The notes under the pieces: generated by a model
What the model was told of the DNA's origin: nothing
Databases searched by the model: none
What the model saw: the letters and a program-made list of their open reading frames with translations, nothing else
Translations under genes and position numbers: made by a program
Shown: positions 1-48,438 of the stretch, in pieces
How the letters are laid out: every line of letters begins with the position of its first letter
Position numbering within the stretch: the stretch's first letter is position 1
Source of the DNA: Folioceros fuciformis
Lineage: Eukaryota
Reading direction: 5' to 3'
Assembly (NCBI GenBank): GCA_049999805.1
Contig: JBNGIO010002947.1
Span: forward strand, 1 to 48,438
Length of the DNA: 48,438 nucleotides

Positions 1-399
1 CCATTGTGCATTGTATTATAAGTGGCTCGCTTTTTTGATGGTTTAAGAAGATTAGTGAAGAACAGGTTTCTCAAGAATGATAAGGTTTCGCACTTAATGT
101 CTTCTTTGAAATTAAAAAAATCAAAGAGCTCAGGAAACTTGAGAAATTGTGTTCATGTGCAGTCAAGTAAGCATTGACAAAATATTGGCTTAATTTTTGT
201 AAAATTGTGGAGAATATTGATGACCCATTAATCCATTCCATCCTTGTGTTTAGAAAAACCAAAGCCCCTTTGTCTTCTTTGGATAGGAAAGTTTTCCTTT
301 CTTATGACCTTTTACACGGACAATATTCTTTGTAGTTTACTAGCTAAAAGAATTGTGCATTGTGCCAATCTTGGCTACAACCTTTGTCCTCTTGATATT

Positions 400-500
400 G
401 GTTTTTAGGGCTTACTTAGGGTTTCTTTAGGGCTTATTCAGGGCTGGTTTAGGACTTATTTAGGGATTCCTTTAGGGTTTATTTAGGGCTTCGTTAGGGC
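400..500 (+). repeat. Degenerate ~11-bp tandem repeat (consensus ~CTTATTTAGGG) containing telomere-like TTTAGGG/TTAGGG cores
   Basis: About 9 imperfect units: gtttttaggg cttacttaggg tttctttaggg cttattcaggg ctggtttagga cttatttaggg ... Confidence 0.7.
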
Positions 501-1015
501 ATATCTTATCACCAGCTAGCATGGCTGGCAGCCACTACTAGCTATGTATATAGTTTTATTATAGATTTACTTAGTACATAATGCCTGGTGGCCTTACCAA
601 GGGCCTCACGAGGCTCCACTACAGCAGAGCACTTGTTGCCAGCCACACTACGGACCCCATATTGTTCGATATCAAAAGCCTAGCAAGCCAAGCACACACA
701 AGACCGTTTCTTTTGCCGATACTAACAAACCCTTAAGAAATCGAAATTAATTCCAAAACCTGCACCAATCTTGAACGTATAATATGTGTGGACAGAGGTC
801 TAAGCGTATTCTCCTCAGGTGGCGAGGTCTACCAGAACTGTGATCACCGACGCGTTGGCGTACTAGCAAGCGCCTGCCTTCCTGCCTCCCTCCCTGCCTG
901 GAGGACGTCGCAAGTAGCAGAGCGAGTGGTGTAGGGCGCAAGCGCCTTTGCGCATTGCGTTGCCGGCGGGGTGGCGCACTCGCCCGCAAGCAGGGGCAGC
1001 CGCAGGGCAGGGCAG

Positions 1016-2548
1016 ATGAGCATGGCGGGCAACGGGGGAGGCGCAGCACAGTATCTGCAACACCTGCCCTCTAGGGGCTACTTCTCCACCTGCGTCCCCT
1101 CCTCCACTCCCGTACGTGTGCAGCAATCCTACCCTACCTTCCCCTTCCCCTTCCCTTGCGCTGGCCCTGGCCATGTCCCTGCCCGGGCCTTGTCCCTTCC
1201 TCACGCCGGTCCGCTTGTTGTGTCTGCTCGTTTGCTGTGTCTGCGGGTTGCAGATTGGATGTCCTGAGCGTGCGGTTCCGCAAATTTGGTGTGTCTGGTG
1301 GTGTCCTGTTGTGATGGAGCCGGTTCTCCGTCTGCCGGCCGTGTGTCGGACTGGATGCGGTGTGGATGGATGGCTGGCACGGGCTCGCTCGCAGATTATC
1401 GGTAGTTGGAATCCGCTTATTCTGTGAGCACTTGGTTGTGAGAATACCGTGAGACCGGATGTTGGAGATTCAGGAGGAGGATCATGCCGATCTCTAGGGA
1501 GAGTGCATGTCTAGGGTTGGGTATGGTCTCTTAGGGCTCGAATCCATAGCTCTAGAGATAATGAAAGTTCCGCCCCTGTTGCCTATGAACACAGTGGTCA
1601 TTGAAGCGTTGTAGACGGGTTTCATCCTCGGTCCGTTGTGTGGCAGGGGGGCCTGCGGGTGTACGTTTGCGACCATGACACTGCTCCACCAGGTTGGATG
1701 TGCGATTCGGGGTCATTTACGACTGATCGGCCTTGTAGTGGCTTGTGGTTGACGGTCTAAATTGTTACTTGGTGTTGCAGACGAGCAGCTCATAAGGACT
1801 GATGCCACAAACATTTTGATCAGAGCGCTGACATTGAAGAAAGGAAGAAGCGACCAGAAAGGAAAGGAAGGCAAAGCCAAGGCCTCCGCGGAAGATGGCA
1901 AAGGCAAGAGGTAGGCTCGTTATTCTTGGCATGAGCTATCATGTACTCTTCTTCTCCTACGTGCCATAAGATGTTTCACCTGTTGTGGTGCTCGCACCCG
2001 TTTTGATGTTTCTCTCATTGTCTGTGCAGGCCTGCCGAAGGGCATAGTGATGAGAAAAATCCATCCAAAAGAGCAAATACAGGGTCTAGGAAAGGTGATT
2101 AAGCAATGCCCTTCGTGTATTTTATTTTGTAGGTCCCTGTTTGTTCGTAATGGAGTATCGAAGCTAATGATAGGAACGGACTGTGTGTGTCTCTGCTACA
2201 ACCATGTGGATCCCTGGGCTCTCCTGAGCCCAATTGTTGCTTATTGAAATATTTTTTTGTCACTTTTGAGCTGATCAGAGGTTGACTGGTGTACCTGTGA
2301 GCTTTCCCATTCTTTCAGAGGCTGCATCGAGTCGACCCTCTGACAGGGAGCTACAAAGTTACACAGTAGAGAAACTGAAACAGTTGTTGAAAGAAAAGGG
2401 TCAGCCAGTAAAGGGGAAGAAGGTAGCCCACTCCATCCTGTCTGAATTGCCTTTGGTTTTCCATCAAGTCCGGTTTCAACTTTACATCATTGTGCTCTTC
2501 CTTACTGTTCAGGATGAACTCATCACACGCCTAAAGCGGCATTTATGA
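1016..2548 (+). CDS. Small protein with a DDA1-like N-terminal region and a C-terminal SAP domain (6 exons)
   Basis: Exons 1016/1022-1111, 1647-1692, 1781-1910, 2030-2094, 2319-2422, 2513-2548, all GT-AG and phase-compatible. Translation: [55 protein letters not shown] ... [31 protein letters not shown] (SAP consensus). Confidence 0.8.
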
Positions 2549-4250
2549 CTATACATTGGTTTGGTCGCTGGAAGGTTCTGCTATTTTGTTGGATCAAGTG
2601 ACCTCAGCTGGCGTAAGTCAAATTTGGTGACTGTACATACAAGCAGAGCGTGCTCCTCAGTTCGAGATGTCTGAGAGATGGCAGTACCCCATGGAGTCTT
2701 TCCATTTACAGGGATTTCTAGGGCACTCTGCCGGACGTGTTTCATGATAGTAGTGTTGTTACCAGGGAGGCTCTCAAGGGATGAAACCACACGCTGCTGC
2801 CACGCAGTTCGTTCATGTTTGACTGCTAGATGGTCTTCCAGGTCTAAAGTTACGTGTACATCAAACTTGACAGGGCTAGAGACTTCAGTGTATCTGCGAC
2901 TGTTCTAACACATTGAGTTCATTTTAACCTCTGGTGGCAGTAAGGATTGCCACCAACTACACTACATAACGGTACTTGCAAAGGAGACCGCGCGTGTGTT
3001 CTCGATTCCCGGCGTTCGAGGTGTTGATGTGGACACCACTTTGTACTTCTTCCGAACGTGATGTTGAGAGCTATGTATCCGGTAACGTTTTTGTGGTACT
3101 GCTCCACTGCTGGGCTTGGTGGCTGCTAAAGAGGTATGTGTTTGCCCAGGAAAAGCAACCTTACCTTAAGCAATGCGCAGAGGAGCCGGCGGGTGCAGAT
3201 TGTTCCAACATGGTTTTGTGCTGTGCATTGCCGACGTCGATCGGCTGGAGGATCTCTGCTACGTGCATTTTCTTGGAGGCACGCGACAGAATGTGCCTCT
3301 AAGGCTTTGTCTTTGTTAAACATCGATTCACGCGGGGATTGCGGCCTGCCTCCGACAAGTACCGGACCACAATCGCTCGGCACAATGAATCACGCCTTCT
3401 TTTAGATATGTAGAATCGCGATCCAATGCGAGACTCCTGGTCAGACGTGACGACTGAGAGCACCAGCCTGGCTACTCACACTTGCGTCTTCACCAGGATT
3501 CCAACCGTCTGTAGCAGCCCGCGATCAGAGTCGACCAGGACTCAGCATGCCTTCATGCACGGACAAGCCTTGGAAATATGACCGCTCAACATGCTGTAGC
3601 ACACAGTCTCGCTCTCCGTCGCATTCTGTATACACGTACGTGCTTTCTTCGCCAGGCGGGGAACTGGAGCCAGATTCTGTTTTCAATCAGAACGTTCCAT
3701 TCTTAGACGACTTGGGAAACGTAACGATGGCGGCTATGGCGACACCGACTTCCCGATTTGAGATTTTGAATTCAAAGAGACATTTCTGGCTGCCGAGTTG
3801 CCGAATGCCCTGGAACTAAACTACAAATTCGTTTACTTACCAACGTCATCACTACTGGCTTGATGTTTCACTATCCCTCCTAAGGAGACCTGATCGCTAC
3901 CTGACCTGGCAGTATACGATCTTCTTGAAGCTGGTCTTTCTGGTGGGGGCGTGGGACGTGTGGATCTTGTGAACGAGCTCCTGGACAGATGCGAACGTGT
4001 TCGGGAATGGTGGCAGGAGGAGCTCTCCACGACATTCGAAATCAGGCCTGGGGATTGCTCGTTTGGCTGGGGTGCTTGCAGACTGTGCCAAGGCGTGCAA
4101 ATCAAATCATGTGACTGACTGGCCTCTTCAAGAACTGAATACAAGGACGGGGAATATGATGACAGGGGCAGCATGCTGTTGTTAGGTATGCGGTGCGTGC
4201 CCATGGTGAGCTGTGCGGCCTGAGGTCTTGAAGCAGCGTCTTGTATATTT

Positions 4251-5456
4251 ATGGTGTGGCGAGGTGAATTCGTAGTAATCGTCATGGAATCGTGGATCGA
4301 GCAATTGCGCCTCACTTGGAAGGCTGCCCGTGAAGCCTTGCCTGTTGCTCAGGGGTACAGCGCTTACAAATTAGAGATGTTATTACACTCCCCGAGCTCT
4401 TCGAGCTGGGCTGTTTCGACGCACAGGTTACATGCAATCGTCCAGGAAGTCCTTGGGCCAGACGTGTTTCCGGGCCAAGCTGCGTTGAAAGAACTGCGAC
4501 AGTGTTCTGACATTGCACAATCTACCGGCTGCATTTGCACGGATACGTTGAACCAATTATTTGCAACACAATGGAATGTGGTTCCCACGGCACTAGATCT
4601 AGAGCATGATCCTGGCCCCAGTTTTGAGGATTATAGCAATTCTATGATGCTGGAGCTAGAGTCTTCAAATTTTCCCTTGTCTACGGAAAGCGCAGACCCA
4701 ACGGCTTACGGCGATATGGAGCCGGTTGCCGTTGAGCAAGCGCCTGGAACGCTCTCTCTGGACAATCTCACACAGACAGTAGCCGGGGAGAAATGGCAGG
4801 TGTCGGAGCCCGAACCCGCCACAGAAGCCGGGGAGAAATGGCAGATGTCGGAGGCCGAGATCGCCGCAGAAGCCGGGGAGAAACGGCAGATGTCGGAGCC
4901 CGAGCCCGAGCCCGAGCCCGCCGAAGACCTCCCACTGACGCAGCCACCTTACATTACTACCCATACGTTTCCCTGGGAAGGTGCAATTGATGACGTGGAT
5001 CTGGAGCAGCAACATGGTTCTCCAGGCCATTCTACAGATGATGAGCCGATTAAGGTTCCAGTGACGGGAGACAGTTGCCCTGGACCGATTCACAGCCCCG
5101 TTGGTGATTCATTTCCTGTTGTTGCAGATGGCAAGCTTGGTGATTCACAGTCCACAGCTCATAGCGACTCTTCTGATTCATGGTCTACAGCTTGTAGCCA
5201 GTTTTCTGGTTCATGGTTTCAGCTAGATGACGGATCTCCATGTTCATGGTCTACAGCTGATGGCGAGCCTTCTGATTCATGGTCCGTATCACAAGACAGC
5301 GAGGCTTCTGGTCTCCTGTCTTCATGCTCTAGACAGGACAGCGAGTCTTCTGTTGAAATTGACAGCGAGACTTATGTGTCATGTGAATCATGTGTGGATA
5401 GCGAGTCTTCTGATTCGCAGTCCGGCTCGGATGACACCGAACATTCGTTTCTTTGA
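4251..5456 (+). CDS. Unknown acidic/Ser-rich protein with internal repeats (orphan; 5' end uncertain)
   Basis: Uninterrupted 401-aa ORF with three AGEK(W/R)Q(V/M)SE repeats and S(W/E)S-type repeats. No family recognised. Confidence 0.4.
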   Translation: MVWRGEFVVIVMESWIEQLRLTWKAAREALPVAQGYSAYKLEMLLHSPSSSSWAVSTHRLHAIVQEVLGPDVFPGQAALKELRQCSDIAQSTGCICTDTLNQLFATQWNVVPTALDLEHDPGPSFEDYSNSMMLELESSNFPLSTESADPTAYGDMEPVAVEQAPGTLSLDNLTQTVAGEKWQVSEPEPATEAGEKWQMSEAEIAAEAGEKRQMSEPEPEPEPAEDLPLTQPPYITTHTFPWEGAIDDVDLEQQHGSPGHSTDDEPIKVPVTGDSCPGPIHSPVGDSFPVVADGKLGDSQSTAHSDSSDSWSTACSQFSGSWFQLDDGSPCSWSTADGEPSDSWSVSQDSEASGLLSSCSRQDSESSVEIDSETYVSCESCVDSESSDSQSGSDDTEHSFL

Positions 5457-6121
5457 CATAGCCAATTACTTGAAGGCAGGAGACATCATTGAATTGGCAT
5501 TTGAATTGGATGAAGCATCACCATTGGTGAATCGGTTAGGAACCAATTGGAAATGACGCATATTACATTCTTCCACAAGCGTTACATACAAGACTCAATT
5601 TATCATCCACTAGCTTAAAATTTCCTGACTGATTTTGAAATCGTTAAGAGTAGTTTTTTTGAAGACAACATAATAAACTATTTCATATATATGTGCATTT
5701 CTTTTTCCATAAGCAACTAAATCTTCGTCTGCGGGCTTTTTTAAATCTTCATATCCTTTAAATTTTCAGAGATGACGAAATCCATACTTTGTGATAGCCT
5801 GGTTACGAATAAAAAATAGGAGGCATGGAAACGACATGGGTTTGTAGTGGTCGCTGCCGGGACAAGCTCGGGTGCAGTGGTGCCAGCTTTCTCATAATGC
5901 GCTCTGAAGATGCTAAAGATGGAAAGACTTTCCCAGCTTAAAAAACCACAAAGCCATTACTGCTCCGAAGCTGTGGACAAGTGGAGAATGGGGTACGGAA
6001 AGCTCATAGAATCTGGCCCATCTGGGAAATTTGTGTCCAGGAGGATGATTTACAAAGAGAGCACTGTACAAGCACATGTCCAGCGGAGGAAGGGAAACAG
6101 GTCTGCCAAGTTGCCGAACCG

Positions 6122-7404
6122 CTACTCTTCTTTGGGGAAGACGGGCAAGTCCTCCTCAAACCATGTTCGAAGACCGTTGTCAAGGTGCAGGATGTTGGTG
6201 TATCCGTCCAGGGTCAGCAGATAAGCAGCGATCAATGACCTGCGCAAAACAAAGGTACCATGTGTCCCATAAGCAAGCAGTGCAGAAGCAGGGACCAATC
6301 CTGAGACGCGCCTCTATCCTGCCTGCCTGCCTGACTGCCTGCCTTACCTGGACTGGACTCCATCTGTTAGATTTGGACTCGGCTTCAATGTACCGCCAGA
6401 TGCACAAACAACAATGATCTTGGCATCCTTGCCCAACTTGGCGTTCACTTCTGCCAATCAAAACCACATCAGGGACATGAGAAGGAGTCAGGGAAATACC
6501 TTGATTCTTTGCCCTCTGCCAGGGCTGGCGTGGCTTTTGTGGTTCCGCCCATGTCGCAGGCGACAATGAGCGGCGACTCCTTGGAGAACTTTGCATTAGT
6601 CTCTGATGAGAGAACATGGCACATCATTTCATGTGCCTTTCCTTTCATCAGCCCTGCCCGGGCCCGGCCTCTTGGGCTTGTGTGTATATGTTGCGTGTAA
6701 ATGAATGGCTGCAGATGGCATACCTTTGACGAAGTCTGGATTTTCCTCTGTGCCTTCGAAGATTCCGAAAAAGGCAAAGGCAGCACGGCGGGCGATGTCC
6801 CATGCAGTCCACTCTTTGATCAGCCGGTACACTTGCACGTTCACTGCACCCTCGGGATGGGACTGAGCAAATGCCCCTTCCGGCCTAACATCCAGAAGGG
6901 TGTACCCTTGCTCTTGCGTCAGTCTGAATGCTTCCTTGGCTCGCACAGACCGCACCTGGCCAGCATCCGGAGACGTGAAAAATGCTGCTCTCCGGTGCAG
7001 AGGCGCAAAATTGTAACCAAAATGCAATTACCAACCTTGTTCTTCAGCAGAGCTTCCCGCTTCGTTCGCCACTCTGTCTCGGCTGCCGAAAATGCACACG
7101 GACCACGTCAGGGAACAACGAGCTTGCCGAAATTCAGGGTCATCCACACATATCGTCCTCGCCGAAGCTCACCAGGGGACTTGGCAGGGCCTGCCGCAAT
7201 GGCAGCCACATGAAGAGGTCGCCAAGGGGCCCGCACGCTGCTGTCCCTCCTGCTGGTCAGCTGCCTTGAGCAGAAGCCTCTGGACACGGGGGGCAACAGA
7301 GAGGAGGAAGCTGCAGCGGCAGGGGAAGCAGAAAGGGCGGAATGGGAACTGGCCAAAGCTGCAGCAGACTGGAGCGTGGCTGAATGCACGGCCGAGAATG
7401 CCAT
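6122..7404 (-). CDS. STR14: Rhodanese-like domain protein 14, chloroplastic, with two alternative copies of exon 4
   Basis: Exons 7404-7173, 7082-7036, 6955-6724, [6602-6500 OR 6450-6348], 6239-6122. Transit peptide followed by LLDVRPE...YRLIKEWTAWDIARRAAFAFFGIFEGTEENPDF...SRSLIAAYLL...HLDNGL, matching recalled plant STR14 sequence. Confidence 0.9.
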
Positions 7405-7853
7405 CTCCTTCACCGTTCGAGCTGAGACTCGGACTGGCGAGACAGAGGCAAGACCGGGCTCTCCCGAGACTTTTCCCTTCAAGTTAGGACTTGAAATGGA
7501 GAGAGAGGAAGACCCACCTCTATTTGTGCTGTGCAATCTGGATGAGCAGGAGATCTTTAGTGCTCCATCTGCCTCTAAGATTGAGGCCATGAAGGTTTGT
7601 GATTGGCCGCCACCAACTGTCTACATACATTCGCTCGGAGCCAGGTGAAAGAATCTTGTAGGCTTTCACAGTCAGAGTAAGAGAGTAACAACCGACTCTC
7701 GCAGACTCAGACTCACCTGGACGCAACTGGTGGATGATAAACTCAGATTCATGGCTTCTCTAATTTACATGTCAAGATTATACAGGACGCCTGCTTCGTG
7801 TCTTCCCTTGGAACGGAAGTAGGGAAACAGGGTCAATAAGTCAGGTGGTTCGA

Positions 7854-10800
7854 CTAGTCAGAGTTCGACACATCGGGACCCTCCTCTCCATCGTTGTCCC
7901 TGAGATGCATCATCGCTTCACTTTCACCTGCATCACTGTCGTTGTCCTCGTCGTGGTTTGGTTTGGAGGCTTCCTTGTCCTGTGGATCCTCACCAAGCTC
8001 TATGTCTTCCTCCTGTCTGCGAGTTGATGAGGGTAAGGGGGCTCCCACACGATTGCTTACCATGGGGGTCGTGGCCACTGGAGTTACGATGGGGACACAT
8101 TCTGGGGTCGGCAGTGTCACAAAAGCTTCTGGGTTGCTGATGAGAGTTGCGTCTTCCGGAGTCTCCTCCTTCATGGAATTTCCATTGGTCCGAGAGTTGT
8201 CCAACAGGGCCAGCTTCGCAGCAACATGTCGCTTTTCCCGCTCTAGGCCTTCTCGGATCGCAACAAGGTCCTGGCGGTTGTGTTGTCGGAGCTGTTTCAC
8301 CATTGCTCCAACCAGTGCCTGGAGCCGGGAAAAACACTGGTCTCAGAAAAGAAGCTACAGGTCGTTCGAAGATCAACGAAAATGCAAGTGAAACCCACCT
8401 CAGCATCCTTTGGGCCATTCGACAGCACCGCATCTGCAGTGGCAAGGGTAGCTGCAGCCGTAAAAGCCACCGGAGACATGCCATCTGCAGTCAACATGGG
8501 AAAATGCTTCTGGAACTCCGGATCCACGTGGAAGGACTCCATTGCGATGCCAGAGTTGGGCCTGGGCTTGGACTGGAGCCACTTGTACACATCCTCATAG
8601 AGTCTTCCCCAAAGAGGGATTAACAGCTCGAAATCACCTGCCTGTCTTGTGGCAGCCAACCGTAAACCCCATTCTTCATCTGACATTCCACCCGCGGAAG
8701 TCAGCAGGAGGCAGCGCCGATATTCTTCAACTCTGCTACTTAATTCCTGCACCCAGTAACATGTGATCTTCATCAACACGACGCCAATATGCCAACCTCC
8801 TCTTAATAAGGCCACCCTCACCGATGAAGGGAAGGAAGTGCGAGGACAGACCACTCACCAGCACTGTGGAACTCTGTTTCACACCCTTTTGCCAGTCCGG
8901 CCGTATCGATCTCCAAGATCTCTCCAGGCAGCTCCATGGTGTCATTCTTTCTAGTTTCAGCAGATCCTTCCTCATCATTCGCAGGATATCCTCAGACCCT
9001 TTGCCTTTGGAGGCATCCTGCAAGCTTTTGATCTCTCCTGCATGCCCGTTAGTCGCAACCTCGGCTTCTTGGTTCTGTTGTATTGGCTGGTCCCCATCTG
9101 AAACCCTTACAGGGGGTTTGCTATCAGGTAACGCTGGTGCTTGCTCTGACATAAGAGCACTAGACGTATCACCCATGAAGGCGCGTCTGCGAAGGCCAGA
9201 GGTATACACCTGGAAAGCAGGACAACAGCTCTGCACGGCTCAGGCAATATCTTTCCTCATTCTCGTTATGGAAATCTCTAACGAGTTACACAATTGCAGA
9301 ATCGGAACGGACTGCTGTACCTTTCTGTAAGGATCTGGATCTGCAAGCACTGTGGATGTGTTGAAAGCACTCCCTCTTGAATGCACAACACTTCTTTTGG
9401 ATCTTGTGGTGAAGCTATCACCCCCTGAATCCTGCTCCCTGCCTCCATCTGGAGGCTCACCTCCTGTTACATCATACCCAGGCTCTCATGATGATGAATG
9501 CTCCACCTGCTGAGCAAATCAAGCACAGGCCACAAGAGGCGACAGAATCTGTTATCTTCACAGAGACACTTGCCTGATTGTGCTAATTTTTGGTCCCTGA
9601 CTGCATCTCGTGCCTCATCTGCAATGTCAACCAGGAGTTTTGAATGCTCTGCTAAACTTTTTGAGCCTGTCCCCTGCACAAAGAACTATCACTAGCTTAA
9701 TGCTAAATGCTGCTAGCGCTCGTGGGAAATGAACCTGGAGCAACGGATTCACTCTCACAAGAGAAGCACACAAAGGACATGCCTGATCTGCCGACACCTC
9801 CCGAGAGGAATTGCTAGACATTCCACTTGGTGAACTGGTGGCTGCTGTTGCCTCCACAGTTCGAGAAACTGATTTACGGGTACTCCTGTTTAATTTCTTT
9901 TGGTAGTCCGTCCTCAAACCTTTAGAGGGCACAAGAGGGGCAGAAGAACCGGCCCGGGTTTCTCGAACTGTAACAGGGCTACTTTCTGGAGATTCCTTAA
10001 AGAAGGATCTTGGTGCAGGTGAAAATGCTCCAGGTGGGGACAGACCTCCTGTTTCTGAGTCGGGGGACACATGAGTATCTGCACGTTGAAAACCAACAAG
10101 GTGAGGACAAAATTTTAACCACATGCTCTGCTCATCAAATACATCAGCCCTCCCCCCGAACAAGCCGATGGGACACCTGGGCCTACCTCCCAACTTTTGT
10201 AAAGATCGATATTGTAATCGGACACTTTCGCCACTATCCACTGTTTGAACCATATACCTGCCAGAAGTGCAACCATCAGCCCTGGCAGAAGTTTCTTGTG
10301 GAGCTTGTGGGTATGAAGGTCCTCACCAGCCATTTAAACATTGTGTTGTGATTACGGCCTCCCGCCCAACAAATCGCTCTGGCGTTCTTTTGTTCCCCTA
10401 CGTACCAAAAGCGAAAACTACAAATTGAAATAAGCCAAAGATTTTTTCAGACAAGCTGCCAACCACCAAGGGCAAATCAATCAAAAGTACCTTGATAAGA
10501 ACTCGGTCACTCACAACGAAGGGGAACTGAACTCCCCTTGGCCTTGAACCGTCAAGAGAATAACTGTCTACAGGGGTGGACGGCTGTTCCTGCGGAGGTA
10601 GACATCCATTGCAGATAACTACGTCAGAAAGGAAAGATAAATCCTAACAGAGTTGCTGCCTCAACAACTGCACGACCACAAGGGCTAGCTAGTAGCAGAA
10701 CGTCCTTGACAAAACGTACCAACTTTGCTAAACAAGCCCGTGAGATATGATAAATGATCAGTGGCTTATACCTGAGAACGATTAGGCCTCTTAGACTCAG

Positions 10801-12682
10801 GTCCCTCTAAAGGCTCTAGTTGGTCGCGCCTCCTCTTTGATCCTTTGGGTGTATTTGGGTGTGCCAACTGGTCCTCTCGCCTAAATGCAAGGACTGCTGC
10901 ACGAAGAGCTGCAGATGAAACACCCATTGTCTGACATCAGAGACCCTCATCCACTGCAATAGGTGCTCGTCAAAGCATTTCATGCTTGCTGACGGGGGAA
11001 ACTTCAAAAAGGACATGCTGAGAGGCATACCAAGATTGGGAACAAGTGACCCCGATGGAACACTTGCTCCACAGCTTGTGCAGATGTTCTGCACCCACAA
11101 CAGGAGCACCTTGAATCAATGCAAGAGACAAGTGATTCTCACTTGCAGATTGCACCTAAGAACTACGATAACGCACAAGGATAGGGTTCCACAATTGAAA
11201 CAGCTTCCAGCTGTGCCAACACTCCTGCAGCCAGTCGTGAACTACATACAAGGCAAGAGGAGGGAAGCCTATCCTGCCACCACTTCTTCAGATAGTCAAT
11301 TATGCTACCCTAGCATTTTGCTCAACTGGACATGTAATGCATAAAAACCTAAGCCATACCGTCTCAATGACTCGTTGTAGACTAGCATGCCCAAACGAGT
11401 GACCACATTGAGCCACCATGGCATCATCCATCAAAGATCCACTGGAATCAACAGCTCACCCGAGTTAGATCTAGATTCAGAAGAGCCAGCCATAACACAG
11501 ATCAGGTTCAGCAATGCATAAGGAAATGAAATAAGCTCATTTCTCCCAACCTACATTCAAGCAGAAAGCTTTGGATGAAACAAATGTTTCATGTGCAAGG
11601 AGCACGACGAAAGAGATGAGCTAAACCAGGGAAACATCACCGGTGTCCTAGAATGTAGGCAACAGAGCACAAACAAGAAGGGTTTTCAGTTCAACTTACG
11701 ATATGGGATCCGATAAAACATGCCGAAGCGATAACTCTACAACATGCGCTTTGTCCTTCTGACTAGACACAACTGCTGAAAGAGCCTTCCGCGGTGTATA
11801 GAACTGGAACCTGCCAGTTTTTACAGACTTGACAGCAGGCACAGGTGATGCCGTATGCAGCAGTTCATGTTGAATGTTCGAGTCCTCTGTTTCAGGGACG
11901 CCTGCTGCAGTGGCGTCCATCAAGTCTGTTGGACCAGAATTGGGTAAACAGTCACCGAGGCATTCCTCTTCCATGAAAGAGGTGTCCTTCTGGAGCTTCT
12001 CAAGAGGTGGGAGATCATCATAAGCAGAGGAGTCACCCTCCTGTGCCAGTTTAGCCGTTTCTCCAGCGTCTTTCGCCCCCTCGTTACATTCATCTCCAGG
12101 TTTCCACGCAGCCACTCCTGAGGATGAGAAAGAATTAAGGAACGGAATGGTGGAAGTAGGAGAGGCGGGCACCTCTCCATTGTTGGAGCACTCAATTGCC
12201 ACCTTCGATTCTCCTTCCTGTGACTTGGCAGCTTGATCACTGCCAGCGGTTGCACAATTCTCGTGCCCCTGTGACAGAGCTTGGCCAGCTCCCATAACCT
12301 CCCCTTTCGGGGCCAGTTCATCTGCTACCTGTTGTTGCTCCTCCTCTTCGATAACCATAGCAACATGTTCGTCATTGCGTGTCTCCACTTCGATGCCTTC
12401 TGCAGTCCCCTTTCCTGCGTCATCTCCCTCCTGCGTTTCTTGATTTGTATGAACCGTTTCTTTCAACACGCCTTGACTGTGGTCAGCCCCTCCCACCTGC
12501 ACTACCCCTCCGTCATTGCTGGGCCGATCTTTCCCCAAAACTTCCTCCTTCACAAGAGGCACAGCTTCCGCTGCCCCAGCCATGACGGGGCTGGACACAG
12601 GGGAAGGAGGCTCATCCAACCCTGAGTCAGGGACGACCACAATCCCAGGCTTGTCTGCCGGCTTGGCCCCTTCCTGCCCCAT
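7854..12682 (-). CDS. PUB62/63-like U-box protein with long acidic N-terminus and extended C-terminus (multi-exon)
   Basis: Spliced U-box LRHVLSDPISGSLMDDAMVAQCGHSFG...CTSCG...LVPNLALRAAV, then KGVQFPFVVSDRVLIKGNKRTPERFVGREAVITTQCLNGWYMVQTVDSGESVRLQYRSLQK (PUB62/63-type C-terminal domain). Phase-compatible exons continue to the stop at 7854. Additional 5' exons are possible. Confidence 0.75.
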
Positions 12683-14704
12683 CTCCCTCTCCTGTGCTCA
12701 ATCCCACCACAATTCACTCTGCTCAATCCCTTTCCCTAACTCATGCCTCCTTTCTCCGGGCGAGCTCTGCGGAAAGAAGGCCGGCCCCGACGGAACAAGA
12801 ACAACACGCTGCTATCCTCCCTTTCTTGCATAGCTCCTCCAACGTTCAACCAGCCAGCAGCAGCAGCAGCAGGGGAGCCTGTTTGAAAAACTCTAACTCT
12901 TGGTTAGATTCTTGTTCTGTTAGACCACCTACCTACCTACCACCTACTGCTGTCTGCTCCTCCCCGGACTCCAAGGCTGCGCGACCTGGAAGCACCAGAG
13001 ATTCCAGCCTCGGAGCTAAACCACCGCGCACCTCCTCCAGCCACTCATCAGGGCTTCGCGCACACGCTCATTCCGCCTAATTCACTCCCGCCGGCGGCCA
13101 TACTAATCCCACAGCCTCCGCTACTCTCCAGCCCACAATTTGGCTTGCAGGAAGCCCAAGTCTGCCCTCTCACAGCTCCAATTGCTCGTGCCCAACACCA
13201 CCCCATCCTCGCCCACGGCACATGAAACCCACGACTCGGAAACCAGCAATTTCCGCTCCCAATTGCAGCCCCGGGCTCAAATTGCAGCCGGCGCGCGACC
13301 CTGGAGCCCGTGTACGCTACACACGGTCGCTGCCCCAGATCTACACCTTCTGCAGCTGCCCCAGACCCGATTCCGACAGCCCAAACCTGCCCACCGGCAG
13401 AAACGCCACAGTCAGCAATCCAGCGCTCAAAGAGCACGACAGGCTCCTGACACCCGGCCAGAGCCAGCAGGCCCGAGGCGGAGAAGGAGACGAAGGCAAA
13501 GACACGATCGCCCGCCTATGCCCTCCAAGAGAAGCAAGGAAGCAGGGAAGGGGATGCAGACGTCGTCTCAACGGGAGCTGAAAGTGCAACAGCAGCAATC
13601 CAAGGAAGAATACTTCTACGGATGCCAACTCCTCAGTCATGACCCACCATTCAGCCAAGCTAATACTTCGAGCTTCAGTGTCACATTTCCAGCTTAACAC
13701 AAGCTGCTCGACCGGTTGCCATCCGCTAAAAGCACTAAGCGCGTGTCTGTCTGCCTAGCGCCTCTCACGTCGTCCTGGGTGGTTATTAGTACCACCTACG
13801 CAACTCTACGGAGGAGGAAGAGCAGGAGGAGGATGAGGAAGAATTTACGCTCTTTTCCTGGGTGCTTGATACTGGGTTAAAAGGGATGGGAACTGTTTAA
13901 CTACCAACCTCCTTCTCCTTCCTCTCCTCCATCTCTATTCCCTGAATTGCAAGAGCAATGACACTCTGCGCATGCAGTTTGGCAGTCAGGGTGTTAGCAC
14001 GGCTTGCTACATTGCCTTGAGCGACATACCGCCCCACAGGGAATCACTCATGTGGGTGCCGAAACGAGGATCAGCTTGAGTAATCAGGCAACACTGCAGC
14101 GAGCGAGTGTAGATAGATATCAGGTCACTTCACGTCTCTTCTTGTCCAAGTACAGTTCACAGCATCATGTTCAAGATGCTGAGCCGGGTAACACAGGCAA
14201 TCAGGCAAAGAGGATCTACCCTGCATTCACAGACACACACAGAAGCCACGAGTACAGAGGAGACCAGAGTCAGGTGGGTTGCTGGCACGGAATCAGAATC
14301 ACAGGCAGCCAAGCAACCACGATCTTCCCTGCACTCACACACAAACAGGGATACTAAGGCAAATATGTAGAGATGTTACTACGCTGGACACTGCAGTCTT
14401 CTGCTTCATGCAAACTTGACGGCACATAGCCAATCGAGGTGCTCCCATCTTCCGAAAATATCGTGCCTCGTGACGTAGCCAGAGATTTGTGTCAGATCCA
14501 CGTCGTCGTGCTGTTGGAGACTCTCGCACCTTCGAAACTGTTTTGCTACGAAACGCATCCCCTGCTATCTGAGCTCCCTCCTTTCACTCTTGATGAGACG
14601 AGTTTCGTTCCTTAGTTAGTGTGACTCGGTTCATAGTCGGGAGAACTCGTCACCTAATGTTCTTCCTCAAACCGCCAGTGCCCATTCAGGAACACATCCA
14701 TCGA

Positions 14705-14870
14705 CGGGTTTAGTTGATGCGCGTCTCTCACGAGAGCTCCCCCTTCTTGATGAAGGAAGTATGACCTTCTTGACCCGACCTTCGTGCCGCTGTAGCAGTC
14801 ATCGCTCATGCGTAGATTCCTGGTCACAAAGCGAGGTTGCCCGATTTGCCGTGTGGAGCAGCCCATCTGT
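14705..14870 (-). pseudogene. Degenerate DYW-domain fragment
   Basis: GLLHT (frameshift) GQPRFVTRNLRMSDDCYSGTKV...LVRDAHQL aligns with GLLNTPSGTPLVVTKNLRMCSDCHSSTEI...VVRDGYRV of the adjacent PPR gene. Confidence 0.6.
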
Positions 14871-15090
14871 CAAACACAAGGCATCCCTCATCTCTTGCCT
14901 ACAGGACATACGACGAAGAGACAGACGTCATTACCTCTCAGGCCCATGAAGTCACTTAGGAGGGCGGGAGGGCCCGTAGCAGCCTCGATCCCACCCACTG
15001 ATGGCCTAATTTCAGGCCTGCACCCGAACGCAGTTTTCTCTACTCTCTTGAGGACTGGACTGGACCGGACTGGCAGGTTCTCCATTTTCC

Positions 15091-18075
15091 TCATGGGCGG
15101 CCCTTACAACTGCAACAACCAGCCGAGAACCGATGCACACGGTACCCATCCCTCACAACAATGTCTCTCCGTTCAAGCCTTGACATGATCTCCGTGGAAC
15201 TGTGGCAGTCACTGCACATGCGTAGGTTCTTCGTTACCACCAACGGTGTCCCGCTCGGAGTGTTCAAGAGGCCAAAAGCCAGAGCTAGCTTCTCGGCGTG
15301 CCCACAAAGGGCATCTTCCTTTTCCTTCTCACACAGCGGCTTCAACACCAATTTTGTGTGAGGTTCGTGCCCGCCTTCCTCCTTCAGACGTGCATTCGTG
15401 CTCACCACCTTGAGCGCGATATCTTCTCTCCTTTCTCCCACCAGGAATCTATGTACCTGCTTCTTCACCTCAACGGTCGCCACTGCATGTTTCTTGTTAG
15501 CTCCTGCTACCAGTCTCCGTGTTTCGATCCTGTCTACATCCGTCCACCGACCTGCATCTGCATACGCATTGGCCATGAGCACATAGGCTGGAGACTCCTG
15601 GGGGTCCAGCCTAACGATGTTCTCAAAACACCATGTCGCCCTCTTCAAGTCCCCGTGACTTTTGCTGGCACTCAACAAAGACGTCAGTCCCACAACATTA
15701 CTCTGGTCCGAGCATGACAATAGCACCTGCTCTGCCTCGTCCAAATGGCCTGCACGCCCAAGAAGATCAATCATGCAGTTGTAATGATCAAGAGTAGGAC
15801 TAATGCCATGCTGTTCAGCCATGGAATCGAAGTGCTTGCGACCCTCGTGGACCAGTCCCCCATGGCTGCATGCTACCAAAACGCAAGTAAAGGTAGCATC
15901 ATTAGGCTGAACACCGGCAACCAACATCTCCTCGAAACAAGCCAGTGCCTTGTGACCTTCGTCACACGTACCATATCCCGATATCAGGGCGGTCCATGTC
16001 ACCACGTTCTTCGTGCTCATCCCGTCAAAAACCTGGCGTGCATCTTTCAATTCACCACACTTTGCATACATGTCCACAAGGCAAGTGCCCAACACTACGT
16101 CATCCACCAGTCCTCTTTCCACAATCTGTGAGTGCAACTGCCTGCCCTTCTGTACGGCACCAGTGCTCGCACAGGCCTTCAGAAGGCAAGCGAAAGTGAC
16201 ATGATCAGCCAGGATGAGGCCCGCATCCTCCATTTGGCCATACAGAACAAGCCCCTCTTGGCTCAGTCCTTGCTGTGCATATCCGGCAATCAGGGCAGTC
16301 CACGTTACCACATTCTTCGTGGCCAAGCCATCAAAAACATGGCGTGCATCTTCCAGTTCACCACACTTTGCGTACATGTCCACCAGGCAGGTGCCCAACA
16401 CGACGTCATCCAGCCGACCCCCTTTCACAATCTGAGAGTGCAGCTGCCGGCCCTTCTGTATGGCACCAGTTCTCGCACAGGCCTTCAGAAGACAAGCGAA
16501 AGTAACATCGTCACCCAAAATGAGGCCCGCCTCCTCCATTTGTCCGTAAATGACAAGCGCCTCATGGCCGAGTCCTTGCTGTGCATACGCAGCTATCAGG
16601 GTATTCCATGTCACCACATCCTTTATCGCCAAGCTGTCAAACGCCTCGCGTGCATCTTCCAGCTGACCACATTTTGCATACATGTCCACCAGGCAGGTGC
16701 CCACCACTACGTTATCCAGCAGTCTTCTTTCGATGATCAGTGTGTGCAGCTGCCTGCCCTTCTGCAGGGCACCAGTACTTCCACAGGCCCTCAGAAGGCA
16801 GGCAAAAGTAACATGGTTAGCCAAAATCCGGCCCTCCCCCTCCATTCGTCCGTAGACAACAAGTGCCTCATGTCCCAGACCTTGTTGGGAGTACCCAGCA
16901 ATCAGGGCATTCCATGTGACCACATTCTTCGTTGGCATGCCGTCAAAGACATTCTTTGCATCCTTCAGTTCTCCACATTTTGCATACATGTCCACAAGAC
17001 AGGTGCCAACAAACAAGTCGGGAAGAATGCCACTGCGCAACACATCACCATGCACTTCCGTTCCCGAGTCCAAGTCCACTGCAAACGCACAAGCCTGAAG
17101 CACAGCCACAAAGACGTGAGCATCCGCCTTCACTCCCGCCCTGCACATCTCATGGTACAGCTGTATAGCCACCTTAGGTTTCCCATGCTTAGCATACGCA
17201 GAGATGATGGCAGACCACATGAAGGAATTCGGTTTGCGAACCCTGGTGAACACATCCATGGCCTCCTCTAAACTACCCCCACATGCATACATGCGCAAAA
17301 AATGGTTCCCCAAATACGCATTCGACTCGTACCCAAGTTCGACGCTGAGACGATGAACTCGTCGCCCCACAACCAAATCCTTCTTGGCCGTGCACAGCTT
17401 CACCACAACATAAAACAGAGACTGACAAACGCCAGAATCCGTCCGGGCCAGAGCTTCGAGGGCTTCCACAGCCTCACGCAGCCTCCCCTGCTGACACAAC
17501 ATGCTCAAGGTTCCAGCCGTTACAACGCCCATTCGCAATCCTTGGCGCACACCAGGATCAGGCTCACGCACATAACTGGAGCCAGAAGGAGAAGCACCAC
17601 CACCCATCCCCAGATCCAAGGAAACTAACCGCTCATCAACCCAAGGTGGCTTAAACACGTTGTTCAACCACAGCACCTCGTCAGACCCCTTCCGCCGGAA
17701 ATCAGGAGAACGGGAGCTCCTCTTCTCGCGTCTGTTGTCCCACCACACAGTTGGGTCTAGGAAAAACCGTTGCCACAAGAGATCCTGCTCCTGGCCACGA
17801 CCATCGCCGGCCACCCCTTCCCCACCCACACATTTCCTGGGAATCGGAACTGCCGGGCTCCTCACGCTGCTGCACCTGGAGCCCTTGCTTGCAAGGGATT
17901 CACTCCCGGAGACGAGCCGAGCGGGAGCTCCTCGTGCAACCTCTGCACACACACCAGCTTCTTGGGTCCACAAAGGGTCCGGTTGCCACACTCCGGCCAT
18001 CACCACACCCCGCTTTCGGTCTCGGAAGACAAGTCTCACACGACACACAGACTGAGCCTGAATGCCCAGCAACAT
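15091..18075 (-). CDS. Intronless PLS-class PPR protein with E1/E2 and a DYW:KP/GRP-type deaminase-like domain (putative U-to-C editing factor), plus an N-terminal OSB-like PDF motif
   Basis: First in-frame ATG at 18075. Repeated P-L-S triplets, KKHAVATVEV in place of the PG box, GHAEKLA...CSDCH zinc ligands, C-terminus CSCKGRP. N-terminal WWDNRREKRSSRSPDFRRKGSDEVLWL motif. Confidence 0.93.
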   Translation of the reverse strand: MLLGIQAQSVCRVRLVFRDRKRGVVMAGVWQPDPLWTQEAGVCAEVARGAPARLVSGSESLASKGSRCSSVRSPAVPIPRKCVGGEGVAGDGRGQEQDLLWQRFFLDPTVWWDNRREKRSSRSPDFRRKGSDEVLWLNNVFKPPWVDERLVSLDLGMGGGASPSGSSYVREPDPGVRQGLRMGVVTAGTLSMLCQQGRLREAVEALEALARTDSGVCQSLFYVVVKLCTAKKDLVVGRRVHRLSVELGYESNAYLGNHFLRMYACGGSLEEAMDVFTRVRKPNSFMWSAIISAYAKHGKPKVAIQLYHEMCRAGVKADAHVFVAVLQACAFAVDLDSGTEVHGDVLRSGILPDLFVGTCLVDMYAKCGELKDAKNVFDGMPTKNVVTWNALIAGYSQQGLGHEALVVYGRMEGEGRILANHVTFACLLRACGSTGALQKGRQLHTLIIERRLLDNVVVGTCLVDMYAKCGQLEDAREAFDSLAIKDVVTWNTLIAAYAQQGLGHEALVIYGQMEEAGLILGDDVTFACLLKACARTGAIQKGRQLHSQIVKGGRLDDVVLGTCLVDMYAKCGELEDARHVFDGLATKNVVTWTALIAGYAQQGLSQEGLVLYGQMEDAGLILADHVTFACLLKACASTGAVQKGRQLHSQIVERGLVDDVVLGTCLVDMYAKCGELKDARQVFDGMSTKNVVTWTALISGYGTCDEGHKALACFEEMLVAGVQPNDATFTCVLVACSHGGLVHEGRKHFDSMAEQHGISPTLDHYNCMIDLLGRAGHLDEAEQVLLSCSDQSNVVGLTSLLSASKSHGDLKRATWCFENIVRLDPQESPAYVLMANAYADAGRWTDVDRIETRRLVAGANKKHAVATVEVKKQVHRFLVGERREDIALKVVSTNARLKEEGGHEPHTKLVLKPLCEKEKEDALCGHAEKLALAFGLLNTPSGTPLVVTKNLRMCSDCHSSTEIMSRLERRDIVVRDGYRVHRFSAGCCSCKGRP

Positions 18076-18841
18076 ACCGTCGTTTTCTACGCCTCCCGTA
18101 ACGGCGTGAAACAACCTATTCGAACCGACCTCCGTTATGTCAATGTCGATTCACGTTAACTGGTTGCTGAGTACGGTTTGAATCGATTTCGAAATGCGTT
18201 CAATCAAACCATCTAGGGAGTTAATAAGTCATCAAATTTCACATCGGGACCGAAGCGTGACACATAGAGATTAAGTGCATCATGGTATTTTCTATGATTA
18301 TTTTCTATGATTGAAAAAGGGATCGAAAGTCCTATCTACTCCAAAGATTGGAGAAACAAGATTATTAGGGCCAAAGGAAAAAAAAGTACTCGCCCATGCG
18401 AATATTATTTTCAAAAACTACCTACTTATTCGTCCCTGCGAATATCATTTTCAAAAACTACTTGCTGCTTCCAAACTATCATGATGTGGAATAACAAGAG
18501 GCCTACCTACCACCCGTGCCGAAGAAGTCGCTTGACCTGTGTTTGTAGCTATTCTAAAAATTGAATTGGCCAATGCTTGTTGCAAAGCAATGGATACATT
18601 GTCAAAAGAAGGCCACCACAGAGGAAAGAAGGAGAACACCATTCTTATTGCTCTGATAAATCTTGGCGCACTCCTTGATAAACCTTGAAAAGTCCTTGCC
18701 CATAGCTAGTGCATCATGTACTCGAGAATTCATTAGCATCACTTAATCACCAAACTTCAACTCCAACATATTCCAAGACTGGGAGTCCTGAATACAAATC
18801 TCAAAAGCATCCTAGAAGAAAATTTTGAATATGATCATGTA

Positions 18842-19963
18842 TTATCTATCGTGTTTAACGAAAGTAAACCCATCTATTTCTGACCAGTGACAAAATACGT
18901 TTTGTCCAGGCTTTCCTCCTAAGGTAGCAAAGATTTCATTATTAACATTCCACTCACTCGTGTCCGTATGACAAGTAACAATATTAGTTATGTTATAATC
19001 TTGTTTCGAAGTTGATTGTAATATAACAGAATATATTTTTGTTTTAGGCAAATAGTGACACCATTCAAGCCTATAAGGAAACAATGGAGAATGACAAGAT
19101 ATGGATCGAGATTTCACATCACTTTCTAGCTTAACATCCACTACTTCAAGTCGACCCATTCCAATCTGCTTATCACTAATCGCAAATGAGCTGCCACGTA
19201 ATAATTTTATCTTAGGCATCAAGTTATTTTCTTCTACAAATATTTCCTTCAGAAAATCTGCCATGTCTTCCATAGAAGTTATCAATGAAATAATTTCATT
19301 CGACAGCGGTGCCTGACTAAGTTGCAAAATGTGGACGAGTGTCTGCATGACGAATCCCATTGTAGAGGTTGGAGAAATGTGCAACTGGTCCATGATTTGT
19401 GGCAAATTGGTTTGTGTCAAGCCTCCTAAGGCTTTGCTCAAGGGCCTTGGAAGGAAAGACCTTTTGAATCCATGTACTCCATCTGAATACGTGGTGGAAT
19501 GCCATTCAAGCGCTTTAAAGCTACTATCTCTTTTAGGGAAGAGATCAGCTTCTAAAAACCATATGTCGTGTGCTTGTGAAGAGAATGAATTAGGGAAGAC
19601 AAGATTTCTCTTATACTCTATTGACCTTGATAGAAAATCTCCCACAGACAAAAGGTGCACAAAGTCTTGGGATTCTTCGCTTAAATCATCCAGATTATCA
19701 CATAACAACCTCGCTCTGAGGCAAAATGATCTCGCGAGTGATACGTTCTTTGATAACTTCTGCAATTGGATTGACGATAGGAATATCTCTTCATCCAAAA
19801 CAGAGAGAGGTGACATGAAGTTCTGCATCAATTGAAGCAAATTCGTGTTTCCTAGTAAGGTTGTATTCCAGTACGTTGATATAGCAGAGTGTTGAATCTT
19901 AGTATGCAGTTGTAAGGTATTGTCATTTGTGGATGGAGAACTATCTTTAAATCCATGATTTAC
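18842..19963 (-). CDS. Hypothetical protein in an AT-rich island (last exon; upstream exon(s) probable)
   Basis: Open frame of about 373 codons from an AG acceptor at 19964 to the stop at 18842, which is unlikely by chance in AT-rich DNA. A phase-compatible donor AAG|GTGAGT lies near 20375. No family recognised. Confidence 0.5.
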   Translation of the reverse strand, partial: VNHGFKDSSPSTNDNTLQLHTKIQHSAISTYWNTTLLGNTNLLQLMQNFMSPLSVLDEEIFLSSIQLQKLSKNVSLARSFCLRARLLCDNLDDLSEESQDFVHLLSVGDFLSRSIEYKRNLVFPNSFSSQAHDIWFLEADLFPKRDSSFKALEWHSTTYSDGVHGFKRSFLPRPLSKALGGLTQTNLPQIMDQLHISPTSTMGFVMQTLVHILQLSQAPLSNEIISLITSMEDMADFLKEIFVEENNLMPKIKLLRGSSFAISDKQIGMGRLEVVDVKLESDVKSRSISCHSPLFPYRLEWCHYLPKTKIYSVILQSTSKQDYNITNIVTCHTDTSEWNVNNEIFATLGGKPGQNVFCHWSEIDGFTFVKHDR

Positions 19964-21181
19964 CTACAAATAAGAAAGAAAGTTTTAGAGATGATCAAAA
20001 TGCAAAACCACAATAAGATAGCATTCACTCTTCACAAGCAAGAACATGAGATTTAGACATTCTTTTCGGTTACCAAAATGATCGTGAAGATAATTATTAA
20101 AAATAAATTTATGTTGGTAATCATATTTATTTATTTTTGAATTTAATATACTGTTGAAAAATAAATCAAGAATATATAACTCAACATAACCAGCCACGCC
20201 AATTAAACTCGATTATAGTTCACTTGTATGTGAGTTGTGTAATGCAATTGAAGAAGAAGCTTTAACAAAGTTCACGCAAGGTGAGTAACAAGTTTCTTCA
20301 GTTGAGTCAATCAAGTTTGCAAAACTAGTTTGTTATGGTAGAGTTAATGAAAACTATGTGATGTTGTTGACTCACCTTCACAAAGTTTATCCAAATTCTG
20401 TATTTTAGTTGACTTGCTCCAACATGGAAATTCTTATTATTATTCCATGGTTGTGCAAAAAGTTCGAGTGTCCTTCTATTTATTTCAGCATATATGGTTA
20501 ATTCATATGTTTGTTAATATCACTTAAATAATATTTTTAAAAGACTAAACTCACTAATCAGGAACTTCTGACAGACTGGTGAAGTCAATATGATATAGGT
20601 TTGAATAATTAATTAACACTCAGTTAAAATAAGTCGAATCTTGGAGCTCGTACACGTATTGAAGCAGAAGGGATGGGATGAGCGTTCATCTGCCACACTA
20701 CGGACTGTAGGTTGCTTGCTCGAGGGTAAAAGTAAGAGTTAGCAGCTAAACTGCGAAGCTAAATTTGTAGGGTGTTTTCGGCATATTGTGAACCCCGATA
20801 AAACGGAAGATGAATGAACTTTTAATAAAGTTATCCGGAAACGGGTGACGGGATTGGGCACTCTGTTGGGTCGGCCCATGTTGGAAGGGCGTGCTGTGAA
20901 GGAAAATCGTTTGCTGTTGCGTGGTCGGTCACCCTCGCTGGTGGCCATGGCGGGTGTGAGGAGGGCCTCTTCCTTTGCCTTGCTTGCTCTTGGTTGTTGC
21001 ATTTGTGGTGTTGAGGATTCTTGTTGTTGCGAGGCTCTCTCGTGTTTGTTGGTGGAAGGCTGAAATCTGGCTGGCAAGTTTGTTCGAACAATGTGGTTTA
21101 CTTGGATTGTTTGAAGAGCAGTTTCGGAGGCAAGGGTATTTGGAGGTTTGCTCCTTCACAGACACTTCTGTCACAGTCGGG

Positions 21182-21940
21182 ATGGGCCGATTGGAACGTC
21201 TTCTCTTCGGCCACACCCTGCTGCTTCTTGTGGTGCTGGCTGTGGCCGCTGTCCAGGTTCCTTCACCTAAGCGGTGGCCAGAGCAGTTCCACGCTCAACT
21301 ATACCAGAACAAGAGTGGCCAGCTGGCTGTCATCGATCTGTGGTACGACTGGCCTAATGGGAGGAACTTCAACATCATCCAGCACCAGCTGGGGACGCTG
21401 CTCTACGACCTAGAGTGGACCAATGGCACGTCCTTCTACTACGACTTGGAGGCCAAAACTTGTAAGGTCTACTTGTTCCCCGTGGGAATACTGAGGCCCG
21501 ACTGGCTGGTTGACGACAGCAACTACCTGGGTGTGAGGGAGCTGGATGGGTTCAAGTGTAACGTGTGGGAGAAGGCCGACTTCATCACCTACTGTGAAGA
21601 TGTTGAAACCAAGAGGCCGGTCCACTGGCTGTTCTCCTCTGGTAAGCCAGACTCGTGAGACTGTCAGGGGTGGCACTCGTGGATGGGCGGGCCTTTACCT
21701 TGTCTGGACTGTCCATGTAACGTTCTGTTGGGTGCAGGCATGGCAGTGCACGTGATCACCTTCGAAGAAGGCAAGACCTTGCCGGACGTGAAATGGCAAG
21801 CCCCTCCATACTGCTTCGTCGGCACCGGTGGCAAACGGGGAAGCAAGGGGTCTGTGCTGGGGTATTCTGTCATCGACAAGCTTTGGACACAGTCGGACTT
21901 GCATCCCTGGAGGAGGGCAATCACTGTCCAATCCAGTTGA
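21182..21940 (+). CDS. Secreted At4g14100-like uncharacterized protein (2 exons)
   Basis: Exons 21182-21641 and 21738-21940. Signal peptide, then WPEQFHA...[33 protein letters not shown]...[11 protein letters not shown]...[10 protein letters not shown]...WQAPPYCF. Confidence 0.85.
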
Positions 21941-22312
21941 ATTTGAGAAAGCTGCTAGCAAAGAACAGAAAAGAAAAGTTCGGTAGTCCGATTGTAGGTC
22001 ATTTTTTGCCAAGTCTAGCTGCATCTCTGCTGCAGTGACATAGGGTGCCCTCGCTTCCAAGTTTCTGCCGGGTGGAAGAACCCTGAACCTTCAATTTACC
22101 ATGCCAGTCATAACTCCCACCTTCTCCATCTTTCACACAACAGCATCTACTACTTTGGCGGGCACTCACTCCGCAGCTACCAACCCTGAACCTAGCGGCA
22201 TCCGATGACGTAACTGTAGGCACCTAGATGTTTCTGCATCATTCTGAGACATTTATCCTTGCCCTACTGCTTGCAGTGAGGTTGGATGGAGAGGGTCGTC
22301 CACCCTTATAGA

Positions 22313-22435
22313 TGGTGATCCTGCCATCAGTCCTTGAAGCCGGTGATCCTGCCATCACTACTCAGAGATAGTGAGCCTTCCATCAACCCAGAGACAGTGA
22401 TCCTGCAATCAAGCAATAATCCTGTCATCAACCCA
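22313..22435. repeat. Degenerate short direct repeats (GTGATCCTGCCATCA-like)
   Basis: About 5 imperfect copies at 20-30 bp spacing. Confidence 0.5.
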
Positions 22436-23430
22436 TGCAGATGAAATCACTCTCCTTTAGTTGCCGACCCTAGAGCTAAAAGTAGTCCAGTCATTCTGCT
22501 TCTGACCATCGAACCACTATTCTTCTCCAACTGAGTTGTTCGTCTTATAATAACAACAGAGTTCCAACAGCTTGAACACACATCTTTACACATCGATGAA
22601 TCCCCGTGTACGGGGTGGGGTGAGCGTTGAGCGAACAAAGGCGTTCAATAATGGAGGAGCAATTTTTCTAGAGAGAAGAAGAATTTTTCAATGATAGATG
22701 AGGAGGCTGGTCGGTGTCTGTCCTGGACTCCTCGGCTGCCCAGGAATGAAAACTGGATCTCGCATTAGCCCACAGATCGGCTGTAGCCCACCGAATGTCG
22801 AATTCGATTAGTGAGTAAATGCCCCGCTGGAGGCAAGTTATGACCCTCGGTTGGTTTGTCCTGTGCTGACGCGATGTGGCAGCTTAATTCACGGTGGCCT
22901 CTCTGTTGGCAAAATCGATCATGAGAGACTCGTGTATCGTGCTTGCTGGGCAGCGTCCCAGGGGAAGGACGGCTATATATATTGTGGCCCAATTCCACTA
23001 CAGGTAGCGGGAGCAGGAGCGGGAGCTGAATTTTGGAACCGCCTCCACTACGTCCCGTCACATTGTCTGATCTCGCACGGCTCTGTTGAGCATCAGCATC
23101 CCCGGACTCTTGAGGTCTGCACTACTTGACCGCGCCTCCCTTTTTTCTTCCTTTTTGTCCTCACCCAGTCTGTTGCATGAACCACTACTCTCTCCCACGG
23201 ACTCCTCGGGTTGGGCCCGAGTAGAGCACGTTCTGTTGCCTCCATCGCGTCGTTACAAACGCTTGCGTGCTGCTGGCTGCTGCGGCCTCTAAGATATACA
23301 TCGTGGTTCCCGCTAGCCGTGCTCCAGGTCATTACGGGTGCTCGTTCATCTAGACCTGCGTAACATTCCTCGTTCCGCTACTGCAGGGCGGGAGATTTCA
23401 GTTCGAGTGCGACTTCACCATCGTGTCAAG

Positions 23431-23913
23431 ATGGAAAACAAGTCTGTCGTCTGGTTCTTGCTTCTGGTGGCGTTCCGACTGAGCGTGGTGGTTACTGCAG
23501 CCAGCGATCCCCAAGCAGAGGCCGCAGATACTGCTCTCCCTGTCTCTGGCACACTGCACAGAGAAGAGCTTGAAACTGCGCCCTCAGTAAGGTCTCTCCG
23601 TGGCTTCGGGGTTTTCGGTCCTCGTCACTTTGGCAAGGGCGGCCACAGATTCCAGTCTTGTACCAGGAACCTGAGCGTCTGCTCGCTCGAGAACTCCGGT
23701 GGGTCGACTTGCTGTTCTGGCGTCTGCTGTGACATCGGCTCCAGCGTTTACCACTGCGGCAAGTGCGGGCGCAGCTGCGGTTTCCGCAGGTCCTGCTGCA
23801 ATGGTGAGTGCACAGACACGCTGAACGATCCCAACAACTGTGGCTCCTGTGGTCAGGAATGCTTCTCCTCCGAGTATTGCTTCCGCGGCTTGTGCAACTA
23901 CAACGGCGTGTAG
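23431..23913 (+). CDS. STIG1-family cysteine-rich secreted protein
   Basis: Signal peptide MENKSVVWFLLLVAF..., then CC..VCCD....HCGKCGRSCGFRRSCCNGECTDTLNDPNNCGSCGQEC....CFRGLCNY (Stig1 Cys pattern). Intronless. Confidence 0.88.
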   Translation: MENKSVVWFLLLVAFRLSVVVTAASDPQAEAADTALPVSGTLHREELETAPSVRSLRGFGVFGPRHFGKGGHRFQSCTRNLSVCSLENSGGSTCCSGVCCDIGSSVYHCGKCGRSCGFRRSCCNGECTDTLNDPNNCGSCGQECFSSEYCFRGLCNYNGV

Positions 23914-25154
23914 CCCAGGGTTCGGATTCCTCTCAGCGGGCACGAGGTCAAGCGTGCTGCCCCGAATCTCTTCGGGATCTCTTGAATAACCATGCACGCA
24001 ATTTCCCTGTTGCTGCAGTTATTGGAAATCAGGCTTTGTGGAACGTAGTGGCTAACTGATCCTTCACATGTGCGCGAAGGCTAGGTTGATACCTGCTGAA
24101 GCATGCCGCCATAGGAAATTCTGCAAAGGATCTCTGTTAAAATAAGCTTTCCTTCAATCTTTAGTTGGTCTCAGGATGTTGCAAGCCCGGCAGACTTCAC
24201 GGTTTCAATGCTTTCATGCATACTCTGTTCTACGAAGGATACTATTTTGATATTGCTACGGTTTCATTTGATTCATCTCTCGCATGCAAGCTTCTTAAAT
24301 CTCCACGTCGTAAGCCCGAAGCCCCGAGCTTCTGAAACTCCCCTACCTGCCGCGTGTGTCAACCAATCTTCGTCGAGCTGAGGCATTTATCTCTGCAACT
24401 TGCGTGCTTTCGCCTGAATGATTCTTGCTGCTTTCAGCGACTCTATCTGTTGTACAAGGGATATCAGCACTTAGTCCATCCACACATTGCTGCTCTTTGA
24501 GACATTCTTCATTTGCAGACGAAGCAGCAGTGAATCGCAGCGTGTAATCCATTGAGATTTCCCAAAAAACCGTTTTCCGCTTTCCGAGTGTCGCCCGTCC
24601 GACCGTGAAAAGAACTTTTGCGAGACAACTCTGAGAACCTTTGCGACCACTGTTCGGATCTTAGACGAGCGAACTGGTCGTCTTCTTCTTCCTGCTTCAA
24701 ATTCCAAGTTCAAATATCGGGCCGTGCCAGACGGAGGACAGCGACCGGGAACGACGGCTGAGTAGAGGGGTGGAGGGAGTGAAGTCCGCTTATTATCTAA
24801 TGAGCGGCAACCGCACTGCAAGGCGAGTTCAGAAGACGTAGCCTCCTCTGGTCAGCGAAGGAGCAGAAATCGCTCCGCACATGAAGAAGGAGCTGCAGGT
24901 GGCAGGCGCAAGGGCGTTGAAATGCGCGTCGTCAGGTGCGACATCTGGAATTAACAAAGGCATGGAAACTCCGTTGCCTGCTGCTGTACGTATCCCGAAA
25001 GGCTTTCTTTAAAGGCTTTCACGACCGCAACAGCTGGGAGTGTCGTAGCATGCAAGACATTCGGCCATAAACTTGAATCATTGCAGCTCGAGGCTGGCTA
25101 GTGTTGTTACATACGTAGGATGACTGGCCAAGCCACTTCGCGCAGGAACGCGCG

Positions 25155-25342
25155 AGGTTAAAAGTCCAAGCCACCTTGTGTGGGAAAGCCTTAGGGTGAA
25201 ATGTCAAGTCACTTTGGTCAGGAAAGCTTTAGGGTGACAGGCCATGCCACTTTGGTCAGGAAAGCTTTAGGGTGACAGGCCATGCCACTTTGGTCAGGAA
25301 AGCCTTAGGTTGAAAAGCCAAGGCCCTCTGTGCAGGAAAGCC
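25155..25342 (+). repeat. 38-bp tandem repeat (CACTTTGGTCAGGAAAGCTTTAGGGTGACAGGCCATGC), ~4-5 copies, central two identical
   Basis: Read directly. The central units carry TTTAGGG; outer units are degenerate. Confidence 0.8.
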
Positions 25343-25871
25343 TCGGTGCGAGCCGGGCTTCGCTCGCTCGCGCGCTCACGCGCTGAATGGGCGAGGGTGG
25401 ACTACCCAATCCAAGCGCCGCAGAAGGTGGGAGGTAGGAGTGCGAGTCGTCGATCGAGACGCGCATTATTCGGTGACTCATTCAATGGAGACACGCTGCC
25501 TGGAATGTGCCACAGCGGGTGATCGGGGCGGGAAGCGTTTCCACCGCACTGCGGGATTACAGGTGGGGGCTCGTCAATGTGCTCCTGGACCAGTCCACTG
25601 CATGGCACAAACTCACCTTCAAACCTTTTTTAATTGATCAAATATTCCAGCACAAAGAAGGGAAAAGATTCACCTTCCTGCCCGCAGAGGGGTCCGGAAC
25701 CGGAACCGACCTTCGAGGCTCCCACGTTGGAGGCCACATGTCCGCCGTGATTCCTGCTGCTGTGAAAATATAATGCATTATTGCCCCACAATAAATTTCA
25801 TTTATTTTATAGAACAAGGGTTTCGTGTATAAATCCATCGCCCGGCCTTATGCTCTGGTTGACAGGCATTC

Positions 25872-25960
25872 AATCCTAAACCCTAAATCCAAAACCCTAA
25901 ACTCTAAATCCTAATCCCCAAGCCCTAAAACCTAAACCTAAACCTAAACCTAAACCTAAA
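25872..25960 (+). repeat. Interstitial telomere-like tract: degenerate CCCTAAA followed by (CCTAAA)5
   Basis: aatcctaaaccctaaatccaaaaccctaaactctaaatcctaatccccaagccctaaaacctaaacctaaacctaaacctaaacctaaa. Confidence 0.8.
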
Positions 25961-26256
25961 TAATTTCAACTTAATAGTGGGCATGAATAAAATTGTCCTT
26001 GTCCTATTGCTTGGAAGAGAGCAAGTAAGCTCCCTTCCCATGCTAACTACTGCTTTGGGAAGAAAAAAAGCAGGAGTGATTGGCCTGAACAGGCTGAACA
26101 CGAACCACGAAGGGAAAGGAGGATCACCTACAGTTGCAGGTCTGCGTCGACGGGATATAGGATGAGCATGACTTTTTGGAGCAGCACGTCCTTGTGCACT
26201 TTCTGCTCTTGCCATAAAGACAACGATCACAAAAGAGGGTACGGGAGCAGGAGAAC

Positions 26257-28842
26257 TTAGATTTGTTCGAAATAACGATTCCGTTCCCAGTCCGTCACAG
26301 ACTGCAAAAAGGCCAGGTGCTCGGTGTGGAAGAAATGAGCATAGTGATGGTGGACGTCCTCTCCTAACAGCTGTTTCGCGAATGAGCTCTGCTGGAATGC
26401 TTCTACAGCTTCTCCCTGCAGGAAAAGTGGGGAACGAATGAAACCCAGAAAAAGCTACTCTCCAGAGGATGAGGCTTCCCGCAAGCATGTGAAGCTTACC
26501 AGAGACCGCGGAATGTTGAACAGGTCTTGAGAATTGACGTAGGCATCTCCCTTGTGTTGAGGCGGAGGCTCGATTTTGTTGCGAATGCCGTCCAGGCCTG
26601 ACCCCAGGGCGGCAGCGAAGGCCAAGTACGGGTTGCAGTCGGCCCCAGGTAATCGGCATTCCACCCTCAGGGACTTGCCTGATCCCAGTACTCTAAACGG
26701 CATGGTCCGGTTGTCAAGACTCCTGCGAGGTCCGTGTGAGATAGCCTGTTCGCGTTGCTGCACCCTTGTGGCCAATGAACCAACCGCATGAGCATGGTCT
26801 CAGATTCTTACCATGCAATCTGTGTTGGAGCCCAGCTTCCAGCTATGAACCGCTTGTAGGAGTTGACGGTTGGTGCATAGAACACCATCATTTCCCTCGT
26901 GTGCTTCATCCATCCGCCTAGGAACCACCGGAACTCGTCACTGCGAAACCACATGTAGAGTTCTGTTCAGTCACGACATTTTCTGAGCTGGAAATACGAT
27001 GTGACGAATCTTCCCATCATCCCCAACCTGCACGATAAGGAGTCCAGTTTGTTGTCACCCTGGAAGATGTTGGTCCCATCCCTCCACAGACTTAGGTGGA
27101 TGTGGGAGCTTGATCCGGGTTGGGATGAGTCAGGTTTGGCCATAAATGTCACAGACACTCCTAAAGACTCTGCAAGCTCCTTCAGGCACTGGATCATGGA
27201 GAGAGCAACATAACGACGTGAAATTGACTATTACCGTGATCCTAAATTGTCATGCTTTGTAGAAAGGAGGGTGACAACCCACCTGCTTGTACACTACATG
27301 ACGATCTGCCATCTCCAAGACTGTGCCGTATTTGACATTTAGCTCGTGCTGTCCGTGACCATATTCTCCCTTGCTGCAGTGATAATGGGGCAGACACTGC
27401 GTTAGGGGGGAGGGAGCGGGTAAGGGGTGGGGAGGGGGGGACAGTTCATCCAGATGATGTTAAAGCAGCCGTGAGGTTTGCAGACCGTACCTGTTCTCCA
27501 CAGGAACACCGGATGCTTCCAGGTGCTTCCGTGCCGGCCCTGCAGAAGTGGATCAGAGCAATGCACATGAGGCTGCTGAGGATCAGGAAGACGTTTTACG
27601 AGTCGTCAATACCATTGAAGAACTCCTCCCGTGTTCCTTGCAGGATGTGGTAGTCTTCGTTGTGCCACCCTGCAGGTCTCAACATCGCGTAGCCTTTCCC
27701 CTATCCAATTTCGGACCACGCTCAGAAGACCCCGCTGTACCATAATAAGACCCCGCTGTACCATAATTTTGTCGTGCAGGAGAGAAGTAGTTGTGTCCGT
27801 TACCTTGGCTTCCTCGTAGCTGTCTCGATAAATAAAATACTCTAGTTCTGATGCAGCCTTGGGAGTCAGATTTCCCAACTCCGTCGCAGCTGCAAGCTGA
27901 TTCCTCAGGACAGACCTCGGAGCATGAGGAGCCCACTCATGGGTCCTGTCATCCACTACATCACACAGCACCATTGCTGTTTTATCCAGCCTGCATGTAA
28001 ACAACAAGACAACATCTCAATCAAACTGAGCCACCAACATTTCTCTCAGACTTCCACGTAGCGGCTGAGTCTAGACTCACCAGCTTGCTACTCTCAGCGT
28101 GCTCATGTCAGGCACAAGATGGATGTCCCCATAGCCCAAGTCCCAGCTAGCAAACCTGTAACCCCGAACGGGCTGCATATCCATATCCGTAGCAAGCAGA
28201 TACGAACATGCATGTGTCCCATCTTCAACTGCACTACTCAGAAAGAATCCTGGTGTGTACCTAAATTCCCCAGACCAGACGAGATTCTGGTCAGATGGCC
28301 TTCATTTCAGCATCTTCAAGCCAAAGCTCAGCAGAACATGTTAGCCTTGAATTGATTTAACTTGCCTCTTGCCTACTGTTCGGCCATAGCAGTCTGTCAT
28401 ACCCACAACCACAGTTTCTATCTCCCCCTTGTCTGCCAGCTTCCGAAATTGCTCGAGTGTCAACATCCCCCTGACCTTCGATTCCGTTGCTGAGCTCACT
28501 GGCCTGCCAAAAACTCTGCTCCTGTACAGCCTGCGTCGTCGAATTCACACAAGGAACAGGAATCGTCATCTTTCGAAGCTCATAGTGGTTGGCTTGGAGT
28601 GGCCTTGGAGAGGCAGGCACCAGTGAAAAAGTGCGCATGCAATTCAGTCGTGACGGAATTTTGCCAACTGGCGCCTTCACTCAGGCATACCATGATGAAG
28701 CGGACGGAGTATAATGATCCCGAAACAGTCCTGATCGACAGTCTGAGGGACGCACTGTCCTTGAGATGCGAGAGAACCAGCGCACAGCTTGATCCGAAGA
28801 GGCCAGGTACTTGCGACAGAAGTTTTTCAAGGCAGCGGCCAT
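26257..28842 (-). CDS. Type I glutamine-synthetase-like gamma-glutamyl ligase (bacterial GlnA4/PuuA-like), intron-containing, with a probable mitochondrial presequence
   Basis: Spliced: MAAALKNFCRKYLASS...RWFSRISRTVR...GEIETVVVGMTDCYGRTVGKRYTPGFFL...SWDLGYGDIHLVPDMSTLR...ASELEYF...SKGEYGHGQHELN...TFMAKP...GSSSHIHLSL...APTVNSYKRF..GSWAPTQIAWSLDNRT..FRV...RVECRLPGADCNPYLA...VTDWERNRYFEQI*. Confidence 0.88.
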
Positions 28843-29116
28843 CGAGACTTTGGAGCATGCAACGCTGCAGCTCTAGACAAAAATGTGAAGCAAGGCGCTC
28901 GAAGGCTCAAAATTCCATGTCTGAAACGAAGATGCCGTCCTACATAAATCGTGGAATGATTCGTAGGATCGAAGGAAACATCGCCTGTCAAAATGAAACA
29001 TCACCTTCCTGGGTGGAAGGAAAAGCATGAGCGGTACACAGGGCACCTCCTCCTATGGAAAACATGTATCACAAAGATAAAATAAAACCCAACATCCAAG
29101 GCGCGTGAGAAAAAGA

Positions 29117-32100
29117 TTAGAAATTGTCGAATAGCATGATAGAATCGTCGAGTCTGATTAAGGAGGACTCCAGAACAAGAGCAACGCGCTTGATTCGGGC
29201 GGCCTTTTTGCGCTGGTTGTCGCTCACGTGTATCTGTGTTGCGTTCGCAGCTTGGTTCGCCAGCTGCTGCTGCCTCCTGGCCAACTCGATCACCTGCCAC
29301 ACAAGGACACGTGCTCAGTTCAGATTGCGTGAAGCCAAGGGGGCTGGTTGCCCACGTGACTACCACTGAGCTCAGACACGCACAAACCAGTACTCTCAGC
29401 ACAAGACTAAGTGAAAACGTCTTAGGTTCTCAGAGTGTGGATAGTTTCGTCATCATCGCCCCGATTTCGAGTTTCAGAAGTTGCTGGCCAAATTGAAAGC
29501 AGAGCTAACACGAAGGGCAGGCGGAATGGTCTTGTGTACAGTACCTCCTTTCCCTGCTCCAGTTCGTACTGAAGACGTTGACTGAGGTTGAACGCCGCGT
29601 GGGCCATGTCATCCCGTGCACGAGCGAAGGTCAGTGAATAGTTAACGTGCCAAAGATACATGGTCTTGGATGGGGCCCTGTCGGCGGTTTTCGGCACCTC
29701 CTGCACATGGCAAGTCAGACGAGACCACAGCTTTGCATCTGCATGAAGACGTGCACAGGGTTTGCACACAACGCACCTGAAGTGATATGTACTCCTCTTT
29801 ATACATACTGTACAGACGTTCTCGTGCATCCTTCACCGTCAAAAGAGTGTTGTCTGCAATCTAAGAATCAAGGACAGCAAAAACTTAGAAGTGCCTCCTG
29901 TCCACAACAAGCTTGCTCCAACCACATGCATGTCGTGTCAGAATGCAACCGGTAGGTTTCCAGATCCGGAATATGAGCGGTCACGGGTTGAGTCTCAACC
30001 TGCTTTTGATCTAGATGCCCTTTCATGGCCAGAAGCCTGAAAATCCGACAGCTTTCCCTTCCAAACCGCTGCAGCACGATACCCTCGACCTGCAACAACA
30101 GTTCTGGTGAGCAACTGCACGAATACAGGCGAGCTTAAGGAACAGAAACTGAGTCTTGTAAGCATCAATCACTACCTCGTTCTTCCGGGCTGCATCAAGA
30201 ATCTTGTGGAAGTCTAAGGAGATGTATGTCAAAGAAGTTGTACAGATATTTGCTTCATCGGGCACTAAGTTCCAAGGATTAGCACACCAAACGAAAGGCT
30301 TCCACAGTTAGCTCACAACATTCCTGTCCAAAAGGATACTGATAACATGTCGCATGTCTCCCAATCGCGTTACATAACCTACAGTTTGAGCAGACATCTG
30401 CTGCAACGCCCCCCTTACACGCTCCAAGGACAGCTCTTGGCCCCCCTCAGACTTTCTCGCAGCGGTCATTATATCATCCAAGGCTAATGCGGCTGCAGTG
30501 GCAAACATGCAGTAGCGGTCAACGAAGAAAAATGAATGACAACATTTCCGGTCAATGATGAAGAAGGGTCAGTCACCTGAGAATTTTTGATTGGAGGATA
30601 TATTTTCCTGTCCATTTAATAGTTCTACCATTGCCGCAAACACTGTGCCTGCTCCAGCATCAATTCTTGACCTAATTTGCGTTGTACATGCCTGGAGCCA
30701 AGTGAACACGGCATGTTACGAGATCCTTAATCGCTCCAAATCCAACCATTCCATCCAGTAGGCAAATCTCCTGGTAAATGTACTGTACCTCGAGACGGAA
30801 TCTTCGCATAAACTCCTCAAAGTTGACACGCCAAAGAACTTCCTTCTCATCAACCAAGGCCATGGTCTGTGCATCCATAGCTAGAGCGTCTCTCTTTCGC
30901 TGTCACAGACAAACTTTCGAGGTAAACGATCACTGTCAAAATTTCCCTCTTGAAGTCGCAGTATAAAAAGCCTGTATTTGCAGGCATAACCGTGGTCAGA
31001 TAAAGGGGAAGGGTGTTTGCCAAGTTGTTACCTTCTGACCTGTTGCATAAGCATCATTGTCGCCTGAGGCATTTTCGTTAACAGTAGGGCCAATTAATGA
31101 TGCAGGCAAGCGGAATCTTTCAGCCTCCAAAGGAGCTGCTGCTGCACATATTCGCTGTTCCTCCGACTCAAGCTGGTTCGCTGCTGCTAACGCAGCTCGT
31201 CCACGCTGCAGCAGCCTAAAAATTCAGAACAAGCAGTATGTGGCTGTTTCGAGAGGGGCGCCACAAAGAAGGAGAGAAGCTACTAACCGCGGCACCCCGA
31301 CCTGCTTTCTTGGGCGCTTCAGTAGCAGACTTGGGCAAAACTAGTGGCTCTGGAGCAGGACACCGCTCCACATAATGCGCACGTGCTATGGCACCAAATG
31401 TCTCCCTGACAGACGCCGCCACCTCACTTTGAGCTGTGCATGAAAACATCCGAAAGGTTCAGCATCGACGGCAAGGGGACAACTCACAAACTCGCACAAA
31501 CATCTCGTTCAGCACTTTCTACCTTTGTTGGTCCTCCCTGCAGCTCTTTGTATAAGCTGCTCCAAAGTAAGCCGTCCATGTTCCAGAAAACCTACAAATA
31601 GTTGCTCCGCCTGGGCATATTGACGAAAGACTCTGTCAACACTACCTCAGACAAAAAGAGTGAGGGAGAGTGACAACTTAACAAACCCACTTAGGAGGGA
31701 GACATACTTCTCCACCAAGATCCTTCTCCACAACATGCAGGAACTTTGGAAAGCGGAGACGGTGTAAGATGTAGTCCACCAGGGCGATGTATTTTGTGGA
31801 AGTTTTCGAATTCTCCACATCAACTGGTACACCGAAAGCAATAAATCAGCTCTGCTAGTGGAGCCTGAGAGAAAGAACATGGCAACACATCATCTCGACA
31901 GCCACGCCAAGTACTTGAGAATTGGAAGACCTACTCTGGATGACGACTTTAAATGCCTGAACACAATTGTGCTGAATGAGAATCAGAAGGCAGTTGCGAA
32001 CTTGCGACACACTCAACTCTGTGAAGCGAACAATTTCTGGTAAACTGGCCTGTCCCTTCGATACGACACACGTGCAGACTTTCTGCAACCAGGCCAGTCC

Positions 32101-32243
32101 GTCAGTCAGGACATGTCATCCTTGCGAATTAGCGGAGGAAAGAGGAAGAGCAAACAACCTAACCCTAGGCTCACCCGCACAATCTCGCCGAAGTGCGATT
32201 GAATCAGGCTAAAAGCAAGCTCCACTGCATGCGAGGTCACCAT
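29117..32243 (-). CDS. RPC3: DNA-directed RNA polymerase III subunit RPC3 (C62/C82), multi-exon
   Basis: MVTSHAVELAFSLIQSHFGEIV...VRNCLLILIQHNCV...HYVERCPAPEP...VLWRVNFEEF...VLQRFGRESCRIFRLL...QEVPKTADRAPSKTMYLWHV...LIRLDDSIMLFDNF*. Confidence 0.9.
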
Positions 32244-32617
32244 TGAGAATCAACATGTGCAGACCTGCTCCCAAATGCTTCGCTCCTCAGTCCGTTTTGC
32301 ACAAGCCACCAGCTCGCTCATCTGGCGTGCTCACGACAATGACAGCTTTCAGTTATACAGTGCTCTGCGCCGCCCCGCATATATAGATGTGGGGTTTACC
32401 AGGATTTAAGGATCTCTAAAGAAGGTTTCACAGGCCCAGGAATGAAACAGTTGGCTGGTCTGGACCCGAATCCGATCAAGCTAGAATCCTAGACAGGGAA
32501 AGGGGTTGCCTGGGTTGGTCGGCTGGTTCGAGGCAGTGGGCTTTGTCCGGTTTGGAGCTTGTTGGGCTGTAGCAGCTCGCTGCGTCGGTGATTGTGGTAT
32601 TCACAACAGTTTGGAAA

Positions 32618-35228
32618 ATGCCGCCTAAAGGAAAAGATGCGAAGAAGGGGAAGAAAGACCCCATGGCCTTGTTGCTGGAGGAGAACAAGACCGTCAAGCA
32701 ATCCCTCCTTGCTAAAGACCTTGAAATTGCGTGCGGCGCGGCGAAGATAAAGCAGCTAGAGGAGAGGTCGATGTACCTGTGTAATGTGAATGAGACACTC
32801 CGTCTGGAGGCCAAGACTGAGATTGATAAACTTCTGGACATCGTTGCGTTTCTGACGGGGTATGCGATGAGATGATCGTTGACATGGAAGCAGGAGGTGG
32901 ATTGGAAGACTCCCGTTGCAATTTCTGTCAGATTGTGTGTATGGAGGTTGTGTCCTTCTCAAAATACTTCTGTTGGCAGTGAGAGTAACTCTTGGAAATC
33001 CAAGTCGAATGCATTCGAGGCCGCTTGGGAGCAATTGAAGTTGGACCATGCTGCAATGATTGAGTCTTATAAGAAGCAGATTCATGACATGACAGACGCT
33101 CATGACTTTGCTTTGGCCAATCTGCAACTGCAACTGGATGATGCCAATGTGAAATTGCGCGACATGCATGACTTCTCGCTAAGGAGGGCAGCTATTGAGG
33201 CAGAGATCGCTGGGTATCTTACTTTCTTGGAATACCACTGGAAGACTGTCGGAGTCGGATTCTTGTTGGTGAGGTTTCATCTGACCACTTATCATTATGA
33301 GCAGGTTGAAGGAGACGCTTGACACAGAACGGAAGCAGCATGCAGAAGCAGTGCGCGATATTGAGTGCCACGCAGTGCAAGAGAAGGAGAGGCTGAAAAA
33401 GGAAATGAATCAAAGGATTGCCGAGACCAAGGAGGAGATGGAAAAACTCAACGACGCACAGTTGCATGCGGTCAGCATTCTCCTCCATTCGTGACTTGCA
33501 CGCGTTTCCTTGCAGACCAACCAGGTTTCAATCTTGTGGGACGTATCTGAAAGGATCTGAAACTTATGGGTCCTTCAGAAAACCAAGAAGGCGATTGCAG
33601 ACCACGAACACATGACCAAAGAGCTAGCATATCAAACCAGGCAGACCGAGCTACTTTTGCAAAAGAACGAGAAAATCGTCATGGAGAACATAGAGTTGCA
33701 TCGTACTGTTGACTTGGCACGAGAGGTATCTGCAACCCGTCTTTGTGGCTCTTTGAGATCACAAGGCCGTGTGACCGCTATGCTCCAGAAACGTAAGTTT
33801 CAGCACCAAGACTACTCTCTCAAAAGCTGATTCAGATCGGTGTGATGAACTTGTTCCCCAGATTGAGGATGACTTAGCAAGAAGAAATCACATGTATCAA
33901 AAGACGATGCGCATACTTGTCTTCAAGCTTCGAGGTAAGCACTTCCAGGAACATGTATTCTGAACACAATCAGGTCTGAGATCTCGTCACAACTCCATCC
34001 ACCTTTCGCAAAACCCCATTCCATGTCTCCAAAGCTGCAAAATAATGAGAGAGTTCCATTCAACAGCGCTGCAGACTTCAGAAGAACAACTGAAAAGAAT
34101 TCTGTACGATAATGATATAATCAACGCTGAAGCAGGGAAAGAAGAACAAGAGGTTATTAAGACTGTTAAACAGGCTCCTCAAAGGTGTCGTCCTATGTCC
34201 GCATTCAAGTTGTGATACTTACATGTTGCGTGATGGTTGCAGCTTATGGACTTGAAGCTCAAACACCTGCTGTCCGAAAATGCCAAGCATGCATCCAGTG
34301 TGGGGGAGGAGGCTATGAAGTTCTTGTATGCATGTCTGGAAGACATCGAAATGGAAAGGCTGGTCAAGAATTCTGCTGATGGCAACTACGTTGCTGACGA
34401 CGGTCAACCGTAAGTCAGCGCTTTGATTGTTGTCTCAATCCGAGGCGTCATTGGACGGATATTGAGCTCTCCTTTCATTTGCCTCTGCACATGCAGGCCT
34501 GAATTGATCCGTGCGTCATCAGATGCTGAGATGTGCAGGCTTGATCAACTCACTTTAGAACAGCGCCAGGGCTTTCTACAGTAAGCAAAGCCAATTTTAG
34601 AGCTCGAAACAGGTACTTCTCACTGCTGACACCCTGGCCAGTCTAATCACATGGGACTCCTGCTTCAGGAATCTGCTCCGCACAGCCATATCCATACGAG
34701 GAGTGTCAGCTGATTTAGGGAAAATGGACGCTTACCAGATACTCTCTTCAAGTAAGCTGGATTACAGCATAAACCTGGATTACTTCGTTGATGTATTCTT
34801 AAGGGTTGCGTATTAAGAAGGCGCAGGAGTCTCCTTTAGGGAACCACGGAGTATCACTAACCGACAGAAAATGTGCACGCAGCCGGCTCTACTGGTGCCA
34901 AGATTTCGGACGTCTCAGTGTCCGACATTCTCGCGCTTCCGTTTGAGAAGCTGAATCTGGATGAGCCCGTCAAGACTGGCAGCACGAACCTGAACCCAGT
35001 TCAAGTTGGGGTGCAAGTGATGGAAAGTGTACGTAAATGTGCTTCCTGTTGCTTTTCATCGGCGTTACCTATGCTGCTGCTGGTTAGTGGTAGTTACTAA
35101 CCACTGGTCATTTGCAGGAGCTTCCTTCGCTGGTGCCCCAACTAGTTCCAGAGCACCTCAAGTTCGAGCCAGTCATGCCACCCGACACAGCTGCCCTCAA
35201 AGCCAAAGCTGGTGGAGGAAGAGTGTGA
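32618..35228 (+). CDS. CFAP157: Cilia- and flagella-associated protein 157-like coiled-coil protein, multi-exon (3' exons less certain)
   Basis: MPPKGKDAKKGKK...DIVAFL...KLRDMHDF...AVQEKERLKKEMNQRI...KTKKAIADHEHMTKELAYQ...LARRNHMYQKTMRIL follows recalled CFAP157 (EIVAFL, SVLDKDRLRKEIIQRV, TTKRAIKEN, HQKIILML). Confidence 0.7.
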
Positions 35229-35387
35229 TGGCCAACAGAGGAACTGATCGAGGGACATTTTAGAAGTCCCACTCAGTTTCGAAGAAGGGATGCTTCCCTG
35301 TGTCTATGGGATCTCTCAGAGCTCGCCCTTCTCTTCTTGCAAAAAAGTCAAGTCAGTTCATATTGTACAGTTTGGTATAAGTACAGT

Positions 35388-38300
35388 TCAGGCCTCAGGC
35401 CCCTGGCTGCAGGCTAAAGAAGGAATTGAGCTTGCACACTCATCTGGTACGCTGCATGACCGGAATCTTCAACTGATTTCACGCATTATTGCATTCCAGA
35501 TGATTCCTCAAAATTGGCCGGCGAGGCTTTAAAATTAATTCCTAGTCGACACAACACAAAAATTAGGCCTTCCACAAATGGTAAAAACCCCATGGCTGAA
35601 ATACGTGCATCGCGCTTTATCCCGCAGACACGACAGGAGACATACCTATTGTCAGGGGATGAAGACTTTGAGCTGGCCCCAGCGGCAAGAACATTCTGCA
35701 GCTGCGCCACCTGCCGCCATGATAGGTTAACAGACCAAACTACTATTTTTTCTGCCATCAAGAGCAAGAAGGCGCACACGCCGAACAAAAGATCACTTAC
35801 AAGCTGCTGCAACTCTTCCACCTTCCCGTCACTCTCCCGTTTCTGCTCCAGTGCACGAGCTATGGCTGCTTCCATCCACCTGTTCTCCGCTTCGAGCTGT
35901 CATGTCACAATCCAAACATCAGCACTGCAGCAAACGAAAGAGACAAAATAGTTTGACAAAGAGTTAACGTATGCATCCTGGAACCTGTTCAGCAGCAGCA
36001 GCCCGCTGCCTCTCCGCCTCCAGCTGCTGCTTCAGACATGCTTGTTCCTACAGAGAGAAGCCCAGCACCGACTCATCTGTCAGTACACGAGACAGGACAT
36101 TTGACATCTGCGGTTTACTCAGACAGTGGTACCTTCCGCACACGCTCTAGCCATCCTGCATCAACAAGCCACTTTTGTTGCCTTCGACGAGGTGGACCCA
36201 CAGCAGTGAGAGACATGGGCATGCTTCTTTGCTCTGGGATAAAACTATCCTCTCCAGTCCCATGTCTCGTCAGCCAGGTGTTACTTGTGCTAGTAACACT
36301 GAAAGATCAACGAGAAGACAGTCAGACCACAACCTGAGCTAATTCGAGGAGTACAAGGTCCTATAATCAGAGGAAAAGAGTTCTTTTCGGAGAATGTTTG
36401 AACAGAATATTCGGAGCTCATGATATCATCGACTGCAAATCCAATCAGGGAACAGAAAAGAAACCTGCTGGCGGCATCCGTGTCCATGAACCTGCTGAGC
36501 TGTTCACTGGGACCTGCTAACCATCCAGAGTCATGCTGAGAGGAGGATAGGCCGTTGGTTGTAAGCAGCATCGGCTTCTCCGAGGGCTTCGACACATACA
36601 TTCCCATGTTCAGGGAACCTCTCGCTCGCTTGCGGAAATTGTCAAAACCACCATCCAGCCTTGAGGAGGTAGGAGATAGGAAGCTCCCATCTTGCAAGGG
36701 TGATTGAAATGGTGGCTGGCCCCTCGCTTCCGGAGATATTCTTGTGATATCTTTCTCCATCTGGAGCAACGCGGCATCGACCTCTGCGTTTCGTGTCGCC
36801 TTCTCCATCTCCAGCGCTCTCACGGCTGCTTGAGCAGCTTCACACTGCTTCTCGGATTCTGCAACTCTTAACTTCAGGGTTCTAATGAAGGTATCAACCT
36901 CTTCCAAATGAGAGGCATGAACCTTTACCATCTCACCGGTCCTCCCTACTGACAGATCAGGAGCTCGGTCTTTGGTGTCATGATTTTTAGACCACTCAAG
37001 CTCTCTCACAGTCCCTTGAAGTGCTGATATGGCGTTGGCTGACTCTTCCCTCTCTGCCACAAGTAGTCTCATGAGCTCGTTTTTCTCATTGATAAGCTCT
37101 TGTTCTTTCCGCTGAAGTTCTATCGTCCTTTGTCTGTCCACTTCCCTGCGCTCCTCCTGTAAATTTGCAGCTTCTTGCTGCTCCTGAGCCCAAGCTTTCT
37201 CCCGTCTTTCCCACTCTGCTTCTCTTTCAACCCTGGCCTGGACCAGTGCACTTTCCTTCAAACTCAACTCCTCTCGAAGACATTCGATAGCATGCATTGC
37301 AGCAGATATCTGTCGATCGAAATTAGCAACTCTATCCACAGCCAATTGCCATTCTTTGTCCCGTCGGTCGACATGAGCTTTATTCTCACTGTAATCTAAC
37401 CAGAGAGTCTCGAGATCCGGCTTCATAAGACCTGCCTCTGCATTACCAGGTGCATTCCTGAAATCCTCCTTATGGCTTCGAATGCTCTCTCGCAGTAAGG
37501 TAATCTCACTTTTGAGCTCCTCCACCGTCTGTTGGTGCTGCTTCTTCTCCCTCTCCCTATCGTCAAAGAGGAGGGACTTCTCATGCATGAGGGTAGAGAT
37601 GGCTTTTGCCATTTTCAGCTCCTCTACCTTGGCCGTCTCTATCCATCTTCTCTTCTCCTGTTCCAACTGCGCTTCTTTCCTCATTGCTGCCTCTTCAAAC
37701 CGAACAAATTCCTGGCTCTTCTGCTCCAGCACTGCTCGAGTGGCCTCCAGTTGCTGCATTAAGGTCTCTGTCTGCTTCTCCCATGTCAGCTCTTTCTCCT
37801 TCATCTCTTGCTTCATTCTGTTCTGAGAAGCGATGCTCATTTCTATCTCCTGCTCTTTCACTTTTTTCTCTCTCTCTACTTCCCTGTCTAACATCCGGAC
37901 CTCTTCCCTAAATTTGTGTAAGCCAAGCTCCATCTCATGTTCTCTAAAATCCAGCTGTGACTCAAGCTTCTTGACTTCCAAATCCTTCATGTTAAGAGCT
38001 TCTTCCATCTGCTTTCTTTCGAACTCCATTTGGACCTCATATTCCTTCATTTCTGCTTTCAGGCTCTCCGCCTGCTGCTCCAACAATTGCTTTTCCTGCA
38101 TCAGCTGCTCAGCTCCTGACCTCATGTTTAATCTCTCTTTCTCAAACCTCTCCTCCTTAGAACGAACCTCCCTAGTCGTCCTTCGAATTTCGGCCTCCAT
38201 TTCAATGGCAAGTCTCTCCACATCTATGAAATTTTCGGAGGAGCTCTCATCTTGCCTCCTAAGAGCTGCTACATCAATCGACGAACTCACTTCACTGCTG

Positions 38301-40570
38301 TTGCAAGATTCGTCGTGGTCGTCCAACCACTGACTTGCTCTTCGAGCCCGTTGCATGCCTTTCCTACTGGCTACCATCTGCTGCTTCATGTCCTCCATAC
38401 GCTGCCTATTCGCTTCCAAAGTTTCCAAAAGCCTTTTATGCTCAGATTTTAAGGAGGCTACCTCTGCGTCCCTTTCTTCTAACGCAGACGACCACTTCTC
38501 GACCTGCTCTTCGACCCACTGCTCTCTTTCTCTGACCATTGCCTCCCATCCATGTTTTTCATTCACCCATTTCTGCTTCCAACTTTCCATTTCCTGCTCC
38601 CACTTCCTCGTTTCCTGAGAAATGACGGCCTCTCTATTGCTGTACTTCAGCTCCAGATCCTCTGACTTGGCTTCCAGATTGCTCAGTTTTGCGGTTAGTG
38701 TCCTTTCTCTGTCGTGCCACATTTCTTCTATCTCCCTTTCTCTGTCTCTTGCCTTTTCAACAAGCATGTTCAATTTGACCTCCAGATTATCTCTCTCCGC
38801 TTCAACTCGCACACGATCGGCCCTCAACTGAGTGAGCTGAGCCACAACCAAATCGTGGAACTCTGCGTCTCCGTCAGCAACAGGAATAACTTCCACGACT
38901 CCATTTGCCACCATCACATTAGGGTCTTCAAGTAGCTCCCGGACTCGTTGTGTGATGATTTGGCTCCCTTCCACAGATGAAGCCCACTGTGCAACCTCCC
39001 CTAATGTTGTTGCTACTTTCACCACAAAGCCCTCCAATTGCCTCAACTTTTCGCTGTGGCTCCTACTCTCAGCTCTCCAAAGGCCCAGAGTTCTATCCAT
39101 TTCAAGACGAGATTCCTTACGGCGTTCTCTCTCGGACGTGAGTGCAGCTTCGCTGTCTCTAAGCAAAACAGAGATCCTACCAGCCTCTTTCTCAAGAGCA
39201 ATCACGCGGTGGTCATTCTGCTTGTCCTTCTCTCGCCACTTTCTCCTTTCCTGCTGGAACCGTTCCTCCGATGCTTCCTTTGCACTGGTCACCTCCTCAA
39301 GAGACTTCCTCTGCCGCTCTGTTCTCTCGTCTGCTTCCTTGAGGAGGTCTTCGAAAGCTATGAACAAGTCTTTACTTGGACTATCCAGCTGCTTCTGCAG
39401 CCCGTCATTTGACGTGGACTCCTGCCCTACGCCAATTGCACTGAAGCCCTTCTTCATGGCATCCTTATGTCTTGTGAAGTCCTCTTCACCTTCTCTCAGC
39501 TCTACAAGCATTCCTCGGATGACCTCGTCCATCTCATCTTGCTTCTTCTGCAGTGCATACTCCTTCTCAGCATGTGCAATGCTGAGTTCCTCCTCTAGCC
39601 TCCTCACTTTGCTTTTCAGCACCATTATCTCCTCTTCGAACTGGACCTCCCTCCGTTCAATTTCCCACTCCCTCTCCTGTCTCTGCATTTCCATCACTTC
39701 CTCATCAGCTTTCATTCTCAGCAGTAATTCCTCCATTGCAGCTTCCAGCTCGACTTCCTCTTCTACTTTCTCTACAATGTGCTCCATTCTTTCCATGCTG
39801 AGTCTTCTCTCAACTGCCTGCTCTCTTCCAGCAAGTATTTTCAATTGCTCGCACAGAAGTTTGGAGAGCTTCATTTCATGCTTCCCATCTTCCCATGACT
39901 GCCCGAGAAAGAGTCTGGGCTTGGCTGAAGACCTGGGATAATCTTGTGGCCAGCCATGGTCGGCGTCATCTTCAGCAAGCTCCCTGCCGTCCCCAAGAGC
40001 TTCTGCTAATTCTCCTTTCAACTTCTGCAAATGGTGTGCCAGTGCCCTTGCCTTGATCAAGTTCACATCTTTTTTGACAGGATTCCTGCAAACAAGGGCA
40101 CGACAGGGTTTGCTCTGAATGCCTTCACGGTCTACCAGTGATTCATCGTCACTAAATGCGTTCTCTATCCGGAGAACGTCTTCATCAGCGATGTCCTTCT
40201 CAAGAGATCTGTATGCTTGCAGACCATGAGGCTTCCACGCTTCTAAAGAAGCAACCTTTCCTTCAGCAAGCTGTAAGGCACTTCCACAAGCGGCTTCGCT
40301 TAAGCAGTCAGGAGGTGCAGCGGTCCGATGATCATGTTCGCAAGAGTAACCACTCTCCACTACTCCTTTGGTGCGCTCCCGAGCGCAAATACTCATCGCA
40401 CTGCCACTATGCGACAAATCCTGCCTTTCGTCACAGTCTATGGAAGTCTGAAAATCTGATCCAAGTTGAGCACTGTCTTGAAATTTGGCCCCACCATCCT
40501 GTCCAGGTGAATCCAAGAAATCAATCTGTGAGCTCCACGGAAGACTTGAAGGAAAGATTAGAGGTACCAT
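35388..40570 (-). CDS. Very large coiled-coil protein (>1400 aa), family unrecognised; ends approximate
   Basis: Uninterrupted E/K/R/Q-rich heptad ORF of 1426 aa. Donor near 36465, followed by small exons (e.g. MEAAIARALEQKRESDGKVEELQQL, VAQLQNVLAAG). Possible extra 5' exons in 40600-41300. Confidence 0.75.
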
Positions 40571-42204
40571 TGTAAAACGTAATAGGCGTGCATTACTCAG
40601 GAGAGATGGAGTGATTGCCCAACCTGGCGAGCCGTCGCAGGTCCCGAGTCACAAACATGCTCGGCGAGCGTCTCGTTGACAGGCACAGCTCGTGCCTCCT
40701 ATGAGAGCCATTCACAGAGACAGACCATTTCGGGGTCAGCCGATCACAATCCCACAACCCCTGGTACCAAAACTCTCATGAAGCCGAGATGTAAGTGTTG
40801 AGCCTACCTTCCGCTCAGCTGGCGTGTACGCTGAACTCCGGACCGAGGCATAACGGTCATTATTGGAGGCTCGCAACGCCACGCGGTGATCCTTTCGCCT
40901 GCAGAAGGCATAAAGTGAGCCAGTGTGAAGCGAACACTAGCTATGGGAACCGAAAAGAATCCCAAAAATGACCTCCTTCTGCAAAATGGCAAGAATCTTT
41001 CAAGCACGCGGAATCACAAGGAGAGGACGAGCAGAACCTTGGACGAGCCGGTTTGCCACGGGTCTCCGGTCCACTTAAAGTACAGCTCGATTGGAGTTCT
41101 GTGCACAGCAACCATAGCGCATTCATCAAAATCACGCAGAAAAAATCACGCATCTCGTTCAAGATGCGAAGTCCACCAACTTCATACCACGGGAAGAATC
41201 CGTCCGTCCTCCCTTCCCGAACGACTGTTTGTCATACCTGAGGCCAGATTTTCAACATTGCTGGAGGACGACATATCAGAAAGTCAACTCGACAAGCTCC
41301 TCATACTCGTCCCTGGCGCCAAGACGGACACACACTCGGCTCAAAACCCTTGCAAACCTTCATAGGCCATTTCCCTGCTGCGCCGAAGCCGGGCGCCATG
41401 AAGGCAGCTCACAAACCAGTCCTTCCAGCCGGAAACCAGGCTTTCAGCCACATTGCAACAACTACTACAACGTGCCGCCAAAGGAGCAAATGCGGATGGC
41501 GGGAAGACAGGATCAGGCGAGACCTTGACTTCCCCCTCGCCCGTTGCAACAGCCACAGCAACAGCAGGAGCTCACGCGGGGCCGGAATTGCTCAAGCCGG
41601 CAGATCTTGCAGCCAGCAGCGAGGCGCGAGCTCGGCGCCTGGAGAGAAGCGTACGGTTGCGCGGCAGATTCGTGGCTCCCACGAGACCGAGCTGCGCTGT
41701 CCGGTCCTGTCCTTCCCCCGCCTGTCCTCGCCCGCGCAAATCAGCAGGCATTCTCTCTACCGAAGCTTTTGGCGCCAGACGACTGGCAGCCTGGCGTCGA
41801 ACATGCGCCGTCGCTCGTTCGTTCCCTCCCCGGCCGAGTCGCGCGCCACAGCCGCCAGCTATTAGCGCTTCCCTGGCTATGACTCAGAACGAAAACACAG
41901 TCGTGCGAACGGCTAAGCCCGGGCGCTTATTCCGGCGTTCAAACTGGAGGATAGAGATCGTGCGATTCCGGCGAGTTTGGTATCCCAGTGTTCCGGTGCA
42001 AGCCTGTCGCACACGCGGTGGGGACCAGCGGACAGGAATGGACTTCTTCAATTTTTCATAAAATGCTGAAAACAGTCCTGAGACGTTCAGGAGGAACGAT
42101 GTCGATTTATATTATACAGTACATACATGACTTGCGACTTGCTATGGCCGTGGGAGAAGTGTCTTTTTCTCCGAGGGAAGAAAGAAGAGTGGGAGACGAG
42201 CCTT

Positions 42205-43867
42205 TCAATCACTTCTCTGGATTTCTGGTTGTGTCAAAGAGTAGACTTCAAGCAGGTCGAGAAATACAGTTTCGTTGGGTTCCACTCTGTCCAGCCGCAT
42301 TCTGTTCAGAAGTCTGTCCACCTGCTGCATCTGGCCTGCCTTACCGTAGGCTTTCAGGATGGATCCGTAGTATTTGGGATCCGGGTAGAGGCCCATCTTG
42401 GGGGCCCGCTGGAGCAGCATTTCAGCTCTGTGGAAGCAGCCATGGTGGCAGTAGCCCTCCATCATGGCTGTGAAGGTGGAGGGCATGAGCTTCACCTTCG
42501 CCTGGACCATGTCCTGCAAGCATTCCTCCATTCTGCCCACGTCCCCAGCCTGGCCGTGTGCCCGGATCCTGATCTCGTAAGACACGAAGGTTGGGGTGAG
42601 ACCTCGTGCCGACATGTCGGAGAAAGTAGACTCCATCTTGTCCAGCATGCCAGCCCTGCCGTAGTTGCTCATCATGGAGTGGAAGGTGGCGAGGTCTGGA
42701 GGTATCTTCCTGGCAGCCGTCATGGTGTTGTAGACTCTGTCCATCTTGTCCCAGGCTCCGGCTTTGCCGTAGACGTCGATGAGGATGTTGAAGGTAATGA
42801 GACCCGGCTTGCAGAACTCGGCTTCCATGACGGAAATCATGTTCTCCATCTGCGCCAGGTGCCCTGCTTTGCCATACGCGTCCAGGATGCCGTTGAAGGT
42901 GTACAGGTCTGGGGCCAGGCCTTCCTTCCGGAGCTCCACAAAGAGTGCATTCACCACGTCGAACTCGCCTGCCAGACCACATGCCCTGATCAAGGTATTG
43001 TAGGTCACGATATTGGGCTGGGCCTGGGACCTCTCTTTCATATCCTCCAGAAACCTGAGCCCCGTCTCCCACGCCCTGGGGTTCGTGGGATTCCTCACCT
43101 GCAACGCAACAAGTGCAGCGAGAGCACCAGCAGCAGCATCAGCGTGCGGTGGCAAACTTCACCGTCATCCATAAAGCATAAGTTTCCTTCTCCCCTACTC
43201 TGCTTCAACTTCATCTACTTCTGCCTCTTCCCTGTTCTTCTCTGCTCTGCTCTGCTCTCACCAACCTGGGACGAAATGACAGCATTGTAGGCAGAAGTGT
43301 CAGGCTCCACACCATTTCGCCTCATCTCCACGAACAGCCACTTTGCCAGCTTCACCTTCTTGGCTTTCCCCATGATGGAGATCAACTTGGAGTAGAAACC
43401 AAGATTATGCCTATACCATCCCTGCATCTGAATCCACCGAAACACCTGCAGCAAAAACAGAAAGCCACAACTCATCCTCATGCAGTCCACGAACCCATCC
43501 CACACAAACACAGAGAACACACCTCAAGGGAAACCTGCCATTCATGCCTGTGCCCCAAGGCCTCCAGCACCTGGAACCAGTGTGGATGCCTGAGATACAG
43601 GCCTCTGCTGTCCATGACTCTCTCCACCACAGCTCCTTCCGCAGTCAGGGCCCGGACCAGCCCCTCTCGGGCATGTGACGTCAGACTCTCCGTCTGCTCA
43701 TCCTTCTTCCTCCTGCTCCTGACAACAACCACAGACACACCGCCTTCTGGAACCTTCATCCCCCGCCCGCAAGAAAGTGATGGCAGTCGGCCGGGAGCGG
43801 CAGCACAAGATGACAATGATTCCAGGGGCCGCCATCCTTGGTCAGGGATGATGCGACTCGGGCTCAT
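42205..43867 (-). CDS. PPR5: P-class chloroplast PPR protein, PPR5/EMB2453 (At4g39620)-like (3 exons)
   Basis: Exons 43867-43523, 43445-43266, 43098-42205. LEVFRWIQMQGWY...YSKLISIMGK....LAKWLFVEMRRNGVEPDTSAYNAVI...QPNIVTYNTLIRA...PDLYTFNGILDAYGK...ITFNILIDVYGK matches recalled At4g39620. Confidence 0.8.
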
Positions 43868-43926
43868 TGTCAGAACCACATCAACATCGTATCCTCTCCG
43901 GTTTCCATTAACAACACTCAAACACC

Positions 43927-44483
43927 ATGCTACTTCTCCAAGTTTCGACGATGGCGACCATGCCAGGGCGAGCTCGCTTTCTGTGTGCAGCCCTCCCACC
44001 GAACGGCTCCGGAGCCGGACACGACTTCACGGACGAGAACCCGTTTGCCACGATGGGGAGAACCTGGAAGCCCACGCCGCGTCCTCGGTGGCCAGTGCAA
44101 ACGGAGGTGGCTGGTGGCTGGCTTTTCTGGAAAAGAAGGAGACCTGTTTCCTGATCTCCATGTCCAAGCAACAGATTTCTCACTCCCGGGCTGGCTGTGC
44201 GCAGGGCAATGTGAAGAGGGAGAAGCGGAGGGTTCCGAGCCCGACCTGCGTCGTGTGCTTGGGGCGGGGGAAGGTGCCGTGCCAACCCTGCCGGGGCAGG
44301 GGCCGCACCAACTGCACGGAGCTGGCCTTGCTGCCCAAGGGAGAGTGGCCCAAGTGGTGCTGGGAGTGCCATGGCTCTGGGTTGAGCTACTGCAGCAGGT
44401 GCTTCGGGACAGGAGAGAAAAGGGGAATCATCGGGTTCCACATACCAGACCAGGACTCCGTACAACAGTTTAGCAACAACTGA
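43927..44483 (+). CDS. DnaJ-like cysteine-rich zinc-finger protein (At3g17668/ENA-like), 2 exons
   Basis: Exons 43927-44106 and 44205-44483. Four CxxCxGxG repeats with RTN...LPKGEWPKWC...CFGTGEKRGIIGF. Confidence 0.8.
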
Positions 44484-44572
44484 TGAGCTATCTCCAGTGT
44501 ACACGAGCTGGAATGCTACGTGTGCGAAGCATCTCTCTCTCGAGTGTCAAAACTGTAAGACTAGTAATGTGG

Positions 44573-47113
44573 TCAGGTGGATTTGGCAGAGGGTTGCTTG
44601 TTGAAGCTCACTCTCATGGTGGTCTGCCCCAGTTGGGATCCATCCAGTGCTGCGATTGCCGCTTTGGCACTTTCCTGCATCATGTCCAGCATGACAAAAG
44701 TGTTGTTACAAGACGCCTGGAATGCATGCAGCACTTTCCCGACTGCGAGAGGAGATTACCTCGTTCTCGTAAGTAACGAATCCGAAGCCCTTGGATCGGC
44801 CAGTCGCGTAGTCGGTGATAACCTGTTCATCCAACAAGAAGCTGTCAACCGGTTGGATCCTCATGGGACTGTAAGGACACTTGAGACTACGGAGGGGAGG
44901 CTCTCTACCCTGGTATGAGTAATTGTGCCGTATGGCTTGAATGCGTTCTCGAGGTCCTCATCACTCAACGTTTTGCACAGGTTGGCAACGAAAATCTGTG
45001 ATTGCCGCTTTCTAGGTTGGGGAGTTTCGGCTTCCTTCATAGAGGCTGGTTTCAGCACCCCCTGCCTCACCTGCCAAGGCAAGCATTTCCATAACTGAGT
45101 GAAACGGCAAGCAGCACCATCAGCAGCATGGTGAGAAGTTCCTGAGGGGCAGCTCTCCTACCGTGAGAAGCCTGCCCAAATTGACCTGACCATCCAGGTT
45201 CTCAATAGCTGCCTGGGCTGACTCAGCGGAATCCATCATCACGAACACGAATCCCCTGTGCCTCCCCTTCACCATCTGTTGCACAGCATGGTAGAAGCTC
45301 AGTACAAACCGACTTGGTGCCTCGACACACGCCATGGCTGTGGCTCAAGGAAGAAGACTGACCTTTCCCTCGGAAAAGAAGGGAACGATCTGCAGCCCTT
45401 TCACTTCCCCGTACTTCTCAAAGACTCTCTTCAGACCTGGAAAGAGAAAAGACAACGTCGATTAACATTTGGATAACACCCAGGCGGGCATGAGAGGTTG
45501 CGACAGGACATACCAGATTTAAGTTGTTTGCCTTGAAGCGTGAACGGCAACCCTCCAACATAAACTTTGGTCGGAACAATCTGGATCTGGTCAACAGTGT
45601 CTTCGGATTTACTTTCAGACTCTTGCTCTGCCTCTTCAGCTGCGGATGTCTCGGTAGATTGAACTTTCGCCTCTGCAGCCACCACAGCTGCTTCTGACAG
45701 TTCCAGGATGTTTTCCGGCTCCTCCAGTGTGGCAAGCTCTTCGGCGGCTAATGGCTCAGCAGACTTGTCTGCCGCGGATGGCTGTGAAGGTCGTGTAGTC
45801 CCTTCCAAAACCTCCACTGCGGCTGCTGCTACTGCTTGAAGGGTACCTTCCGCCCCCTTGGTCTCCACTTTTGTTGGTACTGGCTCTTCTCTTGCTGATG
45901 GCTGACTAGGTTCTTTTGTCCCTTTAGCAACCTCCACCGCGGCTGAGATTGCTTCAAGAGCACCTTCCTGCTCTTCAGTCTCAAGCTCTTCTGCTTCTGC
46001 TGGTTCTTGATCTGCTGATGCTAGACTAGGTTCGACAGGTTCATCCCCAACCGACGCTTCTCCCGGCGGTGCGTCACCTTCCACCAATCCCTTTCCCTGC
46101 TCCGTCACTACCACCTCACCAACCACTGTCGCTTCTGCGATCTCCTGCGATCCGTCTACTTCTCCTACAAGACCACTGTCCTCGTTCCCTTCCTCCCCAG
46201 CTCCCGCAACGGCCTCCTCCCCGGTTGCCAAAACATTGGTACTGGAGCCTTCTTCAAACGAAATTCGTACCTCCTCGACGGCAGCCTCCACAGCGTCAGC
46301 TCCCGGGCTGACTACAACTCCATCCTGCCCCCCGTCCGTGGACAATCCTCCGGCAACAGCAACGTTCCCACTCGACAATCCCCCCGAAGCAACAGCTTTC
46401 TCCTCCTCCTCCTCTGCGGAGCCAGAGCCAGACACTGCAGAATCATCACTCGATGCTTCCGCGCCAGTTCCAGGCTCTTTACCCGCTGCACCTGCATTTC
46501 CATTGGATGCTAAAGCAGAGAATTCTTCACCCACCGCCAATCCTGCAGCAGATGTAGCCTCACCTTCGACCTTGGCACCCGGCTCAGGATCGGTTATCTC
46601 CAACTCCTCCAAAACAGAAGACACCTCTCCAGAAATGGTGGGCACTCCATTTTCCTGCGTGCCGGAATCTCCCACCGCTGCATGCTCCCCGACCCCAGAC
46701 AGCACCCTATCACTTGTTTCAGGACCTAATGCTTCTAGCGCTTCTTGGGCTCCAGGCACAGGAACAGGTTGCACCGCTGCCGAACTGGCCTTCAAGTCGC
46801 CGGGCACAGTGTCAGCCAGAGTGACCTCCCCATGCTGCTCCTCGTACTCCTGCAAATCGAACCAGAATCCCTGCCTGGCCTCCACAACAAGCCCGGTCCC
46901 ATTGGCACCGGACCTGGGCACCGTCTTCCTGCCGGGCGAGGCCGCCAGAGCCAGGCCCTGGAGCTGCGTATTTCGCAGGCCCGCATTGCCGGCAGGCAGC
47001 AAGCGCCTAGCCCTGTTGTTGTTGCTGCAGCTGCTGCTGCCCGTGCCACCGGCTCTCCAGCCGCAGGCCGGGCAGCAGGACACGGCTACGGAGGCTGTGC
47101 AGGCCATATCCAT
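44573..47113 (-). CDS. Plastid two-RRM RNA-binding protein (cpRNP/PSRP2-like) with a very long acidic region
   Basis: Transit-peptide-like start and ~450 aa of E/A/G-rich sequence. RRM1: KVYVGGLP...RGFVFV. RRM2: QIFVANL...TGRSKGFGFVTY...AIAALDGSQLGQTTMRVSF. Stop at 44573. Confidence 0.82.
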
Positions 47114-47713
47114 GCTTGCTCAAATCAGCAGTACCCGCACTCCAGACTCCCACAGGCACAGCCTGGCCCAATGGCAGCAACCCGAAATACGGAGACGCGA
47201 CTTTGTTGTCGGCAGACTTGCATCGCTTCTGCCTCCCTGCCGGATTTCAGTGATTCACACCTTCTTCGTCTACATGGGCAAGCGGACAACCTTGCTTATC
47301 CGATTCCACCTCCGACGGCGAACCAGTCCTGCAATAGCTACTTTTGAACAGTTTCATGATTGTGCCAGTGCCCTGACTTGTCTCATTGCAAGATTAGGCA
47401 CAGAAAGAATGAATTGTTCCGCCACCTCAGCTGTAAGACGATGCAAGATAACATAGCCATAACAAACTAGGCGTTTCAGATGACGACGTGAGCCTGATAT
47501 CTTACAACCTCTCTAGTGCTTGGTGAGGGAGGGAGGCAGGCCAGGGGCGAGAATGGACAACAGCTTTGATCTGAGGTGGTGGGAGATCCCGCACCATCCT
47601 TCCTACAGTACACCATGCTTCCACACTCAACACGAAAACTGCTGTGAAGTGGTGGTGCATAAAATGGGAAATTCACAGGCTTGAAATCAAGGAAGGCCAG
47701 ACTGAGTGCATCT

Positions 47714-48438
47714 TCATCGCGTGGAGGGGGGGCTCGGCGTTGGAGAAGTAGGAGGCTTCAGGTCTGGGAATCTGGACAAGACGGTAACCACCAAACGACA
47801 TCACATCAACACCTCCCAAGCAAGCAAAAGCAGAAAATGCCGAAACAATGGGAGTCACAGAGGAGGTTAGCACAAACCCTGTGTAGGGAGACTGAGGTGT
47901 AGGAGGTATATACAGCCGTGTTGTCACTTTTGCTGGCGGTGCTGCCACTTCTGCTACCGGTGCTGCCACTTCTGCTACCGGTGCTCCCACTTCTGCTTCC
48001 GGTGCAGCCACTTCTACTTCCGGTGCAGCCACTTCTACTTCCGGTGCAGCCACTTCTGTCTTCGTTACTACAGAAGGCGGTGCGGGAACCTTGCGTGGAG
48101 GCCTCGGTGAGGGAGAGCTAGGGGGCTTGAGGTCAGGATACCTACAAGAACACAACCATATGCCATCTGAGCCCGAGTCACAAAACCACATCGAGCTTCG
48201 GAATCAAATTCCAGCACAATGCACCTCAGAGATGACGCCAAGCTGCATACAGCAAGCATAAACAGAAGCACGGGGTGGAATCCGTAAGAAGCACACCTTG
48301 CAAAGGGAGATTGTGGCCTGGAAATTGCGGCCTTTGGTTGCTCCGCCACGACGACTGGCTTCTCAAGAACAGGAGCAGGCGCTGCCTTCTCAAGAATAGG
48401 GGCCGGCGCTGCCTCCTCAAGAACAGGAGCCGTCGCTA
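47714..48438 (-). CDS. 3' end of a Tic62/TROL-type protein with two FNR-binding (ITEP-like) polyproline motifs; 5' part lies outside the window
   Basis: Exons >48438-48297, 48141-47878, 47771-47714 give RPQSPFARYPDLKPPSSPSP ... PQSPYTGFPDLKPPTSPTPSPPSTR*, matching the RPLSPYxxYxDLKPP(S/T)SPxP motif. Confidence 0.8.
47936..48058 (-). repeat. Coding 21-bp tandem repeat (EVAAPxx, ~6 copies)
   Basis: (cggtgcagccacttctacttc)-like units encoding EVAAPEV/EVAAPVA. Confidence 0.85.

Follow-up and report, generated by a model that had tools for sequence, protein, structure and literature searches.

Two tandem homologous exons for the catalytic-cysteine loop of an STR14-type rhodanese gene

The window, a stretch of DNA of 48,438 nucleotides, carries on its minus strand a rhodanese gene in which two homologous exons of equal length lie side by side. 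The question raised by this locus is whether one gene can produce two enzymes that differ in their catalytic loop by the choice of one exon or the other, as the initial annotation had proposed. The identity of the gene, the borders and coding content of the two exons, their divergence, their use in assembled transcripts and their distribution among land plants were therefore analyzed.

A search with exon 3 (P0002) gave 468 protein matches, and the best 120 of these were plant proteins. Among these best 120, the top named matches were annotated as "rhodanese-like domain-containing protein 14, chloroplastic" and showed 71-80% identity to exon 3. No protein more than 80% identical to exon 3 was found in the protein collection searched, so that neither the organism nor its near relatives are represented in it. 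Exon 3 alone scored 26.1 bits against the Pfam Rhodanese family (PF00581), for which the cut-off is 22.2 bits, and the B isoform of Marchantia scored 50.3 bits. The name STR14, which had been given to the gene from its sequence, was thus borne out by its nearest named relatives and by the Pfam cut-off. In a tree of B isoforms, the window gene was placed with Sphagnum fallax and two further sequences (93/89), apart from Marchantia. Judged by its sequence, the gene is an STR14-type single-domain rhodanese gene of a non-vascular land plant. AtStr14 appears in a table of PMC4618214 as At4g27700, a single-domain sulfurtransferase/rhodanese. The literature searched gave no biochemical role for STR14 itself.

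Reading of the strand between 5400 and 7800 showed that the gene consists of five exons and one extra exon on the minus strand (Table 1). Contigs of four runs (X1 to X4), none of which is recorded as RNA, were compared with the window at 80% likeness. X1 is from the same organism (0.45 share of window words), X2 and X3 are from relatives, and X4 is from organism D. The X1 contig had no differences from the window and was spliced at every intron. The joint between exons 2 and 3 was given by the contigs as 6953 to 7034, and the cut was moved by +2 to 6955 to 7036. The N-terminal extension encoded by exon 1 is rich in Ala and Ser and is presumed to be a transit peptide. Apart from the spacer between the two homologous exons, the introns of the gene are 90, 80, 121, and 108 nt in length. 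The 3' UTR reaches at least 5900, since the X1 contig covers 5900-6242. The pieces 6351-6450 and 5900-6242 adjoin in this contig, and 6311-6350 was left out as a repeat, for which reason the 6348/6239 joint does not appear among the joints reported for the contigs. A short tandem repeat rich in GGCA/GGCAGTCA occupies window positions 6311-6350 on the minus strand and begins at the donor of exon B.

Table 1. Features of the STR14-type rhodanese gene in the window
Feature	Position	Strand	Description
Exon 1	7173..7404	-	ATG at 7404-7402; joint 7082 to 7173 in the spliced X1 contig; frame checked
Exon 2	7036..7082	-	47 nt; joints 7082 to 7173 and 6955 to 7036 in X1, X2, and X3
Exon 3	6724..6955	-	232 nt; first half of the rhodanese domain and the STR14-specific invariant stretch; phase 1 end
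Intron 5' of exon A	6603..6723	-	121 nt, GT..AG
Exon A	6500..6602	-	103 nt; upstream, diverged copy of the Cys-loop exon; loop motif CDMGGT, ends EGKES-R
Spacer between exons A and B	6451..6499	-	49 nt, GT..AG
Exon B	6348..6450	-	103 nt; canonical Cys-loop exon; loop motif CASGGT
Intron between exon B and the last exon	6240..6347	-	108 nt; short GGCA-rich repeat at its start
Last exon, coding part	6122..6239	-	Helix after the loop (SLIAAYLL...); stop TAG at 6124-6122

The description of the exon pair in the initial annotation proved to be accurate. The coordinates of the two 103-nt exons on the minus strand were confirmed to the base, and the translations of the 33 internal codons of each exon agreed with those reported. 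The borders, which had been called clean, read cag/AG ... AAG/gtat in exon A and cag/AA ... CAG/gtaagg in exon B. Both exons enter in phase 1 and leave in phase 2, and they fit exon 3, which ends at 6724, and the last exon, which starts at 6239. The spacer is about half as long as the local introns (80-121 nt), and inclusion of both exons does shift the frame, the resulting A+B mRNA being 835 nt in length and out of frame. An mRNA with neither exon (629 nt) is also out of frame. The A-only and B-only mRNAs are 732 nt each, corresponding to 243 codons and a stop. Because 103 is not a multiple of three, only one of the two exons can be present in a productive mRNA. The pair shares with mutually exclusive exons the equal length, the same phase, canonical splice sites, homology, and an unproductive outcome when both or neither are included. 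In the A+B form, the stop is located at nt 775, in the last exon, and the last junction is at 717. In a form that retains the spacer, an in-frame stop occurs within the spacer itself, far 5' of the last junction. A stop more than approximately 50 nt 5' of the last junction, the criterion for a poison exon, is therefore present only in the spacer-retaining form and not in the A+B form. Since the A+B stop falls in the last exon, decay of the double-inclusion mRNA offers no obvious safeguard in the window gene.

To what part of the enzyme the exon pair corresponds was examined by alignment and modelling. When the Marchantia B isoform was aligned to PDB 1tq1, the strand, the Cys, the x-x-G-G, and the R-S motif of a canonical rhodanese were recognized, and a 14-residue insertion was found to split the motif of STR14 between G-G and R-S. 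The Cys at column 16, which aligns with the Cys of PDB 1tq1, is present in both exons of the pair and in each of the 71 distinct B-type exons. An AlphaFold2 model of the Marchantia B isoform, obtained from a 45-row alignment, had a mean pLDDT of 63.9, with values of 80-95 in the domain blocks. In this model, a strand at residues 185-190 ends in the Cys, the loop at 193-205 is of low confidence, and a helix starts at 209. Encoded in the 35 codons of the exon are therefore the last part of one helix, the strand with the catalytic Cys, the whole loop including the insertion, and the Arg at which the following helix starts. The alignment to PDB 1tq1 and the AlphaFold2 model thus agree that the catalytic Cys loop is encoded in the swapped exon, as had been stated for this locus. 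Because the exon extends from the strand to the helix-opening Arg, an exchange of the exons amounts to an exchange of the entire active-site loop. Outside this exon, residues 142-168 of the Marchantia protein P0032, which correspond approximately to 6830-6750 in exon 3 of the window, showed pLDDT values under 50. They include an STR14-specific stretch, W146...F163, that is invariant across 45 land-plant sequences. The combination of conservation with poor folding in the model suggests that this stretch may be a partner-binding or membrane-contacting element.

The peptides encoded by exons A and B were identical at 15 of 33 residues (E value of 2e-10 in a single BLASTP comparison). The numbers of identical bases at the first, second, and third codon positions were 21, 23, and 9, respectively, each out of 33. 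The difference between the first and second positions taken together (44 of 66) and the third position (9 of 33) was significant by Fisher's test (p = 2.7e-4). The pS value was 0.757, which indicates saturation, and the pN value was 0.368. The saturation of the third positions and the retention of the first and second positions indicate that the duplication is old and that both copies have evolved as coding sequence. In addition, since two-thirds of the first and second positions have been kept, neither copy can have drifted neutrally for most of the time since the duplication. Exon A retains the Cys, GGT, and the closing S-R, and it has a conserved set of changes of its own, namely Pro in place of the Lys that precedes the strand, a Met within the loop, and Glu instead of the invariant Gln. 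Exon B retains the residues that are invariant in land-plant STR14. The view that both exons have been maintained despite their strong divergence is therefore upheld by the coding-type divergence and the saturated third positions, and also by an A-type orthologue in Marchantia, which is described below.

The use of the two exons was determined from the assembled contigs. In the X1 contig, 6724 was joined directly to 6450. The contigs of X2 and X3 had the same joint between 6450 and 6724, and exon A was skipped in both. Exon B is the default exon. Of the junctions expected if both exons were used, the one between 6724 and 6450 was present in X1, X2, and X3, and none that involves exon A was seen in this check of contigs. 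No A-only mRNA was observed in the spliced contigs of X1 to X3, in which minor isoforms are dropped, or in the Marchantia models. The proposal that one gene makes two enzymes through a splicing switch has thus not been supported so far, because X1, X2, and X3 all skip exon A and the Marchantia models with an A-type exon also carry exon B. A second, more diverged STR14-like contig of 970 nt was present in X3 (organism C, record 4), matching window positions 6726-6863 and 7186-7224. It showed 23 differences in 138 positions and a depth of 64.6 versus 26.9, and downstream of exon 3, from 6725 on, its sequence was unlike that of the window. This contig may represent a paralogue or another organism in the run.

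A counterpart of the exon pair was found in Marchantia polymorpha. Mp3g12160 (MARPO_0050s0021; MPTK1/MPTK2_3g12160) contains an A-type exon upstream of a B-type exon. An A-type segment was present in one of the best 120 of the 468 STR14 homologues, M. polymorpha P0031, and also in its cluster mates P0127 and P0126. P0031 and P0127 are 215 amino acids in length, and P0126 is 232. Four residues shared by the A exons of the window and Marchantia, P11, M18, A27, and E33, occur in none of the 71 distinct B-type exons, and two more, F6 and K32, are common to both A exons and rare in B. Three of the A-specific changes fall at positions that show little or no variation in B (K/R11, N/S/T27, and Q33). 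P24, which is invariant in B, is changed in both A exons, to different residues. Among the 16 columns where both A exons depart from the B consensus, the same residue is found in 8. The B exons of the window and Marchantia were identical at 25 of 35 positions. The arrangement of the exons and the A-specific residues are common to both lineages, and the duplication probably predates the split between the window lineage and Marchantia.

All three Marchantia models, P0031, P0127, and P0126, join exon 3 to exon A in frame, which shows that the junction between exon 3 and exon A was recognized in the Marchantia annotation evidence. As decoded from the protein models, P0031 and P0127 have exon A spliced to exon B out of frame and end in GERKAG-stop, and the premature stop in Marchantia falls near the start of exon B. 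P0126 is longer than P0031 by 17 residues, which follow the A exon in frame. These residues begin with R-Y, as expected from AG/GTAY, and end with C-R, as expected from YAG/A, and they can be read as a retained spacer of 51 nt, in comparison with 49 nt in the window. P0126 as decoded would accordingly consist of exon A, the retained spacer, and exon B out of frame, with the same tail as in P0031 and P0127. No Marchantia model contains the A exon without exon B; three of three hold exon B and a premature stop. Mp3g12160 thus resembles the window gene in its family, in the position of A upstream of B, in the spacer of about 50 nt, and in the A-specific residues. It differs in that its proteins have been deposited as "hypothetical protein" or "Rhodanese domain-containing protein" and its A-containing models are truncated. 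No published mention of Mp3g12160 was found in the literature searched.

In order to describe the distribution of the A-type exon, metagenome contigs were scanned with an exon-3 profile, and 61 loci were obtained. In 48 of these loci, exon 3 could be followed to its end and a loop exon was present; each had exactly one loop exon, always of the B type. Six of the 48 were spliced (transcript-like), 36 had an intron of 80-137 nt, which leaves no room for another exon, and six had an intron of 874-875 nt. Hence, all 42 genomic STR14 loci, which come from seed plants, a fern-like plant, and a Sphagnum-like moss, had the B-type exon only, with no A-type exon. The seed-plant-like loci had an intron of 80-96 nt at the place of exon A, with no room for a second exon; the Arabidopsis-like loci L005 and L006, with an intron of 92-93 nt, likewise showed none. 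The loop exon of the six Sphagnum-like loci (L011-L016) was identical to that of Sphagnum fallax P0043. The intron between exon 3 and the loop exon in these six loci is ten times as long as in the 36 other genomic loci. Within it, a search for a second loop exon gave a best local score of 28-31, compared with a 95% null level of 34-35, and the frame was rich in stops. The remaining 13 of the 61 loci gave no loop-exon match of at least 30 bits. In ten of them, which were alga-like, exon 3 ran on without interruption into a loop of weak similarity; the other three had no loop-exon match whatever. Its absence from all 42 genomic metagenome loci indicates that the A-type exon is dispensable in most land plants.

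Word-based protein searches for further A-type exons returned only the Marchantia cluster. The queries were the Marchantia tail (one candidate) and a profile of both A exons (one match among 115 candidates), with the 51-residue frame that runs through exon A used in place of the short exon itself. An exhaustive phmmer search with the 33-residue exon A gave eight matches, all but one of more than 800 residues; two of them were read and consisted of ankyrin-type repeats, and the eight were taken as chance matches. This search is underpowered at 33 residues and isoforms had been merged by clustering at 50%, so that it is silent on absence. The A exon is known so far only from the window organism, a partial DNA contig of organism D, and Marchantia. 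In the STR14 models P0099, P0100, P0103, and P0105 of Triticeae, the loop exon is replaced by an unrelated segment of 35 residues, exactly equal in length, which sits between the end of exon 3 and SLIAAY. P0104, P0075, and P0084, also of Triticeae, have a normal B-type segment. The unrelated segment may result from an error of annotation, or it may be an alternative exon of another kind.

From these results, the exon pair is real and ancient, and it is conserved at the protein level. The explanation that we prefer is that the Cys-loop exon was duplicated in tandem long ago, before the split from the Marchantia lineage, and that both copies have since been kept as coding sequence, with B as the default. 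A minor or condition-specific A-only mRNA, which we infer, would then give a second enzyme with a different catalytic loop. We consider it an even chance that the two exons are genuinely mutually exclusive, with A as the minor or conditional choice. A broader proposal is made tentatively and is held with rather less conviction. It states that the pair is an ancient splicing switch, several hundred million years old, which is present in a liverwort and in a second deep non-vascular lineage and was lost in Sphagnum and vascular plants. Such a switch would swap the complete catalytic Cys loop of a chloroplast rhodanese together with its family-specific insertion, it would be enforced by the spacer of about 50 nt, and its products would be two enzymes with different substrate or partner preference.

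Mutual exclusion of the two exons could be achieved by a steric block. The best branch-point-like site in the spacer, ctgAt, would place the branch-point A at about 6469, 30 nt from the donor of exon A and 18 nt from the acceptor of exon B. So short a distance between the exon A donor and the probable branch point for exon B, some 30 nt, would hinder splicing from A to B. In alpha-tropomyosin exons 2 and 3, the first exon's donor and the second exon's branch point lie too near each other, and this is the mechanism proposed here for the window gene. The spacer is close to 50 nt in both lineages (49 and 51 nt), whereas the other introns differ in length. Neither an unusual RNA fold of the region nor a selector-docking pairing stood out (z 0.06). 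Since the RNA fold is ordinary, spacing rather than RNA pairing remains the candidate mechanism. On the other hand, if P0031 is based on real reads, a 51-nt spacer can be spliced, and the steric argument becomes weaker.

The skipping of exon A in the contigs and the truncated Marchantia models bear on two other explanations. Exon A might be a conserved unproductive (regulatory or "poison") exon, whose inclusion with exon B or with the spacer leads to a premature stop and lowers the amount of the B-type enzyme. This is consistent with the three of three Marchantia A models that also hold B and end prematurely, with the assembled window transcripts that use B alone, and with the stop that a retained 49-nt spacer would bring well 5' of the last junction. 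However, such an exon needs only its splice sites and a frame shift, and the pattern of saturated third and conserved first and second codon positions, the retained Cys, GGT, and S-R, and the A-specific residues shared with Marchantia are left unexplained; the A+B stop, which occurs only in the last exon, would also make a poor target for decay. We regard a poison function as unlikely, but it is the strongest of the rival explanations. The same contigs, X1, X2, and X3, all of which bridge across exon A and none of which holds it, would also be expected if exon A were a relic, that is, an alternative that once worked, is now unspliced in the window organism, and has not yet decayed. The outright loss of the exon from other land-plant lineages also fits with this. 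Against it, the frame of exon A is open and both of its splice sites are intact. A weak counterpoint is given by organism D, in which a DNA contig (X4) over 6525-6654 showed 10 differences in 130 positions and no gaps, whereas the other two X4 contigs over the gene were gapped (101 differences and 18 gaps in 889 positions; 21 differences and 9 gaps in 198). A relic seems to us quite unlikely.

The likeness between the two A exons could also have arisen by convergence or long-branch attraction after independent duplications in the two lineages, in which case the pair in the window would be lineage-specific. In a maximum-likelihood tree of 73 loop-exon peptides, the A exons of the window and Marchantia formed a clade with support of 98/94. 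A tree in which A and B of the window were held together was not rejected by the AU test (delta lnL 8.28, p-AU 0.318), and the two long A branches, compared over 35 columns, could attract each other. Moreover, exon A of the window was identical to Marchantia A at 17 of 35 positions, the same number as to exon B of the window. These observations would agree with separate origins. They have to be set against the four common residues that are absent from all 71 distinct B exons, the two that are rare there, the same order with A upstream, the spacers of 49 and 51 nt, and the grouping of the A exons in the free tree. Even with separate origins, the saturated third positions would still make the duplication in the window old and constrained. 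We therefore consider independent duplication to be highly improbable, and the single early duplication remains the reading that we prefer.

How homologous mutually exclusive exons let animals exchange a single structural element of a protein is well understood, and tandem-duplicated examples include alpha-tropomyosin exons 2/3, pyruvate kinase M exons 9/10, CaV1.2 exons 8/8a, and the Dscam clusters. The pair in the window is similar to these in its equal exon length, equal phase, and recognizable homology, and in that one structural element within a domain would be swapped. In contrast to the animal cases, in which both exons are documented in mature mRNAs and are used in a tissue-specific manner, exon B alone is documented for the window gene. 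The Kassiopeia database (PMC3923563) presents predicted mutually exclusive exons of Arabidopsis thaliana, and plant mutually exclusive exons have so far been mostly predictions of this kind. Length, frame, splice sites, and similarity, the criteria described there, are the same as those applied in this study. The Kassiopeia entries are predictions from a single genome, whereas the pair in the window is common to two deeply separated lineages. AtStr14 (At4g27700) belongs to the orthologous family; like the window gene, it has a loop exon of the B type, and the insertion that separates the Cys loop from the helix is the same.

A published description of the exon pair was not found in the literature searched. 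The pair is unusual in that it lies on the catalytic loop of an enzyme, in that both copies carry a signature of long-term selection at the protein level, and in that it is common, its spacer length included, to two lineages that parted early in the evolution of land plants. If the switch is true, few homologous mutually exclusive exon pairs known in plants would be as old or as well defined. If an A-only mRNA exists, Marchantia and its kin would provide a tractable system for mutual exclusion enforced by the spliceosome in plants, and a way to ask what the poorly understood STR14 does with two active-site loops. If it does not exist, exon A would be an alternative exon whose coding sequence has outlived its visible use.

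Two further observations concern the surroundings of the gene. On the plus strand, an open frame of 410 residues at 4224-5456 runs towards the rhodanese gene and faces its 3' end. Its product would be acidic and rich in Ser, with three occurrences of the motif AGEK-x-Q-x-SE. On the other side, the spliced X1 contig (record 1), which is 5763 nt in length, continues for approximately 4.5 kb upstream of 7600 into the neighbouring minus-strand gene or genes. Such an extension is expected for a compact genome and is not proof of a single transcript.

Follow-up and report, generated by a model that had tools for sequence, protein, structure and literature searches.

A PDF domain of the OSB type in a putative PPR RNA-editing factor of Folioceros fuciformis, and PDF-PPR proteins in other land plants

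OSB proteins (Arabidopsis OSB1-OSB4 and their orthologues) are organellar ssDNA-binding proteins that combine an SSB-like OB fold with one to five C-terminal PDF motifs. In the window analysed here, a stretch of 48,438 nucleotides of Folioceros fuciformis DNA, a peptide resembling such a motif precedes a PPR array and a DYW deaminase domain, and the locus raises the question of whether this peptide is truly a PDF domain, whether it belongs to the protein, and what an RNA-editing factor might gain from it. With no MORF helpers of the seed-plant kind, editing factors in hornworts, lycophytes and ferns serve between hundreds and thousands of sites, and the question touches on how such MORF-less editors gain enough affinity, and on how natural U-to-C editors work.

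The reading frame and its parts

The gene lies on the minus strand at 15091..18075, as an intronless coding sequence of 994 amino acids plus stop, delimited from the ORF list, its translation and Pfam. A single stop-free frame joins the PDF motif to the PPR array, so the sequence-only reading was right to place the motif in one uninterrupted frame with the PLS-class PPR, E and DYW regions; likewise, the 52-residue peptide that it quoted is returned exactly by minus-strand translation of 17626-17781, as LLWQRFFLDPTVWWDNRREKRSSRSPDFRRKGSDEVLWLNNVFKPPWVDERL. From N- to C-terminus, the frame comprises a presequence-like end, the PDF domain, a linker, the PPR array, an E motif and a DYW domain of KP(GRP) type. 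An in-frame stop precedes the first ATG by 26 codons; Met1 (at 18075) and Met26 (at 18000) both lie upstream of the PDF motif, and the first methionine beyond it is residue 157. A look for sequencing runs of this DNA found none recorded as RNA. Contigs of run X1, which is RNA only by a tool's guess, match 17459-17658 and 17690-18036 with zero differences, and give no cover over 18148-18500; they are given no weight here on transcription or the 5' end.

Residues 1-98 (17782..18075, minus strand) are presumed from the translation to form an organelle-targeting presequence. The PDF domain occupies residues 95-156 (17608..17793, minus strand), as bounded by the hmmsearch envelope, phmmer and BLASTP, with the 52-residue core at residues 99-150. 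No Pfam domain was matched in residues 1-190. A Gly/Ser/Pro-rich linker (about residues 157-183; 17527..17607, minus strand) is marked out by its sequence, by pLDDT values below 50 at residues 158-165 of an AlphaFold2 model, and by BLASTP, in which similarity to the PPR regions of relatives starts at residue 184. There follows a PLS-class PPR array (about residues 184-806; 15658..17526, minus strand), recognized by the Pfam models PPR (10 stretches), PPR_1, PPR_2 and PPR_3, well over their cut-offs. Within it, Tandem Repeats Finder reports a 306-nt repeat of 3.4 copies with 81% matches (15983..17011, no strand assigned), whose units correspond to 102-aa P-L-S triplets, visible as blocks in the translation, that are recent duplications. 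The E motif (residues 807-869; 15469..15657, minus strand) matches Pfam PF20431 with E=3.5e-10 and 40.4 bits, over a cut-off of 27.3. The DYW domain (residues 862-994; 15094..15492, minus strand) was delimited by Pfam and alignment; PF14432 (DYW_deaminase) matches residues 902-992 with E=7.6e-32, and HAE and CSDCH supply the zinc-binding signature HxE...CxxCH.

Aligned with canonical DYW domains, this domain is 133 residues long, lacks the xHP triplet and ends in GRP; Lys949 and Met953 stand at positions 88 and 92 (numbered from K862), and Glu stands at the position of the PG-type K103. In the accessible text of PMC9478123 and PMC11845758, the KP/GRP class is defined by a length of 132-133 aa with no xHP, by Ala or Cys following the catalytic His, by Lys88 and Met92, by Glu where PG types have K103, and by GRP at the end, and the domain shares all of these with the hornwort GRP variant of DYW:KP that PMC9478123 (accessible text) credits to Gerke 2020 and Gutmann 2020. 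The earlier assignment to the DYW:GRP type therefore holds for HAE, the missing xHP, Met92, the Glu and the GRP end, but does not extend to the defining Lys-Pro pair, which is Lys-His here: the box reads KKHAVATVEV, against KKPAVAGIEV in P0072, a relative discussed below, and KK-PG-SWIEV in canonical proteins. The remainder of the box is KP-like, having A-A and neither the Gly nor the Trp. A second difference from the hornwort variant is the N-terminal PDF domain, which goes unmentioned in the accessible text of either source. Designer KP2 and KP3 proteins edit U to C in E. coli (PMC9478123, accessible text); such activity has been shown for designer consensus proteins only, and that of natural KP proteins is not established (PMC11845758, accessible text). 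By its DYW type, the window protein is a candidate U-to-C editor. Overall, the gene product is, as judged from sequence, a putative PLS-E-DYW:KP(GRP) PPR RNA-editing factor with one complete PDF domain.

The PDF domain and its relation to OSB proteins

Exhaustive search confirmed that the motif and the PDF repeats of OSB proteins are true homologues. When the 76-aa stretch of residues 90-165 was compared by phmmer with 1.84 billion protein representatives, 569 proteins matched at E<=1e-3, 123 at <=1e-10 and 16 at <=1e-30, values that place the resemblance far beyond chance. Source-named matches include 'protein OSB1, mitochondrial-like' of Populus nigra (P0030), 'organellar single-stranded DNA binding protein 3' of Euphorbia peplus (P0046) and 'OSB1, mitochondrial-like' of Drosera capensis (P0078). 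By BLASTP, the 52 residues are 51% identical to P0030 over 51 aa (E=1e-15) and also match its second repeat (E=1e-12), and three repeats of a 440-aa Arabidopsis thaliana protein (P0254) match with 37%, 38% and 30% identity. An hmmsearch with a PDF profile scores the envelope 95-156 at 95 bits. A word-indexed search with residues 90-165, among proteins of similar and shorter length, returned no match, a blank that reflects limited sensitivity, since exhaustive phmmer gave its 569.

Conservation by column was compared between 60 PPR-attached and 92 OB-attached PDF motifs. Fifteen columns reach a conservation of roughly 0.9 or higher in both sets (W7, P14, W17, D19, R21, K24, P30, D31, F32, K35, L41, W42, P49, W51 and V52), which argues for the same biochemical constraint in both settings, and every one of them is present in the window's copy. 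At column 34, 90% of the PPR-attached motifs and 80% of the OB-attached ones have His, but the window's copy has Arg and reads FRRK against the usual FKHK; this substitution counts against a grip on RNA or ssDNA of the kind considered below.

Likeness to OSB proteins extends to the signature of about 50 residues (about 30-51% identity to individual repeats), to the conserved core columns, and presumably to an organellar location. The protein nevertheless differs from them in having no OB fold: Pfam SSB and OB models find nothing in the 994 residues even at E<=1, and membership of the OSB family was rejected on this ground. Whereas OSB proteins carry PDF at the C-terminus, the motif here, at residues 99-150 of 994, precedes all other domains, with an RNA-binding PPR array and then a deaminase downstream of it. 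Conversely, a jackhmmer profile built from the OB region of the Populus OSB1-like protein collected 139 proteins, 136 with PDF and 0 with PPRs. The window protein shares a domain with the OSB family and is not a member of it.

The AlphaFold2 model of the PDF domain (mean pLDDT 80.8) predicts a helix, three short strands and a helix. By sequence, the PDB holds no relative of the PDF stretch (best E=1.7), and a Foldseek comparison of the model with the PDB gave nothing at E<=0.001; VIA-align against 48,161 chains reached a best Z of 4.5, in a range that the tool classes as common, and the ESM Atlas yielded no usable match to residues 85-165. As modelled, the domain can be assigned to no known fold, which does not imply that its fold is novel. 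A homodimer prediction for the 76-residue stretch, made with no alignment, scored 0.01 against a mark of 0.32, which speaks neither for nor against a dimer.

PDF-PPR proteins among land plants

The window protein, with PDF at 95-156 and PPRs from 184 in one ORF, belongs to a recurrent architecture, in which one to three N-terminal PDF domains stand ahead of a PLS array. Among the best 150 of the 569 phmmer matches, 17 representatives carry a PPR region after the PDF motif, and eight of nine long matches are PPR proteins by Pfam; a PDF profile search returned 38 PPR-bearing proteins among its best 120. The architecture was found in Sphagnum (a moss), Diphasiastrum (a lycophyte) and the ferns Adiantum, Ceratopteris and Pteridium, with no seed plant among the source-named PDF+PPR proteins of these best 150 and best 120. 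Diphasiastrum complanatum is represented by many O6H91_* records, the genus accounting for at least 36 entries among the matches listed, and named entries include KAI5076972.1 of Adiantum, KAH7429238.1 and KAH7415344.1 of Ceratopteris and CAM6033764.1 of Sphagnum compactum. Four Pteridium aquilinum entries from EukProt (P0205, P0091, P0089 and P0094), whose contig names are transcript-style, join PDF and PPR in one ORF. In their sources, these proteins are labelled 'hypothetical protein' or plain PPR. All PDF copies lie N-terminal to the PPR array in 66 of the 67 PDF+PPR sequences compared, isoforms included, and a tree of PDF motifs places the window's copy in a supported group of 15 rows (SH-like 96) whose members include PPR-attached motifs of ferns.

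These public proteins share the layout of the window protein, but in most of them the chain either finishes with the E motif or closes on a canonical DYW domain, of PG type rather than GRP, and those of lycophytes usually have two or three PDF domains rather than one. P0072 is the second GRP-type protein; its alignment with the window protein is collinear, starting at residue 53 and running across the motif and on into the PPRs. Among the recovered PDF+PPR proteins that end in DYW, these two are GRP and six, from Sphagnum and Diphasiastrum, are canonical HSE...DYW; most others are truncated or have no domain beyond the E motif. A special link between PDF and the KP/GRP, or U-to-C, proteins, which the sequence-only reading had invited, is not upheld by two GRP against six canonical DYW proteins, and KP/GRP specificity was rejected; E-class and canonical DYW proteins carry PDF too, so the fusion is not confined to U-to-C editors.

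More broadly, PDF is by its distribution a mobile domain with at least three contexts (OB with PDF, PDF-only arrays, and PDF with PPR), not a mark of OSB proteins alone. Pfam holds no PDF model, so that Pfam-based surveys would miss PDF outside OSB proteins, and a survey such as PMC13393729, which in its accessible text requires OB and PDF together, would likewise miss the PDF-only and PDF+PPR contexts. The searchable literature, whose reach excludes Zaegel 2006, Gerke 2020 and Gutmann 2020, holds no report linking PDF motifs with PPR proteins.

Possible roles of the PDF domain in an editing factor

The sequence-only reading had suggested a tether to nucleoids or transcription bubbles, or non-specific nucleic-acid affinity in place of MORF/ORRM, and both are reasonable proposals. 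By analogy with the OSB repeats, the PDF domain most likely has an auxiliary role, gripping single-stranded nucleic acid without regard to sequence, be it RNA 5' of the PPR footprint or ssDNA of the nucleoid. A PPR array binds RNA with its N-terminal end towards the 5' side, so that a PDF domain placed at that end, with some 30 residues of flexible linker, would hold the transcript directly upstream of the footprint. We tentatively regard this as the best explanation: the domain would stay in the mature protein as a sequence-unspecific, auxiliary binder of single-stranded nucleic acid, and its grip on the transcript might raise RNA affinity or hold the editing site unfolded, in the manner of a built-in counterpart to the MORF-type helpers that do this work in trans in seed plants. 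In favour of such a binder, the PDF motif of AtOSB1 alone suffices for ssDNA binding (PMC6963530, accessible text). PPR proteins with other accessory domains, or with trans helpers such as MORF, ORRM and OZ, similarly place a second, less specific module beside the PPR specificity factor. However, the accessory domains of Physcomitrium PPR proteins (RRM, SMR, LAGLIDADG, NYN, CBS and SAP) belong to other families, PDF being missing from the list in the accessible text of PMC9459714, as it is from the fusions surveyed in that of PMC13386178; and MORF differs in acting in trans and in being limited, by its genes, to seed plants (PMC13386178, accessible text).

The nature of the ligand is where a DNA-centred alternative gains weight. 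According to the accessible text of a review (PMC4166229), AtOSB1 and AtOSB2 prefer ssDNA over dsDNA or RNA, which favours DNA rather than RNA as the ligand and counts against the RNA grip; ssDNA binding is, moreover, the only activity reported for PDF motifs in the accessible text of PMC6963530, and the core residues are identical to those of OB-attached motifs. The domain might on these grounds tether the editing factor to the nucleoid, anchoring it at transcription bubbles, R-loops or replication intermediates and thus coupling editing to transcription. We consider this somewhat unlikely, since a domain that did no more than tether could lie at either terminus of the protein, whereas the fixed position of PDF in those 66 of 67 sequences, strictly ahead of the PPR array and on a short linker, fits action in cis on the bound RNA.

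Two further explanations dispense with nucleic-acid binding by the domain. AtOSB2 is described as a tetramer (PMC6963530, accessible text) and PDF copy number varies from one to three, like that of scaffolding repeats, so the domain might have been re-used for oligomerisation, or for docking to OSB, Whirly, RNA polymerase or other editing factors; this is quite improbable, as the conserved columns are the aromatic and basic ones common to ssDNA-binding OSB repeats, and no result in this analysis indicates a partner. Highly improbable, in our view, is a PDF domain that lies outside the working protein, through a downstream start at Met157, loss with the transit peptide, or decay as a relic in this gene. 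The His-to-Arg change at the 90%-conserved column 34 would suit a relic; every other core column is nevertheless intact, two in-frame ATGs lie upstream with no stop from there to the PPR array, P0072 and PDF-PPR proteins from distant plant groups preserve both the motif and the sequence on either side of it, and the X1 contigs, RNA or not as the tool's guess may prove, match the region without difference.

On a wider proposal, which we regard as rather unlikely as it stands, the PDF domain would be an RNA-editing helper built into the editors of non-seed land plants, an ancient OSB-derived fusion that became dispensable once MORF arose. An OSB-derived repeat binding ssDNA or ssRNA would have been fused to PLS-class PPR proteins long ago, and would have multiplied as the PPR families of hornworts, mosses, lycophytes and ferns expanded; it would lend a general grip on single strands, or couple editing to transcription on the nucleoid, and would have lost its necessity when MORF proteins arose in seed plants. 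A conserved extra module, and candidate nucleic-acid binder, on many such editors constitutes a hypothesis testable at the bench, and a possible add-on for engineered PPR base editors; were the wider proposal true, adding PDF domains to designer C-to-U and U-to-C editors could improve them.

A PDF domain in one frame with a PPR array

Translation of the minus strand at 17626-17781 exactly reproduces the 52 residues which the sequence-only reading had taken for an OSB-type PDF motif, and motif and PPR array do, as it held, share one intronless frame: the motif occupies residues 99-150 of P0001, the product of a single 994-aa ORF (15091-18075, minus strand). An in-frame stop lies 26 codons 5' of the first ATG; the ATGs ahead of the motif encode residues 1 and 26, the frame is open from both, and the first Met past the motif is residue 157. 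Contigs of the sequencing run X1 end at 18036, 39 nt 3' of the first ATG (18075) and 5' of the second (18000). These ends bear no information on transcript ends and the RNA nature of X1 is a guess; if it is indeed RNA, translation of P0001 may in fact begin at Met26.

Pfam identifies ten PPR stretches, an E motif (residues 807-869) and a DYW deaminase domain (residues 902-992) in P0001, and no family in residues 1-190, because the PDF motif is without a Pfam model. A Gly/Ser/Pro-rich stretch of ~30 residues lies C-terminal of the motif, and PPR-region similarity begins at residue 184. Within the array, a 306-nt unit is tandemly repeated (15983-17011; 3.4 copies, 81% matches); this is a recent duplication of whole 102-aa P-L-S triplets, and part of the RNA-recognition code of P0001 is therefore repetitive. 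The same repeat gives rise to a spurious long antisense ORF (16201-17271, plus strand). Elsewhere in the window, an unrelated second PPR frame of 278 aa (42205-43041, minus strand), in which no PDF motif was seen, carries P-type repeats and is probably a single exon from a longer gene; a 1426-aa open frame (36290-40570, minus strand), Glu/Lys/Arg-rich and heptad-like, would encode a long coiled-coil protein.

The identity of the motif is borne out by OSB-named matches and by pairwise matches to OSB repeats. An exhaustive phmmer search of 1.84 billion representative proteins with P0001 residues 90-165 retrieved 569 proteins at E<=1e-3, of which 123 reach <=1e-10 and 16 reach <=1e-30, many with several matched stretches near the C-terminus. 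Among these matches, exact look-up identified 'protein OSB1, mitochondrial-like' as a Populus nigra protein, 'organellar single-stranded DNA binding protein 3' as one from Euphorbia peplus and 'OSB1, mitochondrial-like protein' as one from Drosera capensis; many OSB2, OSB3 or OSB4 names occur among the matches listed by a later profile search. The 52 residues share 51% identity over 51 positions with one Populus protein repeat (E=1e-15), and also match a second Populus protein repeat (E=1e-12) and, in Arabidopsis, three repeats within a protein of 440 aa. The SSB family was found in five of ten multi-repeat matches (Pfam, E<=0.1) and exceeded the curated cut-off in one of the five; such weak matches fit the OB-like domain of OSBs, described as 'poorly conserved' in a passage of PMC13393729.

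Conserved core columns are identical between PPR-attached and OB-attached PDF motifs, which suggests that both are under the same constraint. The sole well-conserved column at which P0001 deviates is residue 133 (17677-17679), where Arg replaces the usual His (PDFRRK vs PDFKHK; His is present in 90% of the motifs attached to PPRs and in 80% of those attached to OB regions). P0072, a second GRP-type PDF-PPR protein, keeps this His, but has Arg for the Pro of 'PDF'. AlphaFold2, given A1, an alignment of 18 PPR-attached motifs, confidently predicts a small domain (mean pLDDT 80.8) with helices at 3-17 and 55-69, short strands at 22-24 and 37-39, and a disordered tail. Sequence comparison with the PDB yielded no relative of solved structure, and fold searches with this model (Foldseek, VIA-align) gave no convincing match.

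Recurrence of the architecture

A PPR region lies C-terminal of the motif in 17 of the best 150 of the 569 phmmer representatives (BLASTP with residues 191-994, E<=1e-5). Eight of nine long matches are PPR proteins by Pfam, including P0072, which also has E and DYW domains and is collinear with P0001 from residue 53 across the PDF motif into the PPRs (46% identity); the ninth has a weak SSB match only. Named sources are Adiantum capillus-veneris, Ceratopteris richardii, Diphasiastrum complanatum, Sphagnum compactum and Pteridium aquilinum, the entries of which bear transcript-style contig names and so appear to be transcripts. A profile built from A1 matched 882 proteins at E<=1e-3 among 8,000 candidates scored, and 38 of the best 120 of these carry PPR families (Diphasiastrum contributes 36, Adiantum one, and Pteridium a single EukProt entry), five of them with DYW_deaminase as well.

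In a census of 289 recovered proteins, which includes cluster isoforms and thus loci that are not independent, 273 bear PDF domains (697 in total): 67 together with PPRs, 136 with an OSB-type OB region, and 70 with neither, as short fragments or as arrays made of PDF alone, with at most 11 repeats. PDF, PPRs and OB region were combined in none of the 289. All PDF copies precede the PPR array in 66 of the 67 PDF-PPR sequences (one copy in 19, two in 36, three in 11), and the position is kept across distant plant groups. The exception, P0206 (Diphasiastrum complanatum, 1362 aa), with an additional PDF pair in the middle of the protein, resembles a merger of two neighbor genes, as do the public models P0042 (Striga hermonthica) and P0069 (Coptis chinensis), the latter a kinesin motor and PDF in one gene model; architecture counts from annotated proteomes call for comparison with transcripts. 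Proteins with four to 11 PDF copies and neither OB nor PPRs (P0003, P0009, P0010, P0013, P0017, P0230) constitute a third context for the domain. As P0017 derives from a EukProt dinoflagellate data set (Cladocopium sp.) and P0230 from the volvocine green alga Gonium pectorale, the taxonomic range of PDF perhaps extends beyond land plants and streptophyte algae, unless these sequences are contaminants.

For a FastTree phylogeny of PDF motif rows (59 columns, most forks unresolved), rows below 60 bits, partial rows and isoforms P0152-P0197 were left out, and the remaining 258 were thinned to pairwise identity <80%, giving 193 (60 PPR, 92 OB, 41 neither). The PPR label requires 12 changes, whereas shuffled labels average 51.3 and are as low in 0 of 500 shuffles, and PPR versus OB labels alone require four. 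A single subtree of 78 leaves (SH-like support 91) contains all 60 PPR-attached rows, its other members being 13 fragments and five OB rows; the P0001 motif adjoins that of P0072 within a supported set of 15 rows (96) with fern PPR-attached motifs. This pattern fits, and given the short columns and relatedness does not prove, one or a few old fusions followed by spread with the PPR family.

The deaminase domain and U-to-C editing

Alignment of the last 150 residues of P0001 with those of canonical DYW proteins shows these differences: KKHAVATVEV in place of KK-PG-SWIEV in the N-terminal box, no xHP triplet, HAE for HSE in the catalytic triplet, RMC for RVC or RIC ahead of the first zinc Cys, Glu for Lys at the PG-type K103 position, and a terminal GRP for DYW. 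With K862 as position 1, the domain comprises 133 residues, and K949 and M953 take positions 88 and 92, in agreement with the numbering used for DYW:KP. Since these features match those by which sections of PMC9478123 and PMC11845758 define DYW:KP and the GRP variant of hornworts, P0001 is taken as a GRP-variant DYW:KP protein; every other feature is present, whereas the name-giving Lys-Pro is Lys-His (residue 863; 15484-15486), and P0072 keeps the Lys-Pro pair. Passages of the same papers describe GRP proteins as a hornwort group, and the window is therefore probably of hornwort origin; designer GRP consensus proteins edit U to C in E. coli (PMC9478123, in part), and natural KP proteins are described in PMC11845758 as being of unknown activity.

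Motif, PPRs, E motif and GRP end are thus all found in the architecture originally proposed, PDF + PLS-PPR + E + DYW:GRP. The fusion extends beyond U-to-C editors: one Sphagnum and five Diphasiastrum PDF proteins end HSE...DYW (PG type), the majority of fern and lycophyte members end after the E motif, and P0001 and P0072 are the only GRP-type proteins among those recovered.

Possible roles of the PDF domain

The PDF domain keeps its core residues and its fixed place ahead of the PPR array in a recurrent architecture, always on a short flexible linker, and in P0001 would bind single-stranded nucleic acid in an auxiliary capacity. In structures of PPR-RNA complexes, the N-terminal end of the array points toward the 5' side of the RNA. 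Position, linker and the 5'-facing end of the array together lead us to favor, tentatively, a grip in cis on the RNA immediately 5' of the PPR footprint. According to excerpts of PMC6963530, the PDF motif of AtOSB1 alone suffices for ssDNA binding, and an excerpt of PMC4166229 reports that AtOSB1 and AtOSB2 prefer ssDNA over dsDNA or RNA; a tether to nucleoids or ssDNA, though rather unlikely, therefore ranks close behind the grip in cis. A protein-interaction role appears improbable. That the motif is decaying, or excluded from the mature protein, seems more doubtful still.

On accessory factors, MORF proteins are confined to seed plants, according to part of PMC13386178, and a simpler editing complex is thought to serve mosses (PMC9459714). 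In the literature covered, we found nothing relevant joining PDF motifs or OSB to PPR proteins, and earlier mention is possible. A 2026 survey of editing-factor domain fusions treats PPR, MORF, RRM and RanBP2 zinc-finger domains, and nowhere contains the terms 'OSB', 'ssDNA' or 'single-stranded' (PMC13386178); extra domains of Physcomitrium PPR proteins are RRM, LAGLIDADG, SMR, NYN, CBS and SAP (PMC9459714); and a 2026 paper on OSB evolution, by its own account in one section, restricted its set to proteins in which OB and PDF domains occur together (PMC13393729). PDF-PPR proteins are present in public databases, labelled 'hypothetical' or as plain PPR proteins.
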